From Escherichia phage REP2: 64,000 bases of DNA. The DNA is taken from sequence record OQ174501.1. The stretch is one strand, 5' to 3'. The first letter of the stretch is position 1. Each line of letters opens with the position of its first letter. Of this stretch, positions 1 through 64,000 are shown one piece after another. The notes beneath the pieces are model-generated. The model had not been told where the DNA came from, ran no database searches, and saw only the letters and a list, made by a program, of their open reading frames with translations. A program made the position numbers and the translations under genes.

Positions 1-27
1 AGCCCCGACCGAAAGGTTGGGGCTTTT
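1..27 (+). terminator. Rho-independent terminator hairpin
   Basis: agcccc..ggttggggc stem followed by a T-run; a near-identical copy recurs at 557-585. Confidence 0.55.
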
Positions 28-30
28 TAG

Positions 31-38
31 TATAAATA
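31..38 (+). promoter_or_regulatory. T4-type late promoter (TATAAATA)
   Basis: Exact TATAAATA about 40 nt upstream of the Ip gene start. Confidence 0.5.
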
Positions 39-74
39 AGTATATTAAAACCACGAATTAAAACAGGAAATAAG

Positions 75-548
75 ATGAAATCATATGCTCAATTTTTAAA
101 TGAAGCGGTGTTAAATGAAGCATCTAGCACTGAAATTCAAGCTGTTGCAAAAGCTGCCATTGCCGCGGGTAAATATTCCTATAAAGATGCTTCCGATGAA
201 TCACGATTCCAATTTGCTCGTGATATGAAAGCCGAAGGATTTACAGGGAATGCAGTTAGTATGGCTTGGAAAAGTTTAGTTGCTACTGGAGCTGCTTTTG
301 CAAAGGCTTCGGGTAAACCTGCTCCTAAAGCAGATCCTAAAGCTGCACAAGAAAAAAATATTGTTAAAGGAATTATCTCCAAATATGAAGCTATCCTTAA
401 AGAGCTTTTAGTAATCAAAACTGAAGGCCAAAAGCTAGCTCGTGCTTATAGTTTCAAAGATAACCCACATGCTCACTCTCTTGAGTATGTTGAAGACATC
501 CAAAAAATTATTAAAGACCGCATTTGGTCTGCTAAACAAATCAAATAA
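75..548 (+). CDS. Internal protein (Ip) with capsid-targeting N-terminus
   Basis: N-terminus MKSYAQFLNE|A resembles the T4 Ip capsid-targeting sequence with a gp21-type LxE cleavage site; 157 aa; Lys/Ala-rich. Confidence 0.65.
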   Translation: MKSYAQFLNEAVLNEASSTEIQAVAKAAIAAGKYSYKDASDESRFQFARDMKAEGFTGNAVSMAWKSLVATGAAFAKASGKPAPKADPKAAQEKNIVKGIISKYEAILKELLVIKTEGQKLARAYSFKDNPHAHSLEYVEDIQKIIKDRIWSAKQIK

Positions 549-556
549 CATTCTTA

Positions 557-585
557 GCCCTAGCCGAAAGGTTGGGGCTTTTTGG
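557..585 (+). terminator. Rho-independent terminator hairpin
   Basis: agccctagccgaaaggttggggc + T-run; direct repeat of 1-27. Confidence 0.55.
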
Positions 586-704
586 TATCTAGGCCTTTCC
601 AGGCCTCTCTAGACATCATTTAGTTTCTACCCTTTATAATATATTATCCTATCCTTTAATTGCCCCTCCCTGCCCTAGAATTCCCCAAAACTTTTTAAAT
701 TTTT

Positions 705-752
705 TTCACAAAACTGTTTACATCCCTGTTCTTCCATGGTACTATACAACTA
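705..752 (+). promoter_or_regulatory. T4 early promoter
   Basis: aaaactGTTTACa -35 (716-721) and TACTAT -10 (740-745), about 18-nt spacer; conserved leader ending ggagaatgaaATG. Confidence 0.6.
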
Positions 753-788
753 TCAACTACTGATACAGAAAACAACTTGGAGAATGAA

Positions 789-1052
789 ATGGATAATTAC
801 GGCGAACTGTTCAACTTCTTTATGAAATGTGTTTCAGAAGATTTTGGTCGTACAGTGAATGATATTAAAGTTATCGGTCCTGACCATCCGATGTTTGAAA
901 CTTATGCAGTAATGGGTAATGAAGACGGTCAGTGGTATACTGTAAAGGTTGTGATTAACATGTTCACTGCTGAAGGTTATGTTAAACTGTCTTCTAAAGT
1001 TTACCATGATAACGATGAAATCGCAGAAGAATATTTCAATAATATGAAATAA
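789..1052 (+). CDS. Hypothetical protein
   Basis: ORF with SD ggagaa 5 nt upstream of ATG 789; the ORF track extends it to a TTG at 777. Confidence 0.55.
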   Translation: MDNYGELFNFFMKCVSEDFGRTVNDIKVIGPDHPMFETYAVMGNEDGQWYTVKVVINMFTAEGYVKLSSKVYHDNDEIAEEYFNNMK

Positions 1053-1121
1053 TTGTGTACAAACACCAAGGACGGTGTTATTATAGACTTATCAAAACAA
1101 ATACAGAAAACGGAGAAATAA

Positions 1122-1298
1122 ATGACTACTTTAATTATTTGGTTTGACGAAAATGAAGAAACATACTGCGTGAACATTGGCGAAAGCCCAATGCCAGAAT
1201 TTGAATCTTCAGATAAAAACTCGGTTGTATCTTGGGCTGAAGGTTATAAAGCAGCAAAAGGCGATGTTGAAATAGTTTACAAACTATCCGGAGTATAA
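1122..1298 (+). CDS. Hypothetical small protein (58 aa)
   Basis: ATG preceded by cggagaaataa; fills the gap between flanking ORFs; below the ORF-track size cut-off. Confidence 0.4.
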   Translation: MTTLIIWFDENEETYCVNIGESPMPEFESSDKNSVVSWAEGYKAAKGDVEIVYKLSGV

Positions 1299-1341
1299 TA
1301 CTCTCGTGGATTTTAAATCTTAATTAACCTAAGGAAATACT

Positions 1342-1935
1342 ATGAACACACTGAAGAAAATTGTTGAGTTTATTCGCACTAAACTTGGTTCTGCTATGGC
1401 TAAAAATCTATCTGTTGAAGAGCAGTATACCGCTGCGGCAGCAAAACTACTTGATAAGATTAAAGATCTAAAAACTGCTTCTGTTAAATCTATTAATGAA
1501 GAAAAGCGTATTCGTGAACTTATTGTCGAAAAGAATAAGCAGGCCGAATCAAAAGAGCGTGAAATTCGCAAGCTTCTTTCGGAAGGTCAAGATGTAACAA
1601 TGCATGCTAAACTTGGTTTACTATATCGTCGAACAGCTGAGCAGTTGACTACTAAAGCTGATGGTTATGCTGAAATGCGAATTGAAATCGCCAAGAAAGT
1701 AGTTGAGTTAGATGATGCTCGTCAAGAACTTGCGGTTAAATTGGAATATATCCGTGAAACTCGTGCAGCAAATGCCCTTGGAATTAGTACTGCCGATGAT
1801 GTAGTTGAAATTGCAGCACTGACTAAGGTTGATATTGAAGATACCCTTGCTCGAGTTGAAACCTTTAACGGCAATATTTCTGGGGTTGAAACTACCTCTG
1901 CCGATGTTCAGGAATACATTAATTCTCTGAAATAA
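1342..1935 (+). CDS. Coiled-coil protein, possibly PspA/IM30-like
   Basis: 197 aa, heptad-rich helical sequence; SD aaggaaa upstream. Confidence 0.5.
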
Positions 1936-1976
1936 TGATAAGGGGCTTCGGCCCCTATTACTTGGAGTAAGTAGGA

Positions 1977-2582
1977 ATGAAAATGCAAAGTGATTTCAAT
2001 TCAATGTTTGAAGAGTTCCAAAGACAGGTTGATGTTCCAGACCAATTATTAAATGCTCTTAAACGTATGGCAGAAGGACGTAATTACTATTGGGGTTCTT
2101 CATATGAAACTGATGAAAGTCTTTCTGGATTTTATAAAGGTAAAAAGTCTTTAATACGTCCTGGAATACTTATTAACAGTATTGAATCAATTCATTCATT
2201 AACATGTGATTTTGATGTTGAATTTACTGATTTCATTTCTCCTGAATGGACAGTATGTTATTTAAACGACGATTATGATTATCTTGGCGTTTATAGTTTA
2301 AGTGATGCATGGTTTAAACGTAATTTACAAAAGTCAAATTTATTTTATATTGATACTACGGTAAAATTTCAGGGAAAGAAATATTTCTTTACTCTTATAG
2401 TTGATTCTGAAACAAAGCATGAAAATAAACGTATTCTTAGTAAAAAGAATATCTTAACTATTGTTGATGATCTTTTTGATAAATTCGTAGAAAATCCTAA
2501 TTTTGAAAGCGATTTATTATTAGAAAAATTTGTTAAGGAATGTAGAGAATATGTCAAAGCCATCACTATACCTTCCAAGTAA
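1977..2582 (+). CDS. Hypothetical protein
   Basis: 201 aa; C-terminus FVKECREY shares the junction motif seen in the next three genes. Confidence 0.55.
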   Translation: MKMQSDFNSMFEEFQRQVDVPDQLLNALKRMAEGRNYYWGSSYETDESLSGFYKGKKSLIRPGILINSIESIHSLTCDFDVEFTDFISPEWTVCYLNDDYDYLGVYSLSDAWFKRNLQKSNLFYIDTTVKFQGKKYFFTLIVDSETKHENKRILSKKNILTIVDDLFDKFVENPNFESDLLLEKFVKECREYVKAITIPSK

Positions 2583-2943
2583 ACCGTTGAAGTATGAATT
2601 AAAGCGTCAGATAATTTCTACTGATGTGTTAATAGGTCCTGTGGTAGCCGTATCATTTGTGATTCTGCTGATTGCTGGAATAGTTATAGACGTTATGACT
2701 GATATTGAATCTGGTGCAATATTTGGAGCAACACTAATTCTTCCATTGGTAGTTCCGCTTTTATTAGTACCTATAAATTGGATAGGATATTGGTATCAAG
2801 GAAGACACTATCGTAAACGTGTACGTGAATGGAAAGCTCAGTGTAAAAAGATTAAAAAGGAACACCAGCTTAAACTTGCTGCGCATGAATTTAATGAAAT
2901 TATGAAATTTGTTAAGGAATCACGATGCAAAAGCCAAAACTAA
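2551..2943 (+). CDS. Small membrane protein (2 TM), paralogue family
   Basis: Hydrophobic segments VVAVSFVILLIAGIVI and LILPLVVPLLLVPI; charged C-terminal tail ending KESRCK. Confidence 0.55.
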   Translation: MSKPSLYLPSKPLKYELKRQIISTDVLIGPVVAVSFVILLIAGIVIDVMTDIESGAIFGATLILPLVVPLLLVPINWIGYWYQGRHYRKRVREWKAQCKKIKKEHQLKLAAHEFNEIMKFVKESRCKSQN

Positions 2944-3287
2944 ATAAAGTCAAATATTCTCTTCCTGAGTCATTTTTAATTTTTGCTGTAGCGTTGGCTA
3001 CAGCTCTTGCGGGTAGTCTTTTTGGATTGTTAATTGACTGTCTTATTTTAAACATTGACGGCACAGTAAATATAATAGAAGTTTGGAGTGAACTTCGTTA
3101 TACTATAGCGATTTCATTATTTTCATTCTTTGGTACCATGTTATATTTTCATTATGATAATTTTAAAATAAATTGGCAAAGAAAAAAGGATTACAAAATA
3201 CAATTAAATGAATATAATAACTACATGTCTTATATTGAAAAAGAATCAATGGAAGAGTTTGTGAGTGATTGTAGGAAAATTAAATGA
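2925..3287 (+). CDS. Small membrane protein (2 TM), paralogue family
   Basis: 120 aa; TM segments; C-terminal SDCRKIK. Confidence 0.55.
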   Translation: MQKPKLNKVKYSLPESFLIFAVALATALAGSLFGLLIDCLILNIDGTVNIIEVWSELRYTIAISLFSFFGTMLYFHYDNFKINWQRKKDYKIQLNEYNNYMSYIEKESMEEFVSDCRKIK

Positions 3288-3772
3288 TTTTAAAAACTCG
3301 CTGGTATGATTTAGATGATGGGGACGATGGCATTTCAGTTGATAGAGTTGACTGGAGTGGCTGTTCCGAAGATATGAAAAAATTGTTAATTAGGGAGTTT
3401 AGAATGGGATATCAAGCAGCTAAGCCATCTACTGTAACAGATGATAAATTCGTGTGTATTCAAAATGGTCGTGCTAAGTTAACGAACGCTGATTGGTTCA
3501 CAGATAAGAAGGTTATTCTGTGGTATATTATTAGTTTTCCTGTGACATCATTTGTATTTTGCTTCTTTGGAGAAAGTCCAGTAGGCAGAACGGAAGATTG
3601 GATTCTTTTAATTATACTTGTTAATATTTTTACAGCAGCAGTACTATCAGGAATATGGTGCGTGTTCATTGAAATGCCATGGCGGTTACGTAGGCAGCAA
3701 AAGATTTTTGATGAAAAGAAATATACTCAAAATTTAAATAATTTTATCACTGAATGCAGGAAATTAAAATGA
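3284..3772 (+). CDS. Small membrane protein, paralogue family
   Basis: 162 aa; TM segments; C-terminal TECRKLK; its stop overlaps the nudE start (ATGA). Confidence 0.55.
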   Translation: MILKTRWYDLDDGDDGISVDRVDWSGCSEDMKKLLIREFRMGYQAAKPSTVTDDKFVCIQNGRAKLTNADWFTDKKVILWYIISFPVTSFVFCFFGESPVGRTEDWILLIILVNIFTAAVLSGIWCVFIEMPWRLRRQQKIFDEKKYTQNLNNFITECRKLK

Positions 3773-4208
3773 AAACATTATCAGCTGGTATTATCTTTAT
3801 GACAGAAGATAAAGATTTATTTATGGGACGAGTTACTGGTTCTCGTAAGCCTGGAATGATGGCACATCGCTGGATATTCCAAAGGGGCGTGTAGAAAATT
3901 CTGATTTAAGCGCATTAGATGCAGCACGAAGAGAATGCTCAGAAGAGACTGGTTTTAACAATTATAATCCAGACCTTCTAGAAGACCTAGGTGTATTTAA
4001 ATATTCTAGTAATAAAGACTTACAGTTATTTTATTATACGATTCCAGTAGAGCATGAGATGTTCAGAAATTGCCGTTGTGAGTCTTATTTTGAAAATAAA
4101 GATGGCGTTATGATTCCAGAGATGGATGCTTTTGCTCTTATTCCTCGTACTCAGTGGCAATATGTGATGGGTCCTTCACTTTACCGAATAATGAACAGCC
4201 TCTTTTAA
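3769..4208 (+). pseudogene. nudE: Nudix hydrolase NudE (e.1) with apparent 1-nt deletion frameshift
   Basis: N-terminal 41 codons (MKTLSAGIIFMTED...MMAHRW) stop at 3892-3894; the rest, including the Nudix box GRVENSDLSALDAARRECSEETGF, continues in the -1 frame to 4208. The break is at tgg(g)atattcc. Confidence 0.6.
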
Positions 4209-4778
<570 letters not shown>

Positions 4779-4798
4779 CAGTTACTTGGAGGGATAAA

Positions 4799-5215
4799 AT
4801 GACTCGTATTAATTTGACTTTAGTATCTGAACTTGCTGATCAACATTTAATCGCAGAATACCGTGAATTGCCACGCGTTTTTGGTATAATTCGTAAGCAT
4901 GTGGCAAACGGTAAGCGCGTTAAAGATTTTAAAATATCTTCCGAGTTTATTTTAGGTTCTGGTCATGTTACGTTCTTTTACGATAAGTTAGAATTTTTGC
5001 GAAAGCGTCAATTAGACATTATAACGGAATGCTTAAAACGCGGGTTCAGTATAAAAGATACTGAAGTTCCTGACATCAGCGATATTCCAATAGAATGGAA
5101 AAATGATTATAATCCATGCAAATCAGCTATTAAATTGAGTCAACAACGACTTGATGAAAAAATTTTAATGAAACCACACTGGTATAAGTATTACGGTAAA
5201 AATATTTACATTTAA
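4799..5215 (+). CDS. denV: Endonuclease V (pyrimidine dimer DNA glycosylase)
   Basis: 138 aa; [17 protein letters not shown]...YRELPRVFG matches T4 DenV as I recall it. Confidence 0.93.
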
Positions 5216-5224
5216 AGGAAACAT

Positions 5225-5698
5225 ATGAAAACATATCAAGAATTTATCACTGAAGCAGCTATTAATTCTCAAATTATTGCTGAATCTTTTACCGATCTTT
5301 TGAAATTTAAAAAAGGTCAAAAAATCACTGCTGTATTGGATGATGGTACAGAAGTTGAGATGGATGTACAGGGATATAATTATGCAGTAGATGGAAAACT
5401 GTATAATAAATCTCATGCTAAATTTGATTCATTTGACGACTTTGTTAATACAGTTGAAGATGAAAAAACTCGTAGATCCATTGCAACTGGCGACGCTAAG
5501 GTTCTTATGGCACATGGCCATGAACGCATCCGCGCTAAACAGAATAAAATGGGCGAAGATAATTTTGCATTAGTTGGTTATCAATCTGGTAAACAAACTT
5601 ATGGCTATCAACGTACTGCTACCATGTATAATAAAAATGGTAAAATCGCTTTCGTGAATAGTAAAGGTTCTATTCAGTACGTTAAATCGTTCAAATAA
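5225..5698 (+). CDS. Internal protein (Ip) with capsid-targeting N-terminus
   Basis: MKTYQEFITE|A capsid-targeting sequence; 157 aa. Confidence 0.7.
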   Translation: MKTYQEFITEAAINSQIIAESFTDLLKFKKGQKITAVLDDGTEVEMDVQGYNYAVDGKLYNKSHAKFDSFDDFVNTVEDEKTRRSIATGDAKVLMAHGHERIRAKQNKMGEDNFALVGYQSGKQTYGYQRTATMYNKNGKIAFVNSKGSIQYVKSFK

Positions 5699-5837
5699 TA
5701 TGGGAACAACCTGGACCTCATGATTCTATGAGGGATTCCCGCCAACCTGTAATAAGGTCGAGCCTGAGTGCGGTAATGGGTAAATACAGAAATGGACAAT
5801 TCATGCGCCACGGAATGGCCCAAATTTAGAGAGAATA

Positions 5838-6379
5838 AAATGAGAACATTTTTAACTGGTCCTTATCTATCCCTGATGAATGCTTTTACACACCATTCTG
5901 ACGCTAGAGTAGAAGAAATTTGTAAAAACGAATATATCCCGCCATTTGAAGAATTACTTAAACAGTACTGCACACTTCGACTAGATGGTGGACGTCAATC
6001 TGGTAAATCAACTGCAGTAACTAATTTTGCCGCTAATTGGTTGTATGACGGTGGAACAGTTATTGTTCTTTCTAATACTTCAGCTTACGCTAAAATTTCT
6101 GCAAATAACATTAAAAAGGAATTTTCGCGTTATTCTAATGATGATATACGTTTTCGTTTATTTACTGATTCTGTACGCAGTTTTATTGGTAATAAAGGAA
6201 GTAAGTTCAGAGGTTTATCGCTTTCGCGAATTTTGTATATAATTGACGAGCCTGTCAAATCTCCTGATATGGATAAGATTTATAGTGTCCATATTGACAC
6301 TGTACACTGCTGCTGTAATATTAAATGTTGTATTGGTGGTATTACTCGTCCACAGTTTTTCGTAATCGGAATGCAATGA
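5838..6379 (+). CDS. P-loop (Walker A) protein
   Basis: GGRQSGKST Walker A motif; start placed at the ATG after ggagagaataaa (ORF track starts at 5792); Cys-rich C-terminus. Confidence 0.5.
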
Positions 6380-6705
6380 TGACAGACACACAGCTTTTCG
6401 AATATCTCTATTTTTCGCCAAAAACTATTAAAAATAAATTGGTAAATCATTTTGAAATTTTGGCAAATAACAACATTTTAAGCGAATTTTATCCCAAGCA
6501 ATACAAATTACAAAAAGGCGTATTCAAAGGATGCAGAGTTTTGTGCACGGCTCCTAATGCACGGCTAATGAATAAAATTCCATATTTTACCATGGAATTT
6601 ATTGATGGGCCTTTTAAAGGACTAATCACACAGAGTTTAATGGCATATGATTCTGAGCCATTTTTAATTAAAGAACAATCTTGGATAAATTTATTTTCTA
6701 ATTGA
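6376..6705 (+). CDS. Hypothetical protein
   Basis: ATGA start/stop overlap with the previous gene; 109 aa. Confidence 0.5.
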   Translation: MMTDTQLFEYLYFSPKTIKNKLVNHFEILANNNILSEFYPKQYKLQKGVFKGCRVLCTAPNARLMNKIPYFTMEFIDGPFKGLITQSLMAYDSEPFLIKEQSWINLFSN

Positions 6706-6711
6706 GGTTAT

Positions 6712-7074
6712 ATGAAAGCATATCAAATTCTTGAAGGCACACATAAAGGTACTATTTATTTTGAAGATGGTATTCAAGCACGAATTATTGTCTCTAAAAC
6801 CTTTAAAGAGGACTCTTTTGTAGACCCAGAAATTTTCTATGGTTTGCATGCCCGTGAAATTGAAATTGAGCAACAGCCTACAGTTAAAATTGAAGGTGGT
6901 CAACACCTGAACGTTAACGTTCTGCGTCGTGAAACTCTGGAAGATGCAGTTAAGCATCCGGAAAAATATCCGCAGCTGACCATCCGTGTATCCGGTTATG
7001 CAGTTCGCTTTAACTCTCTGACTCCGGAACAGCAGCGCGACGTTATCGCTCGTACCTTCACCGAGAGTTTGTAA
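6712..7074 (+). CDS. Autonomous glycyl radical cofactor (GrcA/YfiD-like)
   Basis: C-terminal ~60 aa ([59 protein letters not shown]) matches E. coli GrcA with the glycyl-radical RVSGY motif; this half has host-like codon usage (ctg, cgt, ccg). Confidence 0.85.
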
Positions 7075-7295
7075 TGGCAAAGATAATTATTGAAGGTTCT
7101 GAAGATGTGCTAAATGCTTTCGCCGAGTGGTTTAGTAATTCAGGCGAACAGCAATTTAACGAAGCATGGAACATGGGTGATATTAATGGAATTTATCCTA
7201 CGACAGAAATTTCTGTTCAAGGATATGGCATTCATGAACCTATTCGTTTAGTTGAATATGATTTGGGAACAGGTGAGGAAGTAAAATATGATTGA
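7074..7295 (+). CDS. Hypothetical small acidic protein
   Basis: TAATG overlap with the upstream gene; 73 aa. Confidence 0.5.
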   Translation: MAKIIIEGSEDVLNAFAEWFSNSGEQQFNEAWNMGDINGIYPTTEISVQGYGIHEPIRLVEYDLGTGEEVKYD

Positions 7296-7554
7296 AGACA
7301 TTAAAGGTTATAAACCACATACTGACGATAAAATCAGTAAAGTGAATGCTATCAAAGATGCTGAAGTTCGTTTAGGGCTTATCTTTGATGCTTTATATGA
7401 TGAATTCTGGGAAGCATTTGATAGCTGTGAAGATGATGAACTCGCGAAGAATTACGCCGAAAGCCTCGATCAGTTAACTATTGCTAAAACGAAACTCAAA
7501 GAATCCAGTATGTGGGCTTGTCGTGCAGTGTTCCAACCAGAGGAAAAATACTAA
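7288..7554 (+). CDS. Hypothetical small helical protein
   Basis: 88 aa; SD upstream. Confidence 0.5.
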
Positions 7555-7832
7555 TGGCTCAATTAAGCGCAGGGTTTGGTTATGAGTATTATACTGCCCC
7601 TCGTCGTGTATCTGTTGCTCCTAAGAAAATTCAAAGTCTTGATGATTTCCAGGAAGTAGTTCGTAACGCTTTCCAGGACTATGCACGTTATCTTAAAGAA
7701 GATTCACAGGACTGTCTCGAAGAAGATGAAATTGCTTACTATGAGCAGCGTCTTGAACAGCTCAAAAATCTACATGAGGTTCGTGCAGAAGTTTCAAAGT
7801 CTATGAATAAATTGATTAGATTTAAAGAATAA
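7554..7832 (+). CDS. Hypothetical small helical protein (vs.3/vs.4 position)
   Basis: ATG 7554 after SD gagga (ORF track starts at 7512); 92 aa; immediately upstream of regB. Confidence 0.5.
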
Positions 7833-7866
7833 CTGTTTACTTTTCCTCTTGACTGTGGTATAATTT
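7830..7866 (+). promoter_or_regulatory. T4 early promoter (regB)
   Basis: GTTTAC 7835-7840, TATAAT 7859-7864. Confidence 0.65.
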
Positions 7867-7891
7867 TTCTATCAGTTAAGAGGAGAATAAC

Positions 7892-8353
7892 ATGACTATC
7901 AATACAGAAGTTTTTATCCGTCGAAATAAGCTTCGTCGTCACTTTGAGTCGGAGTTTCGTCAAATTAACAATGAGATTCGTGAGGCATCAAAAGCAGCAG
8001 GAGTCTCATCGTTTCATCTAAAATATTCTCAACATCTTCTTGATCGTGCAATTCAACGGGAGATTGATGAGACATATGTTTTTGAATTATTCCATAAAAT
8101 AAAAGACCATGTTTTAGAAGTTAATGAATTCCTGAGTATGCCTCCGCGTCCTGACATTGACGAGGATTTTATTGATGGGGTTGAATATCGTCCTGGACGT
8201 TTAGAAATCACAGATGGAAATCTTTGGCTTGGATTTACAGTTTGTAAACCTAACGCGAAGTTCAAAGACCCGTCACTTCAATGTAGGATGGCAATTATCA
8301 ACAGTCGTCGTTTACCAGGAAAGGCTTCTAAAGCAGTAATTAAAACTCAATGA
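7892..8353 (+). CDS. regB: RegB site-specific endoribonuclease
   Basis: 153 aa; MTINTEVFIRRNKLRRHFESEFRQINNEIREASK matches T4 RegB as I recall it. Confidence 0.93.
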   Translation: MTINTEVFIRRNKLRRHFESEFRQINNEIREASKAAGVSSFHLKYSQHLLDRAIQREIDETYVFELFHKIKDHVLEVNEFLSMPPRPDIDEDFIDGVEYRPGRLEITDGNLWLGFTVCKPNAKFKDPSLQCRMAIINSRRLPGKASKAVIKTQ

Positions 8354-8360
8354 GGTAAGC

Positions 8361-8906
8361 ATGAGAAAAGCACTACTCGCTGGTCTATTGGCCATTTCAA
8401 TGATGGCACATAGCTCCGAGCATACTTTCAGTAATGTCCAACTCGATAACATGCGTTACGCGTATCAATTCGGGGAACAATTTTCTAAGGATGGAAAATA
8501 TAAAACACACAAAAATATCCACAAGAGCGGATTAGGTCATATAATGGCTGCTATTTTATGGCAAGAAAGCTCTGCCGGAGTTAATTTAAAATCTAAACCA
8601 AAGCATCATGCCTATGGAATGTTCCAAAATTATTTGCCTACTATGCGAGCAAGAGTTAAGGAACTTGGTTATAATATGACCGATGCTGAAATAAAAAGAA
8701 TGTTGAATAAACGGTCCAATTCAGCTTCCTGGGCGTACATTGAACTTTCTTATTGGTTAAATATACATAAGGGCGATATAAGAAAGGCGATATCCTCTTA
8801 TAATTCGGGATGGAATGTTAAAGCAGGTTCTAAATATGCTTCTGAAGTCCTAGAAAAGGCTAATTACCTTAAAAATAATAAACTTTTGGAAATAGTAAAT
8901 GACTAA
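8361..8906 (+). CDS. Periplasmic lytic transglycosylase-like protein
   Basis: Signal peptide MRKALLAGLLAISMMAHS; family-1 LT motifs WQESSAG, GMFQ, SYNSGW. Confidence 0.65.
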   Translation: MRKALLAGLLAISMMAHSSEHTFSNVQLDNMRYAYQFGEQFSKDGKYKTHKNIHKSGLGHIMAAILWQESSAGVNLKSKPKHHAYGMFQNYLPTMRARVKELGYNMTDAEIKRMLNKRSNSASWAYIELSYWLNIHKGDIRKAISSYNSGWNVKAGSKYASEVLEKANYLKNNKLLEIVND

Positions 8907-9240
8907 AATTTTGGTTTTATGTATAGGATTAATTTCATTTTCTGTGTTAGCAGATACATCATATACTGAAATTAGAGAGTATGTAAACCGTACTGCCGCG
9001 GATTATTGTGGGAAAAATAAAGCATGCCAAGCTGAATTTGCGCAGAAATTAATATATGCATATAAAGACGGAGAAAGAGATAAATCAAGCAGATATAAAA
9101 ATGATACATTGTTAAAACGATATGCTAAAAAGTGGAATACTTTAGAATGTTCAGTTGCGGAGGAGAAAGATAAAGCCGCTTGTCATTCAATGGTTGACCG
9201 TTTAGTAGATTCTTATAATCGAGGATTGAGTACTAGATGA
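8899..9240 (+). CDS. Secreted Cys-containing small protein
   Basis: Signal peptide MTKILVLCIGLISFSVLA; four Cys; 113 aa. Confidence 0.5.
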   Translation: MTKILVLCIGLISFSVLADTSYTEIREYVNRTAADYCGKNKACQAEFAQKLIYAYKDGERDKSSRYKNDTLLKRYAKKWNTLECSVAEEKDKAACHSMVDRLVDSYNRGLSTR

Positions 9241-9716
9241 TTGTAAAATATATCAAGGGCGATATTGTCGCCCTATTTCTTCAAGGTAATATTATTGCGC
9301 ACGGGTGCAATTGCTTCCACACAATGGGCTCTGGCGTAGCGGGTCAATTAGCAAGAGCCTATCCCAAAATTTTAGAAATAGATAAAACCACTACCGAGTA
9401 CGGTTCTCGTGATAAATTAGGCGATATGTCTATTGTTTTTAAACATAGTCCTACGGGATTTGGTATATGCTATAACCTGTATACACAATACGAACCGGGT
9501 CCTAATCTTGATTATGGTGCTTTAGTAAACTGCATGATAGAATTAAATCTACAGGCAGAAACCCTTTTGTTTAAACCAGTAATTTACATTCCACGCATAG
9601 GTTGCGGTATTGCTGGCGGCGATTGGGATAAGGTTTCTAAATTAATCGACATGTTTACTCCTGATATTGATTTAATAGTGGTGGATTATGAAAGTACATT
9701 ACCCGCATCCGTTTGA
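9237..9716 (+). CDS. Macro-domain protein (ADP-ribose binding/processing)
   Basis: Macro motifs IIAHGCNCFHTMGSGVAGQLARA and IPRIGCGIAGGDW; 159 aa. Confidence 0.7.
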   Translation: MIVKYIKGDIVALFLQGNIIAHGCNCFHTMGSGVAGQLARAYPKILEIDKTTTEYGSRDKLGDMSIVFKHSPTGFGICYNLYTQYEPGPNLDYGALVNCMIELNLQAETLLFKPVIYIPRIGCGIAGGDWDKVSKLIDMFTPDIDLIVVDYESTLPASV

Positions 9717-9900
9717 TCCTAAAAACAAAGTGGAAATTATTCGTCAATGGGAACGCATTTGCCGTACTAAATGCCCAATTAATAGTCCACATGATGTAGA
9801 TAAAGACTATATTGGAACATTCGTTGAATATACCTTTATTGATAGGAAAGGTCGTAAACAACATGTAGAAGAATATTGTTTAAAGGTTACATGGTTATGA
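9688..9900 (+). CDS. Hypothetical protein
   Basis: 70-aa ORF, 3' end overlaps the next gene. Confidence 0.4.
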   Translation: MKVHYPHPFDPKNKVEIIRQWERICRTKCPINSPHDVDKDYIGTFVEYTFIDRKGRKQHVEEYCLKVTWL

Positions 9901-10103
9901 GCCAAACTAGTATTCTTAAAAATGCCCACTGCGAAAAGTGTGAATGGCCAGTTGTTTTTGCTTTATGTAATGATGAAATGGCTTGTGATTTCGATTATTG
10001 GTGCTATTGTTCTAATAAAGGATGCATCAATCATAAAGGTGAAGGATTTTATTCGGGATTTTATCCTTATCCAGATTTCGTTAAAGAAGGTAAACCGAAA
10101 TGA
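9897..10103 (+). CDS. Cys-rich small protein
   Basis: ATGA overlap start; 11 Cys in 68 aa. Confidence 0.45.
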   Translation: MSQTSILKNAHCEKCEWPVVFALCNDEMACDFDYWCYCSNKGCINHKGEGFYSGFYPYPDFVKEGKPK

Positions 10104-10273
10104 ATAGTTCTGAGTTACAATATGAAGTGTTACGTGAACTTGATAATTTAATTGAACTCGCTGTTAATAAAGGTTTTGCCATTGGAATTGGTCAAAAAGA
10201 TACTGGTCATTTAACTATGGAAATATTTAAGCAAAAGCGAATTATTTTAAAACTCCTGGAAATTAATATATGA
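10100..10273 (+). CDS. Hypothetical small protein (57 aa)
   Basis: ATGA overlap with both neighbours. Confidence 0.4.
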   Translation: MNSSELQYEVLRELDNLIELAVNKGFAIGIGQKDTGHLTMEIFKQKRIILKLLEINI

Positions 10274-10455
10274 GTCTGAGTAAAGAACAAAAAGATAAAT
10301 TGTTTGAGCTTATCCATGAACTTCTAGATGAGCATACAGAAGCAAACACCTTTTATGATGAATACGGCCCGCTATCTCCCGAACAGCAAGAAGAATTTGC
10401 TGATCGGTTTGATAAGAAAGAAAACGAATTAATAGCTTATGTGAATATGCTTTAA
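10270..10455 (+). CDS. Hypothetical small acidic protein
   Basis: 61 aa. Confidence 0.5.
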   Translation: MSLSKEQKDKLFELIHELLDEHTEANTFYDEYGPLSPEQQEEFADRFDKKENELIAYVNML

Positions 10456-10464
10456 GAAGGTGAT

Positions 10465-11046
10465 ATGGCGAGTTTAATTTTTACTTACGCAGCAATGAAT
10501 GCTGGAAAATCTGCTTCTCTTTTGACTGCTGCACATAATTATAAAGAACGCGGAATGGGTGTATTAGTTCTTAAGCCTGCTATTGATACTCGCGATTCTG
10601 TCTGTGAAGTCGTTTCTCGCATTGGAATTAAGCAGGAAGCGAATATTATTACGGATGATATGGATATTTTTGAGTTCTATAAATGGGCTGAAGCACAAAA
10701 AGATATTCATTGTGTATTTGTAGATGAAGCTCAGTTTTTAAAAACTGAACAGGTGCATCAATTAAGTCGAATTGTTGATACATATAATGTTCCTGTTATG
10801 GCTTATGGGCTAAGGACTGATTTCGCTGGAAAATTATTTGAAGGTTCTAAAGAACTTTTGGCGATTGCAGATAAACTTATTGAACTAAAGGCAGTTTGTC
10901 ATTGTGGTAAAAAAGCTATTATGACAGCTCGATTAATGGAAGATGGAACACCAGTTAAAGAAGGTAATCAAATCTGTATTGGTGATGAAATTTATGTTTC
11001 TTTGTGTAGAAAACATTGGAACGAATTAACTAAAAAGCTCGGTTAG
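10465..11046 (+). CDS. tk: Thymidine kinase
   Basis: 193 aa; P-loop AAMNAGKS; C-terminal Cys zinc motif CHCGKKA...C typical of TK1-type enzymes. Confidence 0.9.
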   Translation: MASLIFTYAAMNAGKSASLLTAAHNYKERGMGVLVLKPAIDTRDSVCEVVSRIGIKQEANIITDDMDIFEFYKWAEAQKDIHCVFVDEAQFLKTEQVHQLSRIVDTYNVPVMAYGLRTDFAGKLFEGSKELLAIADKLIELKAVCHCGKKAIMTARLMEDGTPVKEGNQICIGDEIYVSLCRKHWNELTKKLG

Positions 11047-11055
11047 TGCAAAAGT

Positions 11056-11063
11056 TATAAATA
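11056..11063 (+). promoter_or_regulatory. T4-type late promoter (TATAAATA)
   Basis: Exact TATAAATA upstream of the rI-region genes. Confidence 0.45.
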
Positions 11064-11088
11064 GGTTTATCTAACTAAAGGGGTATAT

Positions 11089-11301
11089 ATGCTACAATTA
11101 ACTGAAAAGCAACTTCGCAATCTTACTGTTCTTCAATTAGATGAAATTCGTAGGGAAGTTGGAAATATCATTTCAGCTTTGCGTCGAGAAGTATCACTCA
11201 ACCAATCTCCGGCAGACTATACTAGATTGCGAAATTTTGAAAAATACCTTGATAAAGTTAAGGCCGTGCATCGGCATAAAGTAAATACAGGACAAAAATG
11301 A
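11089..11301 (+). CDS. Hypothetical protein (rI.1 position)
   Basis: 70 aa; SD aaagggg. Confidence 0.5.
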
Positions 11302-11313
11302 TAGGAGGCCTTT

Positions 11314-11607
11314 ATGGCCTTAAAAGCAACGGCACTATTTGCCATGCTAGGATTAGCGTTTGCCTTATCTCCACCAATTGAAGCGAATGTCGATCCTCAT
11401 TTTGATAAATTTATGGAATCTGGTATTAGACACGTTTATATGCTTTTTGAAAATAAAAGCGTAGAATCATCTGAACAGTTCTATAGTTTTATGCGAACGA
11501 CTTATAAAAATGACCCGTGCTCTTCCGATTTTGAATGTATAGAGCGAGGCGCGGAGATGGCACAATCATACGCTAGAATTATGAACATTAAATTGGAGAC
11601 TGAATGA
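11314..11607 (+). CDS. rI: Lysis inhibition regulator RI (periplasmic antiholin-type)
   Basis: 97 aa with N-terminal signal/anchor MALKATALFAMLGLAFALS; located next to tk as in T4. Confidence 0.75.
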   Translation: MALKATALFAMLGLAFALSPPIEANVDPHFDKFMESGIRHVYMLFENKSVESSEQFYSFMRTTYKNDPCSSDFECIERGAEMAQSYARIMNIKLETE

Positions 11608-11990
11608 AATTCAGCGACTTTTCACAAAGTGGAAAACCTTCAAAGGCAGATGAATACTTAGGTTTATTAATGGCTGCACAAGCTTATTTTCATTCTGCGC
11701 ATTTTGAAACTAAAAGTTATGCTAGACACAAAGCATACGATTTTATTTTCTCTGAGTTGCCAGATTTGATTGATAAATTTGGTGAGCAATATTTGGGGTA
11801 TTCTGGTAGAAAATACACGCCTTCTATTCCAGATGCCAGTAAACTTCCTACCGACACAATTAAAATGATTGATCGCATACTAGACCAATCTAACAGCATT
11901 TATAAAGAAATGCCTCCAGCCATTCAAAGCACGATAGATGATATTACTGGGATGTTTTACCAGAGTAAATATCTTCTTTCCCTCGAATAA
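11604..11990 (+). CDS. Hypothetical protein (rI.-1 position)
   Basis: 128 aa; ATGA overlap with rI. Confidence 0.55.
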
Positions 11991-11994
11991 CATT

Positions 11995-12017
11995 AGTCTC
12001 CTTCGGGAGACTTTTTT
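11995..12017 (+). terminator. Rho-independent terminator
   Basis: agtctcc-ttcg-ggagact hairpin + T6. Confidence 0.7.
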
Positions 12018-12019
12018 CA

Positions 12020-12062
12020 TTTTACCGGTTTACTTTCCATTTGAGCTGTGATACTATACAAC
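12020..12062 (+). promoter_or_regulatory. T4 early promoter
   Basis: GTTTAC 12028-12033; -10-like gatactat. Confidence 0.5.
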
Positions 12063-12085
12063 TATCGGATAAAGAGGAGAACATC

Positions 12086-12274
12086 ATGAAAATTGAAGCA
12101 CTTAATCAAGAAGGAAATATCTACGTCATCATTAATGGTGATTTTTTCGTCGACATGGATGAAGTTACTAGTGAAGAACTTGTAGAACTTCTTAAGAAAC
12201 GTTATGATATGTGTGATGAAGCTGCAACTCATATGGCGTGTGCAATATTCTCTCTTTCATATGTGGTGGAATAA
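12086..12274 (+). CDS. Hypothetical small protein
   Basis: ATG after SD aaagaggag (ORF track starts at 12041). Confidence 0.5.
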
Positions 12275-12477
12275 TGACTAGAATTGAACAAGCAGATAAA
12301 ATCAAGGAATTAGTGGCTTCAATTCGTAAAGCAGATGAAGAGCTGATTGACTTTGCTTGGTATTCATCGGGTATTTCGAATAAAGGCATTAAAGACTTTG
12401 AAACTAAAGTGGATAATGCTATAGAAGCGTTAGATATGTTTCTTGATGAAATTATTGATCATAATACGAGAGTTTAA
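12274..12477 (+). CDS. Hypothetical small protein
   Basis: TAATG overlap start. Confidence 0.45.
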   Translation: MTRIEQADKIKELVASIRKADEELIDFAWYSSGISNKGIKDFETKVDNAIEALDMFLDEIIDHNTRV

Positions 12478-12479
12478 GT

Positions 12480-12674
12480 ATGCTAACACGTGAACAGTTT
12501 GAAAAAATCATTAAATTAGCACGTGATATTGAAATAGATTCATATCAATTAGCAGTTGAGCATTGTGAAGGATACTCATACGATGGTATAGAAGCAGCTA
12601 AAAAGGATTTGGATAAATCCAAAGCTAAGTTAGTTCAATATCTTGAAATGATTAGGTGGAATAATGAAAACTGA
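12480..12674 (+). CDS. Hypothetical small protein
   Basis: 64 aa. Confidence 0.5.
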   Translation: MLTREQFEKIIKLARDIEIDSYQLAVEHCEGYSYDGIEAAKKDLDKSKAKLVQYLEMIRWNNEN

Positions 12675-12837
12675 AAAGCAGATGTTTTTAATGAAGCTAA
12701 TTGAAGAATATGCTAATGCAGTTTCTGACTATGAGTATTCTGCTAGGGAAAGAGGTACAGCTTTCGCAAAGGAAGAAATGAAAATCATGGTTGATGCTCA
12801 CACAAAGCTTCAGAATTTTATTGAAAACGTCATTTAA
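12664..12837 (+). CDS. Hypothetical small protein (57 aa)
   Basis: Overlapping start; below the ORF-track cut-off. Confidence 0.35.
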   Translation: MKTEKQMFLMKLIEEYANAVSDYEYSARERGTAFAKEEMKIMVDAHTKLQNFIENVI

Positions 12838-12872
12838 TGGTTTACAAGTTGGCAAGGTTATGATATAGTAAT
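12835..12872 (+). promoter_or_regulatory. T4 early promoter with flanking inverted repeat
   Basis: GTTTACA 12840-12846, TATAGT 12864-12869; caagttggcaagg ... cttgtcaactgccaagg arms around the -10. Confidence 0.55.
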
Positions 12873-13004
12873 CTTGTCAACTGCCAAGGAGAAGAGAATG
12901 AAAGTTTTGTTTGTTGTGTATGTGATGATTCAATATAATTATCCAATGTTTACTTATAATCTGGTGAACAACATTATTGATATTATTCAAAGGAGTGTGT
13001 AATT

Positions 13005-13562
13005 GTGGGTGAGTCGAAGAGAATCAATATGAAACGATTAGTATTAGAAGTTAGTCCGCTTTTTGGTGAATTAGCTATAGAAAAAGTAAATAATATGTAT
13101 CGTTTGACACAAGAAGACGATATGCTATATTTTACGCCTAGTGAAATCATTCATTTAACCCAAATTGAATATCCTTATACTGATAAAATAGTAAGCATCA
13201 ATGATGAGCACAAAATTCATTTTTATTCTTCATGCCCAGGATTTAATATTAAAAGTGAGTCAATGTGTTTATCAGTTATCCATTGGGATAGTTTTATAGA
13301 TAAGATTAAATATTTTTATTATTCTAATGAAAGAAAACATAGTTTAAAATGGCTCAAAAATTGCAATGCTATTATTACTAACGCTTGCAATCAGAATGAT
13401 GAAACTGTTTTAAACGTATCAAAATGCTATGAAGATGGTGATGTCTTAACTATTCGTCAAATTGATGATTTTCGATCGTATATTGTCACATTTACCAAAG
13501 ACGAAGCTATTGCGCTAAAGACTTATCTCGATTCTGTCATTCCAACTATGATTTCAAAGTGA
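13005..13562 (+). CDS. Hypothetical protein, paralogue A
   Basis: GTG start 7 nt after aaaggagtg; C-terminus DEAIALKTYLDSVIPTM resembles that of the next gene. Confidence 0.55.
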   Translation: MGESKRINMKRLVLEVSPLFGELAIEKVNNMYRLTQEDDMLYFTPSEIIHLTQIEYPYTDKIVSINDEHKIHFYSSCPGFNIKSESMCLSVIHWDSFIDKIKYFYYSNERKHSLKWLKNCNAIITNACNQNDETVLNVSKCYEDGDVLTIRQIDDFRSYIVTFTKDEAIALKTYLDSVIPTMISK

Positions 13563-13568
13563 GGAAAT

Positions 13569-14090
13569 ATGTTTATTTCAAGTGGAAGTGGTTTAATTCG
13601 TGTTGAATTTAAAAATGACATCTTCCTTATTCAAGGAGATGATATTATTAAAATGAGTTATGATGAAATTAAGAAAATTTGTAATGCTCTTGAAAGTCAT
13701 GGAAAAGTGAACGCTGTTATTGATATTGGTGATTTATGGGTGACACTTTATGAAGTATCCGAAGGATTTAATATTGAAGATGAAAACAACATCTTAGCTA
13801 TTGATAAAAGAAGCGATTTGTTTGATGTGTTAAAAGTTTATGAACAGTCAAACGGTGGAAGAAAAGCTGTATTGATTTATCAAAAACCACATTCATGTGG
13901 AACTGCTTCAATCATTTCAGATATTGAAGATGAAACTGATACTTATATGTGTGTTTTAAAAGCTGGTGGTGACCGTCATCCGGATTTTATTTCTATTCGT
14001 CAAAACAATGGAGAAATTTCATTATCAAAATCAGAAGCTGAAGCTATGATTAAGTATTTAACAACTGTTACACCTTCAATGAAAGGATAA
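13569..14090 (+). CDS. Hypothetical protein, paralogue B
   Basis: C-terminus SEAEAMIKYLTTVTPSM; 173 aa. Confidence 0.55.
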   Translation: MFISSGSGLIRVEFKNDIFLIQGDDIIKMSYDEIKKICNALESHGKVNAVIDIGDLWVTLYEVSEGFNIEDENNILAIDKRSDLFDVLKVYEQSNGGRKAVLIYQKPHSCGTASIISDIEDETDTYMCVLKAGGDRHPDFISIRQNNGEISLSKSEAEAMIKYLTTVTPSMKG

Positions 14091-14092
14091 TT

Positions 14093-14554
14093 ATGATTAT
14101 TAATGAAAACTCTTGGCACTATAAATTATTCAAACTGTTTAACGACGAATGGAAACGACCTAAGACACTGTGTGCATACTTTTGGTCTATTGTTATCCCT
14201 ACATTTTTCGTTTCTTTTTTCGGATGTACTATACTCGCAGGTCTAACTATTATCTGTGCAGAAATCATACAGAAATGGCTTATTTTTGGTAGTTTATGGA
14301 CTCTTCTTCCATCGGCATTTATACTTGCACTTTTGGTTGTTTTACTTATTATCGGTTCATTTGTTATTCCTGCACATTTGCGTGAAAAATATAAAGATTA
14401 TAAATGGAAAAAGGATTATGCTTTACACGTAGAAAATATTGATAGGGCGTATAAAGGTTTACCTCCTATTCAACCAAAGAAATCGGTTATCGTTGAATTT
14501 TTAAAAGCTCGTAAAGCTAAAGTATGTCCTGTTATTGAATATAAGGCTGAATGA
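14093..14554 (+). CDS. Membrane protein (3 predicted TM)
   Basis: Hydrophobic segments; ATGATG overlap with the downstream NTase gene. Confidence 0.55.
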   Translation: MIINENSWHYKLFKLFNDEWKRPKTLCAYFWSIVIPTFFVSFFGCTILAGLTIICAEIIQKWLIFGSLWTLLPSAFILALLVVLLIIGSFVIPAHLREKYKDYKWKKDYALHVENIDRAYKGLPPIQPKKSVIVEFLKARKAKVCPVIEYKAE

Positions 14555-15564
14555 TGAAAACAGTAATGAAAAGCTATTTTGGTAGTCATCTTTATGGAAC
14601 TTCTACCCCAGAATCTGATGTAGATTTTAAAGAAATCTTTGTTCCTCCTGCTCGCGATATTCTTATCGGAAATGTTAAAGAGCATATGAGTAAAAACACT
14701 AACAACACATCATCTAAAAACACTAAAGATGATATTGACCATGAACTATACAGTCTTAAATATTTCTTTAAATTAGCAGCAGATGGTGAAACTGTAGCGT
14801 TAGATATGCTTCACACTCCACCTGAACTAGTGGTTAAATCTGATTTGCCTGATGTGTGGAAGTTTATTCAAGACAACCGTTCTCGTTTTTATACGACTAA
14901 CATGAAATCCTATTTAGGATATGTTCGCAAGCAAGCTTCTAAATACGGTGTCAAGGGTTCTCGTTTGGCTGCATTACGCGATGTATTGAAAGTAGTTAAT
15001 CAAATCCCCGAGCAATGGGTTGATTACCAAGAAGACGGTTCCATTAAGCAGCGTCGTACTAAAGTTGAAGATATTAAGCATCGTCTTCCAGAAAACGAAT
15101 TCTGTGAATGGGTGTTCCATAATCATGAGAAAACAGGTCCACAAACGTTCTACACAGTGTTGGGTCGTAAATATCAGACAACGCTTTCTCTTATTGAGCT
15201 TAAGCAGTCACTGAACAAATTAGATGCTGAATATGGTGAACGTGCTCGTAAGGCCGAAGCCAATGAAGGTATTGACTGGAAAGCTCTGAGTCATGCTTGT
15301 CGTGGTGGACTTCAACTATTGGAAATTTACAAAACTGGTGACTTGGTTTATCCACTCCAAGATGCTCCATTTATTCTCGACGTGAAGTTGGGTAAACATC
15401 CATTTAAAACAGTTCAAGAGTTTTTGGAAGATGTGGTCGATCAAGTAGAAGCAGCATCTACTGAAGCTTCTAAGAATGGTATGCCTAAAACAGTAGATAT
15501 GAGCTTTTGGAATAATTTCCTCGAACAGGTTTATCTTGAAAACCACCGAAGTTATTATAAATGA
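14551..15564 (+). CDS. Pol-beta-superfamily nucleotidyltransferase-like protein
   Basis: FGSHLYGTSTPESDVDF (GS-x11-DxD) and downstream DDIDHE acidic motif; 337 aa. Confidence 0.6.
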   Translation: MMKTVMKSYFGSHLYGTSTPESDVDFKEIFVPPARDILIGNVKEHMSKNTNNTSSKNTKDDIDHELYSLKYFFKLAADGETVALDMLHTPPELVVKSDLPDVWKFIQDNRSRFYTTNMKSYLGYVRKQASKYGVKGSRLAALRDVLKVVNQIPEQWVDYQEDGSIKQRRTKVEDIKHRLPENEFCEWVFHNHEKTGPQTFYTVLGRKYQTTLSLIELKQSLNKLDAEYGERARKAEANEGIDWKALSHACRGGLQLLEIYKTGDLVYPLQDAPFILDVKLGKHPFKTVQEFLEDVVDQVEAASTEASKNGMPKTVDMSFWNNFLEQVYLENHRSYYK

Positions 15565-15566
15565 TA

Positions 15567-15591
15567 GGGAGCCTTCGGGCTCCCTTTTTTT
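15567..15591 (+). terminator. Rho-independent terminator
   Basis: gggagcc-ttcg-ggctccc + T7. Confidence 0.75.
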
Positions 15592-15604
15592 ATTTCAAAA
15601 ATTT

Positions 15605-15652
15605 TTTCACAAAATTGTTTACAAGCATAAAGCTTTATGGTACTATACAACT
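15605..15652 (+). promoter_or_regulatory. T4 early promoter
   Basis: GTTTAC 15617-15622, TACTAT 15641-15646; leader tatacaactatcaact...ggagaataaaATG shared with 705-790 and 43380-43458. Confidence 0.6.
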
Positions 15653-15680
15653 ATCAACTGATACGGATTTGGAGAATAAA

Positions 15681-16649
15681 ATGAAAACTGTAACTATCAA
15701 TAAGGGTATCTACTTCGGTAAAGAAATCTCTGGAACTTTTGAGCTCTTAGGCGAATGGTTCCCAGATAATGCTCCAGTAGATGCACAAGGAGATGGTAAA
15801 GTTTTTGTTGAAATTGACGGTAAACGTCGCGGTGTTTGGGTTTACAAATCAGACATTTCATATGATGGTGTAAAAGTTGAAGAAGTTAAAGAAACGTATG
15901 AAGATATGAAAACCCGCATTAATAAAAGATTTAATGTTATGGGAATGATGACGAATGGTATTATTAACGGAAACATTCGTTCATTAATTATCTCTGGTGC
16001 GGCAGGCATTGGTAAAACGTATTCTTTAGATAAAGCTTTAAATAAAGCAAATGATATTGGATACATTGAATATAAAAGCATTAATGGTAAAATCTCTGGT
16101 ATTGGTCTTTATGAACAGCTTTGGAATAATCGTGAAGAGAATTCTGTCCTTTTGATTGATGATGTGGATGTTTTCTCTGATATGGACATTCTTAATCTTC
16201 TGAAAGCTGCTCTGGACACCGGAGAGACCCGTAAAGTCTGCTGGAGCACTGCGTCTTCTTACTTAGAAGAAAAAGGCATTGAGCGTGAGTTTGAATTTAA
16301 AGGAACGATTGTTTTTATCACAAACGTTGACATTGACCGCGAATTAGACCGTGGTACTAAACTTGCTCCACATTTACAAGCATTAGTGTCCCGCTCGGTT
16401 TATTTGGATTTGGGTGTTCACACTAATGAAGAAATTATGGTCAGGGTTGAAGATGTTATTCTTTCAACTGACATGATGCAAAAGCGCGGTCTTTCTGATG
16501 AAGAAACTTATAAAGCATTATCATGGATGAAAGTTAATGTTAATCGTTTACGCAATGTTTCACTGCGTACTGCTCTTTATCTTGCTGACTTTATTATGAC
16601 CGACAAAAACGGTTGGGAAGAAATTGCTGAGGTTACTCTTCTGAAATAA
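15681..16649 (+). CDS. AAA+ family ATPase
   Basis: Walker A GAAGIGKT, Walker B VLLIDDVD; start at ATG after ggagaataaa (ORF track starts at 15561). Confidence 0.65.
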   Translation: MKTVTINKGIYFGKEISGTFELLGEWFPDNAPVDAQGDGKVFVEIDGKRRGVWVYKSDISYDGVKVEEVKETYEDMKTRINKRFNVMGMMTNGIINGNIRSLIISGAAGIGKTYSLDKALNKANDIGYIEYKSINGKISGIGLYEQLWNNREENSVLLIDDVDVFSDMDILNLLKAALDTGETRKVCWSTASSYLEEKGIEREFEFKGTIVFITNVDIDRELDRGTKLAPHLQALVSRSVYLDLGVHTNEEIMVRVEDVILSTDMMQKRGLSDEETYKALSWMKVNVNRLRNVSLRTALYLADFIMTDKNGWEEIAEVTLLK

Positions 16650-16747
16650 TTCATAAGAGGACTTCTATGACAAAAAGGCAGTTCAGAAATAGATTATATG
16701 GACTGCCATTAAAAAGATGACTAGAATTAAACTGGTAAATGGAGGTA

Positions 16748-17053
16748 ATGATGTTATACTCAAAGGCTCGTGAAATTTACGAAACTAAAATTAAAGAAGC
16801 AGTATTTCAGTTCGCAACAACGATGCGATGGACAAATGATTGGGAGTATTCAAAAAATCATAAGAAGCCCATGGTGACAAGAAAGGCTCATATGTTAGTG
16901 TTAATAGACCGTGAGCAGATTAAAGCCCGAGAAGCCCTCCAGAATCATAAAAAGGCTGCCTTTGAATGGTTTATGGATAACACCGCTCCTGAGACTAAGA
17001 AAGCAGTGAGCGCGTGGTTCAGTGGAAAAAATTGTGAAAGAAGTTTCTTTTAG
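16748..17053 (+). CDS. Hypothetical protein
   Basis: SD tggagg; start ambiguous among 16739, 16748 and 16751. Confidence 0.5.
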   Translation: MMLYSKAREIYETKIKEAVFQFATTMRWTNDWEYSKNHKKPMVTRKAHMLVLIDREQIKAREALQNHKKAAFEWFMDNTAPETKKAVSAWFSGKNCERSFF

Positions 17054-17092
17054 TGGTTTACAAGACCGTTCCTCTGTGGTACTATACAACTA
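17045..17092 (+). promoter_or_regulatory. T4 early promoter with flanking inverted repeat
   Basis: GTTTAC 17056-17061, TACTAT 17080-17085; ccgttcctctg ... cggaggaacag arms. Confidence 0.6.
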
Positions 17093-17113
17093 TCAACTAC
17101 GGAGGAACAGAAA

Positions 17114-17641
17114 ATGAACGCTAAAGATATTTTCAACTTGGTAAATTACAACGATGGTAAATTTAAATCTGAAGCACAAAGCAAGTTCTTTAATGACATC
17201 TCAATCGGAGGTGAAATCACTGTTGATGGAGGACAAATTTACAAATCCCGTTGGAATTGGATCGTTATTATCGATGAGATTGGTATTGTAGAAATTTACA
17301 AGAATACGAATAAAAATCGTACATTACACTGGTCTCGTGATACTAACGAACAGTACAAAAAGGATAAAGCATCTAAATTATCTCGTGTAACTCAAGAAGA
17401 TATTGAGTTCATCAAGAAAGATATTTTGATGTATGATAACTTAATTGCTGAAGAGCAAGTTGTTATTGATAAATTTGACGAGATTAAAGCTTCTCGTGAA
17501 ATTCCTGATTTTATGAAAGAATCAGTAAATGAACGATATACTCTCATTTCAGAGCGTATTGAAACTTACAAAAAGCAAAGAGCTGAACGCCAAAATACTC
17601 TTCGGAAGTTTGAAGAACGGTTAAAGACGGTACTCGCATAA
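17114..17641 (+). CDS. Hypothetical protein
   Basis: 175 aa; SD ggagg. Confidence 0.55.
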   Translation: MNAKDIFNLVNYNDGKFKSEAQSKFFNDISIGGEITVDGGQIYKSRWNWIVIIDEIGIVEIYKNTNKNRTLHWSRDTNEQYKKDKASKLSRVTQEDIEFIKKDILMYDNLIAEEQVVIDKFDEIKASREIPDFMKESVNERYTLISERIETYKKQRAERQNTLRKFEERLKTVLA

Positions 17642-17696
17642 CCGCTTTATACCAAGGATGGTATAATGGTTCTAAGCCCTTTTAATTGAGATTATT

Positions 17697-18101
17697 ATGA
17701 AACAGTTGATAATTAAAAGATTGAATTTATTGATATGTTGTTTATGCGTAGTAATTGCATATGGTTATTACGCAATTAATGATTATATGCATTATAAAGA
17801 TTATGATGTTACTGTAGTTAATACCTTTACAGGAACTCAAGGAAAGGGGTCTAGTTTATCGTTTATTGCTGTATATGAACTTAAAGACGGTTATAGATTT
17901 AGCGAATATATTTCACCAGAGATGTATTCATCAATAGAAAAAGGCGATAATATTACTGTAAGTTTACGTCCTTTCGACGTAAAACAGACATGGTTTGATA
18001 ATATTGTTTGGTTCTTTGGAATGGTATTAGTTCAATCTGTATGCGGTGCTTATATAGTTTTTTCCATCATATTCTGCGTATTTAGTAAAATTGAAAATTG
18101 A
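17697..18101 (+). CDS. Membrane protein
   Basis: N- and C-terminal hydrophobic helices; 134 aa. Confidence 0.5.
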   Translation: MKQLIIKRLNLLICCLCVVIAYGYYAINDYMHYKDYDVTVVNTFTGTQGKGSSLSFIAVYELKDGYRFSEYISPEMYSSIEKGDNITVSLRPFDVKQTWFDNIVWFFGMVLVQSVCGAYIVFSIIFCVFSKIEN

Positions 18102-18112
18102 GTGAGGAAAAT

Positions 18113-19000
18113 ATGTCAGTAGTAATTAATAATGTCAATGCAGTAATTAAATCTTTAGTTAATAAAAAATTGAATGAATGGACTGTACTTCGTCGTGGAG
18201 AGCCAGATAAATTTTTTCATAGATTTAACCCAACTTTAGATTTGAATGTTATTGACAGAGATGTTCATGCAGAAATTTTAGATAAGTTTAAAGTTGATAT
18301 TGGATTTGGATTAGAAAAACATTTACAGCGAACAAACGGGTCTGGAATGGGTTTATCTAATCGCATTATGAAAGCCCTTAATAAAATTGGAGCATTGTCT
18401 CGTATTAATGCAAGTGAAATTCTTCGCAATTATAATAAAGGCTATGATCTTTACGGTCGACTAATGCCGAAATTATCATTTGACCAAATGATCGCAGATT
18501 TGTGGGAAAATCAACGACGATTATTAGCATTAGGCGCTCGATTAGCTAAAGGTCTAGATAAACAAATGATTTTTAAGACCAATAATACAGAAGACCTTAA
18601 ATGCTTTAAATTTAGTATTCGCGGCGATGATTATTATATCAGAGCTCGCTCTACTGATTATGTTAATATGGGGCATCATCTCTGTTTAGCTTTTGAAGTT
18701 TTAAAAGAAGCCGGAACATTAGAATATGTGTCTGGTGCAAAATGCCCTATTGGTTCAAGTTGTATTTTAATTTATCGCCCGGATGAATCCAGTTCAACTA
18801 CATTGCCTACGAAACCTGTACCAGTTCGTAGTAACGAAAAACATTCTGAACAAATTGATTATTTTAATAAACAGATTGAAGAACTGAATATTTCTATTCA
18901 ACAATATGATGATGAAATTTTCAGACTATCTGGACTGAGTAGTAAAGCTAAATCTGAGCGTGAAAAGTTAATTAAAATTGTCGATTTACTTAAATCTTAA
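18113..19000 (+). CDS. Hypothetical protein with C-terminal coiled coil (tandem family, member 1)
   Basis: ATG after gaggaaaat (ORF track starts at 18098); C-terminal heptad-rich tail. Confidence 0.55.
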   Translation: MSVVINNVNAVIKSLVNKKLNEWTVLRRGEPDKFFHRFNPTLDLNVIDRDVHAEILDKFKVDIGFGLEKHLQRTNGSGMGLSNRIMKALNKIGALSRINASEILRNYNKGYDLYGRLMPKLSFDQMIADLWENQRRLLALGARLAKGLDKQMIFKTNNTEDLKCFKFSIRGDDYYIRARSTDYVNMGHHLCLAFEVLKEAGTLEYVSGAKCPIGSSCILIYRPDESSSTTLPTKPVPVRSNEKHSEQIDYFNKQIEELNISIQQYDDEIFRLSGLSSKAKSEREKLIKIVDLLKS

Positions 19001-19008
19001 GGAACACC

Positions 19009-20028
19009 ATGAAAACTCGTTCTCAAATTGAAGATATGGTTCGTAATGCCAGCTATACTCGTGATGTTATGACATTTTTGTGCCAAAATAATTTAGACCC
19101 TGATAAAGTTAATCGTGATATTCACTTTAAGTATATGAATAGCAGTGAATGGTTACGTCATTTTAATGAAGCAGGGTATATTACTCAAATGACTGCTCGT
19201 GAGCAGCTCACCGATTTCTGTAAAACTATTGATTATAAAAATCCTCTATTTGTTCAAGGCGTTGGTCAAAGTAAGGTCGATTTATCATCTGGATTTTTCA
19301 ATCCAAATCATTATCGTATTGAATGGAGATTTATTGCTCTATTCCGTAGACAATTAAAGCAAATTTTGTCTACTGCTAGTCGATTAAAAGGTTCTGATAT
19401 TAACTTAAAGAATCTTAAATTTGATGGTTATACTCTTCAGATGGAAGTAAGACCATTAAAAGAAAATAATAGAACTGCACGAATTAGCTTTAAACCTAAT
19501 ACAAAAAATTCTCTTTCAATTTGTGAATGCCTTAAATCGCAGTTGACAGAAGCATTTAAGTATATGGATGTTGTTGCTGCTGTTCAGTCTAAGATTTCAC
19601 AGCATTTCGAACGATTTAAATTAGACACAACAGCGTATGAACTTGATATGATCGTTTCATTTAAATATGAATTTTTGAGAAAAGATGAAGTCCCGCAAGA
19701 GAAAAAGCAGGAAGTGCAAGATAACTTAAATTTATCCAATTACTTATCAAACGATCCTAAATTTTGGATGTATAGTTCAGGTAATAAAGATGCATGGAAA
19801 TTTAATAAAGTGAATTTTCTTCCTATTGAAAATCCGAGTCTTAAACCTGTTGAAAAATGGCATGCAGATGCGATTGAGAAGTCTATCAAGGCAGTAGATG
19901 ATGAACTCGTTAAAGCAACTAATGAAGTGCTAGAAGCTGAAAAGATGTTGGAAAAAGCTCAAGAAAAAGTCAAAAATCTTACGAAGCAACGTTCTAAACT
20001 GAACAATGCACTAAATGCACTGAACTAG
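19009..20028 (+). CDS. Hypothetical protein with C-terminal coiled coil (member 2)
   Basis: 339 aa; C-terminal ~50 aa coiled coil. Confidence 0.55.
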   Translation: MKTRSQIEDMVRNASYTRDVMTFLCQNNLDPDKVNRDIHFKYMNSSEWLRHFNEAGYITQMTAREQLTDFCKTIDYKNPLFVQGVGQSKVDLSSGFFNPNHYRIEWRFIALFRRQLKQILSTASRLKGSDINLKNLKFDGYTLQMEVRPLKENNRTARISFKPNTKNSLSICECLKSQLTEAFKYMDVVAAVQSKISQHFERFKLDTTAYELDMIVSFKYEFLRKDEVPQEKKQEVQDNLNLSNYLSNDPKFWMYSSGNKDAWKFNKVNFLPIENPSLKPVEKWHADAIEKSIKAVDDELVKATNEVLEAEKMLEKAQEKVKNLTKQRSKLNNALNALN

Positions 20029-20060
20029 TTTACATTGCCACAAGGATGTGGTATAATGTT
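20020..20060 (+). promoter_or_regulatory. T4 early promoter
   Basis: GTTTAC 20028-20033, TATAAT 20052-20057. Confidence 0.6.
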
Positions 20061-20085
20061 CTTACTTTCTACTGAGGAGATTATT

Positions 20086-21087
20086 ATGACTCGTAACGAA
20101 TATATCAAATCATTCAATAGCGTTATTGATGATAAAGCTATACCGATGTTTGGTCAAAATATCGTTCTTTCTATTATCAATCAATGGCTCAATAGTGTTG
20201 ATGCAAGTATTGTTTCTTCTACTAAATTTATTCATGAAATTCGTAAAATTTCTAGCCGTGTAGATAAAGATGTTATCAAGAAAACCTTTAAAGAGTCTCG
20301 TCTTCTTTCATATTTGGTTAATCGGGATATTCTTGGTAATTTTGGGAAAGAAATTAAACGAACCAAAGATGTAGTAGGATATAATTGGTTCGGTGATGTT
20401 AATTCTTATCATCTTAATAATAAAGAAGACCCTGAGAATATTTTTACTCGTCGTTGGATTAGTAATTTCAGACTTTTCAAAGGACAGATTCTAAAATCAG
20501 CTTCTAAATTATGTTATGGCGATTATCGTCAAATTCATCCTTTGGCTTCTGATATGATTATCATAAAAGAATATGAACTTGATAAAAATAAAGTATCTAT
20601 TTTTGTGAATTATGGATTTTTTACACCAAACGCTAACCAAAAGAACATTAATAAATTTTTCTCAATTGCTAGCACTATAACTCGTCAGTTAGAGACTGCA
20701 TTACTTTGTATGGAAACAGTAGAAAATATTCATACATATCCTTTTAAGAATATATGCGGATGGGAAGGATATAAAATTGTAATTAGTCTTCGTGAAGTGA
20801 AATGTGCTTATTCACCTACTGATAAAGAAATTTATCAACAAAAATGTGAGGAAATTGTGAATACTCCTAAAGAAGAAACTACCCTTGAGGAACTAATGGA
20901 TAATCTTGATGATTCGCCTGAACCGGCAGAAATTCGTCCAGAAGTTATTGCACTAGAAAAAGCTTATAAAGAAGTTCTAGAAATTTCTAATAAAGCGCAG
21001 AAAGAATATGAGCAGGCTAAAAGGATTTGGGAAGAATCTGTTAATCGTCTTGATCGTTTGGAACAAGCTTTACAGTTAATTAAGTAA
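20086..21087 (+). CDS. Hypothetical protein with C-terminal coiled coil (member 3)
   Basis: ATG after gaggag (ORF track starts at 20035). Confidence 0.55.
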   Translation: MTRNEYIKSFNSVIDDKAIPMFGQNIVLSIINQWLNSVDASIVSSTKFIHEIRKISSRVDKDVIKKTFKESRLLSYLVNRDILGNFGKEIKRTKDVVGYNWFGDVNSYHLNNKEDPENIFTRRWISNFRLFKGQILKSASKLCYGDYRQIHPLASDMIIIKEYELDKNKVSIFVNYGFFTPNANQKNINKFFSIASTITRQLETALLCMETVENIHTYPFKNICGWEGYKIVISLREVKCAYSPTDKEIYQQKCEEIVNTPKEETTLEELMDNLDDSPEPAEIRPEVIALEKAYKEVLEISNKAQKEYEQAKRIWEESVNRLDRLEQALQLIK

Positions 21088-21139
21088 TTTAAAGCCAAGG
21101 ATGGCTCGGAGTATAAACCATTAACCAAGTGAGAAGAAT

Positions 21140-22063
21140 ATGAAAACTCGTAAACATTATATTGATTATTTTGACAGTCTTATTACTAAACACCGTAATT
21201 ATCAGATCGGACACAGAGCAGTAATCAATAATATTCTTCGTGATTTTTTAGACTATATTGGATGGGAAAACCATATTTGTAAAGATACACAAAATGCGTA
21301 TTCACATTCTCTTGGTTCTTTGCTCGAGTGGTTCAAACGTTCCCGATTACTATCTTCTGTGATAGCTGTTAATAATGTTAAAAAATTTATGTATCCAAGC
21401 TACATTGAGACTAATGTATCAAATGCTAATGTTGTTACATTTAATATTATTAATGACGTGAAAAGAACTTATTTAGAAGAATGGTTTTCTAAAAATAGTA
21501 AAGAAAAATTTGCTAGTGAGTTTTCACACGAATTTAATAATAATGTGAATATGCTTTTTAAGCATTCTCGTAGACTGTTTTGTCATGGCGATGACCGTAC
21601 TATTAATGTAAATGTAAAAGATTGGGTTACGGCTAAATTCATTCCATCGCAGAATGGACCAGTTGAATTGTCAATTATTGTTTGTGCTCCACATGAAATA
21701 TATAAAAATCTTCCATATATGAAACCATGCGAAGCTAATAAACATAATAAAACGATTCGTTCTTTGACTTATAATCTTCGTACGTTATTGTCTAAAATGG
21801 ACGTAGTTGAATCCTTTGATGATAATACGAATTATGGTCTTTCACTGTTTGAAACTAAAATTGTTATTAAGTTAAAGGACCCTAGTAAATTTAAACCTAC
21901 ACCAAAGCCCAATCATGGGAATGATACTATGAAAGAAGAACGCGAATATCTCAGTGCTCGTTTGATTGAAGTTGAAAAACAGATTGAAGAGCATACTAAA
22001 GTTCTTAAGGCTTTAACAGCCAAAGCAAATGGTTTACGTGATGCTATTGAGGTACTGAAATGA
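21140..22063 (+). CDS. Hypothetical protein with C-terminal coiled coil (member 4)
   Basis: 307 aa. Confidence 0.55.
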   Translation: MKTRKHYIDYFDSLITKHRNYQIGHRAVINNILRDFLDYIGWENHICKDTQNAYSHSLGSLLEWFKRSRLLSSVIAVNNVKKFMYPSYIETNVSNANVVTFNIINDVKRTYLEEWFSKNSKEKFASEFSHEFNNNVNMLFKHSRRLFCHGDDRTINVNVKDWVTAKFIPSQNGPVELSIIVCAPHEIYKNLPYMKPCEANKHNKTIRSLTYNLRTLLSKMDVVESFDDNTNYGLSLFETKIVIKLKDPSKFKPTPKPNHGNDTMKEEREYLSARLIEVEKQIEEHTKVLKALTAKANGLRDAIEVLK

Positions 22064-22377
22064 AAAAGCGTTTATTAGAAGATATTGCAGCTTCAAGTAA
22101 TTCCAGTCTAATTAAAATTATTATGGCTGGTGAGGAAGATGATATGGAAATGCGTGGAAAGATTCACGGCTGCGACGATTTAGATTTTAAACCTCCAGCA
22201 TGGGATGCTATTATGGCTATGGTTGAACGACGTGAAAGAGCTTCTAAAAACGTTCCTAATTGCCCTGAGTGTGGAACTGAACAGGTGCAATTGGTCCATT
22301 GGCAGACTAATAATCTTCGTTATAAATGTCGTCATTGTAAACGCCGATTTGACCGAGAAGAAAATGACAAAGCGTAA
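22060..22377 (+). CDS. Zinc-ribbon protein
   Basis: CPECG...CRHC motif; 105 aa. Confidence 0.5.
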
Positions 22378-22606
22378 AGAATATATGGAGGCTGCTGAAA
22401 AGGCAGTCCGTGAATTAGCAATAGCTTATTATAATGAACATGGTAAATTTCCTGATAGATACAGCGTGCTTAAATCAGCTTTAACTCGTTCATATAAAAA
22501 TATGCTATCAGAAGTAAGTGATATTATATACAAACATAAAGAACAAACGGGCCAAAGTCTTGATTACGACGAGACTTTTAAACAAGTACTAGGAATTAAG
22601 GAATAA
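22364..22606 (+). CDS. Hypothetical protein
   Basis: 80 aa; ORF track merges it into a longer overlapping frame from 22205. Confidence 0.45.
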
Positions 22607-22607
22607 T

Positions 22608-22871
22608 ATGTTTAAAGTATATGGTTATGATAGCAACATTCATAAATGTGTGTATTGCGATAATGCAAAACGTCTTTTGACCGTGAAGAAACAGCCGTTT
22701 GAATTTATCAACATTATGCCGGAAAAAGGTGTTTTTGATGATGAGAAAATCGCTGAGCTTCTGACTAAACTAGGTCGTGATACTCAAATCGGCTTGACAA
22801 TGCCCCAGGTATTTGCTCCTGATGGAAGTCATATTGGTGGATTTGACCAACTGCGAGAATATTTTAAATGA
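22608..22871 (+). CDS. nrdC: Thioredoxin/glutaredoxin NrdC
   Basis: 87 aa; CVYC active-site motif; position relative to tk and gene 49. Confidence 0.85.
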   Translation: MFKVYGYDSNIHKCVYCDNAKRLLTVKKQPFEFINIMPEKGVFDDEKIAELLTKLGRDTQIGLTMPQVFAPDGSHIGGFDQLREYFK

Positions 22872-23083
22872 TGCTCGAAGGAACTGACTATATTCACGAT
22901 TACCGCGGAAGCGCGGTATATGTAGGTGATGAAGTTGCAGTTTATTATGGGTATGGAACTTTGATGACAGCCAAGGTTATTCAAATTAAAAATAATCGTG
23001 CTAAACTCGAAGTTTATTATTCTAATGGCGAAAAGTCTATTTCTAAGTGGAAATACGGCGATTGCATGGTCAAACTGGGGTAA
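22868..23083 (+). CDS. Hypothetical small protein
   Basis: 71 aa. Confidence 0.5.
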   Translation: MMLEGTDYIHDYRGSAVYVGDEVAVYYGYGTLMTAKVIQIKNNRAKLEVYYSNGEKSISKWKYGDCMVKLG

Positions 23084-23085
23084 AT

Positions 23086-23256
23086 ATGATTTACGATATT
23101 AATGTAGCAAGAGCTCCGTCAATGGTTACTATTCCTGCTGAAGAACTAGATCGTCTTCAGAAAATTGAAGAACTTCTTTGGGAAATTGAATGTGACCTGC
23201 CATCAGGACTAGAATCCTGGATTGATGATGAAGAACTTAATAAATTGCGAAATTAA
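23086..23256 (+). CDS. Hypothetical small acidic protein
   Basis: 57 aa; ATG after ggggtaaat. Confidence 0.4.
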   Translation: MIYDINVARAPSMVTIPAEELDRLQKIEELLWEIECDLPSGLESWIDDEELNKLRN

Positions 23257-23266
23257 TTGGTGAAAA

Positions 23267-23587
23267 ATGACTATTGAAAATAAATTAGATGTTGATGCAG
23301 TTCTGAGCGAAATCATTGAAGACCATGATGCATTTTCGGAAAACTATGATTTCGATTTTTCCGACTATCTTAAACCTATCGAAATAGAAGACTGGGTGCA
23401 AGATGGTAAATGCCAATATCGTCAGTGTGTTTACTTTAGTCCAAAACATAATGTACATGTAGCGGTAAATGAATCTCGGTCAGGTTCTTATCATTCTGAT
23501 TGGTATTATGCAGTTCCGACTGTTGAACTAGTCGAGCCCCATGAACGTGTAGTAACTCAGACAGTACGAGAATGGATTACGCTATAA
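23267..23587 (+). CDS. Hypothetical protein
   Basis: 106 aa. Confidence 0.5.
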   Translation: MTIENKLDVDAVLSEIIEDHDAFSENYDFDFSDYLKPIEIEDWVQDGKCQYRQCVYFSPKHNVHVAVNESRSGSYHSDWYYAVPTVELVEPHERVVTQTVREWITL

Positions 23588-23710
23588 AACCTTGGTGGGC
23601 GGCTAGATGGGAAACTGTAGAGCCAGAGCCGGAAGAACCGGTTTACACTGATGAAGAAACAATATATAATGAACCAACGATAAATGACTTAATTGATATG
23701 GAGATGGGAC

Positions 23711-24196
23711 ATGATTACAGTAGATAAGTGGTTTAGAATTAATCGTGCTGATACAGGGCTGTGTAATTACTGGCCGGAACTTAGTGCAGGTACTGTCTTT
23801 AAAGTTCGTGAACTTGCAAAAGAATGTGAAGATGATATAGAGCCTGATACTGGAATTATTGAAATTGAACTTTCTGATGGAAAGATTATTAACATCTACG
23901 ATAAGCCAATTACGTATTGGTGCTTGTGGAATACTGAATCAGTAGAAAATGGCGAAATTGAAGAAGTTGTAGATAGAACTAATCAAGTTGTTCAGAAGCC
24001 TAAAGCTGATTTTCAAGGTGAACGTATTTCATACGCATTAGCTAAATTAGCTGCACAAGAAAATAACGATGGCTATGAAGGAAATTTGATGCAAGCTGCG
24101 GCAGAATATATTGAATGGCTTGAAACCCAAATTTCTTTTTCTGACCAAAAGATTCGGCAATATAAGCGATTGAATCAAATGTTTTTCAATACTTGA
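23711..24196 (+). CDS. pin: Pin (inhibitor of host Lon protease), tentative
   Basis: 161 aa from ATG 23711; sits immediately upstream of gene 49 as in T4. Confidence 0.6.
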   Translation: MITVDKWFRINRADTGLCNYWPELSAGTVFKVRELAKECEDDIEPDTGIIEIELSDGKIINIYDKPITYWCLWNTESVENGEIEEVVDRTNQVVQKPKADFQGERISYALAKLAAQENNDGYEGNLMQAAAEYIEWLETQISFSDQKIRQYKRLNQMFFNT

Positions 24197-24238
24197 AAAT
24201 AATAAATACCCTTATCTATTTAAGGTAAGGGTTTTATT

Positions 24239-24712
24239 ATGTTATTGACTGGCAAATTATACAAAGAAGAAAAACAAAAATTTTATAATGCACAAAACGG
24301 TAAATGCTTAATTTGCCAACGAGAACTAAATCCTGATGTTCAAGCTAATCATCTTGATCATGACCATGAATTAAATGGACCAAAAGCAGGAAAGGTACGT
24401 GGATTGCTTTGTAATCTCTGCAATGCCACAGAAGGTCAAATGAAACATAAATTTAATCGTTCTGGCTTAAAGGGGCAAGGTGTTGATTATCTTGAATGGT
24501 TAGAAAATTTACTTACTTATTTAAAATCCGATTACACCCAAAATAATATTCACCCTAACTTTGTTGGAGATAAATCAAAGGAATTTTCTCGTTTAGGAAA
24601 AGAGGAAATGATGGCTGAGATGCTTCAAAGAGGATTTGAATATAATGAATCTGACACTAAAACACAATTAATAGCTTCATTTAAGAAGCAGCTTAGAAAG
24701 AGTTTAAAATGA
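24239..24712 (+). CDS. 49: Endonuclease VII (Holliday junction resolvase)
   Basis: 157 aa; zinc motif CLICQ...CNLCN and HxH; matches T4 gp49 as I recall it. Confidence 0.9.
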   Translation: MLLTGKLYKEEKQKFYNAQNGKCLICQRELNPDVQANHLDHDHELNGPKAGKVRGLLCNLCNATEGQMKHKFNRSGLKGQGVDYLEWLENLLTYLKSDYTQNNIHPNFVGDKSKEFSRLGKEEMMAEMLQRGFEYNESDTKTQLIASFKKQLRKSLK

Positions 24713-26526
24713 CAATTGAAAAAGAAATTGAAGGATTGATTCATAAAACTAATAAAGACCTTTTAAACGAGAATGCTAATAAAGATTCTCGTGTTTTTCC
24801 AACTCAACGGGACCTTATGGCTGGTATTGTGTCTAAACACATTGCCAAAAATATGGTCCCGTCTTTTATTATGAAAGCGCATGAAAGCGGAATTATTCAT
24901 TTCCATGATATTGATTATTCCCCTGCTCTTCCATTTACTAATTGCTGTTTAGTAGATTTAAAAGGAATGCTTGAGAACGGATTTAAGCTTGGTAATGCAC
25001 AGATTGAAACTCCTAAATCAATTGGCGTTGCTACTGCAATTATGGCACAAATTACTGCGCAAGTTGCTTCCCATCAATATGGCGGAACGACTTTTGCTAA
25101 TGTAGATAAAGTACTTTCTCCTTATGTTAAACGCACCTATGCAAAACATATTGAGGATGCAGAAAAATGGCAAATCGCTGATGCGTTAAATTATGCTCAA
25201 TCTAAAACAGAAAAAGATGTATACGATGCATTCCAAGCTTATGAATATGAAGTAAATACTCTCTTTAGTTCAAACGGACAAACACCTTTTGTAACAATTA
25301 CATTTGGTACAGGAACTGACTGGACTGAACGAATGATTCAGAAAGCAATTCTGAAAAATCGTATTAAAGGTCTCGGTCGTGATGGGATAACTCCTATTTT
25401 CCCTAAGCTTGTTATGTTCGTTGAAGAAGGTGTTAATCTTTATAAAGACGATCCGAACTATGATATTAAACTGCTTGCTCTAGAGTGCGCAAGCAAAAGA
25501 ATGTATCCTGATATTATTTCAGCTAAGAACAATAAAGCTATCACTGGCTCATCTATTCCTGTTTCTCCAATGGGTTGTCGTAGTTTCTTGAGCGTATGGA
25601 AAGATTCGACTGGCAATGAAATTCTTGATGGACGTAATAATCTCGGTGTTGTAACACTGAATCTTCCTCGTATCGCATTAGATTCTTATATTGGAACACA
25701 GTTCAATGAACAGAAATTTATCGAATTGTTCAATGAACGAATGGATTTATGTTTTGAAGCTTTGATGTGTAGAATTAGTTCCTTAAAAGGAGTTAAAGCG
25801 ACTGTTGCTCCTATTCTTTACCAAGAAGGTGCATTCGGGGTTCGTCTTAAACCTGATGACGACATAATTGAGTTATTTAAAAACGGTAGAAGTTCAGTGT
25901 CTTTAGGATACATTGGTATTCATGAATTGAATATTCTTGTCGGTCGTGATATTGGACAAGAAATTTTAACTAAAATGAATGCTCGTCTTAAACAGTGGAC
26001 TGAAAGAACTGGGTTTGCTTTTAGTTTATATTCGACTCCTGCTGAAAACCTTTGTTATCGCTTCTGTAAACTCGATACAGAAAAATATGGAAGCGTAAAA
26101 GATGTTACTGATAAAGGCTGGTACACTAACAGTTTCCACGTTTCAGTAGAAGAAAATGTTACTCCGTTTGAAAAGATTTCTCGTGAAGCGCCATATCATT
26201 TCATTGCGACAGGTGGTCACATTTCTTATGTTGAACTTCCTGATATGAAAAATAACTTAAAAGGTCTTGAGGCTGTATGGGATTATGCCGCACAACATTT
26301 AGATTATTTTGGTGTTAATATGCCAGTAGATAAATGTTTTACATGTGGAAGTACCCATGAAATGACTCCTACTGAAAACGGATTTGTTTGTTCTATTTGT
26401 GGAGAAACTGATCCTAAAAAGATGAATACAATAAGAAGAACATGTGGTTATTTGGGAAATCCGAACGAGCGCGGATTTAATCTCGGTAAAAATAAAGAAA
26501 TCATGCATAGGGTTAAACACCAATGA
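24709..26526 (+). CDS. nrdD: Anaerobic ribonucleoside-triphosphate reductase
   Basis: 605 aa; C-terminal glycyl radical motif RRTCGYLG and Cys zinc motif; uninterrupted ORF with no intron. Confidence 0.93.
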   Translation: MTIEKEIEGLIHKTNKDLLNENANKDSRVFPTQRDLMAGIVSKHIAKNMVPSFIMKAHESGIIHFHDIDYSPALPFTNCCLVDLKGMLENGFKLGNAQIETPKSIGVATAIMAQITAQVASHQYGGTTFANVDKVLSPYVKRTYAKHIEDAEKWQIADALNYAQSKTEKDVYDAFQAYEYEVNTLFSSNGQTPFVTITFGTGTDWTERMIQKAILKNRIKGLGRDGITPIFPKLVMFVEEGVNLYKDDPNYDIKLLALECASKRMYPDIISAKNNKAITGSSIPVSPMGCRSFLSVWKDSTGNEILDGRNNLGVVTLNLPRIALDSYIGTQFNEQKFIELFNERMDLCFEALMCRISSLKGVKATVAPILYQEGAFGVRLKPDDDIIELFKNGRSSVSLGYIGIHELNILVGRDIGQEILTKMNARLKQWTERTGFAFSLYSTPAENLCYRFCKLDTEKYGSVKDVTDKGWYTNSFHVSVEENVTPFEKISREAPYHFIATGGHISYVELPDMKNNLKGLEAVWDYAAQHLDYFGVNMPVDKCFTCGSTHEMTPTENGFVCSICGETDPKKMNTIRRTCGYLGNPNERGFNLGKNKEIMHRVKHQ

Positions 26527-26993
26527 ATTACGATAGATTTTATCCCTGTGATTTTGTGAATGGCCCTGGATGCAGGGTCGTTCTTTTCGTTACAGGTTGT
26601 TTGCATAAATGTGAAGGGTGTTATAATAAATCAACATGGAATGCTAGAAATGGTGTTCCATTCACTGGTGAAACACTAGAACAATTAATTGAATGTTTGA
26701 ATAATGATTATATAGAAGGATTGACTATAACCGGAGGTGACCCTCTCTATCCTGATAACAGAGACGTGATTCACTCTGTGGTTCAAACTATTAAAAATCT
26801 TTATCCCAATAAAAGCATTTGGTTGTGGACAGGATATAAGTTTGAAGATATTAAACAACTAGAAATGCTTAAATATGTTGATGTTATTATTGATGGGAAG
26901 TATGAGAAAAATCTTCCGACCAAAAAGCTGTGGCGAGGATCAGATAATCAGCGACTTTGGTCAAATACCGATGGGGTGTGGAAACATGATTAA
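26523..26993 (+). CDS. nrdG: Anaerobic RNR activating enzyme (radical SAM)
   Basis: CLHKCEGC radical-SAM cluster motif; 156 aa. Confidence 0.9.
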   Translation: MNYDRFYPCDFVNGPGCRVVLFVTGCLHKCEGCYNKSTWNARNGVPFTGETLEQLIECLNNDYIEGLTITGGDPLYPDNRDVIHSVVQTIKNLYPNKSIWLWTGYKFEDIKQLEMLKYVDVIIDGKYEKNLPTKKLWRGSDNQRLWSNTDGVWKHD

Positions 26994-27107
26994 ATTGAAT
27001 TACATTATGGATACTATAAATGATATGATTTTCATTTTGGTCCAGAATTTTATTCGCAATATAGTTTAGTGCTTATCAATGCTTGGTTAATCAATTAAGG
27101 GTAAAAT

Positions 27108-27323
27108 ATGTATAAATTTCGTAAAGGTTTAGCTGATTTTCTTACAACTGTAACATTCTTTCTGTTTATGGCAGTTGGAGCTATTTTCCTTATTCCTTTT
27201 ATTGTTGTATTTTTCGTGATTAGCTTAATTTCTCCAGAAAAAGGCTTATCTTCTAGTGAGTTCAATGAGCGTCTGGATAAAATTACTAACAAGCTGAATG
27301 CTGTTCTTGATAAAAAGGCTTAA
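27108..27323 (+). CDS. Small membrane protein
   Basis: TM helix FFLFMAVGAIFLIPFIVVFFVISLI. Confidence 0.5.
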   Translation: MYKFRKGLADFLTTVTFFLFMAVGAIFLIPFIVVFFVISLISPEKGLSSSEFNERLDKITNKLNAVLDKKA

Positions 27324-27325
27324 TT

Positions 27326-27637
27326 ATGATTAGTTTTGAGCGGTATGTAGTAGAGAGTTGGAATGGTTTTGATATGTTCGGTAATGACTATTATTTCTAT
27401 GAATGTAGTCTGAACCCAAGCTTCTGGGCTGGACGTGAACAAGACCTCGAAGAAATCAACGCTCGTGCTGATTTGTTAGGTGAACTGCCTACTACTTATT
27501 TCACCTTTGATGAATCCGGCTTCGTTATCCAGGTTTATTTTCCTGAAGAAAACTCTGGTGAGGATTCTGTTAACCCGCCATACTGGGCTTATCAAGGAAT
27601 TATTTCTCGTGGAACAAAACTCGAACTTAAAGAATAA
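27326..27637 (+). CDS. Hypothetical protein
   Basis: 103 aa. Confidence 0.5.
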   Translation: MISFERYVVESWNGFDMFGNDYYFYECSLNPSFWAGREQDLEEINARADLLGELPTTYFTFDESGFVIQVYFPEENSGEDSVNPPYWAYQGIISRGTKLELKE

Positions 27638-27638
27638 G

Positions 27639-27932
27639 ATTGAAGTCTATGGAATTCCAGATGAAGTAGGTCGTTGTCCTGGATGTCAATCAGTTACAAA
27701 ACTTCTAAAGGAGCTCAATGCTCCTTTTACTTTCTATAAAGTTCTTACAAATAACGGTAAGATTGAGTATGATCGTCCGCTGATTGTATCTCTTGCTAAA
27801 CGCGCTGGATTCACATCTCTTAACATTCGTTATCCAGTCATTTTCATTAATGATTCTAGACAAAAGAACATTAAACACTTCAAAGAAACTCTCATTTCAC
27901 TTGGATATGATAGAGATATCATAGAAGACTAA
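27639..27932 (+). CDS. Glutaredoxin-like protein (nrdH position), start codon uncertain
   Basis: CPGC redox motif in KIEVYGIPDEVGRCPGCQ; no in-frame ATG in the non-overlapping part, so a non-ATG start is implied. Confidence 0.5.
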   Translation: MEVYGIPDEVGRCPGCQSVTKLLKELNAPFTFYKVLTNNGKIEYDRPLIVSLAKRAGFTSLNIRYPVIFINDSRQKNIKHFKETLISLGYDRDIIED

Positions 27933-27933
27933 G

Positions 27934-27956
27934 ACGGGCCCTCTGGGCCTTTCTTT
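27934..27956 (+). terminator. Terminator-like hairpin
   Basis: gggccc-tct-gggcc stem followed by a T-rich run. Confidence 0.5.
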
Positions 27957-28021
27957 CTCACATTCTGTATATTACCATTCTAAGCTATCGTTCCCTTCTT
28001 ATCATTCCCTAAAATAATTTT

Positions 28022-28062
28022 CACAAAGTTGTTTACAAGAAGTTCAAACCGTGGTATTATTA
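28022..28062 (+). promoter_or_regulatory. T4 early promoter
   Basis: GTTTAC 28031-28036, TATTAT 28055-28060. Confidence 0.55.
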
Positions 28063-28090
28063 ACATATGAATTACCTTTGAGGAATTGAT

Positions 28091-28267
28091 ATGGTTGATA
28101 AAGAGATTAAAATTGACCAGTACTATCGTGTTAACGGACATATCGTTATTGTTACAGCAGTCGATGATTTAGATGTTCATTATACTGTGATTAAATGGAA
28201 CAAACATATGATTTGTGATCGTGCTGTATTTAGTTCAGTTGCTAAGGAAATTAAACTCCATGGGTAA
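28091..28267 (+). CDS. Hypothetical small protein (58 aa)
   Basis: ATG after gaggaattgat. Confidence 0.4.
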   Translation: MVDKEIKIDQYYRVNGHIVIVTAVDDLDVHYTVIKWNKHMICDRAVFSSVAKEIKLHG

Positions 28268-28553
28268 AACGTATCGTCGTAAAGACTTAAAAGTGCGTGA
28301 TTATGACTATTTTGGAAAGCGTAAAGCTCCAGACGGTGTAAGTCATAAAGATATGGTTGAAAACATTTTTCGCTCAGATAAATGGCGTAGAATGAAAGGT
28401 ATTGATTCAGAAGTTAAAGATGAGCTAAATCGCCAATTACGTGGTGAAGTAAGAAAGTTGAAAAAATCAGTTTACATTGACGATGATTTTGATTATAATA
28501 CTTCTCAACTAGTTGCTAAGCGTAAATCAAACGAGTGCTATCGTTACAGCTGA
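28260..28553 (+). CDS. Hypothetical basic protein
   Basis: Start at ATG 28260 (ORF track starts at 28215); Lys/Arg-rich. Confidence 0.5.
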   Translation: MGKTYRRKDLKVRDYDYFGKRKAPDGVSHKDMVENIFRSDKWRRMKGIDSEVKDELNRQLRGEVRKLKKSVYIDDDFDYNTSQLVAKRKSNECYRYS

Positions 28554-28560
28554 GGAAAAT

Positions 28561-28695
28561 ATGAATATCAAACGAATGCTTTTTAAGCAAGGGCTATATA
28601 CTTTAAATGTTACTCCAAAAGGCGATACAACTAAGTGGTCAGTAAATGACGGATTAAATTTATTGATGAAAACGGTAACTGGAAAATTTAAATGA
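28561..28695 (+). CDS. Hypothetical small protein (44 aa)
   Basis: ATG after gaggaaaat. Confidence 0.35.
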   Translation: MNIKRMLFKQGLYTLNVTPKGDTTKWSVNDGLNLLMKTVTGKFK

Positions 28696-28892
28696 ATCCT
28701 GAATCTATGTTATCGCAAAAGCTTCGTGAAGAACGCGCCAAATTTTTCCAGAACATGAAACACAATGGTATTGAGGATGAAGTTTTTCTAAATTGGTTCT
28801 GGAATAATAAGTACACAGCATGCGAAGGAGCTTTGTCATTGTCAGTCGCAATGATGTACGAAGGCTGGAAGGGTGCCAAACAGTTTAGCTAA
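28692..28892 (+). CDS. Hypothetical small protein
   Basis: 66 aa. Confidence 0.5.
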   Translation: MNPESMLSQKLREERAKFFQNMKHNGIEDEVFLNWFWNNKYTACEGALSLSVAMMYEGWKGAKQFS

Positions 28893-28910
28893 GGGCTTCG
28901 GCCCTTTTTT
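28892..28910 (+). terminator. Rho-independent terminator
   Basis: gggc-ttcg-gccc + T6. Confidence 0.7.
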
Positions 28911-28945
28911 GGATAATAAAATTTTAATGCAATTGAGGATAATGT

Positions 28946-29272
28946 ATGACTATTCAAATTAAAAACGCCATCAATTCTTACGCATATGATAAAGTAGTTT
29001 CTTTGCTAGAAAAAGGCGATATTGTAACTCCTCAAATTTTGGATAAATGGGAAAAAGAGCTTCATCAAATGATGAAACAGAATGATCAGAAGATTGGACG
29101 CAATACTGTCCGTGAATTGTTGGTTCAATATATCTTGTCGGAATTTGATGTTAAAGCTTTTGGTGTAGAATCTAAAGCTTATCAAAAGCATGAAATTTCC
29201 GATAAAACTATTCGTCGCATGAAAAATCAACGCAAGAAAAAATTTGCAGACCTGAAAATTACTAAGGTATAA
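28946..29272 (+). CDS. Hypothetical protein
   Basis: 108 aa. Confidence 0.5.
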   Translation: MTIQIKNAINSYAYDKVVSLLEKGDIVTPQILDKWEKELHQMMKQNDQKIGRNTVRELLVQYILSEFDVKAFGVESKAYQKHEISDKTIRRMKNQRKKKFADLKITKV

Positions 29273-29274
29273 TT

Positions 29275-29490
29275 ATGAACGAAGCTCTTATTAACGATTT
29301 ACGTCTTGCCGGATATGAAGTAAATACAAATGGCATTGGTTTAACTCAAATTGAAGGAAACGGATTCATCCTTGAGTATGAATTTAGCCAATGGTGGTTA
29401 TACGCTAATTACGGCGAATTGATTGAATACGTTGACCAATTTGATTCACTAGATGCAGCTCTTGAAGCGGCTAAGTTGATGAATGTATGA
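29275..29490 (+). CDS. Hypothetical small acidic protein
   Basis: 71 aa. Confidence 0.5.
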   Translation: MNEALINDLRLAGYEVNTNGIGLTQIEGNGFILEYEFSQWWLYANYGELIEYVDQFDSLDAALEAAKLMNV

Positions 29491-29756
29491 AATTTAGTAA
29501 TATTTCTATTACTATTGAAAATTATGGCATTTTCTATGTTGACCAATACATGAAAATTTCATTTTTCCCAAATAAGACTGGTGTTGGATATTGGGAAAGC
29601 CATGTTTCTGAATTAAATGAAAGTGAATATGTTAGTACACATGAAAAGTTTTTAGACTTTTTATATCATGCTGATCTAACTAGTCATTATATAGATATTC
29701 ATGAATTTAAAAAGATGATGGAAAAAGTATTCCAAGCATACTGTTTACTTAGATAA
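29487..29756 (+). CDS. Hypothetical protein
   Basis: 89 aa. Confidence 0.5.
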   Translation: MKFSNISITIENYGIFYVDQYMKISFFPNKTGVGYWESHVSELNESEYVSTHEKFLDFLYHADLTSHYIDIHEFKKMMEKVFQAYCLLR

Positions 29757-29834
29757 CTGATATCCTCTATGCTTTAAGATAGATCTTCAAATATTATGAT
29801 ATAATAGATCTATGAATTGAGCTAAGAGGTGAAA

Positions 29835-30392
29835 ATGTCAGAAACTAAGCCTAAATATAATTACGTAAACAATAAAGAGCTTTTACAAGCTATTATTGAT
29901 TGGAAAACAGAATTAGCAAATAATAAAGACCCAAATAAAGTAGTTCGTCAGAATGATACTATCGGATTAGCCATTATGCTTATTGCAGAAGGCTTATCTA
30001 AACGTTTCAACTTTTCAGGATACACCCAGTCTTGGAAACAAGAAATGATTGCAGATGGTATAGAAGCTTCTATTAAGGGGCTTCACAATTTTGATGAAAC
30101 GAAATATAAAAACCCACATGCATATATAACTCAAGCTTGTTTTAATGCATTCGTCCAACGTATTAAAAAAGAACGTAAGGAAGTTGCAAAGAAATATAGT
30201 TACTTCGTTCACAATGTCTATGACAGCCGTGACGACGATATGGTTGCGTTAGTAGATGAAACTTTTATTCAAGACATCTATGATAAAATGACGCATTACG
30301 AAGAATCAACTTATAGAACACCGGGGGCTGAAAAGAAAAGTGTTGTAGACGATTCTCCTAGTTTGGATTTTTTATATGAGGCTAACGATTAA
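29835..30392 (+). CDS. 55: Late-transcription sigma factor gp55
   Basis: 185 aa from ATG 29835; [24 protein letters not shown] matches T4 gp55 as I recall it. Confidence 0.9.
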
Positions 30393-30594
30393 CCTCTCCG
30401 GATTCTTGGAAGAAATACCTGAAGTTGAAGCTATTCCCTATTTACTTAAAATGTATCTCAGGGAAGTTTTAGCTCTTGACATTGATATTGATCCAGAAAA
30501 TCCGTATGATACCGCTTTTAAATCTAATGGTGTAGAATTAAACTATCGGTATCATTTAACAGATGATGATTTTTATTTTATATTAGAGAAATAA
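30376..30594 (+). CDS. Hypothetical small acidic protein
   Basis: 72 aa. Confidence 0.45.
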
Positions 30595-30595
30595 T

Positions 30596-30913
30596 ATGAC
30601 TGATAAACCCGAAATTAATGATGAAGTGGAAAAGCTTATTTCTTCTATTGAAGAAAAGAACCGTCTTGAAGCAGAAAGAAAAGCAAATAAGTTATTGTCT
30701 AAAAACAAACGCGAACTGAATCGTCTTTATAAGCACGCTCAGATCGCAGCTGAAAATAATAATTTTGCTCAATACGAATATGCTATCAAGAAAAGTCGGG
30801 ATATTCTAAAACAGCCATATAACGATGAACTCATCAGTATTCTTTGGAAGACTACTAGATCGCAAATTGAGGATATGATTGATGCTTACACACGTAAAAT
30901 TCAAGCGTCTTAA
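30596..30913 (+). CDS. Hypothetical protein
   Basis: 105 aa, helical. Confidence 0.5.
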   Translation: MTDKPEINDEVEKLISSIEEKNRLEAERKANKLLSKNKRELNRLYKHAQIAAENNNFAQYEYAIKKSRDILKQPYNDELISILWKTTRSQIEDMIDAYTRKIQAS

Positions 30914-31085
30914 AATTAATGCAGGATTTACTGAATCTTTGAATGGTCATCTTTGTGTGAAAATTTCTGAAAAAGAATACCATGATAGTTCAATTAAAGA
31001 AGTTAATCCTCCTATTGTAAGAGCAGACCCTAATATGAAAGTGTGGGTTGATTCTTATCAAGTCAAAAAATGGTGGCAGTTATGA
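30879..31085 (+). CDS. Hypothetical small protein
   Basis: 68 aa. Confidence 0.4.
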   Translation: MMLTHVKFKRLKINAGFTESLNGHLCVKISEKEYHDSSIKEVNPPIVRADPNMKVWVDSYQVKKWWQL

Positions 31086-31328
31086 AAGATGAACACCCAG
31101 ACTTCTGAAATAGATTATAATAAAATTCGTTCCTCTAAAGAGGAAATGATGAGACTCTTTAAAGCGTCTCATGATAAAGCTAAAGCAGAAGGAACTATAA
31201 AATATAAGCGCATAAAATTTAAAAGTTCTAATGAGCCTCTGTATGGCGTATTATGTGGATAGGAGCTTCGGCTCCTATATTGCTTTATAAATTTTTGGTA
31301 AAATAAACCAAAACAAAGAGGATATTAA

Positions 31329-32531
31329 ATGAAAGTATGTATTTTTATGGCTCGAGGTCTTGAAGGTTGTGGTGTAACTAAATTTTCTCTTGAGCAACGT
31401 GATTGGTTTATTAAGAATGGTCATGAAGTAACTTTGGTTTATGCTAAAGATAAATCATTTACTCGTAATTGCGCGCATGATTATAAATCATTTTCAATTC
31501 CGGTTTTATTGGCAAAAGAATATGATAAAACACTTAAGCTGGTAAATGATTGTGATATTCTAATTATCAATTCAGTTCCTGCTACTTCGGTTGAAGAAGA
31601 CACTATTAATAACTATAAAAAAATTATTGATAACATTAAACCTTCTGTTCGTGTTGTAGTTTATCAACATGACCATTCTTCTCTTTCTTTGCGCCGAAAT
31701 TTGGGATTAGAAGAAACTGTTCGTCGAGCTGATGTTATTTTTAGCCATTCTGATAATGGTGATTTTAATAAAGTTCTGATGAAAGAATGGTATCCAGAAA
31801 CAGTTTCTCTGTTTGATGATATTGAAGAAGCACCGACCGTATATAACTTTCAGCCTCCGATGGATATTGCGAAGGTTCGATCAACCTACTGGAAAGATGT
31901 TTCTGAAATTAACATGAATATCAACCGTTGGATTGGTCGTACGACTACATGGAAAGGTTTTTATCAGATGTTTGATTTCCATGAAAAACATCTTAAACCT
32001 GCAGGACTAAGTACTATTATGGAAGGTCTGGAACGTTCTCCAGCGTTCATTCCTATTAAAGAAAAAGGAATTCCATACGAGTATTATCGTCTTCATCAAG
32101 TAGACCAAATTAAAATTGCTCCTAATTTGCCAACGCAAATTCTTGACCGTTATGTAAATAGCGAAATGCTTGAACGCATGAGTAAATCCGGATTTGGTTA
32201 TCAGCTGAGTAAGTTGGACAAAAAATATCTACAACGTTCTTTAGAATATACTCATCTCGAGCTTGGTGCATGTGGAACAATTCCGGTATTTTGGAAATCT
32301 ACTGGCGAAAATTTAAAATTCCGTGTTGATAATACTCCTTTGACCTCGCATGATAGCGGTATCATTTGGTTTGATGAAAATGACATGGAATCAACATTTG
32401 AGCGTATTAAAGAACTGTCATCTGACCGAACTCTTTATGACCGTGAACGCGAAAAAGCTTATGAATTTTTGTATCAGCATCAAGATTCAAGCTTCTGCTT
32501 TAAAGAACAGTTTGACATTATTACAAAATAA
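31329..32531 (+). CDS. agt: DNA alpha-glucosyltransferase
   Basis: 400 aa; ICIFMARGLEGCGVTKFSLEQRDWFIKNGHEVTLVYAKDKSF matches T4 alpha-gt as I recall it. Confidence 0.9.
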   Translation: MKVCIFMARGLEGCGVTKFSLEQRDWFIKNGHEVTLVYAKDKSFTRNCAHDYKSFSIPVLLAKEYDKTLKLVNDCDILIINSVPATSVEEDTINNYKKIIDNIKPSVRVVVYQHDHSSLSLRRNLGLEETVRRADVIFSHSDNGDFNKVLMKEWYPETVSLFDDIEEAPTVYNFQPPMDIAKVRSTYWKDVSEINMNINRWIGRTTTWKGFYQMFDFHEKHLKPAGLSTIMEGLERSPAFIPIKEKGIPYEYYRLHQVDQIKIAPNLPTQILDRYVNSEMLERMSKSGFGYQLSKLDKKYLQRSLEYTHLELGACGTIPVFWKSTGENLKFRVDNTPLTSHDSGIIWFDENDMESTFERIKELSSDRTLYDREREKAYEFLYQHQDSSFCFKEQFDIITK

Positions 32532-32547
32532 AGGGCTTCGGCCCTTT
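32532..32547 (+). terminator. UUCG-tetraloop hairpin (weak terminator / RNA stability element)
   Basis: gggc-ttcg-gccc + ttt. Confidence 0.45.
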
Positions 32548-32570
32548 AGCTTTATACGGAGTTTGATATA

Positions 32571-32711
32571 ATGATATTTCTTGGATATGTGATACTTTTT
32601 CTCGCATTTTATCTATTCGCTAGAGCATGTTGGATTGGGTTCTTTAGCACTCCAGATGGATTTATTTCAATAATTTTATTTTGCATTTCAATGACGGTTC
32701 TTGATATATGA
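32571..32711 (+). CDS. Small hydrophobic peptide (46 aa)
   Basis: MIFLGYVILFLAFYLF...; ATGA overlap with the downstream endonuclease gene. Confidence 0.35.
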   Translation: MIFLGYVILFLAFYLFARACWIGFFSTPDGFISIILFCISMTVLDI

Positions 32712-33331
32712 AAAAATATATAACTTATTTAACAATATATAGTGGAGATAAACTTCCTCCTTTTTATATTGGATCTACGTCTTTAGATAGGCATTTAGCT
32801 GGATATCATGGTTCAGTTTTATCTAAAAAGTATAAGAAAATTTATAATAAAGAGCTTTCAGATAATCCTCACTTATTTGATTCATGTATTTTAGCTGAAT
32901 TTGATACGCGTGAAGAAGCTATTAAATGCGAGTTATATTATCAACGATTGCATGATGCAGTTAAAAATCCATTATTCTTTAATATGTCATATGCTGCTCC
33001 AAAAGGTTCATTTGGAAGAGATAATAAAGGACAAAATCATCCATTATATGGTTCTCATAATTGTAAAGGAAATATACATTCACATGATCCATTAACAGGA
33101 AAATCTGCCTTTTTGCCTTATATTCCAGAAGGTTATGTAAAAGGAAGGTCAAATAAATTTAAAGCTTCATCACATAATAAAGGTAAAAAATGGTATAATA
33201 ACGGAGTTAAGCAAATGTTATGTCATGAACCTCCTGGTCCTGAATGGACAAAAGGAAAAATTAAAGAACTGGTTTCAAAAGCAGCTAAATTAGGATGGAA
33301 AAGACACCATGAAAATACTAAACTTGGGTGA
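32708..33331 (+). CDS. GIY-YIG (Seg-like) homing endonuclease
   Basis: N-terminal YITYLTIY...FYIGSTS GIY-YIG-like motifs; NUMOD3-like GQNHPLYGSHN; lies between alpha-gt and 47, the T4 mobB position. Confidence 0.6.
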   Translation: MKKYITYLTIYSGDKLPPFYIGSTSLDRHLAGYHGSVLSKKYKKIYNKELSDNPHLFDSCILAEFDTREEAIKCELYYQRLHDAVKNPLFFNMSYAAPKGSFGRDNKGQNHPLYGSHNCKGNIHSHDPLTGKSAFLPYIPEGYVKGRSNKFKASSHNKGKKWYNNGVKQMLCHEPPGPEWTKGKIKELVSKAAKLGWKRHHENTKLG

Positions 33332-34328
33332 TTGGCATTTAGGCGTTAAAGCTGATGATGAGTGGATTCGCGGTATTCAAATTGATGGAATTAAGCAAGC
33401 GATAGAATATTCTAAGAAAAATGGAATTACTGTATGGATTCAATATGGTGATATTTTTGATGTGCGAAAAGCAATCACACATAAAACTATGGAGTTTGCC
33501 CGTGAAATAGTTCAAATGCTTGATGACGCTGGAATCACATTACATACTATTGTAGGAAATCACGATCTCCACTACAAAAATGTAATGCATCCAAATGCCT
33601 CTACTGAGCTTTTGGCTAAATATCCTAATGTTAAAGTATATGATAAGCCTACTACAGTAGATTTTGACGGATGTTTAATTGATTTAATTCCTTGGATGTG
33701 TGAAGAAAATACTGGTGAAATTCTTGAACACATCAAAACTTCATCTGCTTCTTTTTGTGTTGGTCACTGGGAGCTGAATGGATTTTATTTTTATAAAGGA
33801 ATGAAATCTCATGGTCTTGAACCTGATTTCCTTAAGACTTATAAAGAGGTGTGGTCTGGTCACTTCCATACTATCTCTGAGGCTGCTAACGTCAGATATA
33901 TTGGGACACCATGGACACTAACTGCAGGTGACGAGAATGACCCTCGTGGGTTCTGGATGTTTGATACAGAAACAGAACGAATGGAATTTATTCCAAACAA
34001 TACTACCTGGCATCGTAGAATTCATTATCCATTTAAAGGAAAAATTGACTATAAAGATTTTACAAATTTATCAGTACGTGTTATAGTAACTGAAGTAGAC
34101 AAAAATCTGACGAAGTTCGAATCTGAACTAGAAAAAGTTGTGCATTCATTACGAGTTGTGTCAAAGATTGATAACTCTGTCGAGTCAGATGATAGTGAAG
34201 AAGTTGAAGTTCAATCTCTTCAGACGTTGATGGAAGAATACATTAATGCAATTCCAGACATCACTGATTCTGACCGCGAAGCACTTATTCAATATGCAAA
34301 TCAGTTATATGTAGAGGCAACACAATGA
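33309..34328 (+). CDS. 47: Recombination endonuclease subunit gp47 (Mre11-like)
   Basis: 339 aa; phosphoesterase motifs LGDWH, GDIFD, GNHD. Confidence 0.9.
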   Translation: MKILNLGDWHLGVKADDEWIRGIQIDGIKQAIEYSKKNGITVWIQYGDIFDVRKAITHKTMEFAREIVQMLDDAGITLHTIVGNHDLHYKNVMHPNASTELLAKYPNVKVYDKPTTVDFDGCLIDLIPWMCEENTGEILEHIKTSSASFCVGHWELNGFYFYKGMKSHGLEPDFLKTYKEVWSGHFHTISEAANVRYIGTPWTLTAGDENDPRGFWMFDTETERMEFIPNNTTWHRRIHYPFKGKIDYKDFTNLSVRVIVTEVDKNLTKFESELEKVVHSLRVVSKIDNSVESDDSEEVEVQSLQTLMEEYINAIPDITDSDREALIQYANQLYVEATQ

Positions 34329-34588
34329 CTTTTGATGAATTTAAAAATGTTATGATGAGTCAGCATTTTGAATGCGAAGTAAAAGATGATATTGGGCATA
34401 AAGAAATTATTGAATATTGGTTTGAACCGCTAGAGGTTGAAGATAATTGTATTAAAAAGGTTACAGTCTGCACTGACTGGGCTGTATCTTTTAACTTCAA
34501 CATTTTAGATAATGACACACCTAAATCATTACGAGATATGGCTGTATCTTGTATTAAGGATGCATACTGTGAAGTTTTCGACATTTGA
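34325..34588 (+). CDS. Hypothetical protein (46.2 position)
   Basis: 87 aa. Confidence 0.5.
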   Translation: MTFDEFKNVMMSQHFECEVKDDIGHKEIIEYWFEPLEVEDNCIKKVTVCTDWAVSFNFNILDNDTPKSLRDMAVSCIKDAYCEVFDI

Positions 34589-34775
34589 CATTAATGATGA
34601 ATTCATAGCAAACATTGATTATACCGAAGAAGATTCTAGATATGTTGGAATAATTTATATTACATCAAAAACAGCACAAGGTGTTGTTTGCATGGCTGAA
34701 TTTGATGAATACTTTTTAGATTATGATGATATGATAGAATGGTCTAAAAGATACATTAAAAGGAATCTTTTGTGA
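34569..34775 (+). CDS. Hypothetical protein (46.1 position), start uncertain
   Basis: Putative GTG start after aagga; ORF track starts at 34512. Confidence 0.4.
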   Translation: MKFSTFDINDEFIANIDYTEEDSRYVGIIYITSKTAQGVVCMAEFDEYFLDYDDMIEWSKRYIKRNLL

Positions 34776-36460
34776 AGAATTTTAAACTAAACCGAGTTAG
34801 GTATCAAAATATAATGTCAGTAGGTGGAAATCCTATTGACATTCAATTAGATAAGGTTCAAAAAACTCTTATTACTGGACGAAATGGCGGTGGTAAGTCT
34901 ACTATGTTAGAAGCCATCACATTTGGGCTTTTTGGCAAGCCATTTCGTGATGTAAAGAAAGGTCAATTAATAAACAGCACAAATAAGAAAGAACTTTTAG
35001 TTGAACTGTGGATGGAATATGATGAGAAAAAGTACTATATCAAAAGAGGACAAAAACCAAACGTTTTCGAAATCACCGTTAACGGTACACGTCTTAATGA
35101 ATCTGCCAGCAGTAAAGATTTCCAAGCAGAATTTGAACAGCTTATCGGAATGTCATATGCCAGTTTCAAGCAGATTGTTGTCCTTGGTACAGCAGGGTAT
35201 ACCCCTTTCATGGGTTTGTCGACCCCTGCGCGAAGAAAGCTTGTGGAAGACCTGCTTGAGGTAGGAACATTAGCTGAAATGGATAAGCTTAATAAAGCAC
35301 TAATACGTGAATTAAATTCGCAGAACCAAGTGCTTGATGTTAAAAAAGATAGTATTATCCAACAAATTAAAATATATAATGATAACGTTGAACGCCAGAA
35401 AAAATTAACGGGTGACAACCTTACACGTCTACAAAATATGTATGATGATTTGGCAAAAGAAGCTAGAACGCTAAAATCGGAAATAGAAGAAGCTAACGAA
35501 AGATTAGTTAATATTGTTTTGGATGAAGACCCGACTGATGCATTTAATAAAATCGGTCAAGAAGCAGTTTTAATTAAATCAAAAATTGACTCGTATAATA
35601 AAGTCATTAATATGTATCACGAAGGTGGATTATGTCCAACCTGTTTGTCACAATTAAGTTCCGGTGATAAAGTTGTTTCTAAAATTAAAGATAAAGTTTC
35701 TGAATGTACGCATTCGTTTGAACAGCTTTCAACACACCGTGATAATTTAAAAGTTCTTGTTGATGAATACCGAGATAATATTAAAACTCAGCAGTCGTTG
35801 GCAAATGATATTCGCAATAAAAAGCAATCTCTAATCACGACGGTAGATAAAGCTAAAAAAGTTAAAGCAGCTATAGAAAAAGCATCTTCTGAGTTTATTG
35901 ACCATGCTGATGAAATAGCACTGCTTCAAGAAGAACTTGATAAAATTGTTAAGACAAAAACTAATTTAGTAATGGAAAAATACCACCGAGGAATTTTGAC
36001 TGATATGCTCAAAGATTCTGGTATTAAAGGTGCTATTATTAAAAAGTACATTCCATTATTTAATAAGCAGATTAACCATTATCTTAAAATAATGGAAGCG
36101 GATTATGTGTTTACATTAGATGAAGAATTTAATGAGACAATTAAATCCCGTGGTCGTGAAGATTTTAGTTATGCTTCATTCAGTCAAGGTGAAAAAGCAC
36201 GAATTGATATTGCTCTTTTATTTACTTGGCGTGATATTGCTGAAAAAGTTTCAGGTGTTAAAATAAGTTGTTTATTTCTTGATGAAGTGTATGACGGTGC
36301 ATTTGATGCTGAAGGCATTAAAAATGTAGCTAAAATTTTAGATGGTTTGAAGGATACCAACTTCTTCATAATTTCGCATAAAGACCATGATCCGCAGGAT
36401 TATGGACAGCATATTAAAATGGAAAAAGTTGGTAGATTTAGTGTTGCCACTATTAATTAA
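34772..36460 (+). CDS. 46: Recombination endonuclease subunit gp46 (Rad50/SbcC-like ATPase)
   Basis: 562 aa; Walker A GRNGGGKST, long coiled coil with CPTC zinc hook, C-terminal signature/Walker B LFLDEV; GTG start. Confidence 0.9.
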   Translation: MKNFKLNRVRYQNIMSVGGNPIDIQLDKVQKTLITGRNGGGKSTMLEAITFGLFGKPFRDVKKGQLINSTNKKELLVELWMEYDEKKYYIKRGQKPNVFEITVNGTRLNESASSKDFQAEFEQLIGMSYASFKQIVVLGTAGYTPFMGLSTPARRKLVEDLLEVGTLAEMDKLNKALIRELNSQNQVLDVKKDSIIQQIKIYNDNVERQKKLTGDNLTRLQNMYDDLAKEARTLKSEIEEANERLVNIVLDEDPTDAFNKIGQEAVLIKSKIDSYNKVINMYHEGGLCPTCLSQLSSGDKVVSKIKDKVSECTHSFEQLSTHRDNLKVLVDEYRDNIKTQQSLANDIRNKKQSLITTVDKAKKVKAAIEKASSEFIDHADEIALLQEELDKIVKTKTNLVMEKYHRGILTDMLKDSGIKGAIIKKYIPLFNKQINHYLKIMEADYVFTLDEEFNETIKSRGREDFSYASFSQGEKARIDIALLFTWRDIAEKVSGVKISCLFLDEVYDGAFDAEGIKNVAKILDGLKDTNFFIISHKDHDPQDYGQHIKMEKVGRFSVATIN

Positions 36461-37170
36461 TGTTTGTGCTTACAGTTATCATTATGCCACCTTGATAAAT
36501 TTCCGAAAGTGGTAACTTTACCGCAATGGACGCAAGTACCAGTCTTTTCAGTTTTCTTGCGTCCATTTGGATTTTTCTTGCAGAAATTTCTATGCGCTGC
36601 GATAACGCATTTCTTGCCTATCATTCCGCAGAATTCGCAGGATGTTTCTTCAAGAACGATTGCTTTAAGCCCGTTTGAGATATTATTTCTGTGTTCTTTA
36701 GACATTGGTGGTCTAACTTTAGGATTAGGGTGATTTGGGCAGTTATCAAAATGCCAACGATTCATATTCCCGCTTAATCCAGACTTACCGCAATGAGGAC
36801 AAGTTAGTCTTGCTTTATTAGCTACTGCATCAGACATTTTCTTTCGTGTCTCTTGGGAGAATTCTTTGTTCTTTTCTATTTCCCAGAGTTTACGACGAAT
36901 CCAACCGAAAGTTTTATTGTTGCGTTTAGCGTATTTCGTAGAAACTGTCATCATGTTAGCAGCATAGACTAATTTTGGTTCAGAAGGATAAATTTTTACT
37001 AAAAGTTGATGAGCTACATAGTGCTCTTCTGGTGTTAAATCTACTAAGTTTGAAGCATCATCACTTCCATTTAAACAGCGCGGTATAATGTGATGAGATT
37101 CAGTATAACAATCAAGTTTTCGAGATTTAGCATTAGAGATTAACTTTTCATAAATTAGTTTATAATTCAT
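36457..37170 (-). CDS. HNH homing endonuclease with C-terminal zinc-finger repeats
   Basis: HNH motif ESHHIIPRCLNGSDDASNLVDLTPEEH; three CxxC...H...C repeats; own SD aagga; convergent with gene 46, 4-nt overlap. Confidence 0.8.
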   Translation of the reverse strand: MNYKLIYEKLISNAKSRKLDCYTESHHIIPRCLNGSDDASNLVDLTPEEHYVAHQLLVKIYPSEPKLVYAANMMTVSTKYAKRNNKTFGWIRRKLWEIEKNKEFSQETRKKMSDAVANKARLTCPHCGKSGLSGNMNRWHFDNCPNHPNPKVRPPMSKEHRNNISNGLKAIVLEETSCEFCGMIGKKCVIAAHRNFCKKNPNGRKKTEKTGTCVHCGKVTTFGNLSRWHNDNCKHKH

Positions 37171-37221
37171 AATATATCCTTTTGATACAGCGAGTGATAA
37201 ACATATTTATACGGAGGAACT

Positions 37222-37413
37222 GTGGCAGAATATTCAACTGGACAGCATCTATTAACTATTCCTGAAATAAAACGATATATTCTGAGAAATAATTTTTCTA
37301 ATGAAGAGCATATAGTTACTGAATCTATGCTTAGGAATGCATTTAAAGCAGAATATACAAAAATAATGTCCAATAGAAATGAAGCTTGGACTGTTACTGA
37401 TTATTATGACTAA
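37222..37413 (+). CDS. Hypothetical protein (45.2 position)
   Basis: GTG start after ggagg; 63 aa. Confidence 0.5.
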   Translation: MAEYSTGQHLLTIPEIKRYILRNNFSNEEHIVTESMLRNAFKAEYTKIMSNRNEAWTVTDYYD

Positions 37414-37422
37414 AGGTGTATT

Positions 37423-37812
37423 ATGACTAAAATTACTGTGAATTATACTGTTGATGTAAAAGATATTCAGCCAAAACACGTGCGTTCTGACTCAAATCCG
37501 CAAAACCAAAATAAAATTCGTCGAGCATGGGTTTTGTCTCTTTCTGATAACGCAATGGAAGTTATTCAGAATAAAATTAAATCTGCACCTGCTCGTCATG
37601 CGTATTATGAAGCTATCGATCGTGAAGTAAGTAATAAATGGATTGAACTAATGCGCAAACATACTACAGAATCCCTAAACGCCGGTGCTAAATTTATTAT
37701 GACTTCATGTGGTGAACGCCTTGAAGATGAATATTGCGGTAATGCAGATGAACGTCTAATTGTTGCTGCTCAAATTGTTGCCGAAACAATCGCAGCTGAT
37801 TTTAATCGTTAA
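37423..37812 (+). CDS. rpbA: RNA polymerase binding protein RpbA
   Basis: 129 aa; located between 46 and 45 as in T4. Confidence 0.7.
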
Positions 37813-37867
37813 TTGCTTTATTTAATTAGTTATAAAATTAAATCTCATTTGAATTGAAGGAAATTAC

Positions 37868-38554
37868 ATGAAACTGTCTAAAGATACTACTGCTCTGCTG
37901 AAAAATTTCGCTACTATTAACTCTGGTATTATGCTTAAATCCGGTCAATTTATTATGACTCGTGCGGTTAATGGTACAACTTATGCAGAAGCGAATATTT
38001 CTGACGTTATTGATTTTGATGTAGCAATTTACGATTTGAACGGTTTTCTCGGTATTCTGTCTCTAGTTAATGATGATGCAGAAATTTCCCAGTCAGAAGA
38101 TGGTAATATTAAAATTGCTGATGCTCGTTCAACAATTTTTTGGCCAGCAGCCGATCCGAGTACAGTAGTTGCTCCTAATAAACCAATTCCATTCCCGGTA
38201 GCATCTGTTGTTACTGAAATTAAAGCTGAAGACCTTCAACAACTGTTGCGTGTATCTCGTGGTCTGCAAATTGATACAATTGCTATCACGGTAAAAGAAG
38301 GTAAAATCGTAATTAACGGTTTTAATAAAGTAGAAGATTCTGCTCTGACCCGTGTTAAATATTCTTTGACTCTTGGTGATTATGATGGTGAAAATACATT
38401 TAATTTTATTATCAATATGGCAAATATGAAAATGCAACCAGGAAATTATAAACTTCTGCTCTGGGCAAAAGGTAAACAAGGTGCTGCTAAATTTGAAGGT
38501 GAACACGCGAATTATGTAGTAGCTCTTGAAGCTGATTCTACCCACGATTTTTAA
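37868..38554 (+). CDS. 45: Sliding clamp gp45
   Basis: 228 aa; MKLSKDTTALLKNFATINSGIMLKSGQFIMTRAVNGTTYAEANISD matches T4 gp45 as I recall it. Confidence 0.95.
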   Translation: MKLSKDTTALLKNFATINSGIMLKSGQFIMTRAVNGTTYAEANISDVIDFDVAIYDLNGFLGILSLVNDDAEISQSEDGNIKIADARSTIFWPAADPSTVVAPNKPIPFPVASVVTEIKAEDLQQLLRVSRGLQIDTIAITVKEGKIVINGFNKVEDSALTRVKYSLTLGDYDGENTFNFIINMANMKMQPGNYKLLLWAKGKQGAAKFEGEHANYVVALEADSTHDF

Positions 38555-38557
38555 TAG

Positions 38558-38574
38558 AGGGCTTCGGCCCTTTA
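38558..38574 (+). terminator. UUCG-tetraloop hairpin
   Basis: gggc-ttcg-gccc + ttt. Confidence 0.45.
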
Positions 38575-38605
38575 TAATTTACACTAAAACTTGAATGAGG
38601 AAATT

Positions 38606-39565
38606 ATGATTACCGTAAATGAAAAAGAACACATTCTTGAACAGAAATATCGTCCATCTACTATCGATGAATGTATTCTTCCCGCCTTTGATAAAGAAAC
38701 CTTTAAATCTATTACAAGTAAAGGTAAGATTCCACATATTATTCTTCATTCTCCTTCTCCAGGAACAGGTAAAACAACTGTAGCAAAAGCATTGTGTCAT
38801 GATGTAAATGCTGATATGATGTTTGTGAATGGGTCAGATTGTAAAATTGATTTCGTTCGCGGTCCTTTGACTAATTTTGCCAGCGCAGCTTCATTTGATG
38901 GTCGTCAAAAAGTAATCGTTATTGATGAATTTGACCGTTCAGGGCTAGCAGAGTCTCAGCGACATCTTCGTTCCTTTATGGAAGCTTATAGTTCAAACTG
39001 TAGTATTATTATTACTGCTAACAATATTGATGGTATTATTAAACCACTTCAGTCACGCTGCCGAGTTATTACATTCGGTCAACCGACCGATGAAGATAAA
39101 ATTGAAATGATGAAGCAGATGATTCGTCGATTGACTGAAATCTGCAAGCATGAAGGAATTGCTATAGCTGATATGAAAGTTGTAGCAGCTTTGGTTAAAA
39201 AGAATTTTCCTGATTTTCGTAAAACTATTGGCGAGCTCGATAGTTATTCATCTAAAGGTGTTTTGGATGCTGGTATTTTATCACTGGTTACTAACGATCG
39301 TGGTGCTATTGATGATGTTCTTGAGTCTCTCAAAAATAAAGATGTTAAACAGCTCAGAGCTTTAGCACCAAAATATGCAGCTGATTATTCGTGGTTCGTA
39401 GGTAAACTTGCCGAAGAAATCTATACACGCGTAACTCCGCAAAGTATTATTCGTATGTATGAAATTGTTGGTGAAAATAACCAGTATCATGGAATTGCGG
39501 CTAATACTGAATTACATTTAGCATATCTTTTCATTCAATTGGCATGTGAAATGCAGTGGAAGTGA
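38606..39565 (+). CDS. 44: Clamp loader large subunit gp44
   Basis: 319 aa; Walker A SPGTGKTT; ATG 38606 after gaggaaatt. Confidence 0.93.
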
Positions 39566-39566
39566 T

Positions 39567-40130
39567 ATGAGCTTATTTGAAGATGATATTCAATTAAACG
39601 AGCATCAAGTTGCTTGGTATTCAAAAGATTGGACAGCTGTCCAATCCGCTGCTGATTCTTTTAAAGAAAAAGCTGAAAATGAGTTTTTTGAAATAATTGG
39701 AGCTATTAATAATAAAACTAAATGCTCTATTGCTCAAAAAGATTATTCAAAATTCATGGTTGAAAATGCATTATCACAATTTCCAGAGTGCATGCCAGCT
39801 GTATATGCTATGAATTTAATTGGATCAGGCTTAAGTGATGAAGCCCATTTTAATTATCTAATGGCTGCAGTTCCTCGTGGTAAAAGATATGGTAAATGGG
39901 CAAAACTGGTTGAAGATTCTACCGAAGTATTGATTATTAAGTTACTTGCTAAACAGTATCAAGTTAATACAAATGATGCAATTAACTATAAATCAATTCT
40001 TACTAAAAATGGAAAACTACCTTTAGTATTAAAAGAACTTAAAGGATTAGTCACGGATGATTTTTTGAAAGAAGTGACTAAGAACGTAAAAGAACAGAAA
40101 CAACTCAAAAAACTAGCATTGGAATGGTAA
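39567..40130 (+). CDS. 62: Clamp loader small subunit gp62
   Basis: 187 aa; ATG 39567 directly after the gp44 stop. Confidence 0.85.
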
Positions 40131-40131
40131 A

Positions 40132-40500
40132 ATGATTGAAATTACTATTAAAAAACCTGAAGATTTTCTGAAAGTAAAAGAAACTTTGACTCGTATGGGA
40201 ATTGCTAATAATAAAGATAAAGTTCTGTATCAGTCCTGTCATATTCTTCAGAAAAAAGGACTATACTATATCGTTCATTTTAAAGAAATGCTTCGTATGG
40301 ATGGCCGTCAAGTTGAAATGACAGAAGAAGATGAAGTTCGTCGTGATTCGATTGCATGGCTGTTAGAAGATTGGGGACTGATTGAAATCGTTCCTGGACA
40401 AAGAACTTTTATGAAAGATTTAACTAATAACTTCCGAGTTATTTCTTTTAAACAAAAACATGAATGGAAACTCGTTCCTAAATATACGATTGGTAATTAA
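40132..40500 (+). CDS. regA: Translational repressor RegA
   Basis: 122 aa; conserved position between 62 and 43. Confidence 0.85.
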   Translation: MIEITIKKPEDFLKVKETLTRMGIANNKDKVLYQSCHILQKKGLYYIVHFKEMLRMDGRQVEMTEEDEVRRDSIAWLLEDWGLIEIVPGQRTFMKDLTNNFRVISFKQKHEWKLVPKYTIGN

Positions 40501-40503
40501 GCA

Positions 40504-40524
40504 AGGGGCTTCGGCCCCTTATTT
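40504..40524 (+). terminator. UUCG-tetraloop hairpin
   Basis: ggggc-ttcg-gcccc + ttattt. Confidence 0.5.
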
Positions 40525-40578
40525 GGAGTATAATATATCAAGAGCCTAATAACTCGGGCTATAAACTAAGGAATATCT

Positions 40579-43275
40579 ATGAAAGAATTTTATATCTCTA
40601 TCGAAACAGTCGGAAATAACATTGTTGAACGTTATATTGATGAAAATGGAAAGGAACGTACTCGCGAAGTAGAATATCTTCCAACTATGTTTAGACATTG
40701 TAAGGAAGAGTCAAAGTACAAAGACATCTATGGTAAAAATTGCGCTCCTCAAAAATTTCCATCAATGAAAGATGCTCGAGATTGGATGAAGCGAATGGAA
40801 GACATCGGTCTCGAAGCTCTCGGTATGAACGATTTTAAACTCGCTTATATCAGTGATACGTATGGTTCAGAAATTGTTTATGACCGAAAATTTGTTCGTG
40901 TAGCTAACTGTGACATTGAGGTTACTGGTGATAAATTTCCTGACCCAATGAAAGCTGAATATGAAATTGATGCTATCACTCATTACGATTCAATTGATGA
41001 TCGTTTTTATGTTTTCGACCTTTTGAATTCAATGTACGGTTCAGTATCAAAATGGGATGCAAAGTTAGCTGCTAAGCTTGACTGTGAAGGTGGTGATGAA
41101 GTTCCTCAAGAAATTCTTGACCGAGTAATTTATATGCCATTTGATAATGAGCGTGATATGCTCATGGAATATATTAATCTCTGGGAACAGAAACGACCTG
41201 CTATTTTTACCGGTTGGAATATTGAGGGATTTGACGTTCCGTATATCATGAATCGTGTTAAAATGGTTCTCGGTGAACGTAGTATGAAACGCTTCTCTCC
41301 AATCGGTCGAGTAAAATCTAAACTAATTCAAAATATGTATGGTAGCAAAGAAATTTATTCTATTGATGGCGTATCTATTCTTGATTATTTAGATTTGTAC
41401 AAGAAATTCGCTTTTACTAATTTGCCGTCATTCTCTTTGGAATCAGTTGCTCAACATGAAACCAAAAAAGGTAAATTACCGTATGATGGTCCTATTAATA
41501 AACTTCGTGAGACTAATCATCAACGATACATTAGTTATAACATCATTGACGTAGAATCAGTTCAAGCAATTGATAAAATTCGCGGGTTTATCGATCTAGT
41601 TTTAAGTATGTCTTATTATGCTAAAATGCCTTTTTCCGGTGTAATGAGTCCTATTAAAACCTGGGATGCCATTATTTTTAACTCATTGAAAGGTGAACAT
41701 AAGGTTATTCCTCAACAAGGTTCGCATGTTAAACAGAGTTTTCCGGGTGCATTTGTGTTTGAACCTAAACCAATTGCTCGTCGATATATTATGAGTTTTG
41801 ACTTGACGTCTCTGTATCCGAGCATTATTCGTCAGGTTAACATTAGTCCTGAGACTATTCGTGGTCAGTTTAAAGTTCATCCAATTCATGAATATATCGC
41901 AGGAACAGCTCCTAAACCAAGTGATGAATATTCTTGTTCTCCGAATGGATGGATGTATGATAAGCATCAAGAAGGTATCATTCCAAAGGAAATCGCTAAA
42001 GTATTTTTCCAGCGTAAAGATTGGAAAAAGAAAATGTTCGCTGAAGAAATGAATGCCGAAGCTATTAAAAAGATTATTATGAAAGGCGCAGGGTCTTGTT
42101 CAACTAAACCTGAAGTTGAACGATATGTTAAGTTCAGTGATGATTTCTTAAATGAATTATCGAATTACACTGAATCTGTTCTTAATAGTCTGATCGAAGA
42201 ATGTGAAAAAGCAGCTACACTTGCTAACACAAATCAGCTGAACCGTAAAATTCTTATTAACAGTCTTTATGGTGCTCTTGGTAATATTCATTTCCGTTAC
42301 TATGATTTGCGAAATGCTACTGCTATCACAATTTTCGGCCAAGTTGGTATTCAGTGGATTGCTCGTAAAATTAATGAATATCTGAATAAAGTATGCGGAA
42401 CTAATGGCGAAGATTTCATTGCAGCAGGTGATACTGATTCGGTATATGTTTGTGTAGATAAAGTTATTGAAAAAGTTGGTCTTGACCGATTCAAAGAGCA
42501 GAACGATTTAGTTGAATTCATGAATCAGTTCGGTAAGAAAAAGATGGAACCTATGATTGATGTTGCATATCGTGAGTTATGTGATTATATGAATAACCGC
42601 GAGCATCTGATGCATATGGACCGTGAAGCTATTTCTTGCCCTCCACTTGGTTCAAAGGGCGTTGGTGGATTTTGGAAAGCGAAAAAGCGTTATGCTCTGA
42701 ACGTTTATGATATGGAAGATAAGCGTTTTGCTGAACCACATCTAAAAATCATGGGTATGGAAACTCAGCAGAGTTCAACGCCTAAAGCGGTCCAAGAAGC
42801 TCTCGAAGAAAGTATTCGTCGTATTCTTCAGGAAGGTGAAGAGTCTGTCCAAGAATATTACAAGAACTTCGAGAAAGAATATCGTCAACTTGACTATAAA
42901 GTTATTGCTGAAGTAAAAACTGCGAACGATATAGCGAAATATGATGATAAAGGTTGGCCAGGATTTAAATGTCCGTTCCATATTCGTGGTGTGCTAACTT
43001 ATCGTCGAGCTGTTAGCGGTTTAGGTGTAGCTCCAATTTTGGATGGAAATAAAGTAATGGTTCTTCCATTGCGTGAAGGAAATCCATTTGGTGACAAATG
43101 CATTGCTTGGCCGTCGGGTACAGAACTTCCAAAAGAAATTCGTTCTGACGTACTGTCTTGGATTGACTACTCAACTTTGTTCCAAAAATCGTTTGTTAAA
43201 CCGCTTGCGGGTATGTGTGAATCGGCTGGCATGGACTATGAAGAAAAAGCTTCGTTAGACTTCCTGTTTGGCTGA
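40579..43275 (+). CDS. 43: DNA polymerase gp43 (family B)
   Basis: 898 aa; exonuclease and polymerase motifs (YGDTDS, KILINSLYGALG). Confidence 0.97.
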   Translation: MKEFYISIETVGNNIVERYIDENGKERTREVEYLPTMFRHCKEESKYKDIYGKNCAPQKFPSMKDARDWMKRMEDIGLEALGMNDFKLAYISDTYGSEIVYDRKFVRVANCDIEVTGDKFPDPMKAEYEIDAITHYDSIDDRFYVFDLLNSMYGSVSKWDAKLAAKLDCEGGDEVPQEILDRVIYMPFDNERDMLMEYINLWEQKRPAIFTGWNIEGFDVPYIMNRVKMVLGERSMKRFSPIGRVKSKLIQNMYGSKEIYSIDGVSILDYLDLYKKFAFTNLPSFSLESVAQHETKKGKLPYDGPINKLRETNHQRYISYNIIDVESVQAIDKIRGFIDLVLSMSYYAKMPFSGVMSPIKTWDAIIFNSLKGEHKVIPQQGSHVKQSFPGAFVFEPKPIARRYIMSFDLTSLYPSIIRQVNISPETIRGQFKVHPIHEYIAGTAPKPSDEYSCSPNGWMYDKHQEGIIPKEIAKVFFQRKDWKKKMFAEEMNAEAIKKIIMKGAGSCSTKPEVERYVKFSDDFLNELSNYTESVLNSLIEECEKAATLANTNQLNRKILINSLYGALGNIHFRYYDLRNATAITIFGQVGIQWIARKINEYLNKVCGTNGEDFIAAGDTDSVYVCVDKVIEKVGLDRFKEQNDLVEFMNQFGKKKMEPMIDVAYRELCDYMNNREHLMHMDREAISCPPLGSKGVGGFWKAKKRYALNVYDMEDKRFAEPHLKIMGMETQQSSTPKAVQEALEESIRRILQEGEESVQEYYKNFEKEYRQLDYKVIAEVKTANDIAKYDDKGWPGFKCPFHIRGVLTYRRAVSGLGVAPILDGNKVMVLPLREGNPFGDKCIAWPSGTELPKEIRSDVLSWIDYSTLFQKSFVKPLAGMCESAGMDYEEKASLDFLFG

Positions 43276-43288
43276 TAGAATAAATCTA

Positions 43289-43309
43289 GGGACCTCCGGG
43301 TCCCTTTTT
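43289..43309 (+). terminator. Rho-independent terminator
   Basis: gggacc-tccg-ggtccc + T5. Confidence 0.75.
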
Positions 43310-43379
43310 CATACAAGTAATATAAATCTATACTTATGAAAAACAGATGATTCTGGACCTTTAGAATTCCCTAAAAAAT

Positions 43380-43427
43380 TTTCACAAAACTGTTTACAAG
43401 ACTGTTCTTCCATGGTACTATACAACT
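43380..43427 (+). promoter_or_regulatory. T4 early promoter
   Basis: GTTTAC 43392-43397, TACTAT 43416-43421; shared leader ...ggagaataaaATG. Confidence 0.6.
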
Positions 43428-43455
43428 ATCAACTAATACGGATTTGGAGAATAAA

Positions 43456-43692
43456 ATGAAAATTATTATGGGATGCTTAGCAGTTTGTTTAGTTGCATTA
43501 GCAGCAGTTCCATTTGTTAGTGTTGAAAATGATACTCAACCTGTGATTGAATCTAGCACCGTTATTCACACTAATGGTAAAATATCAGTTAAAATTGATG
43601 ATAATCTTCATGTGAATACAAATGGATCTTTAGGTGTGCAAATGGGTAATACCTGCATAAGCACTACTGGAGTAATTACTACTTGCATTTGA
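43456..43692 (+). CDS. Secreted small protein
   Basis: Signal peptide MKIIMGCLAVCLVALAAVPFVSV; ORF track starts at 43444. Confidence 0.5.
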   Translation: MKIIMGCLAVCLVALAAVPFVSVENDTQPVIESSTVIHTNGKISVKIDDNLHVNTNGSLGVQMGNTCISTTGVITTCI

Positions 43693-43702
43693 GGAAATTA
43701 TT

Positions 43703-44083
43703 ATGAAAATCGCTATTTTGGTTATTGCATTAGGTCTTACTGGTTGTGTAGCTCAAGGACCGGTAGTAAATCAGTCTGATGTAGGAAAAATTGTAAATTG
43801 TTCAAGCAAATTTTATAATCCTAATGTCAAGTGTTATAAAGAAGCTCCAAAACAGACAGTAGAACAAATGCAGGCGAATTTTGACGAAGCTATTCGTCCA
43901 GATGAATCTGCTCAAGCATATCGTAATTCTGATGTAATTACACGCGAAGAAAAAATTGAAAACTACTGCGCCGAAATTTGGGCTAATTGGGCTAATAATT
44001 ACCAATGGCGTACCGGTAAAAATGCTCCGATGGAGTATGTAGTGAATTCTTATAATTCATGTGTAAAAAATTTGACTAAGTGA
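43703..44083 (+). CDS. Lipoprotein
   Basis: Lipobox LTGC after MKIAILVIALG; 126 aa. Confidence 0.6.
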   Translation: MKIAILVIALGLTGCVAQGPVVNQSDVGKIVNCSSKFYNPNVKCYKEAPKQTVEQMQANFDEAIRPDESAQAYRNSDVITREEKIENYCAEIWANWANNYQWRTGKNAPMEYVVNSYNSCVKNLTK

Positions 44084-44090
44084 GGAAAAC

Positions 44091-44342
44091 ATGGAAACTT
44101 TAGTAGCAGGTTCAATTTTTATGGTTTTAGTTTCAGGTGTGTTGGCTATTATTATATACATGCTTCCATGGTTTATCGCCTTGATGCGTGGGTCAAAATC
44201 GACAGTAGGAATCTTTTTCACATCTTTACTGTTTAACTGGTCAATTATTGGTTGGTTTATTACATTTATTTGGTCAATTGCGGGTGAAACTAAAAAGTCT
44301 GCACAACCAAATCAGGTAATTATCATCAGAGAGAAGGAATGA
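44091..44342 (+). CDS. imm: Immunity (superinfection exclusion) membrane protein Imm
   Basis: 83 aa, two TM helices; between 43 and 42. Confidence 0.85.
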   Translation: METLVAGSIFMVLVSGVLAIIIYMLPWFIALMRGSKSTVGIFFTSLLFNWSIIGWFITFIWSIAGETKKSAQPNQVIIIREKE

Positions 44343-44488
44343 AAAGCAAAATTATAGCAGTGTTGCTTTTAATCTTGATGATTATAATAAGTATATACTA
44401 TAGTGTAACGGTTCCTCTTATGATTCCAACTATTATTTTAGGCTGGGGTTTATTACTGTTACAAGTTAAATATGAATGTATCAATTGA
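44339..44488 (+). CDS. Small membrane protein (49 aa)
   Basis: ATGA overlap with imm; strongly hydrophobic. Confidence 0.4.
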   Translation: MKSKIIAVLLLILMIIISIYYSVTVPLMIPTIILGWGLLLLQVKYECIN

Positions 44489-44495
44489 GGTTTAA

Positions 44496-45236
44496 ATGAT
44501 TAGTGACTCTATGACAGTTGAAGAAATCCGTCTTCATTTGGGGCTTGCATTAAAAGAAAAAGATTTCGTAGTTGATAAAACTGGCGTTAAAACTATTGAA
44601 ATTATTGGCGCATCATTTATAGCAGATGAACCGTTTATTTTTGGCGCTCTTAATGATGAATACATTCAGCGTGAACTTGAATGGTATAAATCTAAGAGCT
44701 TGTTCGTTAAAGATATTCCGGGTGAAACACCGAAGATTTGGCAACAAGTAGCATCTTCTAAAGGTGAAATTAACTCGAATTATGGCTGGGCTATCTGGTC
44801 AGAAGATAACTATGCCCAGTATGATATGTGTTTAGCTGAACTTGGTCAAAATCCTGATTCTCGACGTGGTATCATGATTTATACTCGTCCATCCATGCAA
44901 TTTGACTACAATAAAGATGGTATGTCAGATTTCATGTGTACTAATACAGTACAGTACCTGATTCGTGATAAGAAAGTCAATGCGGTTGTTAGCATGAGAA
45001 GCAATGATTGCTGGGCAGGCTATCGTAATGATTATGCTTGGCAAAAATACGTACTAGATAAATTAGTATCTGATTTGAATGCAGGCGACCCATCGCGGCA
45101 ATATAAAGCAGGTTCTATTATATGGAACGTTGGAAGTCTTCATGTGTACGAAAATCAGTTTTATTTAGTTGACCATTGGTGGAACACCGGTGAGACTCAT
45201 ATTGCTAAAAAGGATTATACTGGAAAATGGAAGTAA
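44496..45236 (+). CDS. 42: dCMP hydroxymethylase gp42
   Basis: 246 aa; thymidylate-synthase-like fold; conserved position. Confidence 0.88.
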   Translation: MISDSMTVEEIRLHLGLALKEKDFVVDKTGVKTIEIIGASFIADEPFIFGALNDEYIQRELEWYKSKSLFVKDIPGETPKIWQQVASSKGEINSNYGWAIWSEDNYAQYDMCLAELGQNPDSRRGIMIYTRPSMQFDYNKDGMSDFMCTNTVQYLIRDKKVNAVVSMRSNDCWAGYRNDYAWQKYVLDKLVSDLNAGDPSRQYKAGSIIWNVGSLHVYENQFYLVDHWWNTGETHIAKKDYTGKWK

Positions 45237-45867
45237 ATGTGCCACATGTTTATAAGTATAAACATCCTAAAACTAAAAAGTGGTATATAGGAAGTCATGA
45301 TGGTCACAACCCGAATTATGATGGTTCGGGTGTAGTTTGGCAACATGCTAAAAAGAAATATGGAATAAAATCCTTTAATAAAGAAATATTATATGAAGGA
45401 CCAATGTTTAGACAGGTTGAAGAAATTATTTTAACTTGTTTAGATGCTGCTAATTGTCCGGATTCATATAATTTAAAGAATGAAGCATGGGGAGGAAGTT
45501 TTCCAGGCAAATTAAATGGAATGTACGGTAAAAACTATCTCCAGAAGAAAGATATAAGTGCGGAAATGCCTTTCGTGGAATCAAGCGTCCTGATCATTCT
45601 AAAAGAATGAAAGGCGAAGGTAATCCAATGTATGGTAAAAATGAGCAGGCATATGGAATTATAAATCGAGCCAAGGAAAATTCTGGTAAAACTTATGAAG
45701 AAATTTTTGGCGTAGAAAAAGCTAAAATAATTAAAGAAACGATGTCTAAAAATCGTAAAGGAAAACCTCATAATTTGATAGAAAAAATATGTCCGCATTG
45801 CGGACTAAAAGGACGTGGGCCAAATATGACAAGATACCATTTTGACAAATGTAAGGCACTTAAATGA
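45227..45867 (+). pseudogene. GIY-YIG (Seg-like) homing endonuclease gene split by a frameshift
   Basis: ORF 45227-45610 carries VYKYKHPKTKKWYIGSHDG (GIY-YIG) and NUMOD-like GKLNGMYGKN; the second frame, open from 45559 to 45867, carries GNAFRGIKRPDHSKRMKGEGNPMYGK repeats and the zinc finger CPHCGLKGRGPNMTRYHFDKC. Confidence 0.6.
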
Positions 45868-46706
45868 TTCAATTCGTAATTCCAAGTTATCAGCGTGTAG
45901 GGGCAGTTTCTGCCCTTAATATGTTTCCGACTGATTATGAACCCCATATTGTAGTGCGTGAACACGAAGAAAAAGCTTATTATGATGCTTATGGGTCTAG
46001 AGCTAAAATTATAACTATTCCTGATGATGTAAACGGAATTGCCGGTACTCGTAAAGCAATTACTGATATGTATGCAGGCCAACGAATCTGGATGATTGAC
46101 GATGATACTACTATTCGTATGAGTTCAATGCGAAAAAGAGATGACCGTCGTTGCGTGGATAAAGTCAATCAATTGACTCATGAACAGTTCTATGAATTGA
46201 TTCAATACGTCGAAGATGCCATGGATTGCGGGTATTATCACGGTCATGCTCGCCTACCAATTTTTAAAATTACTTCATCTTGGGGTAATTATCGTGAAAA
46301 TTCATATGGATTCACGAATACATGGTATGACCTTGGAAAACTTACGACAGAACAAATTGGGTATGGAAAAATTGATTTGTGCGAAGATATGTATGCATTT
46401 CTTAATTTAATTAATCAAGGTTATCCGCATTTGGCCTTGTTCAAATATCTGGTTGTATCTGGAAAAGCGCAAGCTCCTGGTGGGTGTAGTTCAATTCGTA
46501 GTAATTCTAAACATAATAGAGCGCTTGAGCAAATCAATAGAGAGTTTCCAGAGCAAGCTCGTTGGAAAACTTCTAATATCGAAAAACGAAAATCGTTGGG
46601 TGAAGAAGACGAGCCATTAAAGGTTCTTCGCATGTGTGTTTCGCGTAAAGAAAAATCAGAAGCATTTCATAAGTTTAATGCTATTCATCCAATAGCAGTT
46701 GATTAA
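45864..46706 (+). CDS. GT-A-type glycosyltransferase (possible T2/T6-type beta-alpha glucosyltransferase)
   Basis: 280 aa; IPSYQR...DDD motif; occupies the T4 beta-gt position between 42 and uvsX but does not match T4 beta-gt. Confidence 0.55.
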   Translation: MIQFVIPSYQRVGAVSALNMFPTDYEPHIVVREHEEKAYYDAYGSRAKIITIPDDVNGIAGTRKAITDMYAGQRIWMIDDDTTIRMSSMRKRDDRRCVDKVNQLTHEQFYELIQYVEDAMDCGYYHGHARLPIFKITSSWGNYRENSYGFTNTWYDLGKLTTEQIGYGKIDLCEDMYAFLNLINQGYPHLALFKYLVVSGKAQAPGGCSSIRSNSKHNRALEQINREFPEQARWKTSNIEKRKSLGEEDEPLKVLRMCVSRKEKSEAFHKFNAIHPIAVD

Positions 46707-46783
46707 TGCCTAAATTTATTGTGTTATAATTACTCTATCTTTAACCAGTGAGGAAAATATAATGATGCCTATGGAAAAAATGA

Positions 46784-47965
46784 ATGTCTATTGCAGATTT
46801 AAAATCCCGTTTGATTAAAGCTTCCACTTCTAAAATGACTGCTGAACTGACTACATCTAAATTCTTTAATGAAAAGGATGTAATTCGTACAAAAATTCCA
46901 ATGCTTAATATTGCTATTTCTGGTGCAATTGATGGCGGTATGCAGTCTGGTTTAACTATTTTCGCAGGGCCTTCTAAACACTTTAAATCAAATATGTCTT
47001 TGACTATGGTTGCGGCATATTTGAACAAATATCCTGACGCGGTTTGTCTATTCTATGATAGCGAATTTGGTATTACTCCAGCTTATTTGCGATCCATGGG
47101 AGTTGACCCGGAACGTGTAATTCATACGCCAATTCAGTCAGTTGAACAACTGAAAATTGATATGGTGAACCAGCTTGAAGCTATTGAGCGTGGTGAAAAG
47201 GTTATTGTATTCATCGACTCAATCGGTAATATGGCTTCTAAGAAAGAAACGGAAGATGCCTTGAATGAAAAATCTGTGGCAGATATGACTCGTGCTAAAT
47301 CACTGAAGTCATTATTCCGTATTGTTACTCCTTACTTTAGCATTAAAAATATTCCATGTGTTGCGGTTAACCATACAATTGAAACAATTGAAATGTTTAG
47401 TAAAACCGTGATGACAGGTGGTACAGGCGTAATGTATTCGGCTGATACTGTATTCATTATCGGTAAGCGTCAGATTAAAGATGGTTCTGATCTTCAGGGG
47501 TATCAATTTGTTCTAAATGTAGAAAAATCTCGTACCGTTAAAGAAAAAAGTAAATTCTTTATTGATGTTAAATTTGACGGTGGTATCGATCCTTATTCTG
47601 GATTGTTAGATATGGCTCTAGAATTAGGATTTGTAGTAAAACCTAAGAATGGTTGGTATGCTCGTGAATTTCTTGACGAAGAAACCGGCGAGATGATTCG
47701 CGAAGAAAAATCTTGGCGTGCAAAAGATACCAACTGCACTACATTCTGGGGTCCTTTATTTAAGCATCAACCATTCCGAGATGCTATTAAACGCGCTTAT
47801 CAGTTAGGTGCTATTGATAGTAATGAAATTGTTGAAGCTGAAGTTGATGAATTGATTAACTCAAAGGTTGAAAAATTTAAATCTCCAGAAAGTAAAAGTA
47901 AACCAGCAGCTGATTTAGAAACTGACCTCGAGCAGTTAAGTGATATGGAAGAATTTAATGAATAA
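46784..47965 (+). CDS. uvsX: Recombinase UvsX (RecA-like)
   Basis: 393 aa; Walker A GPSKHFKS; RecA-like core. Confidence 0.93.
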   Translation: MSIADLKSRLIKASTSKMTAELTTSKFFNEKDVIRTKIPMLNIAISGAIDGGMQSGLTIFAGPSKHFKSNMSLTMVAAYLNKYPDAVCLFYDSEFGITPAYLRSMGVDPERVIHTPIQSVEQLKIDMVNQLEAIERGEKVIVFIDSIGNMASKKETEDALNEKSVADMTRAKSLKSLFRIVTPYFSIKNIPCVAVNHTIETIEMFSKTVMTGGTGVMYSADTVFIIGKRQIKDGSDLQGYQFVLNVEKSRTVKEKSKFFIDVKFDGGIDPYSGLLDMALELGFVVKPKNGWYAREFLDEETGEMIREEKSWRAKDTNCTTFWGPLFKHQPFRDAIKRAYQLGAIDSNEIVEAEVDELINSKVEKFKSPESKSKPAADLETDLEQLSDMEEFNE

Positions 47966-48302
47966 AGATGATTTAGATTTAGATCTAGAAATTATCGATG
48001 AATCCCCCTCTTCGGAGGGGGAAGAAGAAAGAAAAGAACGTCTTTTTAATGAATCTCTTAAGATAATTAAATCTGCCATGGAAAATGTTATCCAGGAGAT
48101 TGTCATTAAACTAGAAGATGGTTCTACACACATTGTGTATGTGACAAAATTAGATTGGGTTGATGGAAAGGTTGTAATGGACTTTGCTGTTCTTGACCAA
48201 GAAAGAAAAGCTGAGTTAGCTCCTCATGTAGAAAAATGTATTACAATGCAACTACAAGATGCATTTAATAAAAGGTCAAAGAAAAAATTTAAATTCTTTT
48301 AA
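47940..48302 (+). CDS. 40: gene 40-position protein (tentative)
   Basis: 120 aa; between uvsX and 41. Confidence 0.55.
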   Translation: MIWKNLMNKDDLDLDLEIIDESPSSEGEEERKERLFNESLKIIKSAMENVIQEIVIKLEDGSTHIVYVTKLDWVDGKVVMDFAVLDQERKAELAPHVEKCITMQLQDAFNKRSKKKFKFF

Positions 48303-48311
48303 GGAGTAAGT

Positions 48312-49739
48312 GTGGTAGAAATTATTCTTTCTCATCTTATATTTGATCAAGCTTATTTTTCAAAAGTTTGGCCATATATGGATTCAGAATATTTTGAAAG
48401 TGGTCCAGCTAAAAATACATTCAAATTAATTAAATCTCATGTTAATGAGTACCATAGCGTTCCATCTATTAATGCGCTAAATGTTGCATTAGAAAATAGT
48501 TCATTTACTGAAACAGAATATTCTGGTGTAAAAACACTTATTTCAAAACTGGCTGATTCTCCAGAAGACCACAGCTGGTTAATAAAAGAAACAGAAAAAT
48601 ATGTTCAGCAAAGGGCGATGTTTAATGCTACGTCTAAAATAATCGAAATTCAAACCAATGCTGAGCTTCCTCCAGAAAAACGAAATAAGAAAATGCCAGA
48701 TGTAGGTGCTATTCCTGACATCATGCGCCAAGCATTATCAATTTCATTTGATAGCTACGTTGGCCATGATTGGATGGATGACTATGAAGCACGTTGGCTA
48801 TCTTATATGAATAAAGCTCGTAAGGTTCCATTTAGACTCAAAATTCTAAATAAAATTACAAAAGGCGGAGCTGAAACAGGAACACTGAACGTTTTAATGG
48901 CTGGCGTTAACGTTGGTAAATCATTAGGACTTTGTTCATTAGCAGCAGATTATTTGCAGCTTGGTCATAACGTTCTTTATATCTCCATGGAAATGGCAGA
49001 AGAAGTCTGTGCTAAACGTATTGATGCTAATATGCTTGATGTTTCTCTTGATGACATTGATGATGGACATATTTCTTACGCTGAGTATAAAGGAAAAATG
49101 GAAAAATGGCGTGAGAAATCTACTCTCGGTCGTTTAATCGTTAAGCAATATCCTACTGGTGGAGCAGACGCTAATACATTTCGATCACTTTTAAATGAAT
49201 TGAAGCTCAAAAAGAATTTTGTTCCAACAATCATTATTGTCGACTATCTAGGTATTTGTAAATCTTGCCGCATCAGAGTTTATTCAGAAAATAGTTACAC
49301 AACTGTTAAAGCTATTGCAGAGGAATTACGTGCTCTGGCTGTTGAAACAGAAACTGTTCTTTGGACTGCAGCACAGGTTGGTAAACAAGCTTGGGACTCT
49401 TCTGATGTTAACATGAGTGATATCGCAGAATCTGCTGGTCTTCCAGCAACAGCTGATTTTATGCTTGCAGTCATTGAAACCGAGGAGCTAGCAGCTGCTG
49501 AACAACAACTCATTAAGCAAATCAAATCACGATATGGTGATAAGAATAAGTGGAATAAGTTTTTGATGGGTGTTCAAAAAGGAAATCAAAAATGGGTAGA
49601 AATTGAACAAGATTCTACTCCAACAGAAGTGAGTGAAGTAGCGGGTTCACAACAGATTCAGGCTGAACAGAATCGCTATCAAAGAAACGAATCAGCTCGA
49701 GCTCAGTTAGATGCTTTGGCAAATGAATTAAAATTTTAG
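48312..49739 (+). CDS. 41: Replicative DNA helicase gp41 (DnaB-like)
   Basis: 475 aa; Walker A GVNVGKS; GTG start; matches T4 gp41 as I recall it. Confidence 0.95.
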   Translation: MVEIILSHLIFDQAYFSKVWPYMDSEYFESGPAKNTFKLIKSHVNEYHSVPSINALNVALENSSFTETEYSGVKTLISKLADSPEDHSWLIKETEKYVQQRAMFNATSKIIEIQTNAELPPEKRNKKMPDVGAIPDIMRQALSISFDSYVGHDWMDDYEARWLSYMNKARKVPFRLKILNKITKGGAETGTLNVLMAGVNVGKSLGLCSLAADYLQLGHNVLYISMEMAEEVCAKRIDANMLDVSLDDIDDGHISYAEYKGKMEKWREKSTLGRLIVKQYPTGGADANTFRSLLNELKLKKNFVPTIIIVDYLGICKSCRIRVYSENSYTTVKAIAEELRALAVETETVLWTAAQVGKQAWDSSDVNMSDIAESAGLPATADFMLAVIETEELAAAEQQLIKQIKSRYGDKNKWNKFLMGVQKGNQKWVEIEQDSTPTEVSEVAGSQQIQAEQNRYQRNESARAQLDALANELKF

Positions 49740-49770
49740 TTTACAAGCTGACAAGACTATGGTATAGTAG
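49730..49770 (+). promoter_or_regulatory. T4 early promoter with flanking inverted repeat
   Basis: GTTTAC 49739-49744, TATAGT 49763-49768; caagact / agtcttg arms. Confidence 0.6.
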
Positions 49771-49797
49771 TCTTGTTGGTTAAATGAGGAGATTGTT

Positions 49798-49980
49798 ATG
49801 GAATTGGTAAAGGTAGTTTTTATGGGGTGGTTTAAGAATGAAAGCATGTTTACTAAAGAAACCACAATGATGAAAGATGACGTTCAATGGGCTACTACTC
49901 AATATGCTGAAGTTAATAAAGCATTAGTTAAAGCTTTCATTGATGACAAGAAAGTATGTGAAGTAGATTGCCGAGGATAA
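49798..49980 (+). CDS. dmd: Dmd antitoxin (inhibitor of host RnlA/LsoA RNases)
   Basis: 60 aa; MELVKVVFMGWFKNESMFTKE...VCEVDCRG matches T4 Dmd as I recall it. Confidence 0.88.
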   Translation: MELVKVVFMGWFKNESMFTKETTMMKDDVQWATTQYAEVNKALVKAFIDDKKVCEVDCRG

Positions 49981-49981
49981 T

Positions 49982-50239
49982 ATGCATATTGTTTTATTTA
50001 AACCTACTCCATATAACGTCAGGAAAAATACGCAATTCAAAGCACTTATTGCAGATACATGGGAATTGGTGCTAGATATTCCAGCAGAAGAAAGTCCTCC
50101 ATTTGGTCGAGTGGAATTTATTAAGTTTGCTGTACGTCCTACGAAGAGGCAGATTCGTCAATGCAAAAGATATTTTCGTAAGATCGTTAAGTTAGAGAAA
50201 CAGTTTGTAACATGTGATTATGCAGAAGTTTTAAAATAA
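49982..50239 (+). CDS. 61.4-position small basic protein (possible TifA-like anti-ToxIN factor)
   Basis: 85 aa, basic C-terminus; position between dmd and sp. Confidence 0.45.
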   Translation: MHIVLFKPTPYNVRKNTQFKALIADTWELVLDIPAEESPPFGRVEFIKFAVRPTKRQIRQCKRYFRKIVKLEKQFVTCDYAEVLK

Positions 50240-50299
50240 CTATTTACTTTTGTTGGAAATTGAGATACTATATAAACATAAACTACTGAGGAGATTATC

Positions 50300-50593
50300 A
50301 TGAAAAAATTTATTTTTGCTACAATTTTTGCTTTAGCTTCTTGTGCTGCTCAGCCTGCTATGGCAGGTTATGATAAAGATTTGTGTGAATGGTCTATGAC
50401 TGCGGATCAGACTGAAGTTGAAACTCAAATTGAAGCAGATATTATGAATATCGTTGAGCGCGATCGCCCTGAAATGAAAGCTGAAGTGCAAAAACAGCTT
50501 AAGTCTGGCGGTATCATGCAGTACAATTATGTTTTGTATTGCGATAAAAACTTCAATAATAAAAATATCGTAACCGAAATCACAGGTGAATAA
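50300..50593 (+). CDS. sp: Spackle (periplasmic lysozyme inhibitor / superinfection exclusion)
   Basis: 97 aa with signal peptide MKKFIFATIFALASCAAQPAMA. Confidence 0.8.
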   Translation: MKKFIFATIFALASCAAQPAMAGYDKDLCEWSMTADQTEVETQIEADIMNIVERDRPEMKAEVQKQLKSGGIMQYNYVLYCDKNFNNKNIVTEITGE

Positions 50594-51230
50594 TATGATT
50601 TATTATATGCACAAAAATCCACCGTTTAAATACGGTAAATTTCCTGATGCACAATGTTATAATATAACGCCGAATGAAAATAATAACGGATATCATATTG
50701 GTGTAATTTTTGTAATTGTTAAAGATAACGAAATCGTTGCCTGGGCAGATTTTAAAGGTACAACATATGATGTTAATCCTGTGCCTTTCACATATTACAA
50801 TATAATGGATTTGGCATATGATTATAATTGGTTTAATCATGACGCGTTGGCTCATATTGAAGGTGTAGGATTTGACATCTCTTATTCTAGCTATTCATTA
50901 TGTCCTATGAGCCGAGCTCACGGTAAAGATGTATCATATCTTTCAATTCGGAAACGTGTAATCTTCAAACGTAGTACAGAGTATGTTGGCGGGCTCTTTG
51001 TTAAAGATAATAAAATAACCCGCATTAGTTATCCTTTAAGTGTAGATCAAAAAGATGTTGATGTTGATTTAGACTTAACTGAAAATAACATTAATCGTAT
51101 TGCTTCTGTGTATTTTGATATCGATGAAAAAATTGTAGTGTGTGGATACGAATTACCAGCAGAAAAACAGTCTAAAGTAAATGTTTCTATTGATGACCAA
51201 ATTTTTAATGCTTTTATGAATAGAGGTTAA
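50586..51230 (+). CDS. 61.2-position protein (AdfA-like anti-DarT candidate)
   Basis: 214 aa; position between sp and 61. Confidence 0.5.
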   Translation: MNNMIYYMHKNPPFKYGKFPDAQCYNITPNENNNGYHIGVIFVIVKDNEIVAWADFKGTTYDVNPVPFTYYNIMDLAYDYNWFNHDALAHIEGVGFDISYSSYSLCPMSRAHGKDVSYLSIRKRVIFKRSTEYVGGLFVKDNKITRISYPLSVDQKDVDVDLDLTENNINRIASVYFDIDEKIVVCGYELPAEKQSKVNVSIDDQIFNAFMNRG

Positions 51231-51231
51231 T

Positions 51232-51396
51232 ATGAAAACATATAAAGAATTTATTAAAGAAGATATGGTTGCTGGAGATTCAGGTGGTAATCTTGAAAAT
51301 ATCTCTACTGGAACAACATCAGGTGCTGTAGTAAATAAAGGTCCTGAACAAATTCCTAAAAAGAAAAAAGAGGAATCTAAAGAAAAAGAAGAGTAA
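51232..51396 (+). CDS. Small protein with Ip-like capsid-targeting N-terminus
   Basis: MKTYKEFIKE|D mirrors the Ip capsid-targeting sequence MKTYQEFITE|A; 54 aa; Lys/Glu-rich tail. Confidence 0.5.
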   Translation: MKTYKEFIKEDMVAGDSGGNLENISTGTTSGAVVNKGPEQIPKKKKEESKEKEE

Positions 51397-51398
51397 AA

Positions 51399-52427
51399 AT
51401 GTCATCAATACCTTGGATTGATAATGAGTTTGCATACCGTGCATTAGCTCATTTACCTAAATTCACACAAGTAAATAATAGTTCAACTTTTAAATTGCGG
51501 TTTAGATGCCCTGTTTGTGGAGATTCAAAAACCGACCAAAATAAAGCTCGTGGATGGTATTATGGTGATAATAATGAAGGAAATATTCATTGTTATAACT
51601 GTAACTATCATGCACCAATCGGAATATATTTAAAGGAGTTTGAACCCGATTTATATCGTGAGTATATCTTTGAAATAAGAAAAGAAAAAGGTAAAAGTCG
51701 TCCAGTAGAAAAACCTAAAGAACTTCCTAAACAACCTGAGAAGAAAATAATTAAATCTCTTCCGTCATGTGTTAGATTAGATAAACTGGCGGAAGACCAT
51801 CCAATTATAAAATACGTAAAAGCTCGTTGTATTCCAAAGGATAAATGGAAATATCTTTGGTTTACAACCGAATGGCCTAAATTAGTTAATAGCATAGCAC
51901 CAGGAACATACAAAAAGGAAATTTCTGAGCCTCGTCTTGTTATTCCAATTTATAATGCTAATGGAAAAGCTGAGTCTTTTCAAGGGCGTGCATTAAAGAA
52001 AGATGCTCCTCAAAAATATATCACCATTAAAGCTTATCCTGAGGCAACAAAAATATATGGAGTCGAACGAGTTAAAGATGGTGATGTATATGTTCTAGAA
52101 GGACCTATAGATTCACTTTTTATTGAAAATGGTATAGCTATTACGGGTGGTCAATTAGACCTAGAAGTTGTTCCATTTAAAGATAGACGAGTGTGGGTTT
52201 TAGATAATGAACCTCGTCACCCTGACACTATCAAGCGAATGACTAAATTAGTTGATGCAGGAGAAAGGGTTATGTTTTGGGATAAATCTCCCTGGAAATC
52301 AAAAGATGTCAATGATATGATTAGAAAGGAAGGTGCAACCCCTGAACAAATTATGGAATATATGAAAAATAATATTGCCCAGGGGTTGATGGCTAAAATG
52401 CGGCTATCTAAATATGCTAAGATTTAA
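51399..52427 (+). CDS. 61: DNA primase gp61
   Basis: 342 aa; zinc-binding CPVCGDS...CYNC, TOPRIM-type core. Confidence 0.93.
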   Translation: MSSIPWIDNEFAYRALAHLPKFTQVNNSSTFKLRFRCPVCGDSKTDQNKARGWYYGDNNEGNIHCYNCNYHAPIGIYLKEFEPDLYREYIFEIRKEKGKSRPVEKPKELPKQPEKKIIKSLPSCVRLDKLAEDHPIIKYVKARCIPKDKWKYLWFTTEWPKLVNSIAPGTYKKEISEPRLVIPIYNANGKAESFQGRALKKDAPQKYITIKAYPEATKIYGVERVKDGDVYVLEGPIDSLFIENGIAITGGQLDLEVVPFKDRRVWVLDNEPRHPDTIKRMTKLVDAGERVMFWDKSPWKSKDVNDMIRKEGATPEQIMEYMKNNIAQGLMAKMRLSKYAKI

Positions 52428-52624
52428 ATTAACCCAACTAAAGCAAATGCTAAATCTACAAATGTATCAAGAGTAACTACTGGAATATTAACACCATGCG
52501 CAATTGCAATTGGTGATAAAATAAAGTTCCAGAGTAAAATTCCTACCATAGCAGAAATAGTAAAAGCTATACGTTTCTTATTACCTTTGATGGCATTAAC
52601 AAGTGCCATTAATTTTTGTACCAT
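52424..52624 (-). CDS. Small membrane protein (66 aa)
   Basis: Minus-strand ORF with AGGAGG 5 nt upstream of its ATG; hydrophobic helices; convergent with gene 61. Confidence 0.5.
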   Translation of the reverse strand: MVQKLMALVNAIKGNKKRIAFTISAMVGILLWNFILSPIAIAHGVNIPVVTLDTFVDLAFALVGLI

Positions 52625-52695
52625 ATGTCCTCCTTATTGCTTTATATATTTATTGTATAATTAATCTACTAACCCATGAATTGAAAGGAAAAATA

Positions 52696-53214
52696 ATGGC
52701 TTACTTTAACGAATGTAGTCAACTGATTGAAGGCGCTGATAAAGCTCAAAATGAATATTGGGATATTCTCGGTGATGAAAAAGACCCGCTACAGGTTATG
52801 CTTGATATGCAGAAATCTTTACAGATTCGTTTAGCTAAAGATAAACCTGAATATAATCGTCATCCTGATGATTTGGCTACTGCCGGTGAAGTTGTTGATT
52901 GGTTGCGTAATCAGAAAGATTATATTGATGATGAATTCCGTGAACTTCTGACTTCTCTTGGTGGTATGAGTAATGGTGAAAAAGACGCATCTGCTGTATG
53001 GAAACCTTGGAAGTCGCAGCATGGTGAACGTCGTGAAACTCTGATTACTGATTTGTCTCCGCAAGACCAACTGGAAATTAAGTTTGAAATGATTGATATT
53101 CTCCATTTCGTTCTGAACATGTTCCAAGGTCTTGGTCTTACAGCAGAAGAAATCTTTAAACTTTATTACCTGAAAAATGCTGAAAATTTCGCACGTCAAG
53201 ACCGAGGTTATTAA
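52696..53214 (+). CDS. 56: dCTPase/dCDPase gp56
   Basis: 172 aa from ATG 52696; MAYFNECSQLIEGADKAQNEYWDILGDEKDPLQVMLD matches T4 gp56 as I recall it. Confidence 0.88.
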   Translation: MAYFNECSQLIEGADKAQNEYWDILGDEKDPLQVMLDMQKSLQIRLAKDKPEYNRHPDDLATAGEVVDWLRNQKDYIDDEFRELLTSLGGMSNGEKDASAVWKPWKSQHGERRETLITDLSPQDQLEIKFEMIDILHFVLNMFQGLGLTAEEIFKLYYLKNAENFARQDRGY

Positions 53215-53244
53215 CAGCTCGTCTTAAAAGCCGCGAGAATTTAT

Positions 53245-53252
53245 TATAAATA
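53245..53252 (+). promoter_or_regulatory. T4-type late promoter (TATAAATA)
   Basis: Exact TATAAATA about 30 nt upstream of soc. Confidence 0.6.
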
Positions 53253-53282
53253 ATCATGTAATTTAAATAAAAGGAGAATTAC

Positions 53283-53540
53283 ATGGCTAGTACTCGCGGT
53301 TATGTTAATATTAAAACATTTGATCAAACAGTTGATGGTGGTACAATTCAGGGTAAAGAAATTTCTGTAGCTTTCCCTCTTTATTCTGATGTTCACAAAA
53401 TTTCTGGTGCTCATTATCAGACATTCCCTTCTGAAAAAGCAGCATATTCTACAGTATATGAAGAAAATCAGCGTACTGAATGGATCACTGCTAATGAAGG
53501 TCTTTGGACTGTTACACCTACACCAGGTGTAGGTGGTTAA
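53283..53540 (+). CDS. soc: Small outer capsid protein Soc
   Basis: MASTRGYVNIKTF...ISVAFPLYSDVHKISGAHYQTFPSEKAAYSTVYEENQRTEW matches T4 Soc as I recall it. Confidence 0.9.
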   Translation: MASTRGYVNIKTFDQTVDGGTIQGKEISVAFPLYSDVHKISGAHYQTFPSEKAAYSTVYEENQRTEWITANEGLWTVTPTPGVGG

Positions 53541-53548
53541 ATAATTTA

Positions 53549-53573
53549 AGGAATCCTTCGGGATTCCTTTTTT
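53549..53573 (+). terminator. Rho-independent terminator
   Basis: aggaatcc-ttcg-ggattcct + T6. Confidence 0.75.
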
Positions 53574-53577
53574 CATT

Positions 53578-53615
53578 TTATGGTTTACATGTCAAAATGA
53601 GTGTGGTATAATAAA
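53578..53615 (+). promoter_or_regulatory. T4 early promoter
   Basis: GTTTAC 53584-53589, TATAAT 53607-53612. Confidence 0.6.
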
Positions 53616-53638
53616 AATATCTTATAGAGGAGAACACT

Positions 53639-53851
53639 ATGTTAAATCGTTGGATTAAACCAAATGAAGACCTTCAGAAGGTTCTTGATAAAGCTATCTC
53701 TGATAAATGGGGTATGAAAAGCTGGGATTGTGATGTCGTCACGCATTCATTCATGATGCATGTGGATGGTTCAGTCGAGTTCAATGCTGAAATGCGATAT
53801 ACTGACTGGGATGGATTTCAAAGAGTCGAATTTCAAAGAGGATTTTTGTGA
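53639..53851 (+). CDS. Hypothetical small protein
   Basis: 70 aa; SD gaggag. Confidence 0.5.
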   Translation: MLNRWIKPNEDLQKVLDKAISDKWGMKSWDCDVVTHSFMMHVDGSVEFNAEMRYTDWDGFQRVEFQRGFL

Positions 53852-54192
53852 TGTTTATCTTTAAATGGTTTAAAAATTTCTTTACGGATTTTTTCTCTAC
53901 GACTCCTGGAGAAGGTGTAGTTCCTATTTCAAATGACTATCTTCCTTTAACTGTAGTTGAGTATGTTTATATGGGAGATGGAACAGTAGAAGCAGTTACT
54001 ATGACTTATGAAGAAGCCCAAGAATATTATAAAAATCCTTGGCGCTGGTCAGTACCTACTACATCATCTAATGCACAGAATACACAGTCTAGTTCTGATT
54101 TATATGATACTAATGTTCCTGTTCATGTATGGACGGGCGATTCATGTGGAAGTTCTTGTGATTCTAGTTGTTCATCTACATCTTGTGATTGA
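53848..54192 (+). CDS. Hypothetical protein with Cys/Ser-rich C-terminal tail
   Basis: C-terminus [18 protein letters not shown]. Confidence 0.5.
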
Positions 54193-54200
54193 GGAAAATT

Positions 54201-54695
54201 ATGGAAGCAATTTTGTTTGAAATGTTTATCAATAGTATTAGTACGGTGTTTGTCAAGGATGTTCCAATTACTGTAGCAGTAATGATTGACAAAAGATATG
54301 ACAATAGCATGTATCTAGTAGAAGATTTTATTTCAATGCCAGTTCCAGAAGATGTTGAAATAAAACTTAAAAAGATCGGAATTATTGAAACTGTACAAAA
54401 TTCTCCGTTTACGTCAATTCAAGCATTTACTAAATCTAACTATATTGATGCTGGTGAAGCATTTTATAACAATAAACCGTTGTCCTTCTATTCATATGAT
54501 TCAGTACATGACTGGAAAATAGATAAGGGAGATAAGGGAAATAAATTCATAATTGCGGAAGAAATTGCGCTATCATATTTTATTACTTCTTTATGGAATA
54601 AATTAACTCCAAATTTGCTAAAAATTCATAAATTTGACGATGCTCCTACTGTTGTTTTAGGTAAAACAAATGAAAGCTCTGAAGAAGATGCTTGA
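54201..54695 (+). CDS. Hypothetical protein (mrh region)
   Basis: ATG after gaggaaaatt (ORF track starts at 54189); 164 aa. Confidence 0.5.
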
Positions 54696-54873
54696 ATGGT
54701 TCAATAGACCAAACTCAATGTATATTGATGATGGTTGGGTTGAACAGGCAAATAAAGAAATGCAGAACGAATCAGAAGAATGGATGAAATCAATGATTAG
54801 TGCTGAGAAAGAAAAGAAATTAGAACGCTCAGCGCTTAAATTAATGAGAGACATCTATGGGGATAAATCGTGA
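54670..54873 (+). CDS. Hypothetical small protein (srh-position candidate)
   Basis: 67 aa. Confidence 0.45.
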
Positions 54874-54881
54874 ACAGAGAT

Positions 54882-55034
54882 ATGATATTAGAAGAGGCTA
54901 AAGCTAAAGCAAATGAAGCAATGGATTTGCTTCTTAAAATTGGCAGTAAAATGATGGAAGAAAATGAGAAATATATCCAGGAAAACAAAATTCCTGACGG
55001 TCCATTAGTAGGCAAGAGGAAATCGCATGATTGA
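54882..55034 (+). CDS. Hypothetical small protein (50 aa)
   Basis: Short ORF filling the gap; alternative GTG start at 54870. Confidence 0.3.
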
Positions 55035-55497
55035 AGTAGCAAAACATTATTCAATAGAATTTATGTCTAAAGAAGGTAAATCAGTAAATGCACTTGATAA
55101 AAAATGCTCATTAATTATTCCTTTAGCAGAAAATCCGGATCTTTTAATTAAAGATATAAAAGAAAGAAAATATCCAGAAAATGTTATTCTAATTATAAAG
55201 CATACTGAAGATATTTTACAGAATACTGATTCACCGTTTTCTTCTTCTGAAGCTTTAACTATTAAAGGCTATAAAAGAGCCCATGAATATGGTCTTTTTG
55301 ACCTGTTTGAAGACGATAAAGTTAAATTAGCGAGTCAACCTTCTAAAAGTAAATCATTCATTATTGAAGATATTAAAGATATAAATGCATTTGTTAAGAT
55401 GGTCTGGGCTCATTTTGATGTTGGACTACGCTGGAGAATGTCTGAAGAAGAAAGAAAGATTATTGAAGCTAATCGTTATTTTGGTTTTTATCGCTAG
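55027..55497 (+). CDS. Hypothetical protein
   Basis: 156 aa. Confidence 0.5.
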
Positions 55498-55505
55498 GAA
55501 TTAAT

Positions 55506-55688
55506 ATGGATTTATTTGAGATGTTAGAAGATAATCATTCTACGAATATCCAGAATGATTCTAGTGATTATAAGAAAGAGTACCGTATAGTATTACAGAA
55601 TTATGGAATTGAAGCCCCAGATGCTCTTCTAGAAGAACTAGCTTCATACCATCTTGACCCTCCGCCTTGGGCTCCCTGGGCAAAATAA
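55506..55688 (+). CDS. Hypothetical small acidic protein
   Basis: 60 aa. Confidence 0.45.
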   Translation: MDLFEMLEDNHSTNIQNDSSDYKKEYRIVLQNYGIEAPDALLEELASYHLDPPPWAPWAK

Positions 55689-55691
55689 TTC

Positions 55692-55732
55692 AAAAAGTTG
55701 TTTACTTTCCTTCCTAACAATGATATGATAGC
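55692..55732 (+). promoter_or_regulatory. T4 early promoter
   Basis: GTTTAC 55700-55705, TATGAT 55724-55729. Confidence 0.5.
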
Positions 55733-55755
55733 TTCTGAAGTATATGGAGGCTATC

Positions 55756-56379
55756 ATGATTATTAATCTCACAGATGTTGAACAGTTATCTATAAAAGCT
55801 GAAAGTGTCGATTTTCAATATGATATGTACAAAAAGGTCTGTGAAAAATTTACTGACTTTGAACAGTCAGTTCTTTGGCAGTGTATGGAAGCCAAAAAGA
55901 ATGAAGCTCTTCATCGGCAGTTGAATAAAATCGTTAAAAAGCATTTAACTAAATCGCCTTATCAGCTATATCGTGGTATATCAAAATCGACAAAAGAACT
56001 CATTAAAGATTTACAAGTTGGAGAAGTGTTTTCAACGAACAGAGTAGATTCATTTACTACTAGTTTGCACATAGCATGTGGTTTTTCTTATGTTGAGTAT
56101 TTCACTGAAATAATATTTCGCTTAAAAACTGATAAAGCTTTTAATTATTCTGACCATATCAGCGATATTATACTTTCTTCTCCTAATACTGAATTTAAGT
56201 ATACATATGAAGATACTGATGGATTAGATTCAGAACGTACTGATAACTTAATGATGATTGTACGTGAACAAGAATGGATGATTCCAATTGGAAAGTATAA
56301 AATAACTTCTATTTCAAAAGAAAAATTACACGATTCATTTGGAACATTTAAAGTGTATGATATTGAGGTAGTTGAATGA
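55756..56379 (+). CDS. modB: ADP-ribosyltransferase ModB
   Basis: 207 aa; ART R-S-E motifs (YRGI, FSTN, EQEWMIP); first of a tandem ART pair upstream of dda. Confidence 0.75.
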   Translation: MIINLTDVEQLSIKAESVDFQYDMYKKVCEKFTDFEQSVLWQCMEAKKNEALHRQLNKIVKKHLTKSPYQLYRGISKSTKELIKDLQVGEVFSTNRVDSFTTSLHIACGFSYVEYFTEIIFRLKTDKAFNYSDHISDIILSSPNTEFKYTYEDTDGLDSERTDNLMMIVREQEWMIPIGKYKITSISKEKLHDSFGTFKVYDIEVVE

Positions 56380-56978
56380 AATACTCAGTAATGCAACTAA
56401 AAGATTTTAAAATAAAATCAATGGATGCATCGGTGCGTGCTTCTATTCGTGAAGAATTACTTTCCGAAGGATTTAATTTATCTGAAATTGAACTTTTAAT
56501 TCATTGTATTACTAATAAACCAGACGATCATTCTTGGTTAAATGAAATAGTCAAATCTCGTTTGGTTCCAAACGATAAACCTCTTTGGAGAGGTGTTCCA
56601 GTTGAGACTAAACAGGTGTTAAATCAAGGAATTGATATTATTACATTTGATAAAGTAGTATCAGCTTCATATGATAAAAATATAGCTCTACATTTTGCTT
56701 CTGGATTAGAATACAACACACAAGTTATTTTTGAATTCAAAGCTCCTATGGTGTTTAATTTCCAGGAGTATGCTATAAAAGCTTTACGTTGTAAAGAATA
56801 TAGTCCGAGTTTTAAGTTTCCGGATAGCCATCGCTATCGTAATATGGAATTAGTTTCAGATGAACAAGAAGTAATGATACCAGCTGGAAGTGTATTTAGA
56901 ATTGCGGATAGATACGAGTATAAAAAGTATTCAACATACACTATCTATACTCTTGATTTTGAAGGATTTAATCTATAA
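56376..56978 (+). CDS. modA: ADP-ribosyltransferase ModA
   Basis: 200 aa; ART motifs (WRGV, VSASYD, EQEVMIP). Confidence 0.75.
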   Translation: MKYSVMQLKDFKIKSMDASVRASIREELLSEGFNLSEIELLIHCITNKPDDHSWLNEIVKSRLVPNDKPLWRGVPVETKQVLNQGIDIITFDKVVSASYDKNIALHFASGLEYNTQVIFEFKAPMVFNFQEYAIKALRCKEYSPSFKFPDSHRYRNMELVSDEQEVMIPAGSVFRIADRYEYKKYSTYTIYTLDFEGFNL

Positions 56979-57027
56979 TGGAAGGACTTAGATTCATTAT
57001 ACCATGAAAGTTTTAAAGCATTTTTCA

Positions 57028-57066
57028 TAAAGTTGTTTACAAGCTGAAGTAAAAATGTTATAGTAT
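57028..57066 (+). promoter_or_regulatory. T4 early promoter
   Basis: GTTTAC 57035-57040, TATAGT 57059-57064. Confidence 0.6.
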
Positions 57067-57094
57067 AAGTAGTTAACCCGTCCGTGAGAAAAAT

Positions 57095-57841
57095 ATGAAA
57101 CTGTCTAAAAATCAAATTCGTAAAATTACACGTCGTCTAGAGCACACTCAGGCATCTGCTAAAAGACGTTCTAAAGATTTTAACTTAGACTTCAATTACA
57201 TTAAGAACATTTTAGATCAGAAAGTTTGCGCTTACTCAGGAGAACCTTTTGATAATCGTATTGAAGGAGAGAAATTATCATTAGAACGTTTTGATAATAA
57301 CGTTGGATACATTAAAGGGAATGTTATTGCAGTAAAGAAAAAGTACAATACATTTCGTTCTGATTATACTTTAGAAGAGTTGATTGAAAAGCGTGATTTA
57401 TTTGCTTTGCGAATTGGTCGTTCATCTGCGAAAAAAGTTTATAAACTAAATTTAGATGAAAAGAAATGGGCTAAAATCAAAAAGACTTATAATCAAATTA
57501 AAGCTATACAGAAAAAACGTGAAAACCGAATTGAGCACATTTCTCAGCTTTCTAAATCAAAACAGACCTCTGACGTTAAGCTAACGATTGTAGCACTCAA
57601 AGCTCGTATTGATGGTTCTCGTATAGCAGAAGGAACTGAAGTTGTTAAATTGAACGTTCTTCTTAAAGGCTCGGATTGGAAAACTGTGAAAAAGTTGTCA
57701 GAAGCAGAAATGCAATATGATATGTGTGATAAAATTATTCAAGGTGTAGAGCGGTATCAAAACTTGTCTTTTATTGATAAACTTAAACTGAAAAGAGGAT
57801 ACCCGCTAAATTGTTCAATTTTTAAACTTATCCGAGGATAA
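57095..57841 (+). CDS. Hypothetical protein (srd position)
   Basis: 248 aa; between modA and dda.1; identity as Srd not verified. Confidence 0.5.
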   Translation: MKLSKNQIRKITRRLEHTQASAKRRSKDFNLDFNYIKNILDQKVCAYSGEPFDNRIEGEKLSLERFDNNVGYIKGNVIAVKKKYNTFRSDYTLEELIEKRDLFALRIGRSSAKKVYKLNLDEKKWAKIKKTYNQIKAIQKKRENRIEHISQLSKSKQTSDVKLTIVALKARIDGSRIAEGTEVVKLNVLLKGSDWKTVKKLSEAEMQYDMCDKIIQGVERYQNLSFIDKLKLKRGYPLNCSIFKLIRG

Positions 57842-57842
57842 T

Positions 57843-58154
57843 ATGGTTTATGTATATGCGATAGTTTACCGAGACAAAGACGGATTTACGGCGCCAGTTC
57901 CACTTGATGAACATCGTCCTGCTGTATTTTTTGAAAGGGAGATTGCTGATAAAGTATTTACTACTCTTAAAGAGCAGTATCGACTAGCTTTAGGTATGGG
58001 AATTCCGAGATTAGTTGAGACTCCACGCAAGTTTTGGTTTAATAAAATAGAAGTTAAACATGTTAAGCCTGATGTAGACACACAAAGATTATATCGGCGA
58101 ATTTTAGATACTGGGCGTATTGTTAGTATACCAATTGCAGGGAATTTACGATGA
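57843..58154 (+). CDS. Hypothetical protein (dda.1 position)
   Basis: 103 aa; overlaps the dda start. Confidence 0.55.
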   Translation: MVYVYAIVYRDKDGFTAPVPLDEHRPAVFFEREIADKVFTTLKEQYRLALGMGIPRLVETPRKFWFNKIEVKHVKPDVDTQRLYRRILDTGRIVSIPIAGNLR

Positions 58155-59470
58155 CATTTGATGATTTGACCGAAGGTCAGAAAAATGCCTTTAACATTGT
58201 TATGAGGGCTATCAAAGAAAAGAAACATCATGTGACTATTAATGGACCTGCCGGTACTGGTAAGACTACTCTTACCAAGTTCATCATTGAAGCCTTAATA
58301 TCTACAGGCGAAACTGGCATTATTTTAGCAGCTCCTACACATGCAGCTAAAAAGATTCTTTCAAAACTATCAGGGAAAGAAGCGAGTACTATTCACAGTA
58401 TTCTTAAAATTAACCCAGTAACATATGAAGAAAACGTTCTTTTTGAACAAAAAGAAGTACCGGATTTAGCTAAATGCAGAGTATTAATCTGCGACGAAGT
58501 GTCAATGTATGATAGAAAGCTATTCAAAATTCTACTTTCAACTATCCCGCCATGGTGTACTATAATTGGAATAGGGGATAATAAGCAAATTAGACCTGTT
58601 GACCCAGGAGAAAACACTGCTTATATCAGTCCATTCTTTACACATAAAGATTTTTATCAGTGTGAACTCACTGAAGTTAAACGCAGTAATGCTCCTATTA
58701 TTGATGTAGCTACTGATGTTCGCAACGGTAAGTGGATTTATGATAAAGTTGTTGACGGCCATGGAGTACGTGGATTTACTGGTGATACCGCTTTACGCGA
58801 TTTTATGGTAAATTATTTTTCAATCGTAAAATCACTAGACGATTTGTTTGAAAATCGCGTAATGGCATTTACAAATAAATCTGTTGATAAGTTAAATAGC
58901 ATTATTCGCAAAAAGATTTTTGAAACTGATAAAGATTTTATCGTTGGTGAAATTATTGTAATGCAGGAACCATTAATTAAAACATATAAAATTGATGGAA
59001 AGCCTGTGTCAGAAATTATTTTTAATAACGGACAATTAGTTCGTATTATAGAAGCAGAGTATACATCAACATTTGTTAAAGCTCGCGGTGTTTCTGGAGA
59101 ATATCTAATTCGTCATTGGGATTTAACAGTAGAAACTTACGGCGATGATGAATATTATCGTGAAAAGATTAAAATAATTTCATCTGATGAAGAGCTGTAT
59201 AAGTTTAACTTATTTTTAGGTAAAACGGCAGAAACTTATAAAAATTGGAATAAAGGTGGAAAAGCTCCGTGGAGTGATTTTTGGGATGCTAAATCACAGT
59301 TTAGTAAAGTGAAAGCACTTCCCGCATCAACATTCCACAAAGCTCAGGGCATGTCTGTAGACCGTGCTTTCATTTATACGCCTTGTATTCATTATGCAGA
59401 CGCTGAACTAGCTCAGCAGCTTCTTTATGTTGGTGTTACTCGTGGTCGTTATGATGTGTTTTATGTGTGA
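58151..59470 (+). CDS. dda: Dda DNA helicase (SF1B)
   Basis: 439 aa; Walker A GPAGTGKTT; matches T4 Dda as I recall it. Confidence 0.93.
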   Translation: MTFDDLTEGQKNAFNIVMRAIKEKKHHVTINGPAGTGKTTLTKFIIEALISTGETGIILAAPTHAAKKILSKLSGKEASTIHSILKINPVTYEENVLFEQKEVPDLAKCRVLICDEVSMYDRKLFKILLSTIPPWCTIIGIGDNKQIRPVDPGENTAYISPFFTHKDFYQCELTEVKRSNAPIIDVATDVRNGKWIYDKVVDGHGVRGFTGDTALRDFMVNYFSIVKSLDDLFENRVMAFTNKSVDKLNSIIRKKIFETDKDFIVGEIIVMQEPLIKTYKIDGKPVSEIIFNNGQLVRIIEAEYTSTFVKARGVSGEYLIRHWDLTVETYGDDEYYREKIKIISSDEELYKFNLFLGKTAETYKNWNKGGKAPWSDFWDAKSQFSKVKALPASTFHKAQGMSVDRAFIYTPCIHYADAELAQQLLYVGVTRGRYDVFYV

Positions 59471-59476
59471 GGATAT

Positions 59477-59737
59477 ATGATTAACATCAATTCAAAATAT
59501 TTAAATCGTCTAATAGATGGTATAAAGAAGCATACTGATAAGCAAGATAACCTCAGTGTTATGGTAACAGGAGCTGAGCTCCTTTATAAACTTAATCTTA
59601 TAAGTGATACTATACTAGCAATTAAACGAATTGAAAAACAATCATATCATAGTAATACAGACACGGTAATTACATTAGATGAAAGTGTCTGTAAGCTGCT
59701 GATTAAATTTGAGGAAGCTATTCGTGGAAATAACTAA
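59477..59737 (+). CDS. Hypothetical small protein
   Basis: 86 aa. Confidence 0.45.
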   Translation: MININSKYLNRLIDGIKKHTDKQDNLSVMVTGAELLYKLNLISDTILAIKRIEKQSYHSNTDTVITLDESVCKLLIKFEEAIRGNN

Positions 59738-59969
59738 AGACCAGTTTTATCTGCTTCAAGATAAAGTGAGCGAAATTTATGAAATTGCTTATAGCAAAAA
59801 TCGTGAAACTGTAAAAATAGAATCTAGTAAGTTGAGGCTTCAATTAGAAGAAATTGAACGAGATTTAATTGCGTTAGAATTCTTTTGTGGTGAAGTGAAA
59901 ACTGTTACAATCAATGATTATATTTTAGGCGAAATTAGCTATCTTTATAAGGCGATTATTAATGATTGA
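59709..59969 (+). CDS. Hypothetical small protein, paralogue of the next ORF
   Basis: 86 aa; shares a ...TINDYILGEI / ...IQDYTVGQI motif with 59962-60204. Confidence 0.45.
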   Translation: MRKLFVEITKDQFYLLQDKVSEIYEIAYSKNRETVKIESSKLRLQLEEIERDLIALEFFCGEVKTVTINDYILGEISYLYKAIIND

Positions 59970-60204
59970 ATTGAGTTGGTACCAGTTTAAATCTCTTATG
60001 ACAAATGTTAAAGCTGTCATTGAAGAAAATCCGGGTCCTGAAAATATTACTATTCGCGAAAAAGCTTCAAAGATAGTATACAGTCTTGAAGAGATACAAA
60101 AAGACATTGAATCTATGGCAAAATTTATTGATGAGCCTATTAATAAAGTTTATATTCAAGACTATACTGTAGGTCAAATTCGCGATTTAGCAAGGAAAAT
60201 TTAA
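59962..60204 (+). CDS. Hypothetical small protein
   Basis: 80 aa. Confidence 0.45.
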   Translation: MIELSWYQFKSLMTNVKAVIEENPGPENITIREKASKIVYSLEEIQKDIESMAKFIDEPINKVYIQDYTVGQIRDLARKI

Positions 60205-60887
60205 TGTTTGATTTTATTATAGATTTTGAAACAATGGGAAGCGGCGAAAAGGCAGCTGTTATTGATTTAGCTGTAATTGCTTTTGACCCTAATCCAGAAG
60301 TCGTTGAAACATTTGATGAATTAGTTTCACGTGGCATTAAAATCAAGTTTGATTTAAAAAGCCAAAAAGGACATCGTCTTTTTACTAAAAGTACTATCGA
60401 ATGGTGGAAGAATCAATCCCCTGAAGCTCGAAAAAATATTGCACCATCAGATGAAGATGTAAGCACCATCGATGGTATTGCAAAATTTAATGATTACATC
60501 AATGCACATAATATCGATCCTTGGAAATCTCAAGGCTGGTGCCGTGGAATGTCGTTTGATTTTCCAATTTTAGTCGATCTCATTCGTGATATTCAACGTC
60601 TTAATGGTGTTTCTGAGAATGAGCTTGACACATTTAAGTTAGAACCGTGTAAATTCTGGAATCAGCGTGATATTCGTACCAGAATTGAAGCACTTCTGCT
60701 TGTTCGTGATATGACCACATGTCCTCTTCCAAAGGGAACTTTAGATGGATTCGTTGCACATGATTCTATTCATGACTGTGCGAAAGACATCCTGATGATG
60801 AAGTATGCTTTGCGATATGCTATGGGTCTTGAAGATGCTCCGTCAGAGGAAGAGTGCGATCCTCTGTCTCTTCCAACAAAACGATAA
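60204..60887 (+). CDS. dexA: Exonuclease A (DnaQ-like 3'-5' exonuclease)
   Basis: 227 aa; N-terminal DFETMG exonuclease motif; position downstream of dda. Confidence 0.85.
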   Translation: MFDFIIDFETMGSGEKAAVIDLAVIAFDPNPEVVETFDELVSRGIKIKFDLKSQKGHRLFTKSTIEWWKNQSPEARKNIAPSDEDVSTIDGIAKFNDYINAHNIDPWKSQGWCRGMSFDFPILVDLIRDIQRLNGVSENELDTFKLEPCKFWNQRDIRTRIEALLLVRDMTTCPLPKGTLDGFVAHDSIHDCAKDILMMKYALRYAMGLEDAPSEEECDPLSLPTKR

Positions 60888-60925
60888 AAAGTTGTTTACT
60901 TCCTCGGTTAGTTGTGGTATTATAA
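60885..60925 (+). promoter_or_regulatory. T4 early promoter
   Basis: GTTTAC 60894-60899, TATTAT 60918-60923. Confidence 0.6.
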
Positions 60926-60950
60926 CACCATAGCTACTGAGGATAATAAA

Positions 60951-61451
60951 ATGAAAATTTATCGTGTTGAATCATCGTTTAGTATTCTTGATTATGAAGA
61001 TGCTATAACAATACGTCGAAATCTTTGTGTTCAAATAACGCCGTACAGGAGTATAATAGATTCATGGAGCGAAGAGTGGCTATTACACGTAGGTTATGAC
61101 AGACCTAATTTTATGCATCATAGCGATAATAATAAAAGAATTCCTTTACCACACGAAGATAAACTATTAGTTAAAAACGCTAATATAGTAATTAATACTA
61201 AGTTCAAGAAAGATTATGTTGGAGTAGAATATCATATTCCCGGATGGTTTATAGCTCTTTATCATTTTGCTTTTGCTAGCGAATATGATATGATGAGATG
61301 GTTCACACGAGAAGAGCGTGAAGAATTATCTTCGAAAGGATTTTATCTTGCTGTATACGAAGTACCAGATGACCAAGTTATCGTTGGCGGGCATCAAGTA
61401 ATGTTCCGCAAATCTCATGCCGAACTAAAAGGCTTTATTACCTTAGATTAA
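60951..61451 (+). CDS. Hypothetical protein
   Basis: 166 aa from the ATG after gaggataataaa (ORF track starts at 60912). Confidence 0.5.
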   Translation: MKIYRVESSFSILDYEDAITIRRNLCVQITPYRSIIDSWSEEWLLHVGYDRPNFMHHSDNNKRIPLPHEDKLLVKNANIVINTKFKKDYVGVEYHIPGWFIALYHFAFASEYDMMRWFTREEREELSSKGFYLAVYEVPDDQVIVGGHQVMFRKSHAELKGFITLD

Positions 61452-61461
61452 AGAGAAAATT

Positions 61462-61965
61462 ATGATTAAAAATAATGCTGTTTATCAATTGAAAAAATTT
61501 GATGAAATTAAGAATTTTCCGGTACTGTCTAATACAGCTCATAATAAGTTTTGTGAACTTCTTGCTTTAACTGGCGGATATCCTTTTACTGTTATTAGTG
61601 TTAATAGCGGAATTCTTATCGGCATGATGTATATTGAAATTAGAAACTATTATGGAATGGTGTCATCGCTTATTATTTATGAAAAAGATTTTAGTCTATT
61701 GACAGAAATTGAAAAAGAAGAACAGGAAAAATCCCATATTGATATGGATTTAGTTTCTATGTATGTGGCACCAGTTGAAAAAATTGAAGACCCGACTGAT
61801 TTGTTGTGTAAGGCAGTTTACATTCGTCGTCCATTCGCGAATCCGGTCGGTGGTTGGGTAACTGACCAGTGGATTGAAGATGGCGTTGAACTTCTGAACG
61901 TAGTTCATGCTGGAGAATACTCTGTAGTTCCTCGTAGCGCAGTGATTAATGTTCGTGTAAGCTAG
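61462..61965 (+). CDS. Hypothetical protein sharing a C-terminal domain with the next gene
   Basis: C-terminal GGWVTDQWIEDGVELLNVVHAGEYSVVP resembles TDQWVEDGVKLYNAVFLGTYKVIP in 62039-62530. Confidence 0.5.
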   Translation: MIKNNAVYQLKKFDEIKNFPVLSNTAHNKFCELLALTGGYPFTVISVNSGILIGMMYIEIRNYYGMVSSLIIYEKDFSLLTEIEKEEQEKSHIDMDLVSMYVAPVEKIEDPTDLLCKAVYIRRPFANPVGGWVTDQWIEDGVELLNVVHAGEYSVVPRSAVINVRVS

Positions 61966-61996
61966 TTTACAAACTCTTGGGACCAGAGTATAATGG
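61958..61996 (+). promoter_or_regulatory. T4 early promoter with flanking inverted repeat
   Basis: GTTTAC 61965-61970, TATAAT 61989-61994; gggacca / tggtcc arms. Confidence 0.6.
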
Positions 61997-62038
61997 TCCT
62001 GTGGAGTATAAAATCTTTTTAACAAGTGAGAGATAATT

Positions 62039-62530
62039 ATGAATATTAATATCGGCGAAATTGCTCGTGTATCTGATAAATCCCGTTCTAAAGCAGCAGG
62101 AAAATTGGTCGAAGTTGTAAGCATTCAGCTTAAACACGGTGTTAAAGATGAAGATTCTGAAGTAAAAGTACGTATCATTGCTAAAGATGGAATGTCTAAG
62201 CCCCAGTTTGGTTATGTTCGATGGAAATTTCTTGAGCCTGCGTTTTTGAAAGCTGTTCCTGCTAAAGGAATTGAAACGATTGATACTTCGCATGTAGGTG
62301 TAGACTTTAAGTGGAAACTTGGTCAAGCTATCAAGTTCATTGCTCCTTATGAGTTTGAATTTATCGAAGGTGGACAACCACTTCCTCGGCGTACTCGCGC
62401 TATGTGTGCATACATTACTGATCAATGGGTAGAAGATGGCGTTAAGTTATACAACGCGGTATTTTTAGGAACATACAAAGTCATTCCTGAAAGTTGGATT
62501 AAACACTATAGCAAAGCTCGCTATGCATAA
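62039..62530 (+). CDS. MotB-position protein (tentative)
   Basis: 163 aa; position downstream of dexA. Confidence 0.45.
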   Translation: MNINIGEIARVSDKSRSKAAGKLVEVVSIQLKHGVKDEDSEVKVRIIAKDGMSKPQFGYVRWKFLEPAFLKAVPAKGIETIDTSHVGVDFKWKLGQAIKFIAPYEFEFIEGGQPLPRRTRAMCAYITDQWVEDGVKLYNAVFLGTYKVIPESWIKHYSKARYA

Positions 62531-62702
62531 AGTTTAAAATTTTTTCATAAAACTATATACATCAGTAGTTGATTATGGTACTATATCAATATCAACTACT
62601 GATATAGAAAATAATTTGGAGAATAAAATGGAAAATTTGCTAAAGGTGCTGCTACTCTTCTGAAACGCATCGCTCCAATGTTCAATTAACGAGGAAATTG
62701 TA

Positions 62703-62918
62703 ATGAAACGTAAAATTGTTCAGAACTGCACTAATGACGAATTTGAAGATGTGTTATTCGATCCAGATTTGGTAGTAGTTCAAAAGGAACACACTGCTAA
62801 GTTTACTCACTTGACTTCGGTTTATGTGTATGAAAAGGTTGGGGATAAACAACCAATTTACGGTGTATTTCGTGAAATCACTGAAGATGGTACAACTTAC
62901 TGGAAGGAAATTTATTAA
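62703..62918 (+). CDS. Hypothetical small protein
   Basis: 71 aa. Confidence 0.5.
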
Positions 62919-63337
62919 TGGCTATTAAATTTGAAGTTAATAAATGGTATCAATTTAAAAATAAACAAGCTCAAGAAAATTTTATTAAAGACCATACTGA
63001 TAACGGAATCTATGCGCGGCGTTTAGGTATGGAACCTTTTAAAGTTATAGATATTGACCATCTTGGTCGTCCTACTAAAATTGTGACATCTACTGGAAGA
63101 TTGGCGTTATCCTCCGGTAAAGATATTTTGGATGAAGATTTTATTTGGCTTTCAACGAGCGAAGCTGAGTTCTTTAATGAAGTGGAAAATCCATATCAGG
63201 CAGCTGAAGAACAAGAGCAGGAAGAGCAAGAACAAATAGAAGATTTCACAGAATTCCCGATCATGAAAGTTACTATTGAAAATAATGAACAAGCATGGTC
63301 CTTGTATCAGATGTTGAAAGCACACTTTAAGGAATAA
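62918..63337 (+). CDS. Hypothetical protein with acidic EQ-rich segment
   Basis: 139 aa. Confidence 0.5.
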
Positions 63338-63339
63338 TT

Positions 63340-63516
63340 ATGCCAATGTATGATTATAAATGCCAATCCGAAGATTGCGGGCATGAATATGAAAAAATTA
63401 AAAAGATTTCTGAACGAGAAAATGATGTTTGCCCTAAATGTCATCGTCTGTCTACTCGTCGGCCTTCTGCTCCTAAGCATGTGAATGGTGGATTTTACGA
63501 CTTACTTAAAGGGTAA
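63340..63516 (+). CDS. Zinc-ribbon small protein (FmdB-like)
   Basis: MPMYDYKCQSEDCGHEY...CPKCH, two CxxC pairs; 58 aa. Confidence 0.5.
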   Translation: MPMYDYKCQSEDCGHEYEKIKKISERENDVCPKCHRLSTRRPSAPKHVNGGFYDLLKG

Positions 63517-63518
63517 TT

Positions 63519-63890
63519 ATGTTTAAAATCGGTAAGAAATATCGCATTCGTGAAGGTGAAGAACAGAAATATCTACTTTCTGCTAGTAATAGGAATAGTT
63601 CTATTAATGCTGTAATATTGACTAGTGAATTTATCGTTGAAGATATGAAAGGTCATAATGTTACAATGATTAGTACAGCATCTGGAAATGATGGAAAAAT
63701 TCTTCACAGTTTTCAGAGTAATGTTCTAATATATGATGAAGAATTTGACCTATTCGAAGAAGTCCCCGAAGGTTTTGATTTTGAATGCACTATCACTATG
63801 AAATCTGGTGACCCTCTTTCATTTACGGTTAAAGATGAAAGAAGTCGCTTGAGAATTATTAGTCTCCTTCAAGCCATTAAATTTGAGTGA
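63519..63890 (+). CDS. Hypothetical protein
   Basis: 123 aa. Confidence 0.5.
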   Translation: MFKIGKKYRIREGEEQKYLLSASNRNSSINAVILTSEFIVEDMKGHNVTMISTASGNDGKILHSFQSNVLIYDEEFDLFEEVPEGFDFECTITMKSGDPLSFTVKDERSRLRIISLLQAIKFE

Positions 63891-63894
63891 AATT

Positions 63895-64000
63895 ATGAAA
63901 TATATTAATCGTTCTATCGCAGCATTAGTATTAGCAGTGTCTTTAGCAGGATGTACTGATACTGATAATGCAACCAAAATTTTGTCATCAAGCGGTTTTA
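63895..64000 (+). CDS. Lipoprotein (partial, runs off the window end)
   Basis: MKYINRSIAALVLAVSLAGC lipobox; truncated by the window edge. Confidence 0.45.
   Translation, partial: MKYINRSIAALVLAVSLAGCTDTDNATKILSSSGF

Follow-up and report, generated by a model that had tools for sequence, protein, structure and literature searches.

The T4 early genes vs.1 and vs as a possible periplasmic peptidoglycan-remodeling pair

In phage T4, the product of gene 61.3, Spackle, is a small, helical, early protein with a signal peptide that acts in the periplasm on gp5, the tail lysozyme of incoming virions; both Spackle and Imm block components of superinfecting phages. Ivy, MliC/PliC and PliG are beta-rich periplasmic inhibitors of lysozymes and transglycosylases, and Ivy, which uses a disulfide-closed loop, inhibits MltB. 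In the T6SS pair Tge/Tgi, an immunity partner neutralizes a muramidase. The lytic transglycosylases of secretion systems can also be activated by a structural partner, as EtgA is by EscI in the T3SS.

In this report, we examine two early genes in a 64,000-nucleotide stretch of DNA from Escherichia phage REP2 (the window; record OQ174501.1). The first is vs.1, and the second is vs, which has long been annotated as encoding a “valyl-tRNA synthetase modifier”. That identity had been overlooked in a sequence-only reading of the locus and is our main point of interest. Our preferred, still tentative reading of the sequences and structural models is that vs.1 and vs encode an early periplasmic pair that remodels peptidoglycan, with Vs probably serving as a stoichiometric regulator of Vs.1. 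Among the genes of T4, the reference phage, vs is counted as one of “known function”; should Vs prove periplasmic and act together with Vs.1, the textbook annotation is wrong or incomplete. The genes themselves are known; reading them as a periplasmic pair, at odds with the annotation, appears to be new: a full-text literature search turned up nothing about Vs being exported or about vs.1 and vs forming a module.

The vs.1-vs locus and predicted export of its products

The window comes from a T4-type phage, and sequence comparison matches both ORFs to the T4 genes. The vs.1 ORF (8361-8906, + strand) encodes 181 aa that are 99% identical to T4 Vs.1 and belong to phrog_600; the vs ORF (8899-9240, + strand) encodes 113 aa that are 98% identical to T4 Vs and belong to phrog_1256. 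The differences from T4 Vs, one indel and substitutions, all fall in the c-region of the signal peptide. Given this identity, and because its homologues carry PF26829, Vs belongs to that family (ValRS_modifier). The features of the locus are as follows.

7836-7864, +: promoter-like site upstream of regB, TTTACT-17-TATAAT with TG, from a consensus scan only
8361-8906, +: vs.1 coding sequence; predicted exported GH23/SLT-type peptidoglycan glycosidase (T4 identity, Pfam, model)
8361-8414, +: predicted Vs.1 signal peptide, aa 1-18, MRKALLAGLLAISMMAHS, with the cut expected after AHS
8565-8567, +: codon of Glu69 in W-Q-E-S-S, predicted to be the only catalytic acid/base
8616-8627, +: G86-M-F-Q89, counterpart of the GLMQ motif; G86, F88 and Q89 invariant
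8799-8810, +: Y147-N-S-G150, counterpart of the AYNxG motif; Y147, N148 and G150 invariant
8899-8906, +: overlap of vs.1 stop and vs start; translational coupling probable
8899-9240, +: vs coding sequence, annotated “valyl-tRNA synthetase modifier” (PF26829); four helices predicted
8899-8952, +: predicted Vs signal peptide, aa 1-18, MTKILVLCIGLISFSVLA, with the cut expected between VLA and DTS
9007-9027, +: C37-x5-C43, first conserved Cys pair, around the turn between helices 1 and 2; probable disulfide
9148-9183, +: C84-x10-C95, second conserved Cys pair, around the turn between helices 3 and 4; probable disulfide

The two genes share an orientation and overlap by 8 nt (ATGACTAA), an arrangement from which translational coupling of vs.1 and vs is probable. 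Early operons of T4 often contain overlapping genes, and vs and tk.4 overlap too; because overlaps are frequent in the regB-vs.1-vs-tk.4 operon, the one between vs.1 and vs is by itself weak evidence. The promoter-like site is likely the early promoter of a regB-vs.1-vs-tk.4 transcript, as judged from its letters in a window where matches to this consensus are no commoner than in shuffled sequence. Early expression had been proposed beforehand and agrees with T4 data, in which vs.1 and vs RNAs are classed as early and protein is detected. No RNA elements were found in 7000-10600, and the base composition at the locus is unremarkable.

That the two overlapping genes both encode signal peptides, as the sequence-only reading had it, is borne out by a simple rule of our own combined with inspection; the cleavage sites are predictions. 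The rule calls for a positive n-region, a hydrophobic h-region of 10-15 residues and small residues at -3 and -1. Both N-termini have this Sec-type, three-part layout: MRK, ALLAGLLAISMMA and AHS before a Ser in Vs.1, and MTK, ILVLCIGLISFSV and VLA before an Asp in Vs. Mature Vs would begin with DTSYTE, and mature Vs.1 with SEHTF or HSSEH. In the window, the rule flagged 6 of the 133 ORFs on the + strand with a length of 50 aa or more, among them RI and Spackle, the known exported T4 proteins that served as positive controls. With so few ORFs flagged, two neighboring positives are uncommon (about 0.3 adjacent pairs are expected by chance per window). Conservation is a stronger argument for export than this chance estimate. 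A signal-peptide-like N-terminus, divergent in sequence, is found in 63/63 Vs homologues. Further, the Vs.1 homologues of six phage groups have canonical signal peptides, which differ in sequence in the five non-T4 groups. These observations support the prediction that Vs.1 and Vs are exported.

We also compared Vs.1 with SAR endolysins, which keep, uncleaved, an N-terminal membrane segment of weak hydrophobicity and high Gly, Ala and Ser content. The h-region of T4-type Vs.1 is rich in Ala, Gly and Ser and is followed by the AHS cleavage motif, and the homologues have standard, strongly hydrophobic signal peptides.

Two other forms of Vs were considered. A lipoprotein is ruled out by the lack of a lipobox and of conservation of Cys8. 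A signal-less isoform made from an internal start is likewise ruled out: there is no in-frame Met ahead of residue 98, and the sole alternative start near the N-terminus, a GTG at codon 16, is missing in T4. Also on the side of export, full-length Vs with an N-terminal His tag has been reported to form inclusion bodies (PMC8076793).

Predicted structures of Vs.1 and Vs

The first gene had been read as carrying motifs of soluble lytic transglycosylases, and these are present as QE69SS, YG86MFQ89 and SY147NSG150. The Pfam SLT profile (PF01464) matches residues 61-154 with a borderline score of 23.4 bits against a cut-off of 21.3 (E=4.8e-5), and a precomputed match is present in only some of the homologues. 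Glu69, the lack of conservation of which, together with a lack of muralytic activity, had been named in advance as grounds for refutation, is invariant in an alignment of 42 Vs.1 homologues (41-83% identity), in which Ser70 is at least 90% conserved and G86, F88, Q89, Y147, N148 and G150 are also invariant. In our view, G86-M-F-Q89 corresponds to the GLMQ motif of family-1 lytic transglycosylases; Y147-N-S-G150 aligns with AYNTG of cod g-type lysozyme. Glu69 and the other motif blocks are kept in the homologues from RB43, Kuttervirus, Felixounavirus, Aeromonas and KVP40 phages as well. Retention of the Glu and three motif blocks across 42 sequences and five distant lineages points to selection on catalysis.

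The AF2 model of Vs.1 (pLDDT 88.7, low for residues 1-20) has a lysozyme-like alpha-helical fold. Foldseek relates it with probabilities of 0.98-1.0 to MltD, Slt, g-type lysozyme, GH23 chitinase and phi6 P5; for the first four, the TM scores are 0.45-0.54 and the E-values only about 1e-2. A sequence search of solved structures gave no significant match. These results support the view that Vs.1 is a divergent enzyme of the GH23/SLT type, with a predicted mature form of 163 aa, 18.8 kDa and pI 9.65. The SLT similarity of vs.1 has been noted in print before (PMC1524935).

The second protein had been described as exported and as having four Cys. Mature Vs, the location of which is a prediction, indeed has exactly four (C37, C43, C84 and C95), all invariant in 63/63 Vs sequences; a fifth lies within the signal peptide. 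Removal of that peptide would convert a 13.0-kDa precursor to a protein of 95 aa, 11.0 kDa and pI 8.9. The AF2 model (pLDDT 86 overall, above 90 in the mature part and about 50 for residues 1-20) consists of four helices, at residues 12-37, 41-61, 68-84 and 89-110. In this model, C37-C43 and C84-C95 disulfides would staple two helical hairpins. Vs also has a conserved patch made up of Y55-x-D57-G58 and Y106-x-x-G109, a candidate surface for contact with Vs.1.

Searches for relatives of Vs led back to its own family. Foldseek comparison of the model with the PDB revealed no structural relative (best E = 2.2), and the same search of BFVD returned only Vs itself and its homologues. Nothing related was found in the PDB by sequence or by profile, nor in NCBIfam, PADLOC or a copy of Pfam lacking PF26829. 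A Vs profile run against 1.84 billion representative proteins retrieved 27 clusters; all lie within 77-134 aa, and neither a fusion nor a cellular family is among them. The PDB Foldseek and profile searches, BFVD and an hhalign comparison with Spackle disclosed no homology or shared fold with Ivy, MliC/PliC, PliG or Spackle. Descent from a common ancestor with Spackle (hhalign probability 1.5%) or with RI (1.1% for T4-type RI, 2.1% for a 43-sequence RI alignment) was rejected; the CSxxxEC likeness of Vs to RI is merely local.

Gene linkage, phage fitness and competing readings

Searching IMG/VR with Vs.1 gave 54 loci (39-100% identity). In all 54, the gene for Vs directly follows that for Vs.1, with one Vs frameshifted, and the gap between them is -8 to +3 nt in 53. 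The flanks turn over: Acinetobacter phages lack RegB upstream, and in roughly half of the loci a different exported protein takes the place of tk.4 downstream. In RB43-type loci, found with a single RB43-type Vs query, Vs.1 lies 0.5-1.2 kb upstream of Vs in 8/8. Thus, no Vs away from Vs.1 was seen in 62/62 loci, and the most distant Vs detected also comes after an SLT gene. The reverse does not hold, in that no Vs lies within 2-3 kb of the Vs.1-like exported enzymes of KVP40, Aeromonas phages, Ackermannviridae and Felixounavirus. These lineages indicate that the enzyme does not intrinsically require Vs. The conserved adjacency could be inherited synteny and not a sign of function.

In published T4 transposon data (HIDEN-SEQ), the flanking non-essential genes have mean insertion counts of 130-770 in LB liquid; vs has 26.6 and vs.1 has 22.6. 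On going from LB to M9, vs changes by a log2FC of -2.19 (adjusted p = 0) and vs.1 by one of -0.87 (p = 0.0055). When K-12 is exchanged for strain CFE299, the values are -1.04 and -1.20, respectively (adjusted p = 0.015). The neighbors stay near 0. A vs deletion is reported to impair plaques on M9Glc, and vs.1 was independently scored as “Semi-Fit” by CRISPRi-ART. The vs.1 phenotype could in part be polarity on vs. The best explanation of these data, which shares the tentative standing of the periplasmic pair, is that vs.1 and vs improve phage fitness, more so in minimal medium. The earlier suggestion that the second protein is a partner of the enzyme is therefore upheld in part: the coupling in 54/54 loci and a fitness profile common to the two genes and foreign to their neighbors speak for partnership, and the regulatory role keeps its tentative standing. 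The roles in injection, superinfection or lysis timing that the sequence-only reading put forward are conjectural.

In the mechanism that we envisage, Sec would export both precursors, and signal peptidase I would then remove their signal peptides. Mature Vs.1, small and basic, would cleave the MurNAc-GlcNAc bond of peptidoglycan, relying on Glu69 alone for catalysis, and would most likely be a lytic transglycosylase. Mature Vs would acquire its two disulfides in the oxidizing periplasm, closing the hairpins of its four helices. Made in step with Vs.1, it would act on the enzyme, most probably as a stoichiometric regulator, restraining or directing it such that the wall is remodeled without a breach ahead of holin-triggered lysis. 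The greater M9 defect of vs relative to vs.1 is compatible with a restraining role. A part as mere antidote to a toxic Vs.1 is disfavored, since disrupting vs.1 by insertion or knocking it down already carries a cost; Vs would be more than that. Binding to ValRS would then not be the main function of the vs ORF, or would have been assigned to the wrong ORF.

Another possibility, which we consider unlikely, is that Vs is no brake but a positive partner of Vs.1: a periplasmic chaperone, an activator or a targeting subunit. The nearly equal depletion of the two genes in LB liquid, their joint shift on CFE299, the cost of knocking down vs.1 by itself and the tight coupling in all 54 loci would fit such a role. 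An M9 defect clearly larger for vs than for vs.1 is unexpected if Vs serves Vs.1 only, and the lineages without Vs have apparently functional exported Vs.1.

The predicted periplasmic location of Vs clashes with its label as a modifier of cytoplasmic ValRS, a name that is long-standing in T4 records and in Pfam. In classical genetics and biochemistry, a phage peptide of about 10 kDa was reportedly bound to ValRS, with in vivo effects on temperature-sensitive ValRS. If that peptide is the product of the vs ORF, part of Vs must act in the cytoplasm. The ORF was still nameless, as ORF 60.9, in the sequence record of 1986, so the ValRS assignment came later. The annotation may be right, with Vs the tau peptide acting on ValRS, none or only part of the Vs pool exported by way of its hydrophobic N-terminus, and its adjacency to vs.1 an inherited gene order of no functional meaning; we judge this combination improbable. 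It can draw on the vs deletion defect being specific to minimal medium, where amino-acid supply is limiting, and the minimal-medium phenotype is equally compatible with a ValRS role. Against it stand the Sec-type signal peptides of all 63 homologues, with four invariant Cys placed to staple hairpins, and the absence of a conserved internal start. The reported size of about 10 kDa is also closer to the cleaved protein than to the precursor, and the linkage to vs.1 persists through turnover of both flanks. The annotation has been copied into hundreds of phage genomes, where it is often garbled to “valyl-tRNA synthetase”.

It is more improbable still that both proteins are periplasmic with separate targets, Vs.1 acting on the wall and Vs on a host envelope protein or a component of a superinfecting phage, in the manner of Spackle and Imm. 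Envelope-directed genes are grouped in T4: the RI gene lies 0.7-3 kb downstream in most loci, and in Acinetobacter phages vs.1, vs, two more exported ORFs and rI are contiguous. The stronger M9 phenotype of vs would also suit separate targets. This arrangement leaves unexplained why Vs is never apart from Vs.1 and why their junction is fixed while other neighbors change, and Vs has no homology to Spackle or RI. Finally, a degenerate, non-catalytic Vs.1 that only binds peptidoglycan would account for the marginal Pfam score, the insignificant sequence matches to solved structures and the weak Foldseek E-values, but is highly improbable given that the catalytic Glu and the three motif blocks show little or no variation in the 42 sequences and five distant lineages.

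If the periplasmic pair is real, T4-type phages would possess an early, holin-independent and regulated module for wall remodeling. Its purpose might be to weaken the wall before lysis, to relieve periplasmic crowding, to allow growth on slow-growing cells or to time lysis. Vs would represent a new protein fold that controls a lytic transglycosylase. A bolder and rather doubtful extension is that Vs does not act in the cytoplasm and founds a new fold family, made up of disulfide-stapled proteins that regulate an exported phage lytic transglycosylase in the periplasm. Were Vs such a regulator, the newly reported minimal-medium phenotype of vs mutants would call for another explanation, as a defect of the cell envelope, and the classical tau peptide would be encoded elsewhere or its association with ValRS would be secondary.

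Comparison with known systems

With the GH23 enzymes (Slt70, MltC/D/E, GEWL and phi6 P5), Vs.1 shares the helical lysozyme-like fold, the catalytic E-S motif, motifs like GLMQ and AYNxG, and a periplasmic location, which for Vs.1 is predicted. Unlike these relatives, it is very divergent, small and single-domain, with a conserved N-terminal extension of 40 residues. As for the tau peptide, vs is the ORF that bears that name through PF26829, and the window's protein is nearly identical to T4 Vs; ValRS is cytoplasmic, whereas the predicted signal peptide, disulfide-stapled fold and obligate pairing with an exported SLT enzyme point to the periplasm for Vs.

Tge/Tgi and EtgA-EscI resemble vs.1-vs in that an enzyme is followed by a small exported partner in tight coupling. 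Those systems are cellular, and their enzymes work in a different cell or at a secretion apparatus; Vs.1 and Vs are produced jointly within the infected cell, and a phage that loses the enzyme pays a cost. The disulfide-closed loop of Ivy recalls C37-x5-C43, and both Ivy and Vs are small exported proteins, but Ivy, MliC/PliC and PliG are beta-rich, whereas the Vs model is all-helical and none of them was matched by it in the PDB.

Within T4 itself, the RI antiholin (PF24205), encoded nearby at 11314-11607 (+), is, like Vs, small, helical, exported and early with a C-x5-C motif, and has no detectable homology to it. Spackle, the gene for which lies in the window at 50300-50593 (+), is likewise small, helical, early and equipped with a signal peptide, and its target is muralytic, as we presume that of Vs to be. 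Spackle is not encoded beside its target enzyme, whereas Vs would be co-translated with its presumed target and act in the same cell.

The vs.1-vs locus and its surroundings

By sequence comparison, the window is a segment of a Tequatrovirus genome. Over bases 8000-9800 it shares 100% identity with Escherichia phage REP3 and 95-99% with several hundred T4-like phages. A sequence-only reading had placed an early exported transglycosylase-like enzyme and a Cys-rich exported partner here, and its coordinates for both ORFs proved exact, with an overlap of 8 nt. The gene order around them follows the T4 reference:

7892-8353: regB
8361-8906, + strand: vs.1, first ORF of the pair, 99% identity to T4 Vs.1
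8899-9240, + strand: vs, second ORF, 98% identity to T4 Vs, "valyl tRNA synthetase modifier"
9237-9716: tk.4, downstream of vs and followed by tk.3, tk.2, tk.1 and tk

The anticipated early expression is borne out in T4, where vs.1 and vs both belong to the early RNA class and both proteins have been detected (PMC9697503 supplement).

Using Vs.1 (39-100% identity), we gathered 54 distinct viral-contig loci and scanned them with HMMs of both families. A Vs-family ORF lies downstream of Vs.1 on the same strand in all 54; in 53 of them the spacing between the two genes is -8 to +3 nt, and in the other a frameshift splits the Vs ORF. The flanks vary more than the pair: upstream RegB is absent in Acinetobacter-phage loci, and roughly half of the loci have phrog_4957, a third exported protein, in place of tk.4 downstream, its gene joined by an ATGA overlap. 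An SLT (soluble lytic transglycosylase) gene directly precedes the most distant Vs representative, and eight RB43-type phages have one or two genes between Vs.1 and Vs, which puts Vs.1 0.5-1.2 kb upstream. Vs without Vs.1 was not seen among the loci examined. With heuristic filters off, no Vs was found within 2-3 kb of the Vs.1-like genes of KVP40, two Aeromonas phage genera, Kuttervirus and Felixounavirus. Because Vs.1-like exported enzymes occur without Vs, and Vs was never seen alone, the enzyme is the older and wider element, to which the Tevenvirinae, Acinetobacter-phage and RB43-type lineages would have added Vs.

A damaged vs beside an intact vs.1 occurs in two of the 54 loci (L044, 4549-4876; L024, 4541-4798), one form split by a frameshift and the other internally shortened to 85 aa; these may reflect real decay or sequencing errors. 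The phrog_4957 gene, directly 3' of vs in many T4-like phages (S16-type, Acinetobacter phages and others), is absent from T4 and from the window. The ORFs concerned lie at 3366-3767 in locus L004 and at 3288-3713, 3713-4012 and 4009-4287 in locus L005. In phage KARL-1, vs.1, vs, phrog_4957, phrog_6298 and antiholin rI are contiguous, all with N-terminal signal or membrane segments.

Elsewhere in the window, the tk.4 product has a macro domain (Pfam E=1.3e-7) and is still labelled 'phosphatase' in many records; its T4 orthologue is named AdfM, anti-DarTG2 factor, in a 2025 preprint. Annotated as no more than a conserved hypothetical protein, the product of vs.4 (7288-7554) hits the Acb2/Tad1 hairpin domain (PF24729, E=2.4e-18), which makes it a likely cyclic-nucleotide sponge against CBASS/Thoeris. 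The vs.6 gene (6712-7074) encodes a GrcA-like autonomous glycyl-radical cofactor, its translation showing a C-terminal RVSGYAV motif. Directly after the vs stop and just inside the 5' end of tk.4, a GC-rich hairpin (AGGGCGATATTGTCGCCCT, 9256-9274) precedes a T-rich tract; it was flagged on both strands by a terminator scan and could be an attenuator or RNA-stability element. A second adjoining pair of exported-looking ORFs is found at 43456-43692 (phrog_4189) and 43703-44083 (phrog_1754, with a lipoprotein-type LTGC motif). The window also holds two known periplasmic T4 proteins, the antiholin RI (11314-11607) and Spackle (50300-50593), and since a simple signal-peptide rule recovered both, they serve as positive controls.

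The two predicted exported proteins

Similarity of vs.1 to SLT has been on record since 2006 (PMC1524935); both it and the genes were already known. Residues 61-154 of Vs.1 match the Pfam SLT domain at 23.4 bits, only just above the curated cut-off of 21.3. Across 42 aligned homologues (41-83% identity), the catalytic Glu69 never varies and Ser70 hardly does; G86/F88/Q89 and Y147/N148/G150 are likewise invariant. Family-1 lytic transglycosylases carry E-S, GLMQ and AYNxG motifs, to which these blocks correspond. In a Foldseek search of the PDB, the confident AlphaFold2 model (pLDDT 88.7) scores best, at probability 0.98-1.0 and modest E-values, against MltD, Slt, cod goose-type lysozyme, a GH23 chitinase and the lysin of phage phi6. 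By sequence alone Vs.1 has no significant match to solved structures, and we therefore regard it as a divergent GH23 protein. Its N-terminus, MRK-ALLAGLLAISMMA-AHS, has the standard signal-peptide layout; homologues from RB43, Kuttervirus, Felixounavirus, Aeromonas phages and KVP40 retain the catalytic motifs behind signal peptides that are unrelated in sequence and equally canonical. Sequence, motifs and fold all place Vs.1 in GH23/SLT, and it is probably a peptidoglycan glycosidase, predicted to be a lytic transglycosylase with Glu69 as sole catalytic residue.

The mature form of T4-type Vs.1, the enzyme paired with Vs, contains no Cys, unlike the Vs-less Vs.1-like enzymes (L007, L008, L009, L075 and L076), each of which has a Cys near the C-terminus and several a second right after the signal peptide.

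Vs belongs by sequence to Pfam PF26829 ("ValRS_modifier"), as do all 67 family members recovered by profile search. We aligned 63 of these, with identity to the window protein down to about 20%. All 63 have a positive n-region, a hydrophobic core and an AXA-type cleavage motif, in N-terminal sequences that are mutually unrelated; T4 Vs and the window protein differ only in the signal-peptide c-region (one indel plus substitutions). Every sequence keeps C37, C43, C84, C95 and G109. AlphaFold2 models all of the mature protein at pLDDT above 90 and the signal peptide at about 50, placing helices at 12-37, 41-61, 68-84 and 89-110, so that each Cys pair brackets one helix-turn-helix. This geometry is as expected for two disulfide staples, the putative bonds. 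Other conserved residues lie at the ends of helix 2 (Y55, D57, G58) and helix 4 (Y106, G109); going by topology, in an up-down bundle they would sit at the end opposite both stapled turns, a candidate binding surface. Nothing in the PDB resembles the model significantly (best E = 2.2), and in a viral structure library it finds only its own family. Screening 1.84 billion representative proteins with a profile gave only 27 clusters, all of 77-134 residues and without fusions. Full-length, N-terminally His-tagged Vs was insoluble on expression (PMC8076793), which fits, but does not prove, a need for export and oxidation.

Fitness signature of vs and vs.1

HIDEN-SEQ, a published T4 transposon-insertion screen, classed both genes as non-essential. 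Their mean insertion counts in LB liquid (vs 26.6, vs.1 22.6) are about ten-fold under those of every flanking non-essential gene (regB 179, tk.4 290, vs.3 652, tk.3 767). The shift from LB to M9-glucose depleted vs more than any other gene (log2FC -2.19, adjusted p = 0), and vs.1 was the sole neighbour also to fall (-0.87, p = 0.0055, adjusted 0.16). On the clinical strain CFE299 the values were -1.20 for vs.1 (adjusted p = 0.015) and -1.04 for vs. Phage with a clean deletion of vs plate poorly on M9-glucose. Insertions in regB, just upstream, were not depleted in M9 (+1.17), which argues against strong long-range polarity; vs.1 insertions may act by local polarity on the coupled vs. An independent dCas13d knock-down screen counts vs.1 as one of five functionally uncharacterised T4 genes rated "Semi-Fit", and vs scored lower there (PMC11879866 supplement). 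Taken together, these data give vs and vs.1 a shared fitness signature without counterpart in their neighbours.

A proposed periplasmic partnership

The best-supported reading is of an early Sec-exported pair, a GH23 enzyme and a periplasmic, disulfide-stapled helical protein. Both proteins would be exported early via Sec and their signal peptides cleaved. Vs.1 would cut peptidoglycan, probably as a lytic transglycosylase via Glu69, and Vs, made in step with it, would act in the periplasm as a stoichiometric regulator that binds the enzyme and restrains or directs it. The earlier observation is confirmed and its interpretation partly supported and sharpened: linkage in 54/54 loci and the shared fitness signature favour partnership, and regulation by Vs is the favoured form of it. 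We prefer a regulator because an unregulated, holin-independent, early muralytic enzyme would be dangerous, and because the vs defect exceeds that of vs.1 in minimal medium. The nearest rival is that Vs is a positive cofactor of Vs.1. That Vs is a mere antidote is rejected, since loss of Vs.1 is costly in itself.

The annotated function, modification of valyl-tRNA synthetase (ValRS), we consider unlikely. ValRS is a cytoplasmic enzyme, and a family-wide cleavable signal peptide with four invariant, predicted hairpin-stapling Cys would not be expected of a protein that binds it. A signal-less isoform is rejected as well, because no further in-frame Met comes before residue 98 and there is no conserved alternative start. 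The annotation stays a live rival because classical work reportedly found in vivo effects on temperature-sensitive ValRS, which would require a cytoplasmic pool of Vs. The classical ValRS-binding tau peptide is said to be of about 10 kDa; the computed masses of Vs are 11.0 kDa (mature) and 13.0 kDa (precursor). The original sequence record of 1986 labels the vs ORF only "ORF 60.9", and the T4 records now in use do not say what the present name is based on. We do not claim that the assignment is wrong.

Annotation has drifted in both families. Homologues of Vs.1 are widely named 'RegB' or 'endoribonuclease' (e.g. L007 1953-2570, L008 1290-1838), apparently copied from the neighbouring gene, and Vs is often named 'valyl-tRNA synthetase', the enzyme itself.

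In the literature searched, we found no mention of the Vs signal peptide or of a vs.1-vs module. What appears to be new is the evidence for Vs as a conserved, predicted exported, disulfide-stapled protein with an obligate link to an exported transglycosylase, in contradiction to the label it has long carried. Interest in the pair would rise substantially if the periplasmic-partner model holds true. Structure and profile searches for relatedness of Vs to known inhibitors, Spackle or RI were all negative. The likeness to known systems is functional: as an enzyme-partner arrangement, vs.1-vs would most resemble T4 Spackle with gp5 lysozyme, Ivy with MltB, the T6SS muramidase-immunity pairs, and EtgA with EscI.

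Follow-up and report, generated by a model that had tools for sequence, protein, structure and literature searches.

A phage macrodomain protein with a predicted glutamine-type active site: Tk.4 (AdfM) of Escherichia phage REP2 as a probable DNA de-ADP-ribosylase

Background

Bacterial DarTG systems block phages by attaching ADP-ribose to the phage DNA, and T-even phages answer them with several stacked counter-measures, namely AdfA, AdfN and AdfM. The genome of Escherichia phage REP2 (record OQ174501.1, of which we analysed a stretch of 64,000 nucleotides, the window) carries a small gene between vs and tk.3 that raises the question of what a phage macrodomain acts on, and whether such a protein is a copy of the DarG antitoxin or came from elsewhere. 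A first-pass annotation, made from the letters of the DNA and a list of open reading frames, had offered three functions for this gene: the removal of host defensive ADP-ribosylation, the degradation of ADP-ribose-derived immune signals, and the regulation of the phage's own ADP-ribosyltransferases (ARTs). Here we assess these possibilities by comparing the protein with its phage and bacterial homologs and with macrodomains of solved structure.

Results

The gene and its neighbours

In the ORF listing of the window, an ATG-initiated open reading frame of 159 aa extends from 9237 to 9716 on the + strand, as do all features given below. By its ORF bounds, Pfam match, synteny, identity to T4 and AF2 model it encodes a single-domain macrodomain protein, and it can be identified as tk.4 (adfM) of a T4-like Tequatrovirus, the translation being 58% identical in amino acids to T4 Tk.4 over 155 residues (E = 1e-70). 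Directly upstream and in the same direction lies vs, for the valyl-tRNA synthetase modifier (8899..9240; PHROG 1256, 7.5e-40, and annotated relatives), and directly downstream lies tk.3, which carries DUF7202 (9688..9900; Pfam PF23832, 5.1e-37). The gene order in the window is regB, vs.1 (SLT-domain), vs, tk.4, tk.3 and tk, and the stretch regB-vs.1-vs-tk.4-tk.3 matches T4 and the annotated relatives. An annotated relative names the gene tk.4 and has vs and tk.3 on either side of it, and the T4 reference record has tk.4 in the same order with the annotation 'phosphatase; contains A1pp phosphatase motif'.

The ORF bounds and the sequence place the stop codon of vs over the start codon of tk.4 in an ATGA (9237..9240), an arrangement that the T4 record also shows and through which the two genes are probably translationally coupled. 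At its 3' end tk.4 overlaps tk.3 by 29 nt (9688..9716), as seen from the ORF bounds and the alignment with T4. We propose no promoter, because a promoter scan returned 12 sites against 14.7 expected and hence no enrichment. A terminator-like hairpin in the 5' end of tk.4 (9256-9274) was considered and dismissed, since its fold energy is ordinary (z = -1.53) and the scan gave 3 such structures against 2.0 expected.

The T4 orthologue and DarTG2

A preprint of November 2025 describes a HIDEN-SEQ screen in which a transposon library of T4 was challenged with DarTG2-expressing E. coli (bioRxiv 10.1101/2025.11.20.689424). Under DarTG2, tk.4 alone gave a significant hit, and a clean tk.4 knock-out of T4 was sensitised to this system; the authors, who called the gene adfM, for anti-DarT factor Macrodomain, suggested that ADP-ribose is removed from DNA enzymatically, on the basis of AlphaFold similarity to the macrodomain of Mtb DarG (10.1101/2025.11.20.689424). 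This evidence is genetic and comes from a preprint, in the available portion of which neither complementation nor a catalytic mutant is described (10.1101/2025.11.20.689424), and the T4 allele is the only one that has been tried against DarTG2. The phenotype fits earlier work in which T4 without adfA and adfN stayed fully resistant to DarTG2.

The tk.4 feature was already known, as a macro/A1pp motif in the T4 record and, since 2025, under the functional assignment AdfM. Because T4 tk.4 has been screened and knocked out under DarTG2, both the first function listed by the first-pass annotation and the deletion test in DarTG-carrying hosts that it proposed are in the literature. That function, removal of host defensive ADP-ribosylation, is the part of the proposal that gains from the phenotype of the T4 orthologue; for the other two, immune-signal degradation and regulation of the phage's own ARTs, nothing in our analysis provides support. 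By analogy with T4 we infer the same activity for the 58%-identical window allele, with ADP-ribosylated DNA as its substrate.

Distribution and labels

The 480 nt of tk.4 were matched in 557 phage records by megablast, and among the matches listed at least 17 records are 100% identical in DNA, including those of Shigella phages Sf21 and CM8 and Escherichia phages Paracelsus and WilhelmHis. The identical copies are all found in Tequatrovirus-type genomes. At the protein level, tblastn recovers relatives of the family in 2789 of 50,697 phage records, and the hosts of these phages include Escherichia, Klebsiella, Salmonella, Pseudomonas, Vibrio, Acinetobacter and Aeromonas. With this many records in both searches, the occurrence of tk.4 is far beyond chance.

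The names given to the gene vary. One of the 100%-identical records calls it "macro domain protein", and other listed records have "phosphatase" or "hypothetical protein"; the PHROG family that it matches (PHROG 335, 1.2e-71) is likewise labelled 'phosphatase'. We reject the label 'RNase III inhibitor' (YmdB) as a naming artefact, the PDB chain so labelled being Mtb DarG. The MacroD/YmdB type, to which the labels 'RNase III inhibitor' and 'O-acetyl-ADP-ribose deacetylase' belong, is not the closest class of Tk.4 either in structure or in sequence. This bears on the annotation of phage genomes, in which the gene appears as 'phosphatase', 'RNase III inhibitor' or 'hypothetical'.

Fold and macrodomain class

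The reading of the ORF as a macro-domain protein, which the first-pass annotation had based on two glycine-rich strings and had proposed to check with an HMM search, is borne out at the levels of sequence, profile and predicted fold. Residues 22-136 score 32 bits (E = 1.3e-7) on Pfam Macro (PF01661), above its gathering cut-off of 22, with model positions 2-117 of 118 covered, and the AF2 model built from 61 homologues (mean pLDDT 94.6, pTM 0.89) has the mixed alpha/beta fold of macrodomains. Both strings are present in the translation of tk.4. The first, IIAHGCNCFHTMGSGVAGQLARA, covers residues 19-41 (motif 1, 9291..9359) and by its invariance and the hhalign comparisons is a putative first ADP-ribose-binding loop; the second, IPRIGCGIAGGDW, covers residues 118-130 (motif 2, 9588..9626) and by its invariance and the mapped numbering is a putative phosphate-binding glycine loop. 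Both of these loops are conserved in the family.

Foldseek against the PDB gives as top matches TARG1 (5.8e-10), BT1257, Poa1p (4.6e-9), the DarG proteins of T. aquaticus and Mtb, and SCO6735, and on the strength of these matches we place Tk.4 in the ALC1/TARG1-like class, of which it is a stand-alone member. The nearest solved structures are of this class and not of the MacroD, PARG or macroH2A types. Sequence matches in the PDB are to the same proteins, namely BT1257 (4e-10), Poa1p (1.6e-9), SCO6735 (8.5e-8) and Mtb DarG (5m3i, 4.9e-5). Reversal of thymidine ADP-ribosylation has been called a unifying activity of the ALC1/TARG1-like class (PMC9411070).

The presence of Poa1p among these matches bears on a different reading, in which Tk.4 is a small-molecule enzyme, either an ADP-ribose-1''-phosphate phosphatase like Poa1p or an O-acetyl-ADP-ribose deacetylase, and acts on metabolites and not on DNA. 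The 'A1pp phosphatase motif' of the T4 record and the 'phosphatase' label of PHROG 335 agree with this, and so does the invariant H22, which the sequence alignment to Poa1p puts on H23, the residue mutated for deposited structures (6lfs, H23A), with T29 falling on S30. However, the match to Poa1p lies mainly over the N-terminal half of the protein, the phosphatase label reflects the name of the domain and not a measured activity, and genetically T4 tk.4 matters specifically under DarTG2, a system that ADP-ribosylates DNA. A phosphatase is further disfavoured in that T4 is not known to encode an enzyme of the Tpt1/KptA type that would make Appr>p. We consider a small-molecule enzyme very improbable.

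A glutamine at the position of the catalytic lysine

To compare active sites we relied on profile-profile alignments, because a MAFFT alignment of seven distant macrodomains misplaced the NLYTQ region; the residue correspondences given here come from these profile alignments and not from superposed coordinates, with the numbering checked against the residues named in the SCO6735 paper. Fifteen positions are invariant in the 61 homologues (H22, G23, N25, C26, G33, A35, D49, G62, N80, Y82, Q84, P119, G122, G124 and W130). The 61-member profile aligns with SCO6735 plus BT1257 at a probability of 99.1 (E = 5.3e-19, score 117.6), and with DarG of Mtb and T. aquaticus plus PhiKZ gp104 at 98.5 (E = 1.9e-15, score 97.7). 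In the first of these hhalign comparisons HGCN (residues 22-25, within motif 1, 9300-9311) pairs with HVCN of SCO6735 (H24-V25-C26-N27), and NLYTQ (N80-L-Y-T-Q84, 9474..9488) pairs with NMIGQ (81-85). In the second, NLYTQ falls on NFPTK, so that Gln84 is set against a lysine, and N25 is aligned with N22 of DarG and N23 of the PhiKZ protein. Gln84 is thus found at the position of K80 in DarG, K84 in TARG1 and Gln85 in SCO6735. Taken together, Q84, N25, G122 and G124 of Tk.4, all invariant in the family, correspond to Q85, N27, G126 and G128 of SCO6735.

These residues have been studied in SCO6735, where Gln85 sits at the position of the catalytic lysine. Its replacement (Q85A, Q85E) abolishes activity, N27S leaves almost none, and G128E impairs or removes it (PMC9411070). 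The same work shows that SCO6735 cleaves dT-ADPr DNA at a higher rate than DarG or TARG1, relieves the toxicity of DarT and leaves guanine adducts untouched, and proposes that catalysis is water-mediated with the glutamine positioning the distal ribose (PMC9411070). The glutamine also separates SCO6735 and the ALC1 homologues from the homologues of TARG1 and DarG (PMC9411070). Since Gln84, N25 and the glycine loop of Tk.4 match Q85, N27 and G126/G128, Tk.4 appears from these alignments to carry the SCO6735-type, lysine-free catalytic signature.

The invariance of the catalytic-site residues N25 and Q84 also argues against a reading in which Tk.4 destroys or sequesters immune signals derived from ADP-ribose, such as the gcADPR of Thoeris, or is a non-catalytic binder of ADP-ribose. 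Its nearest relatives, in the ALC1/TARG1-like class, are all hydrolases, and no immune-signal phenotype has been reported, the only hit being under DarTG2. We regard this as extremely unlikely.

ADP-ribosyltransferases in the same phage

That the phage also encodes ModA and ModB, as stated in the first-pass annotation, agrees with our searches: the ORFs of modB (55744..56379) and modA (56376..56978) both match PHROG 832, 'RNA polymerase ADP-ribosylase' (5.9e-42 and 5.4e-33, respectively). Their presence in the window is one of two points in favour of a protein de-ADP-ribosylase, which would erase Asp/Glu-linked marks set by host ARTs or tune the phage's own Alt, ModA and ModB marks; the other is that the related TARG1 and SCO6735 remove Glu/Asp-linked ADP-ribose from proteins. 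However, modA and modB are 46 kb away from and unlinked to tk.4, which is not co-located with any ART, and the connection amounts to co-occurrence in one genome. Moreover, the residue modified by Alt, ModA and ModB is arginine, whose N-glycosidic linkage to ADP-ribose is cleaved by enzymes of the ARH/DraG type and is not known to be cleaved by macrodomains. In competition SCO6735 strongly prefers DNA over protein, and the sole phenotype found for T4 tk.4 is under DarTG2. A dedicated protein de-ADP-ribosylase is therefore very unlikely in our view. This does not make DNA the sole substrate of Tk.4 by necessity, because SCO6735 and TARG1 also act on Asp/Glu-linked protein ADP-ribose (PMC9411070).

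Relationship to DarG, PhiKZ gp104 and bacterial macrodomains

One candidate for the origin of an anti-DarT macrodomain is a captured DarG, an "orphan antitoxin", and we rejected this origin for Tk.4. The catalytic lysine is absent and the scores against DarG models are far below threshold: with the NCBIfam DarG equivalog, whose cut-off is 250, Tk.4 reaches 27.7 bits over positions 2-142 of 338, that is, the macro half only, and with the PADLOC DarG model the window protein scores 27.5 bits, T4 Tk.4 36 and SCO6735 34.5, compared with 132.9 for PhiKZ gp104. No DarT2 homologue was found in the window or near 80 bacterial homologues, the DarT search resting on one query, and the bacterial loci have no conserved neighbour.

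The PhiKZ protein has the same published name. In a Cell Rep 2026 paper gp104 is also called AdfM and counters DarTG2, and it strips ADP-ribose made by DarT2 from a TNTC oligonucleotide in vitro (PMC13309987); the active-site lysine is K80 in DarG and K78 in gp104 (PMC13309987). In our comparisons gp104 matches Mtb DarG at 9.4e-25 and retains the lysine of FPTK (Lys78), whereas its BLASTP match to the window protein is weak (E = 0.001 over 23 residues). As gp104 is truly DarG-like and barely aligns to Tk.4, we rejected orthology between the two proteins, and the name AdfM, as judged from these scores, covers two non-orthologous families.

Relatives of Tk.4 are encoded in at least 477 stretches of bacterial genomes. 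In the best 80 of these loci the relative stands alone as an ORF of 146-244 aa; Q84, N80, Y82 and D49, which lie outside the patterns used to retrieve these homologues, are kept in 80 of 80. Within 4 kb of the 80 homologues phmmer found no DarT2 homologue with one P. aeruginosa DarT2 as query, a search of limited sensitivity, and no neighbouring gene family recurs in more than 6 of the 80 loci. That the bacterial relatives stand alone, with no DarT2 (by that single query) or recurrent neighbour beside them, points to the recruitment of a lone bacterial macrodomain by T-even phages, as opposed to the capture of a DarG antitoxin.

A divergent allele between conserved flanks

In a pairwise DNA alignment with T4, scanned by 50-nt sliding identity, the body of tk.4 (9293..9684) stands out as an island of about 40-80% identity. 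The flanks of this island are 88-100% identical to T4; by region, DNA identity is 86-100% over vs and the first ~50 nt of tk.4, and 88-98% inside tk.3. Just upstream of the tk.3 start there is a 13-nt deletion relative to T4, and because of it the tk.4 frame is longer and ends in the tail ...YESTLPASV, which AF2 predicts to be disordered (pLDDT <50 at residues 157-159). By tblastn, the phage records fall into bands of identity to the window protein, with 312 at >=90%, 7 at 80-90%, 103 at 60-80% and 2367 at <60%; the T4/T2-type copies are about 58% identical to it. A divergent body between similar flanks, together with these bands, marks tk.4 as a mosaic cassette with several old alleles, and Tequatroviruses carry at least two strongly divergent ones.

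A shift in specificity would explain why the gene body has diverged so far. The window allele would then be a nucleic-acid de-ADP-ribosylase directed at other DarT variants, sequence contexts or RNA adducts than T4 AdfM, and the low identity of the body between near-identical flanks, the several allele classes among the phage records and the fact that other anti-DarT factors of T-even phages are known in active and inactive alleles are all compatible with this. However, the family-invariant residues that were functionally tested in SCO6735 are all kept in both the window and the T4 alleles, and mosaic replacement of alleles is common in T-even accessory genes and does not imply a new specificity. 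On balance we find a shifted specificity very improbable.

Discussion

We propose, with a probability of roughly 0.75, that the Tk.4 protein of the window acts as a thymidine-ADP-ribose DNA glycohydrolase and, during infection, reverses the damage done by DarT2 through lysine-free catalysis assisted by glutamine and asparagine. The host DarT2 of a DarTG2 system would ADP-ribosylate thymidines in single-stranded phage DNA and so block replication. Tk.4, made from the vs-tk operon, would hold the ADP-ribose in a cleft formed by its two glycine-rich loops and hydrolyse the thymidine-ADP-ribose bond, giving back DNA that can be replicated. Catalysis would probably be of the SCO6735 type and not of the DarG/TARG1 type, with Gln84, held in place by Asn25, positioning the distal ribose and a water molecule doing the chemistry.

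A bolder view, which we consider unlikely and put forward tentatively, is that the Tk.4 family represents DNA de-ADP-ribosylating macrodomains of a third mechanistic subtype, derived from widespread stand-alone bacterial macrodomains and not from a captured DarG, and combining a Gln-type site with a short-loop, acidic scaffold that lacks the lysines of SCO6735. The divergent island would then record an arms race in which specificity for substrate or DarT variant diversified, possibly to include RNA or other base adducts.

If the glycohydrolase reading is right, tk.4 would be the thymidine-specific layer in the stacked anti-DarTG counter-measures of T-even phages. The identity and the role of the gene have been published for T4, and the finding itself raises no new question. 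Our analysis adds modest refinements, namely the putative Gln-type site, a kinship closer to SCO6735/BT1257 than to DarG, the non-orthology with the PhiKZ protein, the stand-alone bacterial relatives and the divergent allele. It also corrects an emphasis, in that AdfM of the T4 type is not a copy of DarG, and it bears on predicting which therapeutic phages resist DarTG2.

Among known systems, human TARG1 (OARD1) and yeast Poa1p belong to the same macrodomain class as Tk.4. The catalytic dyad of TARG1 is missing in Tk.4: Gln84 takes the position of K84, and Ala126 is presumably at that of D125, according to a manual alignment of the glycine loop with that of TARG1. Poa1p has a small-molecule substrate, and H23 is its only residue with a counterpart in Tk.4 (H22). 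DarG (Mtb, 5M3I; T. aquaticus, 5M31/5M3E) differs in its catalytic K80, within FPTK, and in its C-terminal DarT-binding domain, which is missing in the 159-aa Tk.4. PhiKZ gp104 resembles Tk.4 in being a phage macrodomain directed against DarTG2, which for Tk.4 refers to the T4 allele.

A further close system is the subclass of stand-alone thymidine-ADP-ribose DNA hydrolases formed by SCO6735 of Streptomyces coelicolor (PDB 5E3B) and BT1257 of Bacteroides (2AFC/2FG1), which are ~24-29% identical to Tk.4. The mobile loop after the glutamine is 5 residues shorter in Tk.4 than in SCO6735, as it is in DarG and TARG1, the gap in the hhalign alignment falling directly after Q84-Y-E. Tk.4 thus has neither the longer mobile loop of SCO6735, with Lys89 and Lys93, nor its loop-1 Lys34, and both of these regions include lysines that contact DNA: K34 is replaced by S32, and K89 lies within the absent 5-residue segment. 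Tk.4 is also acidic, with a pI of 5.0 compared to 9.7 for the SCO6735 fragment, which fits a DNA-binding surface less obviously.

The orthologue in T4 occupies the same slot between vs and tk.3 and is of the same length class (155 vs 159 aa). The two alleles differ at 42% of residues, motif 2 reading IGAGIGKGNW in T4 and IGCGIAGGDW in the window, and the C-terminus of the window protein is 4 residues longer; their first 14 residues are identical, and H22, N25, Q84, G122, G124 and W130 are common to both.

Probable allelic replacement of tk.4

When we compared the tk.4 region with the corresponding region of the T4 reference, the body of the gene (9293-9684) proved sharply divergent, with only 40-80% DNA identity, whereas the flanking sequences in vs and tk.3 retain 88-100% identity to T4. 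The confinement of a divergent island between two flanks of high identity indicates that the tk.4 allele was swapped by recombination within an operon that has otherwise been conserved. The end of the gene also differs in structure, since 13 nt present in T4 are missing at 9670-9716, directly ahead of the tk.3 start. Because this deletion relative to T4 displaces the tk.4 stop, the tk.4/tk.3 overlap measures 29 nt here, in contrast to the 4-nt ATGA overlap in T4.

Gene content between tk.3 and tk is a further mosaic difference between this phage and T4. The interval (9876-10455) carries three small ORFs, encoding proteins of 75 aa (PHROG 2306), 57 aa (PHROG 3452) and 61 aa (PHROG 653, tk.2-like), in the same layout as RB32ORF111c/110c in a relative, whereas T4 has tk.2 and tk.1 in their place.

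Codons 7-13 of tk.4 (9256-9274), in a segment that is near-identical to T4, contain a GC-rich hairpin of 8 bp with a T-rich tract directly after it. Its fold energy is unexceptional (z = -1.53), and sites of this type are no more frequent than in shuffled sequences.

Neighboring genes and a candidate AdfA

The vs gene (8899-9240) lies directly upstream of tk.4 and overlaps it translationally. In the HIDEN-SEQ transposon-library screen of T4, vs was the most strongly depleted gene in minimal medium (bioRxiv 10.1101/2025.11.20.689424). Polar effects between the two genes may deserve attention wherever insertions in vs and tk.4 are considered.

At 50586-51230 we find an ORF of 214 aa assigned to PHROG 3781, a family of unknown function, and flanked by a gene 41-like helicase ORF and a primase ORF (PHROG 47). 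From the T4 gene order, this would be the slot of 61.2, the anti-DarTG1 factor AdfA, and the ORF is a candidate AdfA gene.

Homologs and nomenclature

In a few loci from nominally bacterial genomes or MAGs (L017, 2453-3937, and L011, 4561-5370), the macrodomain homolog adjoins ORFs that, judged by eye, are nicotinamide phosphoribosyltransferase-like and PRPP-synthetase-like. This context may represent a phage-type NAD-salvage module, carried on a prophage or on a mis-binned phage contig.

At least one phage record (vB_EcoM_Nami) labels tk.4 "RNase III inhibitor", which is also the molecule name of the Mycobacterium tuberculosis DarG macrodomain chain in PDB 5m3i; the label is misleading in both cases. 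Annotation errors are invited by the name AdfM, which now refers to two phage macrodomains that are not orthologous: T4 Tk.4 is of the Gln type and resembles SCO6735, a stand-alone dT-ADPr DNA hydrolase of Streptomyces, whereas PhiKZ gp104 is of the Lys type and is a true homolog of DarG.

Follow-up and report, generated by a model that had tools for sequence, protein, structure and literature searches.

An RlaP-family nucleotidyltransferase and an apparently separable membrane-protein gene pair in an early operon of a T2/T6-like coliphage

Does a phage early gene cluster in which a nucleotidyltransferase (NTase) gene overlaps the gene of a membrane protein encode one nucleotide-signalling module, or separable units with roles of their own? 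The question is raised by a stretch of Escherichia phage REP2 (OQ174501.1), of which we analysed one strand over 64,000 nt (hereafter the window). The window comes from a Tequatrovirus of the T2/T6-like type; over the operon it shows no difference from phage REP3 (100% identity), and the region corresponds to T4 mobD.2/mobD.1 ... nrdC.11. Its genes form the already known mobD.2–mobD.1–nrdC.11 block, an accessory operon that is transcribed early, is dispensable and comprises mobD.2, mobD.1, a mobD.1 paralogue, a membrane-protein gene and nrdC.11. A preliminary description, made from the letters alone, had suggested a possible host-takeover or anti-defence unit; the general idea of such a non-essential function was judged correct, and the T4 nrdC.11-mobD.3 stretch can be deleted (PMC9825161). 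On balance, we lean towards an explanation in which this dispensable early operon holds two separable units, with NrdC.11 acting in tRNA 3'-end repair as a counter-defence.

The operon is preceded by a T4-type early promoter, GTTTACAAGTTGGCAAGGTTATGATATAGT (12840-12869, + strand), with a GTTTACA -35 element, a 17-nt spacer and a TG-extended TATAGT -10 element, which scored 10/12 in a simple scan. Throughout the window, GTTTAC-N16-19-TANNNT is found 24 times versus 3.35 expected, and 0/100 shuffles reached 24. At the far end lies an intrinsic terminator (15566-15592, +), in which a G+C-rich stem of eight pairs, six of them G-C, encloses a TTCG loop (AGGGAGCC-TTCG-GGCTCCCT) and is followed by a tract of seven Ts. 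Both signals had been called before (at 12835-12872 and 15567-15591, respectively) and both were borne out. An Rfam scan of 11500-17000 gave a lone match over the terminator, to L20_leader, which was sub-threshold (27.8 vs 58.7 bits) and was attributed to chance. Between promoter and terminator are five ORFs. The tight packing claimed for this cassette is real, with gaps of 6 nt between genes 1 and 2 and 2 nt between genes 2 and 3, and with genes 3 and 4 overlapping by ATGA, behind which stands another ATG in frame; the claimed number of four genes was too low, having missed a homologue of mobD.2. The cassette is also only partly "self-contained", as a second early promoter lies upstream (12028-12057) and no terminator-like site was found between it and the operon. 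The neighbours of nrdC.11 here are the y05I genes, the membrane-protein gene and the nrdC.10 AAA ATPase, and the operon contains no ligase gene.

The mobD.2 homologue is a 34-aa ORF (12898-13002, +) with an AAGGAG Shine-Dalgarno sequence. It matches phrog_3515 (E 3.4e-21) and is 88% identical to T4 mobD.2, with 53–60% identity in more distant loci. Gene 1 (13005 (GTG) or 13029 (ATG) to 13562, +; the ATG is the start annotated in relatives) is the orthologue of T4 MobD.1 (Y05I), with 86% identity, and gene 2 (13569-14090, +) is a full-length paralogue of gene 1, as identified by BLASTP and Pfam. Both exceed the gathering scores of the two domain models of the family, T4_y05I_N (PF24449, cutoff 24.9) and T4_y05I_C (PF24448, cutoff 27): gene 1 with 133.8 bits (3.6e-39) and 73.8 bits (1.4e-20), and gene 2 with 119.6 bits (1e-34) and 82.7 bits (2.3e-23), respectively. 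The two had previously been described as paralogues sharing a C-terminal motif; the paralogy stands, but the homology is not limited to that motif, as BLASTP aligns them over their full length (27% identity, E 2e-9). Among 31 viral loci, gene 2 is found in L001, L003, L004 and L024 only. It is a tandem duplication, seen only in these four closest relatives among the loci sampled, which are Tequatrovirus like the window; T4 is without gene 2, and in contrast to the duplicated arrangement here, other genera have only the ~70-aa C domain. The family carries the Pfam label "putative transcription factor". A word-indexed homologue search with gene 2 returned close relatives only. An AF2 model of the y05I paralogue, built from a shallow alignment, was poor (pLDDT 59.9, below 50 in the C domain), and a fold search with it found nothing at E <= 0.001, the best partial matches being small beta-beta-beta-alpha repeat proteins (2nvn, 2it9, SsgB; TM 0.33–0.44); these results speak neither for nor against the Pfam label.

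Gene 3 (14093-14554, +) encodes a small integral membrane protein of 153 aa, as judged from hydropathy and a match to phrog_944 "membrane protein" (1.5e-49). It belongs to no Pfam, NCBIfam or PADLOC family (NCBIfam and PADLOC gave zero matches for all five operon proteins), and its word-indexed homologue search returned close relatives only. Conserved motifs are found near both ends (N-terminal SWHYKL..P+xLCxYFW and C-terminal KxKxCPx[IL]E[FY]K), flanking a hydrophobic core at residues 25-96 between basic N and C tails. Since E57/K61 are the sole break in the core and each tail carries a net positive charge, two (or four) transmembrane spans fit better than the three proposed earlier, a count that is not established even as the assignment to the membrane holds. 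Homologues of gene 3 are present in 26/31 viral loci, and in 24 of these 26 a y05I or y05I_C-only gene ends within ~25 nt upstream. The two exceptions are L023, which has just a sub-threshold ORF with the motif at this place, and L032, in which a y05I_C-like ORF lies downstream. The membrane protein of L032 is longer, and its N-terminal 85 aa were considered as a fused y05I_C domain; the match was not significant. In these genomes, the membrane gene forms a tight conserved pair with the y05I C-domain gene that precedes it.

Gene 4 (14551-15564, +) encodes NrdC.11, a 337-aa Pol-beta-fold NTase of the RlaP family (PF10127) according to Pfam, hhalign and AF2, with 97% identity to T4 NrdC.11. The Pfam match is well above threshold (43.9 bits vs a gathering cutoff of 23, E 3.1e-11) and aligns residues 7-135 with positions 23-142 of the 249 in the profile; PF10127 was present on all 120 NrdC.11 homologues listed. 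The catalytic residues are conserved across 145 diverse homologues (G11 and S12 in 100%, D23 and D25 in 99%, D63 in 97%). Both the Pol-beta call and the two motifs read from the letters, GS...DVD and DIDHE, are correct, with a spacing of G11-S12-x10-D23-V-D25 rather than x11. When the NrdC.11 profile was aligned by hhalign to canonical RlaP (a profile of ten proteins, 252-277 aa), the probability was 94% and E was 1e-7, and the GS, DxD and D63 of NrdC.11 fell on invariant residues of the canonical family. This homology is detectable, by Pfam and hhalign alike, only across the N-terminal ~130 residues (about 6-133). With 337 aa against ~255 aa, NrdC.11 exceeds canonical RlaP by about 80 residues. 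Its beta-rich insert (155-209), its C-terminal helical domain with invariant H248, R251 and P268, and its C-terminal motifs DWKAxSHAxR, P268 and K279/G281 appear to be specific to the subfamily; the AF2 model (pLDDT 94.9) contains this helical domain and a terminal helix. As the detected homology is confined to the N-terminal part and the rest appears specific to the subfamily, substrate specificity could differ. From these comparisons, NrdC.11 appears to represent a divergent subfamily of the RlaP Pol-beta nucleotidyltransferases, and it is conserved in about 1,500 sequenced T4-like phages. Searching the PDB with the NTase model by Foldseek yielded weak NTase matches only (E >= 3e-3, TM <= 0.43), because the PDB copy contains no RlaP structure, and at the sequence level neither the single NTase nor a 136-sequence profile found anything meaningful in the PDB. 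The NTase designation of T4 NrdC.11 dates from 2006 (PMC1524935), and a 2025 preprint assigned the protein to PF10127 cluster 5 (bioRxiv 10.64898/2025.12.29.696909). The family assignment is thus already known and, with this literature, the T4_y05I_N/C matches of genes 1 and 2 and the PF10127 match of gene 4, the operon proteins are not "unrecognisable", as they had first seemed.

The RlaP family owes its name to the RNA ligase or RNA-repair genes with which it is associated in gene neighbourhoods. We found that 15 of 80 bacterial or archaeal loci with full-length NrdC.11-type proteins (33–53% identity) carry RtcB, Pnkp or Ro60/TROVE within 6 kb, so that the NrdC.11 subfamily, like canonical RlaP, sits beside RtcB, RtcA, Pnkp/Hen1 and Ro60 in bacteria. 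A Nitrosospira island (L064), for example, has the order Ro60-RtcB-RtcA-[NrdC.11-type RlaP]-[canonical RlaP]-Hen1-MoxR-vWA-Pnkp, and in a phage contig (L031) the NTase lies near genes for an ATP-dependent ligase and RtcB. The NrdC.11-type protein is encoded in tandem with a canonical-size RlaP in 10/80 loci, which suggests that their specificities are non-redundant. However, RNA ligase and Pnk genes adjoining nrdC.11 are absent from the window and from typical T4-like loci, a difference from RlaP, so the link to repair rests on homologues elsewhere.

Bacterial RlaP adds one or two NMPs to an RNA 3'-OH, preferring cleaved-tRNA mimics, an activity known for the P. fluorescens and P. aeruginosa enzymes only, and it has been proposed to be an antidote to RloC-type nucleases (bioRxiv 10.64898/2025.12.29.696909). 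RlaP in phages has been predicted to put back lost nucleotides before ligation (PMC7824862). Unit A of the operon would be NrdC.11, a two-metal-ion enzyme with a D23/D25/D63 carboxylate triad, which would extend the 3'-OH ends of broken RNAs by one or two NMPs without a template. Its substrates would probably be tRNA 5' halves short of a nucleotide after cleavage by host RloC-type anticodon nucleases; end-healing and sealing by phage Pnk and Rnl1/Rnl2 could then restore a usable tRNA, and NrdC.11 would serve counter-defence by repairing RNA. Unit B would comprise the y05I-family gene(s) and the small membrane protein, a conserved, translationally coupled pair probably not required for the NTase. 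The anatomy of the operon, the family memberships, the conservation of the catalytic residues, the synteny and the bacterial link of the NTase subfamily to RNA-repair genes are results of this analysis. The RNA 3'-end substrate and the tRNA-repair role are what we infer for NrdC.11, and any function of unit B would have the same standing. T4 has a tRNA-repair pathway, Pnk/PseT and Rnl1, that counters the PrrC anticodon nuclease. The role proposed for NrdC.11 follows the same logic of a phage early enzyme mending host-inflicted tRNA breaks, and RlaP has been proposed to supply the RloC-excised nucleotide ahead of Pnk/Rnl1 sealing; in contrast to that pathway, nrdC.11 lies in another genome region and its part in it is a prediction.

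The preliminary description had instead likened the NTase and the membrane protein to a nucleotide-signalling or nucleotidyl-modifying module. As a signalling pair, resembling CBASS effectors or Hailong, they would serve host takeover, superinfection exclusion or anti-defence, with a nucleotide or oligonucleotide signal from the NTase gating or recruiting the membrane protein. In 14/31 viral loci, the membrane gene reaches up to the start of the NTase gene or overlaps it, and some functional coupling may therefore exist. However, the NTase is kept without the membrane gene in T4, in which an HNH mobD gene stands in place of genes 2 and 3, and in L005, in which all upstream genes are missing; in both, the NTase is still 97% identical. 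The NTase also occurs without the membrane gene in L031, in L033 and in three loci in which it stands alone at 52–55% identity (L026, L027 and L029, one of them matching Aeromonas phage 44RR2.8t). The NTase also stands alone in bacterial genomes, and no recurrent membrane partner was found in the bacterial neighbourhoods analysed. In other genera, one or two unrelated genes separate the two; across the viral loci with the membrane gene, its distance to the NTase ranges from an overlap to about 1.7 kb. By the two checks set out with the preliminary description, the proposal survives on its conserved catalytic residues and fails on gene content, as related phages do not carry the four genes of the supposed cassette as a set. 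As the NTase is kept without its neighbour, synteny argues against a module, and we consider a signalling pair very unlikely. In Hailong, the HalB NTase makes oligo-dA, which gates the HalA membrane channel. HalB is the closest solved structural neighbour of NrdC.11, and it is conceivable, though at a very low probability, that NrdC.11 is a HalB-like template-independent oligonucleotide synthase whose product gates the co-translated membrane protein or replenishes an oligo-dA guard signal, blunting Hailong-type defences. In either case, the phage would encode a counterpart of a DNA-gated channel system. Compared with Hailong, there is no sequence similarity, the NTase is of 337 aa vs 217 aa for HalB, the NTase and membrane genes are not a conserved, obligate pair, the genes lie in a phage early operon rather than a bacterial defence island, and the constant partner of the membrane protein is the y05I_C gene.

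Other readings concern the acceptor. NrdC.11 could nucleotidylylate something other than RNA, as an MNT-like enzyme that AMPylates a protein of the host or the phage (neutralising a HEPN toxin, for instance) or a KNTase/ANT/Lnu-like small-molecule enzyme. This is improbable considering that its sequence family is RlaP, not MNT or ANT, that no HEPN gene is adjacent, that its bacterial neighbours are RNA-repair enzymes, and that bacterial RlaP left E. coli proteins and genomic DNA unlabelled (bioRxiv 10.64898/2025.12.29.696909). It is equally doubtful that NrdC.11 acts early in infection by putting short 3' tails on transcripts or tRNAs of the host (or the phage), altering their stability or function for takeover. 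Expression of nrdC.11 from early promoters, as predicted from sequence, would suit such tailing, as would the untemplated addition by RlaP, which acts on many E. coli RNAs and discriminates little between NTPs; nevertheless, RlaP adds only one or two nucleotides and prefers cleaved-tRNA mimics (bioRxiv 10.64898/2025.12.29.696909), and the genes found in association are specifically those of ligases, Pnkp/Hen1, RtcA/B and Ro60. On family membership and gene context, we also rejected a CD-NTase/CBASS, cGAS or OAS enzyme (a cGAS/DncV-like NTase fold or sequence with a signal-sensing effector is lacking), an MNT-HEPN toxin-antitoxin system (there is no small MNT beside a HEPN gene with an Rx4-6H motif) and an aminoglycoside NTase.

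If NrdC.11 does supply the nucleotide removed by RloC, as in the repair role that we favour, it would complete the classic T4 tRNA-repair counter-defence of Pnk and Rnl1, and would account for the phage response to nucleases that have evolved beyond the reach of simple religation. The repair hypothesis has been published before for RlaP as a whole, and T4 NrdC.11 has been listed among its members, so our finding adds supporting context rather than a discovery: the RNA-repair neighbourhoods of the NrdC.11 subfamily and its separability from the membrane gene. The pairing of a y05I_C gene with the membrane gene is a small new observation, and it marks a second early module.

The block at 12835-15592 matched 743 GenBank phage records by megablast, the best being Escherichia phage REP3 (100% identity) and the remainder Tequatrovirus and related T-even phages. 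Compared with annotated relatives and T4, it is the mobD.2 - mobD.1 - ... - nrdC.11 region of T4, flanked by rI/mobD.3 genes on one side and nrdC.10 on the other. The boundaries proposed in the preliminary description were confirmed: a T4-type early promoter (GTTTACAAGTTGGCAAGGTTATGATATAGT, 12840-12869) and a strong terminator (15566-15592; 8-bp stem with 6 G-C pairs, TTCG loop, T run), with tightly packed genes (two gaps, of 6 and 2 nt, and one ATGA overlap). Across the window there are 24 matches to GTTTAC-N16-19-TANNNT versus 3.35 expected, nearly all of them on the + strand and preceding genes. The four genes described are present, but there is also a conserved fifth, a 34-aa ORF homologous to mobD.2 (12898-13002; phrog_3515, E 3e-21). 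Likewise, the cassette was described as self-contained and does have its own promoter at 12840, but a second early promoter (12028-12057, +) lies upstream, directly after a terminator at 11995-12012, and no terminator-like site was found between it and 12840. The block thus forms the distal portion of a longer early unit while having a promoter of its own, and read-through transcripts probably cover both the cassette and the small mobD.5-mobD.2a-like genes. Separately, the best sigma-70 consensus match of a 7-kb scan falls inside the coding sequence of gene 1, the MobD.1 homologue (13104-13131, +; TTGACA-16-TATATT with upstream TG, 11/12), and may either serve genes 2-4 as an internal promoter or have arisen by chance. 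An Rfam L20_leader match spanning the 3′ end of the fourth gene and the terminator (15437-15598, +; 27.8 bits, E 0.021) scores under the gathering threshold of 58.7 and was rejected as a chance match.

The fourth gene (14551-15564) encodes a nucleotidyltransferase (NTase), NrdC.11, which is 97% identical to its T4 counterpart. Its membership in the RlaP family is solid. It scores 43.9 bits against Pfam PF10127 (RlaP; cutoff 23), and a profile-profile alignment to ten canonical RlaP proteins (252-277 aa) gave a probability of 94%, with the GS, DxD and D63 of NrdC.11 falling on invariant RlaP counterparts. Relatives number 3,502 in an exhaustive search across 1.8 billion cluster representatives. 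Among 145 full-length representatives (34-57% identity), G11 and S12 are invariant, and D23 and D25 (99%), D61 (95%), D63 (97%) and D85 (96%) are strongly conserved. The Pol-beta-type motif noted earlier is present, with the spacing GS-x10-DVD rather than GS-x11-DVD. A second conserved block lies in the C-terminal half (Y132, G229, R231, DWK242-244, H248, R251, P268, K279, G281). Only residues ~6-133 show detectable homology to canonical RlaP, and the C-terminal half, which is specific to the subfamily, could alter specificity. AF2 models the protein with confidence (pLDDT 94.9): besides the NTase core there are a helical segment, a beta-rich insert (155-209) and a helical C-terminal domain. 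Neither the NTase nor its family assignment is new: Nolan et al. (2006; PMC1524935) matched NrdC.11 to a nucleotidyltransferase COG, and T4 NrdC.11 is explicitly placed in RlaP family cluster 5, with its function unassigned there (bioRxiv 10.64898/2025.12.29.696909).

Genes 1 (13005-13562; 86% identical to its T4 orthologue MobD.1) and 2 (13569-14090) score far above the Pfam thresholds for T4_y05I_N and T4_y05I_C. Their shared C-terminal motif, in full K-x-E-A-x-A-L-x-x-Y-L-x-x-V-x-P-T-M, is indeed present, with K...YL invariant in an alignment of 28 family members, but the paralogy is full-length (27% identity, E 2e-9). In other genera, family members consist of the C domain alone (65-87 aa). 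Pfam labels the family a 'putative transcription factor'; the predicted structure is poor (pLDDT 59.9; C domain <50), and a fold search with this model gave no significant match. One protein, P0304, is a natural chimera resembling gene 1 in its N-terminal two-thirds and gene 2 in its C-terminal third, which points to recombination between the tandem paralogues.

Gene 3 (14093-14554) matches phrog_944 'membrane protein' and no family in Pfam, NCBIfam or PADLOC. Homologues occur in at least 936 phage records (tblastn), and they diverge fast (25-35% identity where the NTase is 65-85% identical). It is a membrane protein as described; however, two (or four) spans fit better than three, given a single 72-residue hydrophobic region (25-96, broken only at E57/K61) and net positive charge on both tails. 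Two cysteine-containing motifs are conserved (window 14093-14554; L023, 4767-5219; L032, 3606-4328), an N-terminal SWHYKL...P+xLCxYFW and a C-terminal KxKxCPx[IL]E[FY]K. Family members in L032 and phrog_944 carry an additional ~85-aa N-terminal domain with no detectable likeness to y05I.

Gene order was compared across 31 viral loci and T4. All four genes are present in the closest relatives (L001, L003, L004, L024), while T4 has MobD.1, then the HNH homing endonuclease gene mobD where genes 2 and 3 would be, then the NTase, and L005 keeps the NTase without any of these upstream genes. JS10-like phages at ~82-85% NTase identity (e.g. L006-L011, L025, L030) have a single y05I gene together with the membrane gene and the NTase. 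At ~65-69% identity, a y05I_C-only gene abuts the membrane gene, followed by one or two unrelated genes and the NTase; this group includes L023, which matches Enterobacter phage PG7 and has a sub-threshold ORF with the y05I motif upstream of its membrane gene. The NTase stands alone in L026, L027 and L029 (52-55% identity; L029 matches Aeromonas phage 44RR2.8t) and in more distant phages. As a y05I-family gene ends within ~25 nt upstream of the membrane gene in 24/26 loci with a membrane gene, the conserved tight pair is y05I_C plus the membrane protein, and the NTase is evolutionarily independent of both. Its more constant neighbor is the downstream nrdC.10 (15681-16649, +), driven by a T4-type early promoter (15617-15646, +) that directly follows the terminator, and found with the NTase in 22/31 viral loci at 70-78% identity. 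It encodes a P-loop/AAA-like ATPase of 322 aa whose Pfam matches (AAA_14, AAA_22 and nSTAND3) are weak. The operon-level cassette is lineage-specific and not a conserved system.

These results bear on the proposal that the NTase and the membrane protein form a nucleotide-signalling module, which is the least supported reading. The proposed coupling does not hold across the sampled loci, and no cGAS, CD-NTase or OAS structure was among the NrdC.11 structural matches; a structural resemblance to HalB keeps a small probability for it. Overall, the preliminary observation is confirmed and its interpretation partly supported, and the block is best explained as two separable early accessory units joined, NrdC.11 and the pair of y05I and membrane genes. 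For NrdC.11, the most likely role would be untemplated 3′-end restoration on damaged RNA, acting alongside the phage Pnk and RNA ligases as counter-defence. T-even phages encode both Pnk and RNA ligases. We infer this substrate and role from bacterial homologues and gene context. PF10127 was named 'RlaP' by Burroughs and Aravind for its RNA-ligase association (via PMC7824862 and bioRxiv 10.64898/2025.12.29.696909), and Iyer et al. (2021; PMC7824862) predicted for phage RlaP a role in replacing, ahead of ligation, the nucleotides that cleaved RNA has lost. Carruthers, Fatma and Huang studied two Pseudomonas RlaP enzymes, which were reported to extend the 3′-OH ends of RNA by one or two NMPs, to prefer cleaved-tRNA mimics, to leave proteins and genomic DNA unlabelled and to help restore aminoacylation of over-damaged tRNA; these authors proposed RlaP as an antidote to 'smart' ribotoxins, e.g. 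RloC (bioRxiv 10.64898/2025.12.29.696909). No functional study of either NrdC.11 or MobD.1 turned up in full-text searches, and T4 tolerates deletion of the nrdC.11-mobD.3 stretch (PMC9825161).

A subfamily-motif scan of one genome per prokaryotic species yielded 80 loci with full-length NrdC.11-type proteins (33-53% identity), many on megabase chromosomal contigs. An RtcB, Pnkp or Ro60/TROVE gene lies within 6 kb in 15/80, and a canonical-size RlaP is directly downstream in 10/80. In Nitrosospira (L064, 1558-13378; CAADGK010000054.1), a compact RNA-repair island places two different RlaP subfamilies in tandem (Ro60/TROVE - RtcB - RtcA - NrdC.11-type RlaP - canonical RlaP - Hen1 - MoxR AAA ATPase - vWA/DUF2201 protein - Pnkp). 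In a T4-like metagenomic contig (L031, 172-6791; IMGVR_UViG_3300031952_001553), the genes after an NTase of 43% identity encode a 64-aa TM protein, an ATP-dependent ligase, RtcB and RNase H. Given these neighbors, the divergent NrdC.11 subfamily has the genomic association that defines RlaP.

Several T4-like genomes at greater distance (NTase 61-79% identical) encode a two-TM protein of 84-86 aa that begins just past the NTase stop (L013, 7015-7269; L016, 7069-7329; L019, 7014-7274; L032, 7195-7419). Since small TM paralogues of this kind are also found at other places in these loci, it is probably a feature of a hyperplastic region and not an NTase partner. In T4 (L002), mobD (12430-13209, -) lies immediately 5′ of the nrdC.11 start, and a 79% identical copy is placed likewise with respect to the NTase in L009 (5240-5995), a more distant phage (NTase 82% identical) in which the membrane gene is retained, which suggests that the mobD target is at the 5′ end of nrdC.11.

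Follow-up and report, generated by a model that had tools for sequence, protein, structure and literature searches.

The closest described counterpart of the locus reported here is NrdC.5 of phage T4, a DUF7235 protein that counteracts the SIR2 defence protein Dsr1 and restores T4 growth on Dsr1 cells, and whose loss carries no cost on a laboratory host (Srikant et al., eLife 2022, PMC9391042). The trigger of E. coli Dsr1 is the major capsid protein (PMC13581612). The NrdC.5 report describes neither paralogy nor architecture and, while the genes nrdC.3 to nrdC.6 are already known, their paralogy and common architecture appear to be undescribed.

Two further systems offer points of comparison. 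DSAD1 of SPbeta-like phages is a functional analogue that neutralises DSR2, a sensor-SIR2 NADase triggered by a virion protein, and the available account of it reports that DSAD1 binds the defence protein without activating it. DSAD1 comes from another phage group and acts on another target, and a relationship with NrdC.5 is not expected. The T4 internal proteins likewise form an accessory anti-defence family whose members pair a short, conserved module at one terminus with bodies that diverge widely, and whose gene content varies between related phages. They differ in carrying an N-terminal capsid-targeting peptide and in being late proteins injected with the DNA, whereas the NrdC.3-NrdC.6 proteins present a C-terminal heptad helix and a homologous core and are encoded in an early cluster.

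Gene identity and annotation

The window analysed, 64,000 nucleotides of Escherichia phage REP2 (OQ174501.1), belongs to a Tequatrovirus (Straboviridae, T4-like). Four consecutive plus-strand open reading frames, each with an ATG start and a GAGG-type ribosome-binding site, are orthologous to the T4 genes after which we name them: nrdC.6 (18113-19000; 295 aa, 97% amino acid identity over 258 aa), nrdC.5 (19009-20028; 339 aa, 94%), nrdC.4 (20086-21087; 333 aa, 97%), and nrdC.3 (21140-22063; 307 aa, 96%), the closest paralogue of nrdC.4. A sequence-only reading of the window had given the same four genes, with coordinates and lengths (295-339 aa) that match these frames exactly. Gene order is identical to that of T4, with nrdC.6-nrdC.3 lying between nrdC.7/nrdC.8 and nrdC.2/nrdC, within the early nrdC-tk region. 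In the gap between nrdC.5 and nrdC.4, a plus-strand site resembling a sigma-70-type (T4 early-type) promoter was recognised by consensus match only (20029-20057; TTTACA-17-TATAAT with a TG extension, 11 of 12 matches, the best in 16500-22700). Site totals in the promoter and terminator scan of the region did not exceed shuffled expectation, and this site alone stood out.

NrdC.5 occupies the same position as its T4 orthologue and matches Pfam DUF7235 (PF23882) over the entire profile (positions 1-307 of 307; 405.9 bits against a gathering threshold of 30 bits, E 1.6e-121), while the same Pfam search returned zero DUF7235 matches for NrdC.6, NrdC.4 and NrdC.3. These three, with only 10-25% identity to T4 NrdC.5, fall instead into other families: NrdC.6 matches phrog_2257 and its relatives carry PF26899, relatives of NrdC.4 carry PF26897, and phrog_1435 takes in both NrdC.4 (E 5.6e-169) and NrdC.3 (E 2.6e-101) with full-length matches.

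Searches of Pfam, NCBIfam, PADLOC and PDB sequences assigned none of the four to an enzyme family and turned up no catalytic signature; the PDB searches, run with three family profiles, gave nothing meaningful. Many GenBank records label these proteins as thioredoxins, a label derived from the "nrdC.x" gene names. We reject it, given that Pfam and NCBIfam reveal neither a thioredoxin nor a glutaredoxin domain in the four proteins and that the NrdC.4 model lacks a thioredoxin fold. Membership among PADLOC defence components was also considered and rejected; the sole match, between the NrdC.4 tail and BrxC (E 0.0017), is of coiled-coil type, and NCBIfam and PADLOC otherwise returned only sub-threshold coiled-coil noise for the four proteins.

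Homologous bodies and a conserved C-terminal helix

The sequence-only reading proposed a paralogous family with divergent N-terminal regions, and the divergence is such that BLASTP linked just one of the six pairs, NrdC.4 with NrdC.3 (E = 2.8e-4), the other five giving no match. This silence is what speaks for a resemblance of composition only, in which the charged terminal helix would have arisen by chance in each of four unrelated genes. The last 60 residues were removed before profile-profile comparison with hhalign, and single-copy intermediates from other T4-like genera were brought in. Trimmed in this way, NrdC.4 and NrdC.3 were linked at about 98% probability (E 6e-15), the merged profile of these two and the intermediates recovered NrdC.5 (95.7%, E 8.7e-9), through a core spanning residues 48-187, and a merged profile recovered NrdC.6 (96.4%, E 1.4e-9). 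Overall, the trimmed links across the four ranged from 95.7 to 98.4%, with collinear alignments and aligned cores that have motifs in common (ASKL..GD / ASRLKGSD / GARLAKGLD and QLETALLCMETVE / QLTEAFKYMDVVA), while four unrelated neighbour families used as controls reached at most 2% in the same comparison. Together with the structure matches between families described below, these comparisons link all four genes and refute the compositional reading, which we regard as hardly credible; the genes are homologous, true but highly diverged copies of one gene.

Two other apparent relationships were discarded. A direct link between NrdC.5 and NrdC.3 (98% in hhalign, with HMM matches) proved to be an artefact of P0056, a natural chimera of nrdC.5 and nrdC.3 present in the alignments, and dropped to 31% after its removal. 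NrdC.8, considered as a truncated family member, also scored at most 2% in hhalign despite a helical tail of its own. As for the MKTR start noted earlier in NrdC.5 and NrdC.3, it is real, though merely a minor remnant of a wider N-terminus, conserved as M(K)TR..YI..F in the nrdC.3/nrdC.4 group.

The AlphaFold2 model of NrdC.4 (mean pLDDT 81.9) presents a helical N-domain (residues 1-84), an alpha/beta core (88-235), a disordered linker (about 240-284) and a terminal helix (285-332). NrdC.6 follows the same layout, with an N-terminal helical region, an alpha/beta core, a short Pro-rich linker and a C-terminal helix. An architecture common to every member may be proposed, in which a small helical N-domain precedes an alpha/beta core arranged about a long, basic helix that closes with (K/R)L..G(D), followed by a disordered Pro/acidic linker and an amphipathic heptad helix. 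In BFVD, the NrdC.4 model matched an NrdC.3-like protein (E 5e-8), NrdC.6 of JS10 (E about 6e-5) and, at E <= 1e-4, proteins of 300-370 aa from Acinetobacter, Klebsiella, Erwinia, Serratia and Pectobacterium phages, with a marginal match to a protein of Aeromonas phage Aeh1 (E 0.011). The NrdC.5 model, built from 18 mostly close homologues, reached a pLDDT of 43.8 with the helix as its sole confident part, and was left out of fold searches since it is unusable outside the helix; the fold identity of the NrdC.5 body therefore rests on the profile alignment of about 140 columns.

One alternative holds that the core has a tail-terminator-like fold of the lambda gpU type and that the proteins are early decoys occupying virion-protein sensors without activating them. 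We consider this quite unlikely. A Foldseek comparison with gpU-like tail terminator structures gave no significant match, and the tail-terminator families in Pfam, PHROG and NCBIfam did not match any of the four proteins. Tail terminators also differ in lacking the additional N-domain, linker and long helix of the NrdC proteins, whose genes lie in an early accessory region and not in a late tail module.

The C-terminal heptad-rich stretch of about 50 residues, put forward from the sequence as a coiled coil, is borne out as a heptad-periodic helix in all four tails, whose last 49 residues show a 3.5-residue hydrophobic periodicity (shuffle p = 0.0002-0.006) that ranks 1, 2, 4 and 5 among the window's 66 plus-strand ORFs that encode 120 aa or more. 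The helices occupy the extreme C-terminus over about 45-60 residues, all on the plus strand: 18851-18997 in nrdC.6 (aa 247-295; p = 0.004), 19846-20025 in nrdC.5 (aa 280-339; p = 0.0002), 20938-21084 in nrdC.4 (aa 285-333; p = 0.0002) and 21929-22060 in nrdC.3 (aa 264-307; p = 0.006). Hydrophobic residues fill 12 of 14 a/d positions in the NrdC.6 tail, and L, I, V or M fill 10 of 14 in that of NrdC.3. AlphaFold2 places a single continuous helix in NrdC.4 (285-332) and NrdC.5 (280-338), the pLDDT of the latter climbing from 56 to 92 along the helix in means of 10-residue blocks. From this periodicity, we infer that the helix would mediate oligomerisation.

The body is the most variable part of these proteins and the helix the most conserved, with 61-64% conservation at inter-genus divergence against 18-49% elsewhere; in the NrdC.6 family, the helix stands at 64% against 18-45% for the N-terminal region and core. 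The four tails also have in common a terminal motif, roughly [QE]R.KL..A[LIM]..L.K. On such grounds, the best-conserved helix could be a functional surface instead of a scaffold. It might dock on one common partner, either a host factor or a domain of several defence proteins, with the variable bodies evading host sensors or tuning regulation and the paralogues being redundant or variants of one activity. Three observations fit such docking: in every family conservation peaks in the helix, the superfamily-wide motif of the helix goes beyond plain heptad periodicity, and full-length profile links are often borne by the tail (the c2-c17 link is 95% at full length and 34% when trimmed). Nevertheless, four copies of one activity are hard to explain in a size-limited genome, amphipathic heptad helices typically serve oligomerisation, and the bodies keep conserved core motifs and are therefore under constraint of their own, so that we hold docking to be unlikely.

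Distribution and variation among T4-like phages

The family locus lies downstream of nrdC.10 in the window, in most of 46 viral-contig loci and in annotated Tevenvirinae and Twarogvirinae loci; in Aeromonas phage UP87 and Vibrio phage K364, nrdC.10 is present with no family gene adjoining it. Most genera hold a single copy, Mosigvirus and Dhakavirus hold three, and Tequatrovirus holds four. Copy number differs both from genus to genus and inside a genus, over a range of 1 to 4. Copies are missing from natural phages, in part or altogether; Bas43, for one, is without nrdC.7 to nrdC.4. In phage G8, nrdC.4 is split, and BFVD holds a matching fragment of 155 aa from T2. Among phages, nrdC.3 falls into three deep allelic classes (at least 90%, about 61% and about 56% identity). 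An exhaustive phmmer search with NrdC.3 against 1.8 billion representatives returned its own cluster and fragments only; the distribution of this protein is very narrow.

Gene-wide dN/dS ranges from 0.15 to 0.30 for nrdC.5, nrdC.4 and nrdC.3, compared with 0-0.1 for most neighbours, while that of nrdC.6 is not raised, this gene evolving as slowly as its neighbours. All values are below 1, and gene-wide dN/dS gives no evidence of positive selection. With values below 1 throughout and nrdC.6 evolving slowly, the arms-race signature is weak. The description of the family as diversifying holds, in a descriptive sense, for copy number, alleles, deletions, the chimera, the split gene and the raised dN/dS of three members across T4-like genomes, and does not extend to positive selection or to a raised dN/dS in nrdC.6.

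Proposed anti-defence function and mechanism

The proposal that these genes form an anti-defence arsenal is backed by the activity of T4 NrdC.5 against Dsr1 (PMC9391042) and by the island context. At 94% identity to T4 NrdC.5, the NrdC.5 protein of the window probably retains anti-Dsr1 activity. The plus-strand flanks carry an orthologue of nrdC.8 (17114-17641; same 90% cluster as bas37_0203), a gene outside the family that is reported to inhibit Druantia type III, and one of nrdC.1 (22364-22606; 99% identity to T4 NrdC.1), reported to inhibit Septu (both from preprint 10.1101/2025.11.20.689424), followed by an orthologue of gene 49.2 (23267-23587; 97% identity to T4 gp49.2), whose product is reported to inhibit OLD in T6 (PMC13096335). 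The accessible literature mentions no phenotype for nrdC.3, nrdC.4 or nrdC.6, and for them the arsenal is a matter of inference; since one copy switches off Dsr1, the other three are good candidates against other defences.

These genes might instead have no defence role and serve early host takeover, nucleotide metabolism as accessories, or competition between phages. Their location between nrdC and tk, the thioredoxin name in so many records and the known phenotype of only one gene in four are in keeping with such roles, which we nonetheless deem very unlikely, given the absence of thioredoxin, glutaredoxin or other enzyme domains in Pfam and NCBIfam, the anti-Dsr1 phenotype of nrdC.5 and its costless loss on the laboratory host (PMC9391042), the anti-defence genes on the flanks, and the natural phages in which some or all copies are missing.

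The explanation that we favour, and to which we give rather more credence than doubt, is that of a tandem-expanded T4-like family in which each paralogue inhibits a different defence through a variable body and an oligomerising helix. The source would be a non-essential early gene family of T4-like phages adjoining the conserved nrdC.10/nrdC.11 pair, from which lineage-specific tandem expansion may have led from one copy to three and then to four. The paralogues would be protein inhibitors that act stoichiometrically, each on a different bacterial defence protein or allele, and would bind their targets through the variable N-domain and core; for NrdC.5, direct binding to Dsr1 is our assumption. 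Through the conserved C-terminal helix, the inhibitor would form a coiled-coil oligomer that either binds oligomeric defence proteins with avidity or keeps them from oligomerising into their active state. With early expression, the inhibitors would be ready before late structural trigger proteins appear, such as the major capsid protein in the case of E. coli Dsr1.

A more far-reaching version, which we judge distinctly improbable, sees in the family a modular sensor-blocking platform of coiled-coil homo- or hetero-oligomers with fast-evolving heads of tail-terminator-like ancestry acting as non-activating decoys. Each head would plug a different pattern-recognition receptor, of the Dsr1/Avs7 type or another virion-protein sensor, and the heads would be interchangeable, used throughout T4-like phages and made ahead of the true triggers. 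The nrdC.5/nrdC.3 chimera would then reflect a shuffling of heads and tails that creates new specificities.

If all four genes are indeed copies of one inhibitor scaffold, three "dark matter" genes of T4 would become specific counter-defence candidates, and the candidates would extend to single-copy relatives in Klebsiella, Enterobacter, Acinetobacter, Serratia and Erwinia phages. The comparison also yields a structure-function hypothesis, in which target choice would fall to the variable head and assembly to the conserved helix. Natural isolates carry different copies and alleles, and for that reason the family may bear on the host range of T4-like therapy phages.

Four tandem genes and their labels

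The window comes from a Tequatrovirus and carries four tandem + strand genes that, by synteny and direct protein comparison, are orthologues of T4 nrdC.6 (g1, 18113-19000, 295 aa, 97% identity), nrdC.5 (g2, 19009-20028, 339 aa, 94%), nrdC.4 (g3, 20086-21087, 333 aa, 97%) and nrdC.3 (g4, 21140-22063, 307 aa, 96%). The starts picked in the sequence-only reading fit both the ribosome-binding sites and the N-termini, which are invariant within the families. Escherichia phage REP3 is 99.2% identical over the 4.1-kb four-gene stretch, at least 80% of which is covered in 461 of the 504 matching phage records. The genes themselves and the NrdC.5 phenotype are already known; full-text literature searches returned no paper that treats the genes as a paralogous family, and no discussion of a common C-terminal helix or of single-copy relatives in other genera.

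In the Pfam copy searched, DUF7235 was the sole family found among the four (g2, E 1.6e-121), while newer Pfam entries cover database relatives of g3 (PF26897) and g1 (PF26899); Pfam thus keeps three of the genes as separate families, and nrdC.3 has no assignment. In PHROGs, phrog_1435 holds both g3 and g4, while g1 and g2 each have a family of their own. None of the four proteins matched an enzyme family, catalytic motif, defence-system model or solved structure by sequence in Pfam, NCBIfam, PADLOC or the PDB. In many GenBank records, nrdC.3 to nrdC.10 are called “thioredoxin” or “thioredoxin, phage-associated”, and 49.2 of T4 appears as “ribonucleotide reductase”; no domain match backs either name. 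The former is an artefact of gene names, and both look like names propagated from neighbouring nrdC.

Among other neighbours, the nucleotidyltransferase-like nrdC.11 and nrdC.10, an AAA+/clamp-loader-like ATPase, lie at 14551-16649 as a highly conserved pair, also present at loci L014-L059 and strongly constrained (dN/dS 0.1 or less); nrdC.10 occurs in 1311 phage records, including those of Vibrio and jumbo coliphages. T4 nrdD contains a group I intron with I-TevII; in the window, nrdD (24709-26526) is one unbroken 605-aa ORF.

Homologous bodies joined to a conserved helix

The bodies of the four proteins, comprising the N-terminal domain and alpha/beta core that precede the C-terminal helix, are homologous. 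BLASTP among them recovered only the g3-g4 match (E 2.8e-4), a pair whose family profiles align at 98% probability. Wider sampling was anchored on the conserved neighbour nrdC.10, yielding 46 syntenic viral-contig loci and several annotated phages, and the 240-400-aa proteins downstream were clustered and compared all-against-all by hhalign, both at full length and without the last 60 residues. A strong g2-g4 edge proved to be an artefact of P0056, a natural nrdC.5/nrdC.3 chimera in the alignments, which was removed before profiles were merged via single-copy intermediates. The helix-trimmed g2 family then aligned over 137 collinear columns with the merged profile of g3, g4 and two intermediates (95.7%, E 8.7e-9), and the g1 family reached 96.4% (E 1.4e-9) against the merged profile; control runs with four unrelated families from the neighbourhood gave at most 2%. 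The profile alignments share a long basic helix whose end reads ASKL..GD, ASRLKGSD or GARLAKGLD, and a second motif that places QLETALLCMETVE opposite QLTEAFKYMDVVA.

The AlphaFold2 model of g3 (pLDDT 81.9) presents a helical N-domain, an alpha/beta core, a disordered linker and a long helix. Against BFVD it matched an NrdC.3-like protein (E 5e-8), JS10 NrdC.6 (E 5.9e-5), uncharacterised 300-370-aa proteins of Acinetobacter, Klebsiella, Enterobacter, Erwinia, Serratia, Pectobacterium and Yersinia phages and, marginally, an Aeromonas phage Aeh1 protein (E 0.011). Because the helix-trimmed profile links, the common motifs and the independent matches of the g3 model agree, g1-g4 are true paralogues, as the sequence-only reading had proposed.

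That reading had also claimed a common C-terminal heptad tail, which holds up as well. The last 49 residues of all four proteins show a hydrophobic periodicity of 3.5 residues (p = 0.0002-0.006 in comparison with shuffles), ranking 1, 2, 4 and 5 among the window's 66 + strand ORFs of 120 aa or more, and AlphaFold2 models the tail as a single unbroken helix in g3 (285-332) and g2 (280-338). An end motif, approximately [QE]R.KL..A[LIM]..L.K, is common to the four tails and also turns up in relatives belonging to other genera. Between genera, the helix of every family keeps 61-64% identity, more than any other segment; the N-terminal and core parts fall to 18-49%. The nrdC.8 protein also has a helical tail, and its membership was ruled out (hhalign at most 2%).

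A variable and unstable array

Most genera have one copy beside nrdC.10, Dhakavirus (JS98) and Mosigvirus (ATK48) have three, Tequatrovirus has four, and an Acinetobacter phage carries an independent tandem pair. On that phage's contig (IMGVR_UViG_650627003, 16220-18224), adjacent 348-aa and 318-aa genes both end in heptad helices, and their lengths equal those of the consecutive UniProt entries E5EYP1 and E5EYP0, with which they may be identical; these entries match the g3 model structurally in BFVD (E 1.1e-3 and 5e-5, respectively). The pair would represent an independent tandem duplication outside Tevenvirinae.

The nrdC.6-nrdC.3 array is unstable within Tequatrovirus. In phage TadeuszReichstein (Bas43, locus L063, 4918-6430), a member of this genus, nrdC.3 directly follows nrdC.8, with nrdC.7, nrdC.6, nrdC.5 and nrdC.4 missing. 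Phage G8 (loci L004/L016) has nrdC.4 divided between two ORFs of 193 and 158 aa, and a matching 155-aa T2 fragment appears in BFVD. P0056, found on three contigs (~167 kb, fPS-65-like), fuses NrdC.5 residues 145-271 to the C-terminal half of a variant NrdC.3 allele at a short common ...N(K/N)VN... stretch, a junction that implies deletion or recombination between array members. Phage records of nrdC.3 fall into allelic classes of at least 90% (n=139), ~61% (n=359) and ~56% identity (n=155). At 21140-22377, nrdC.3 and nrdC.2, which overlaps it downstream, are deeply divergent alleles (dS ~0.8-1.0, 61-67% amino acid identity) between otherwise near-identical Tequatroviruses, which suggests that this segment was swapped by recombination as a mosaic replacement.

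Gene-wide dN/dS is 0.15-0.30 for g2-g4, likewise elevated for nrdC.7 and nrdC.2, and 0-0.1 for nrdC.8-.11 and nrdC. The proposal that the family is diversifying stands, in a descriptive sense, for copy number, alleles, the split gene, the chimera and the raised ratios of g2-g4; the g1 ratio is not elevated, and no gene exceeds 1.

In reference T4 (NC_000866, 10067-10894, minus), nrdC.6 is annotated as 275 aa because the frame shifts after ...NKQIEEL; another frame still encodes the remainder of the C-terminal helix (ISIQQYDDEIFRLSGL...LLKS). The protein has 295-296 aa in strain T4T and most relatives. The frameshift reflects a sequencing error or else a mutation in the laboratory strain.

An anti-defence island and a proposed mode of action

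Neither ECOR17 nor MG1655 with ECOR17 dsr1, which encodes a bacterial SIR2 defence protein, supports growth of a T4 clone that lost nrdC.5, an early, non-essential gene, and nrdC.5 expression restores growth (PMC9391042). E. coli Dsr1 is reportedly triggered by the phage major capsid protein via an Avs7-type sensor (PMC13581612) and is otherwise described as poorly characterised. Since g2 is the nrdC.5 orthologue, an anti-Dsr1 role would follow for it.

The surroundings point the same way. Published counter-defence factors include nrdC.1 as a Septu inhibitor, bas37_0203 of phage KarlGJung as a Druantia type III inhibitor (2025 preprint 10.1101/2025.11.20.689424) and gp49.2 as an OLD inhibitor, reported in T6 (PMC13096335). 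The window encodes, on the + strand, orthologues of nrdC.8 (17114-17641, 175 aa), which shares a 90% cluster with bas37_0203 and identifies the latter as its orthologue, of nrdC.1 (22364-22606, 99% identity to T4) and of 49.2 (23267-23587, 97%). As nrdC.8, nrdC.1 and 49.2 are counter-defence genes, the array lies inside an anti-defence island of ~17.1 to 24.2 kb, of which pin (23711-24196) is also part. The suggested anti-defence function is thus backed by this context and, for g2, by the NrdC.5 phenotype, while g1, g3 and g4 would have defence targets by extension.

The 57-bp g2-g3 gap holds a predicted, strong, near-consensus extended -10 sigma-70 promoter-like site (20029-20057, + strand, TTTACA-17-TGgTATAAT), with a 7-bp hairpin (GCCACAAGGATGTGGT) at 20036-20053 within its spacer; in the g3-g4 gap, a second small hairpin is followed by TATAAA (~21093-21118). 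The best-supported reading is that the family members act as stoichiometric inhibitors made early from sigma-70-type promoters, in which the variable head of each would bind its target directly and the conserved helix would oligomerise them.
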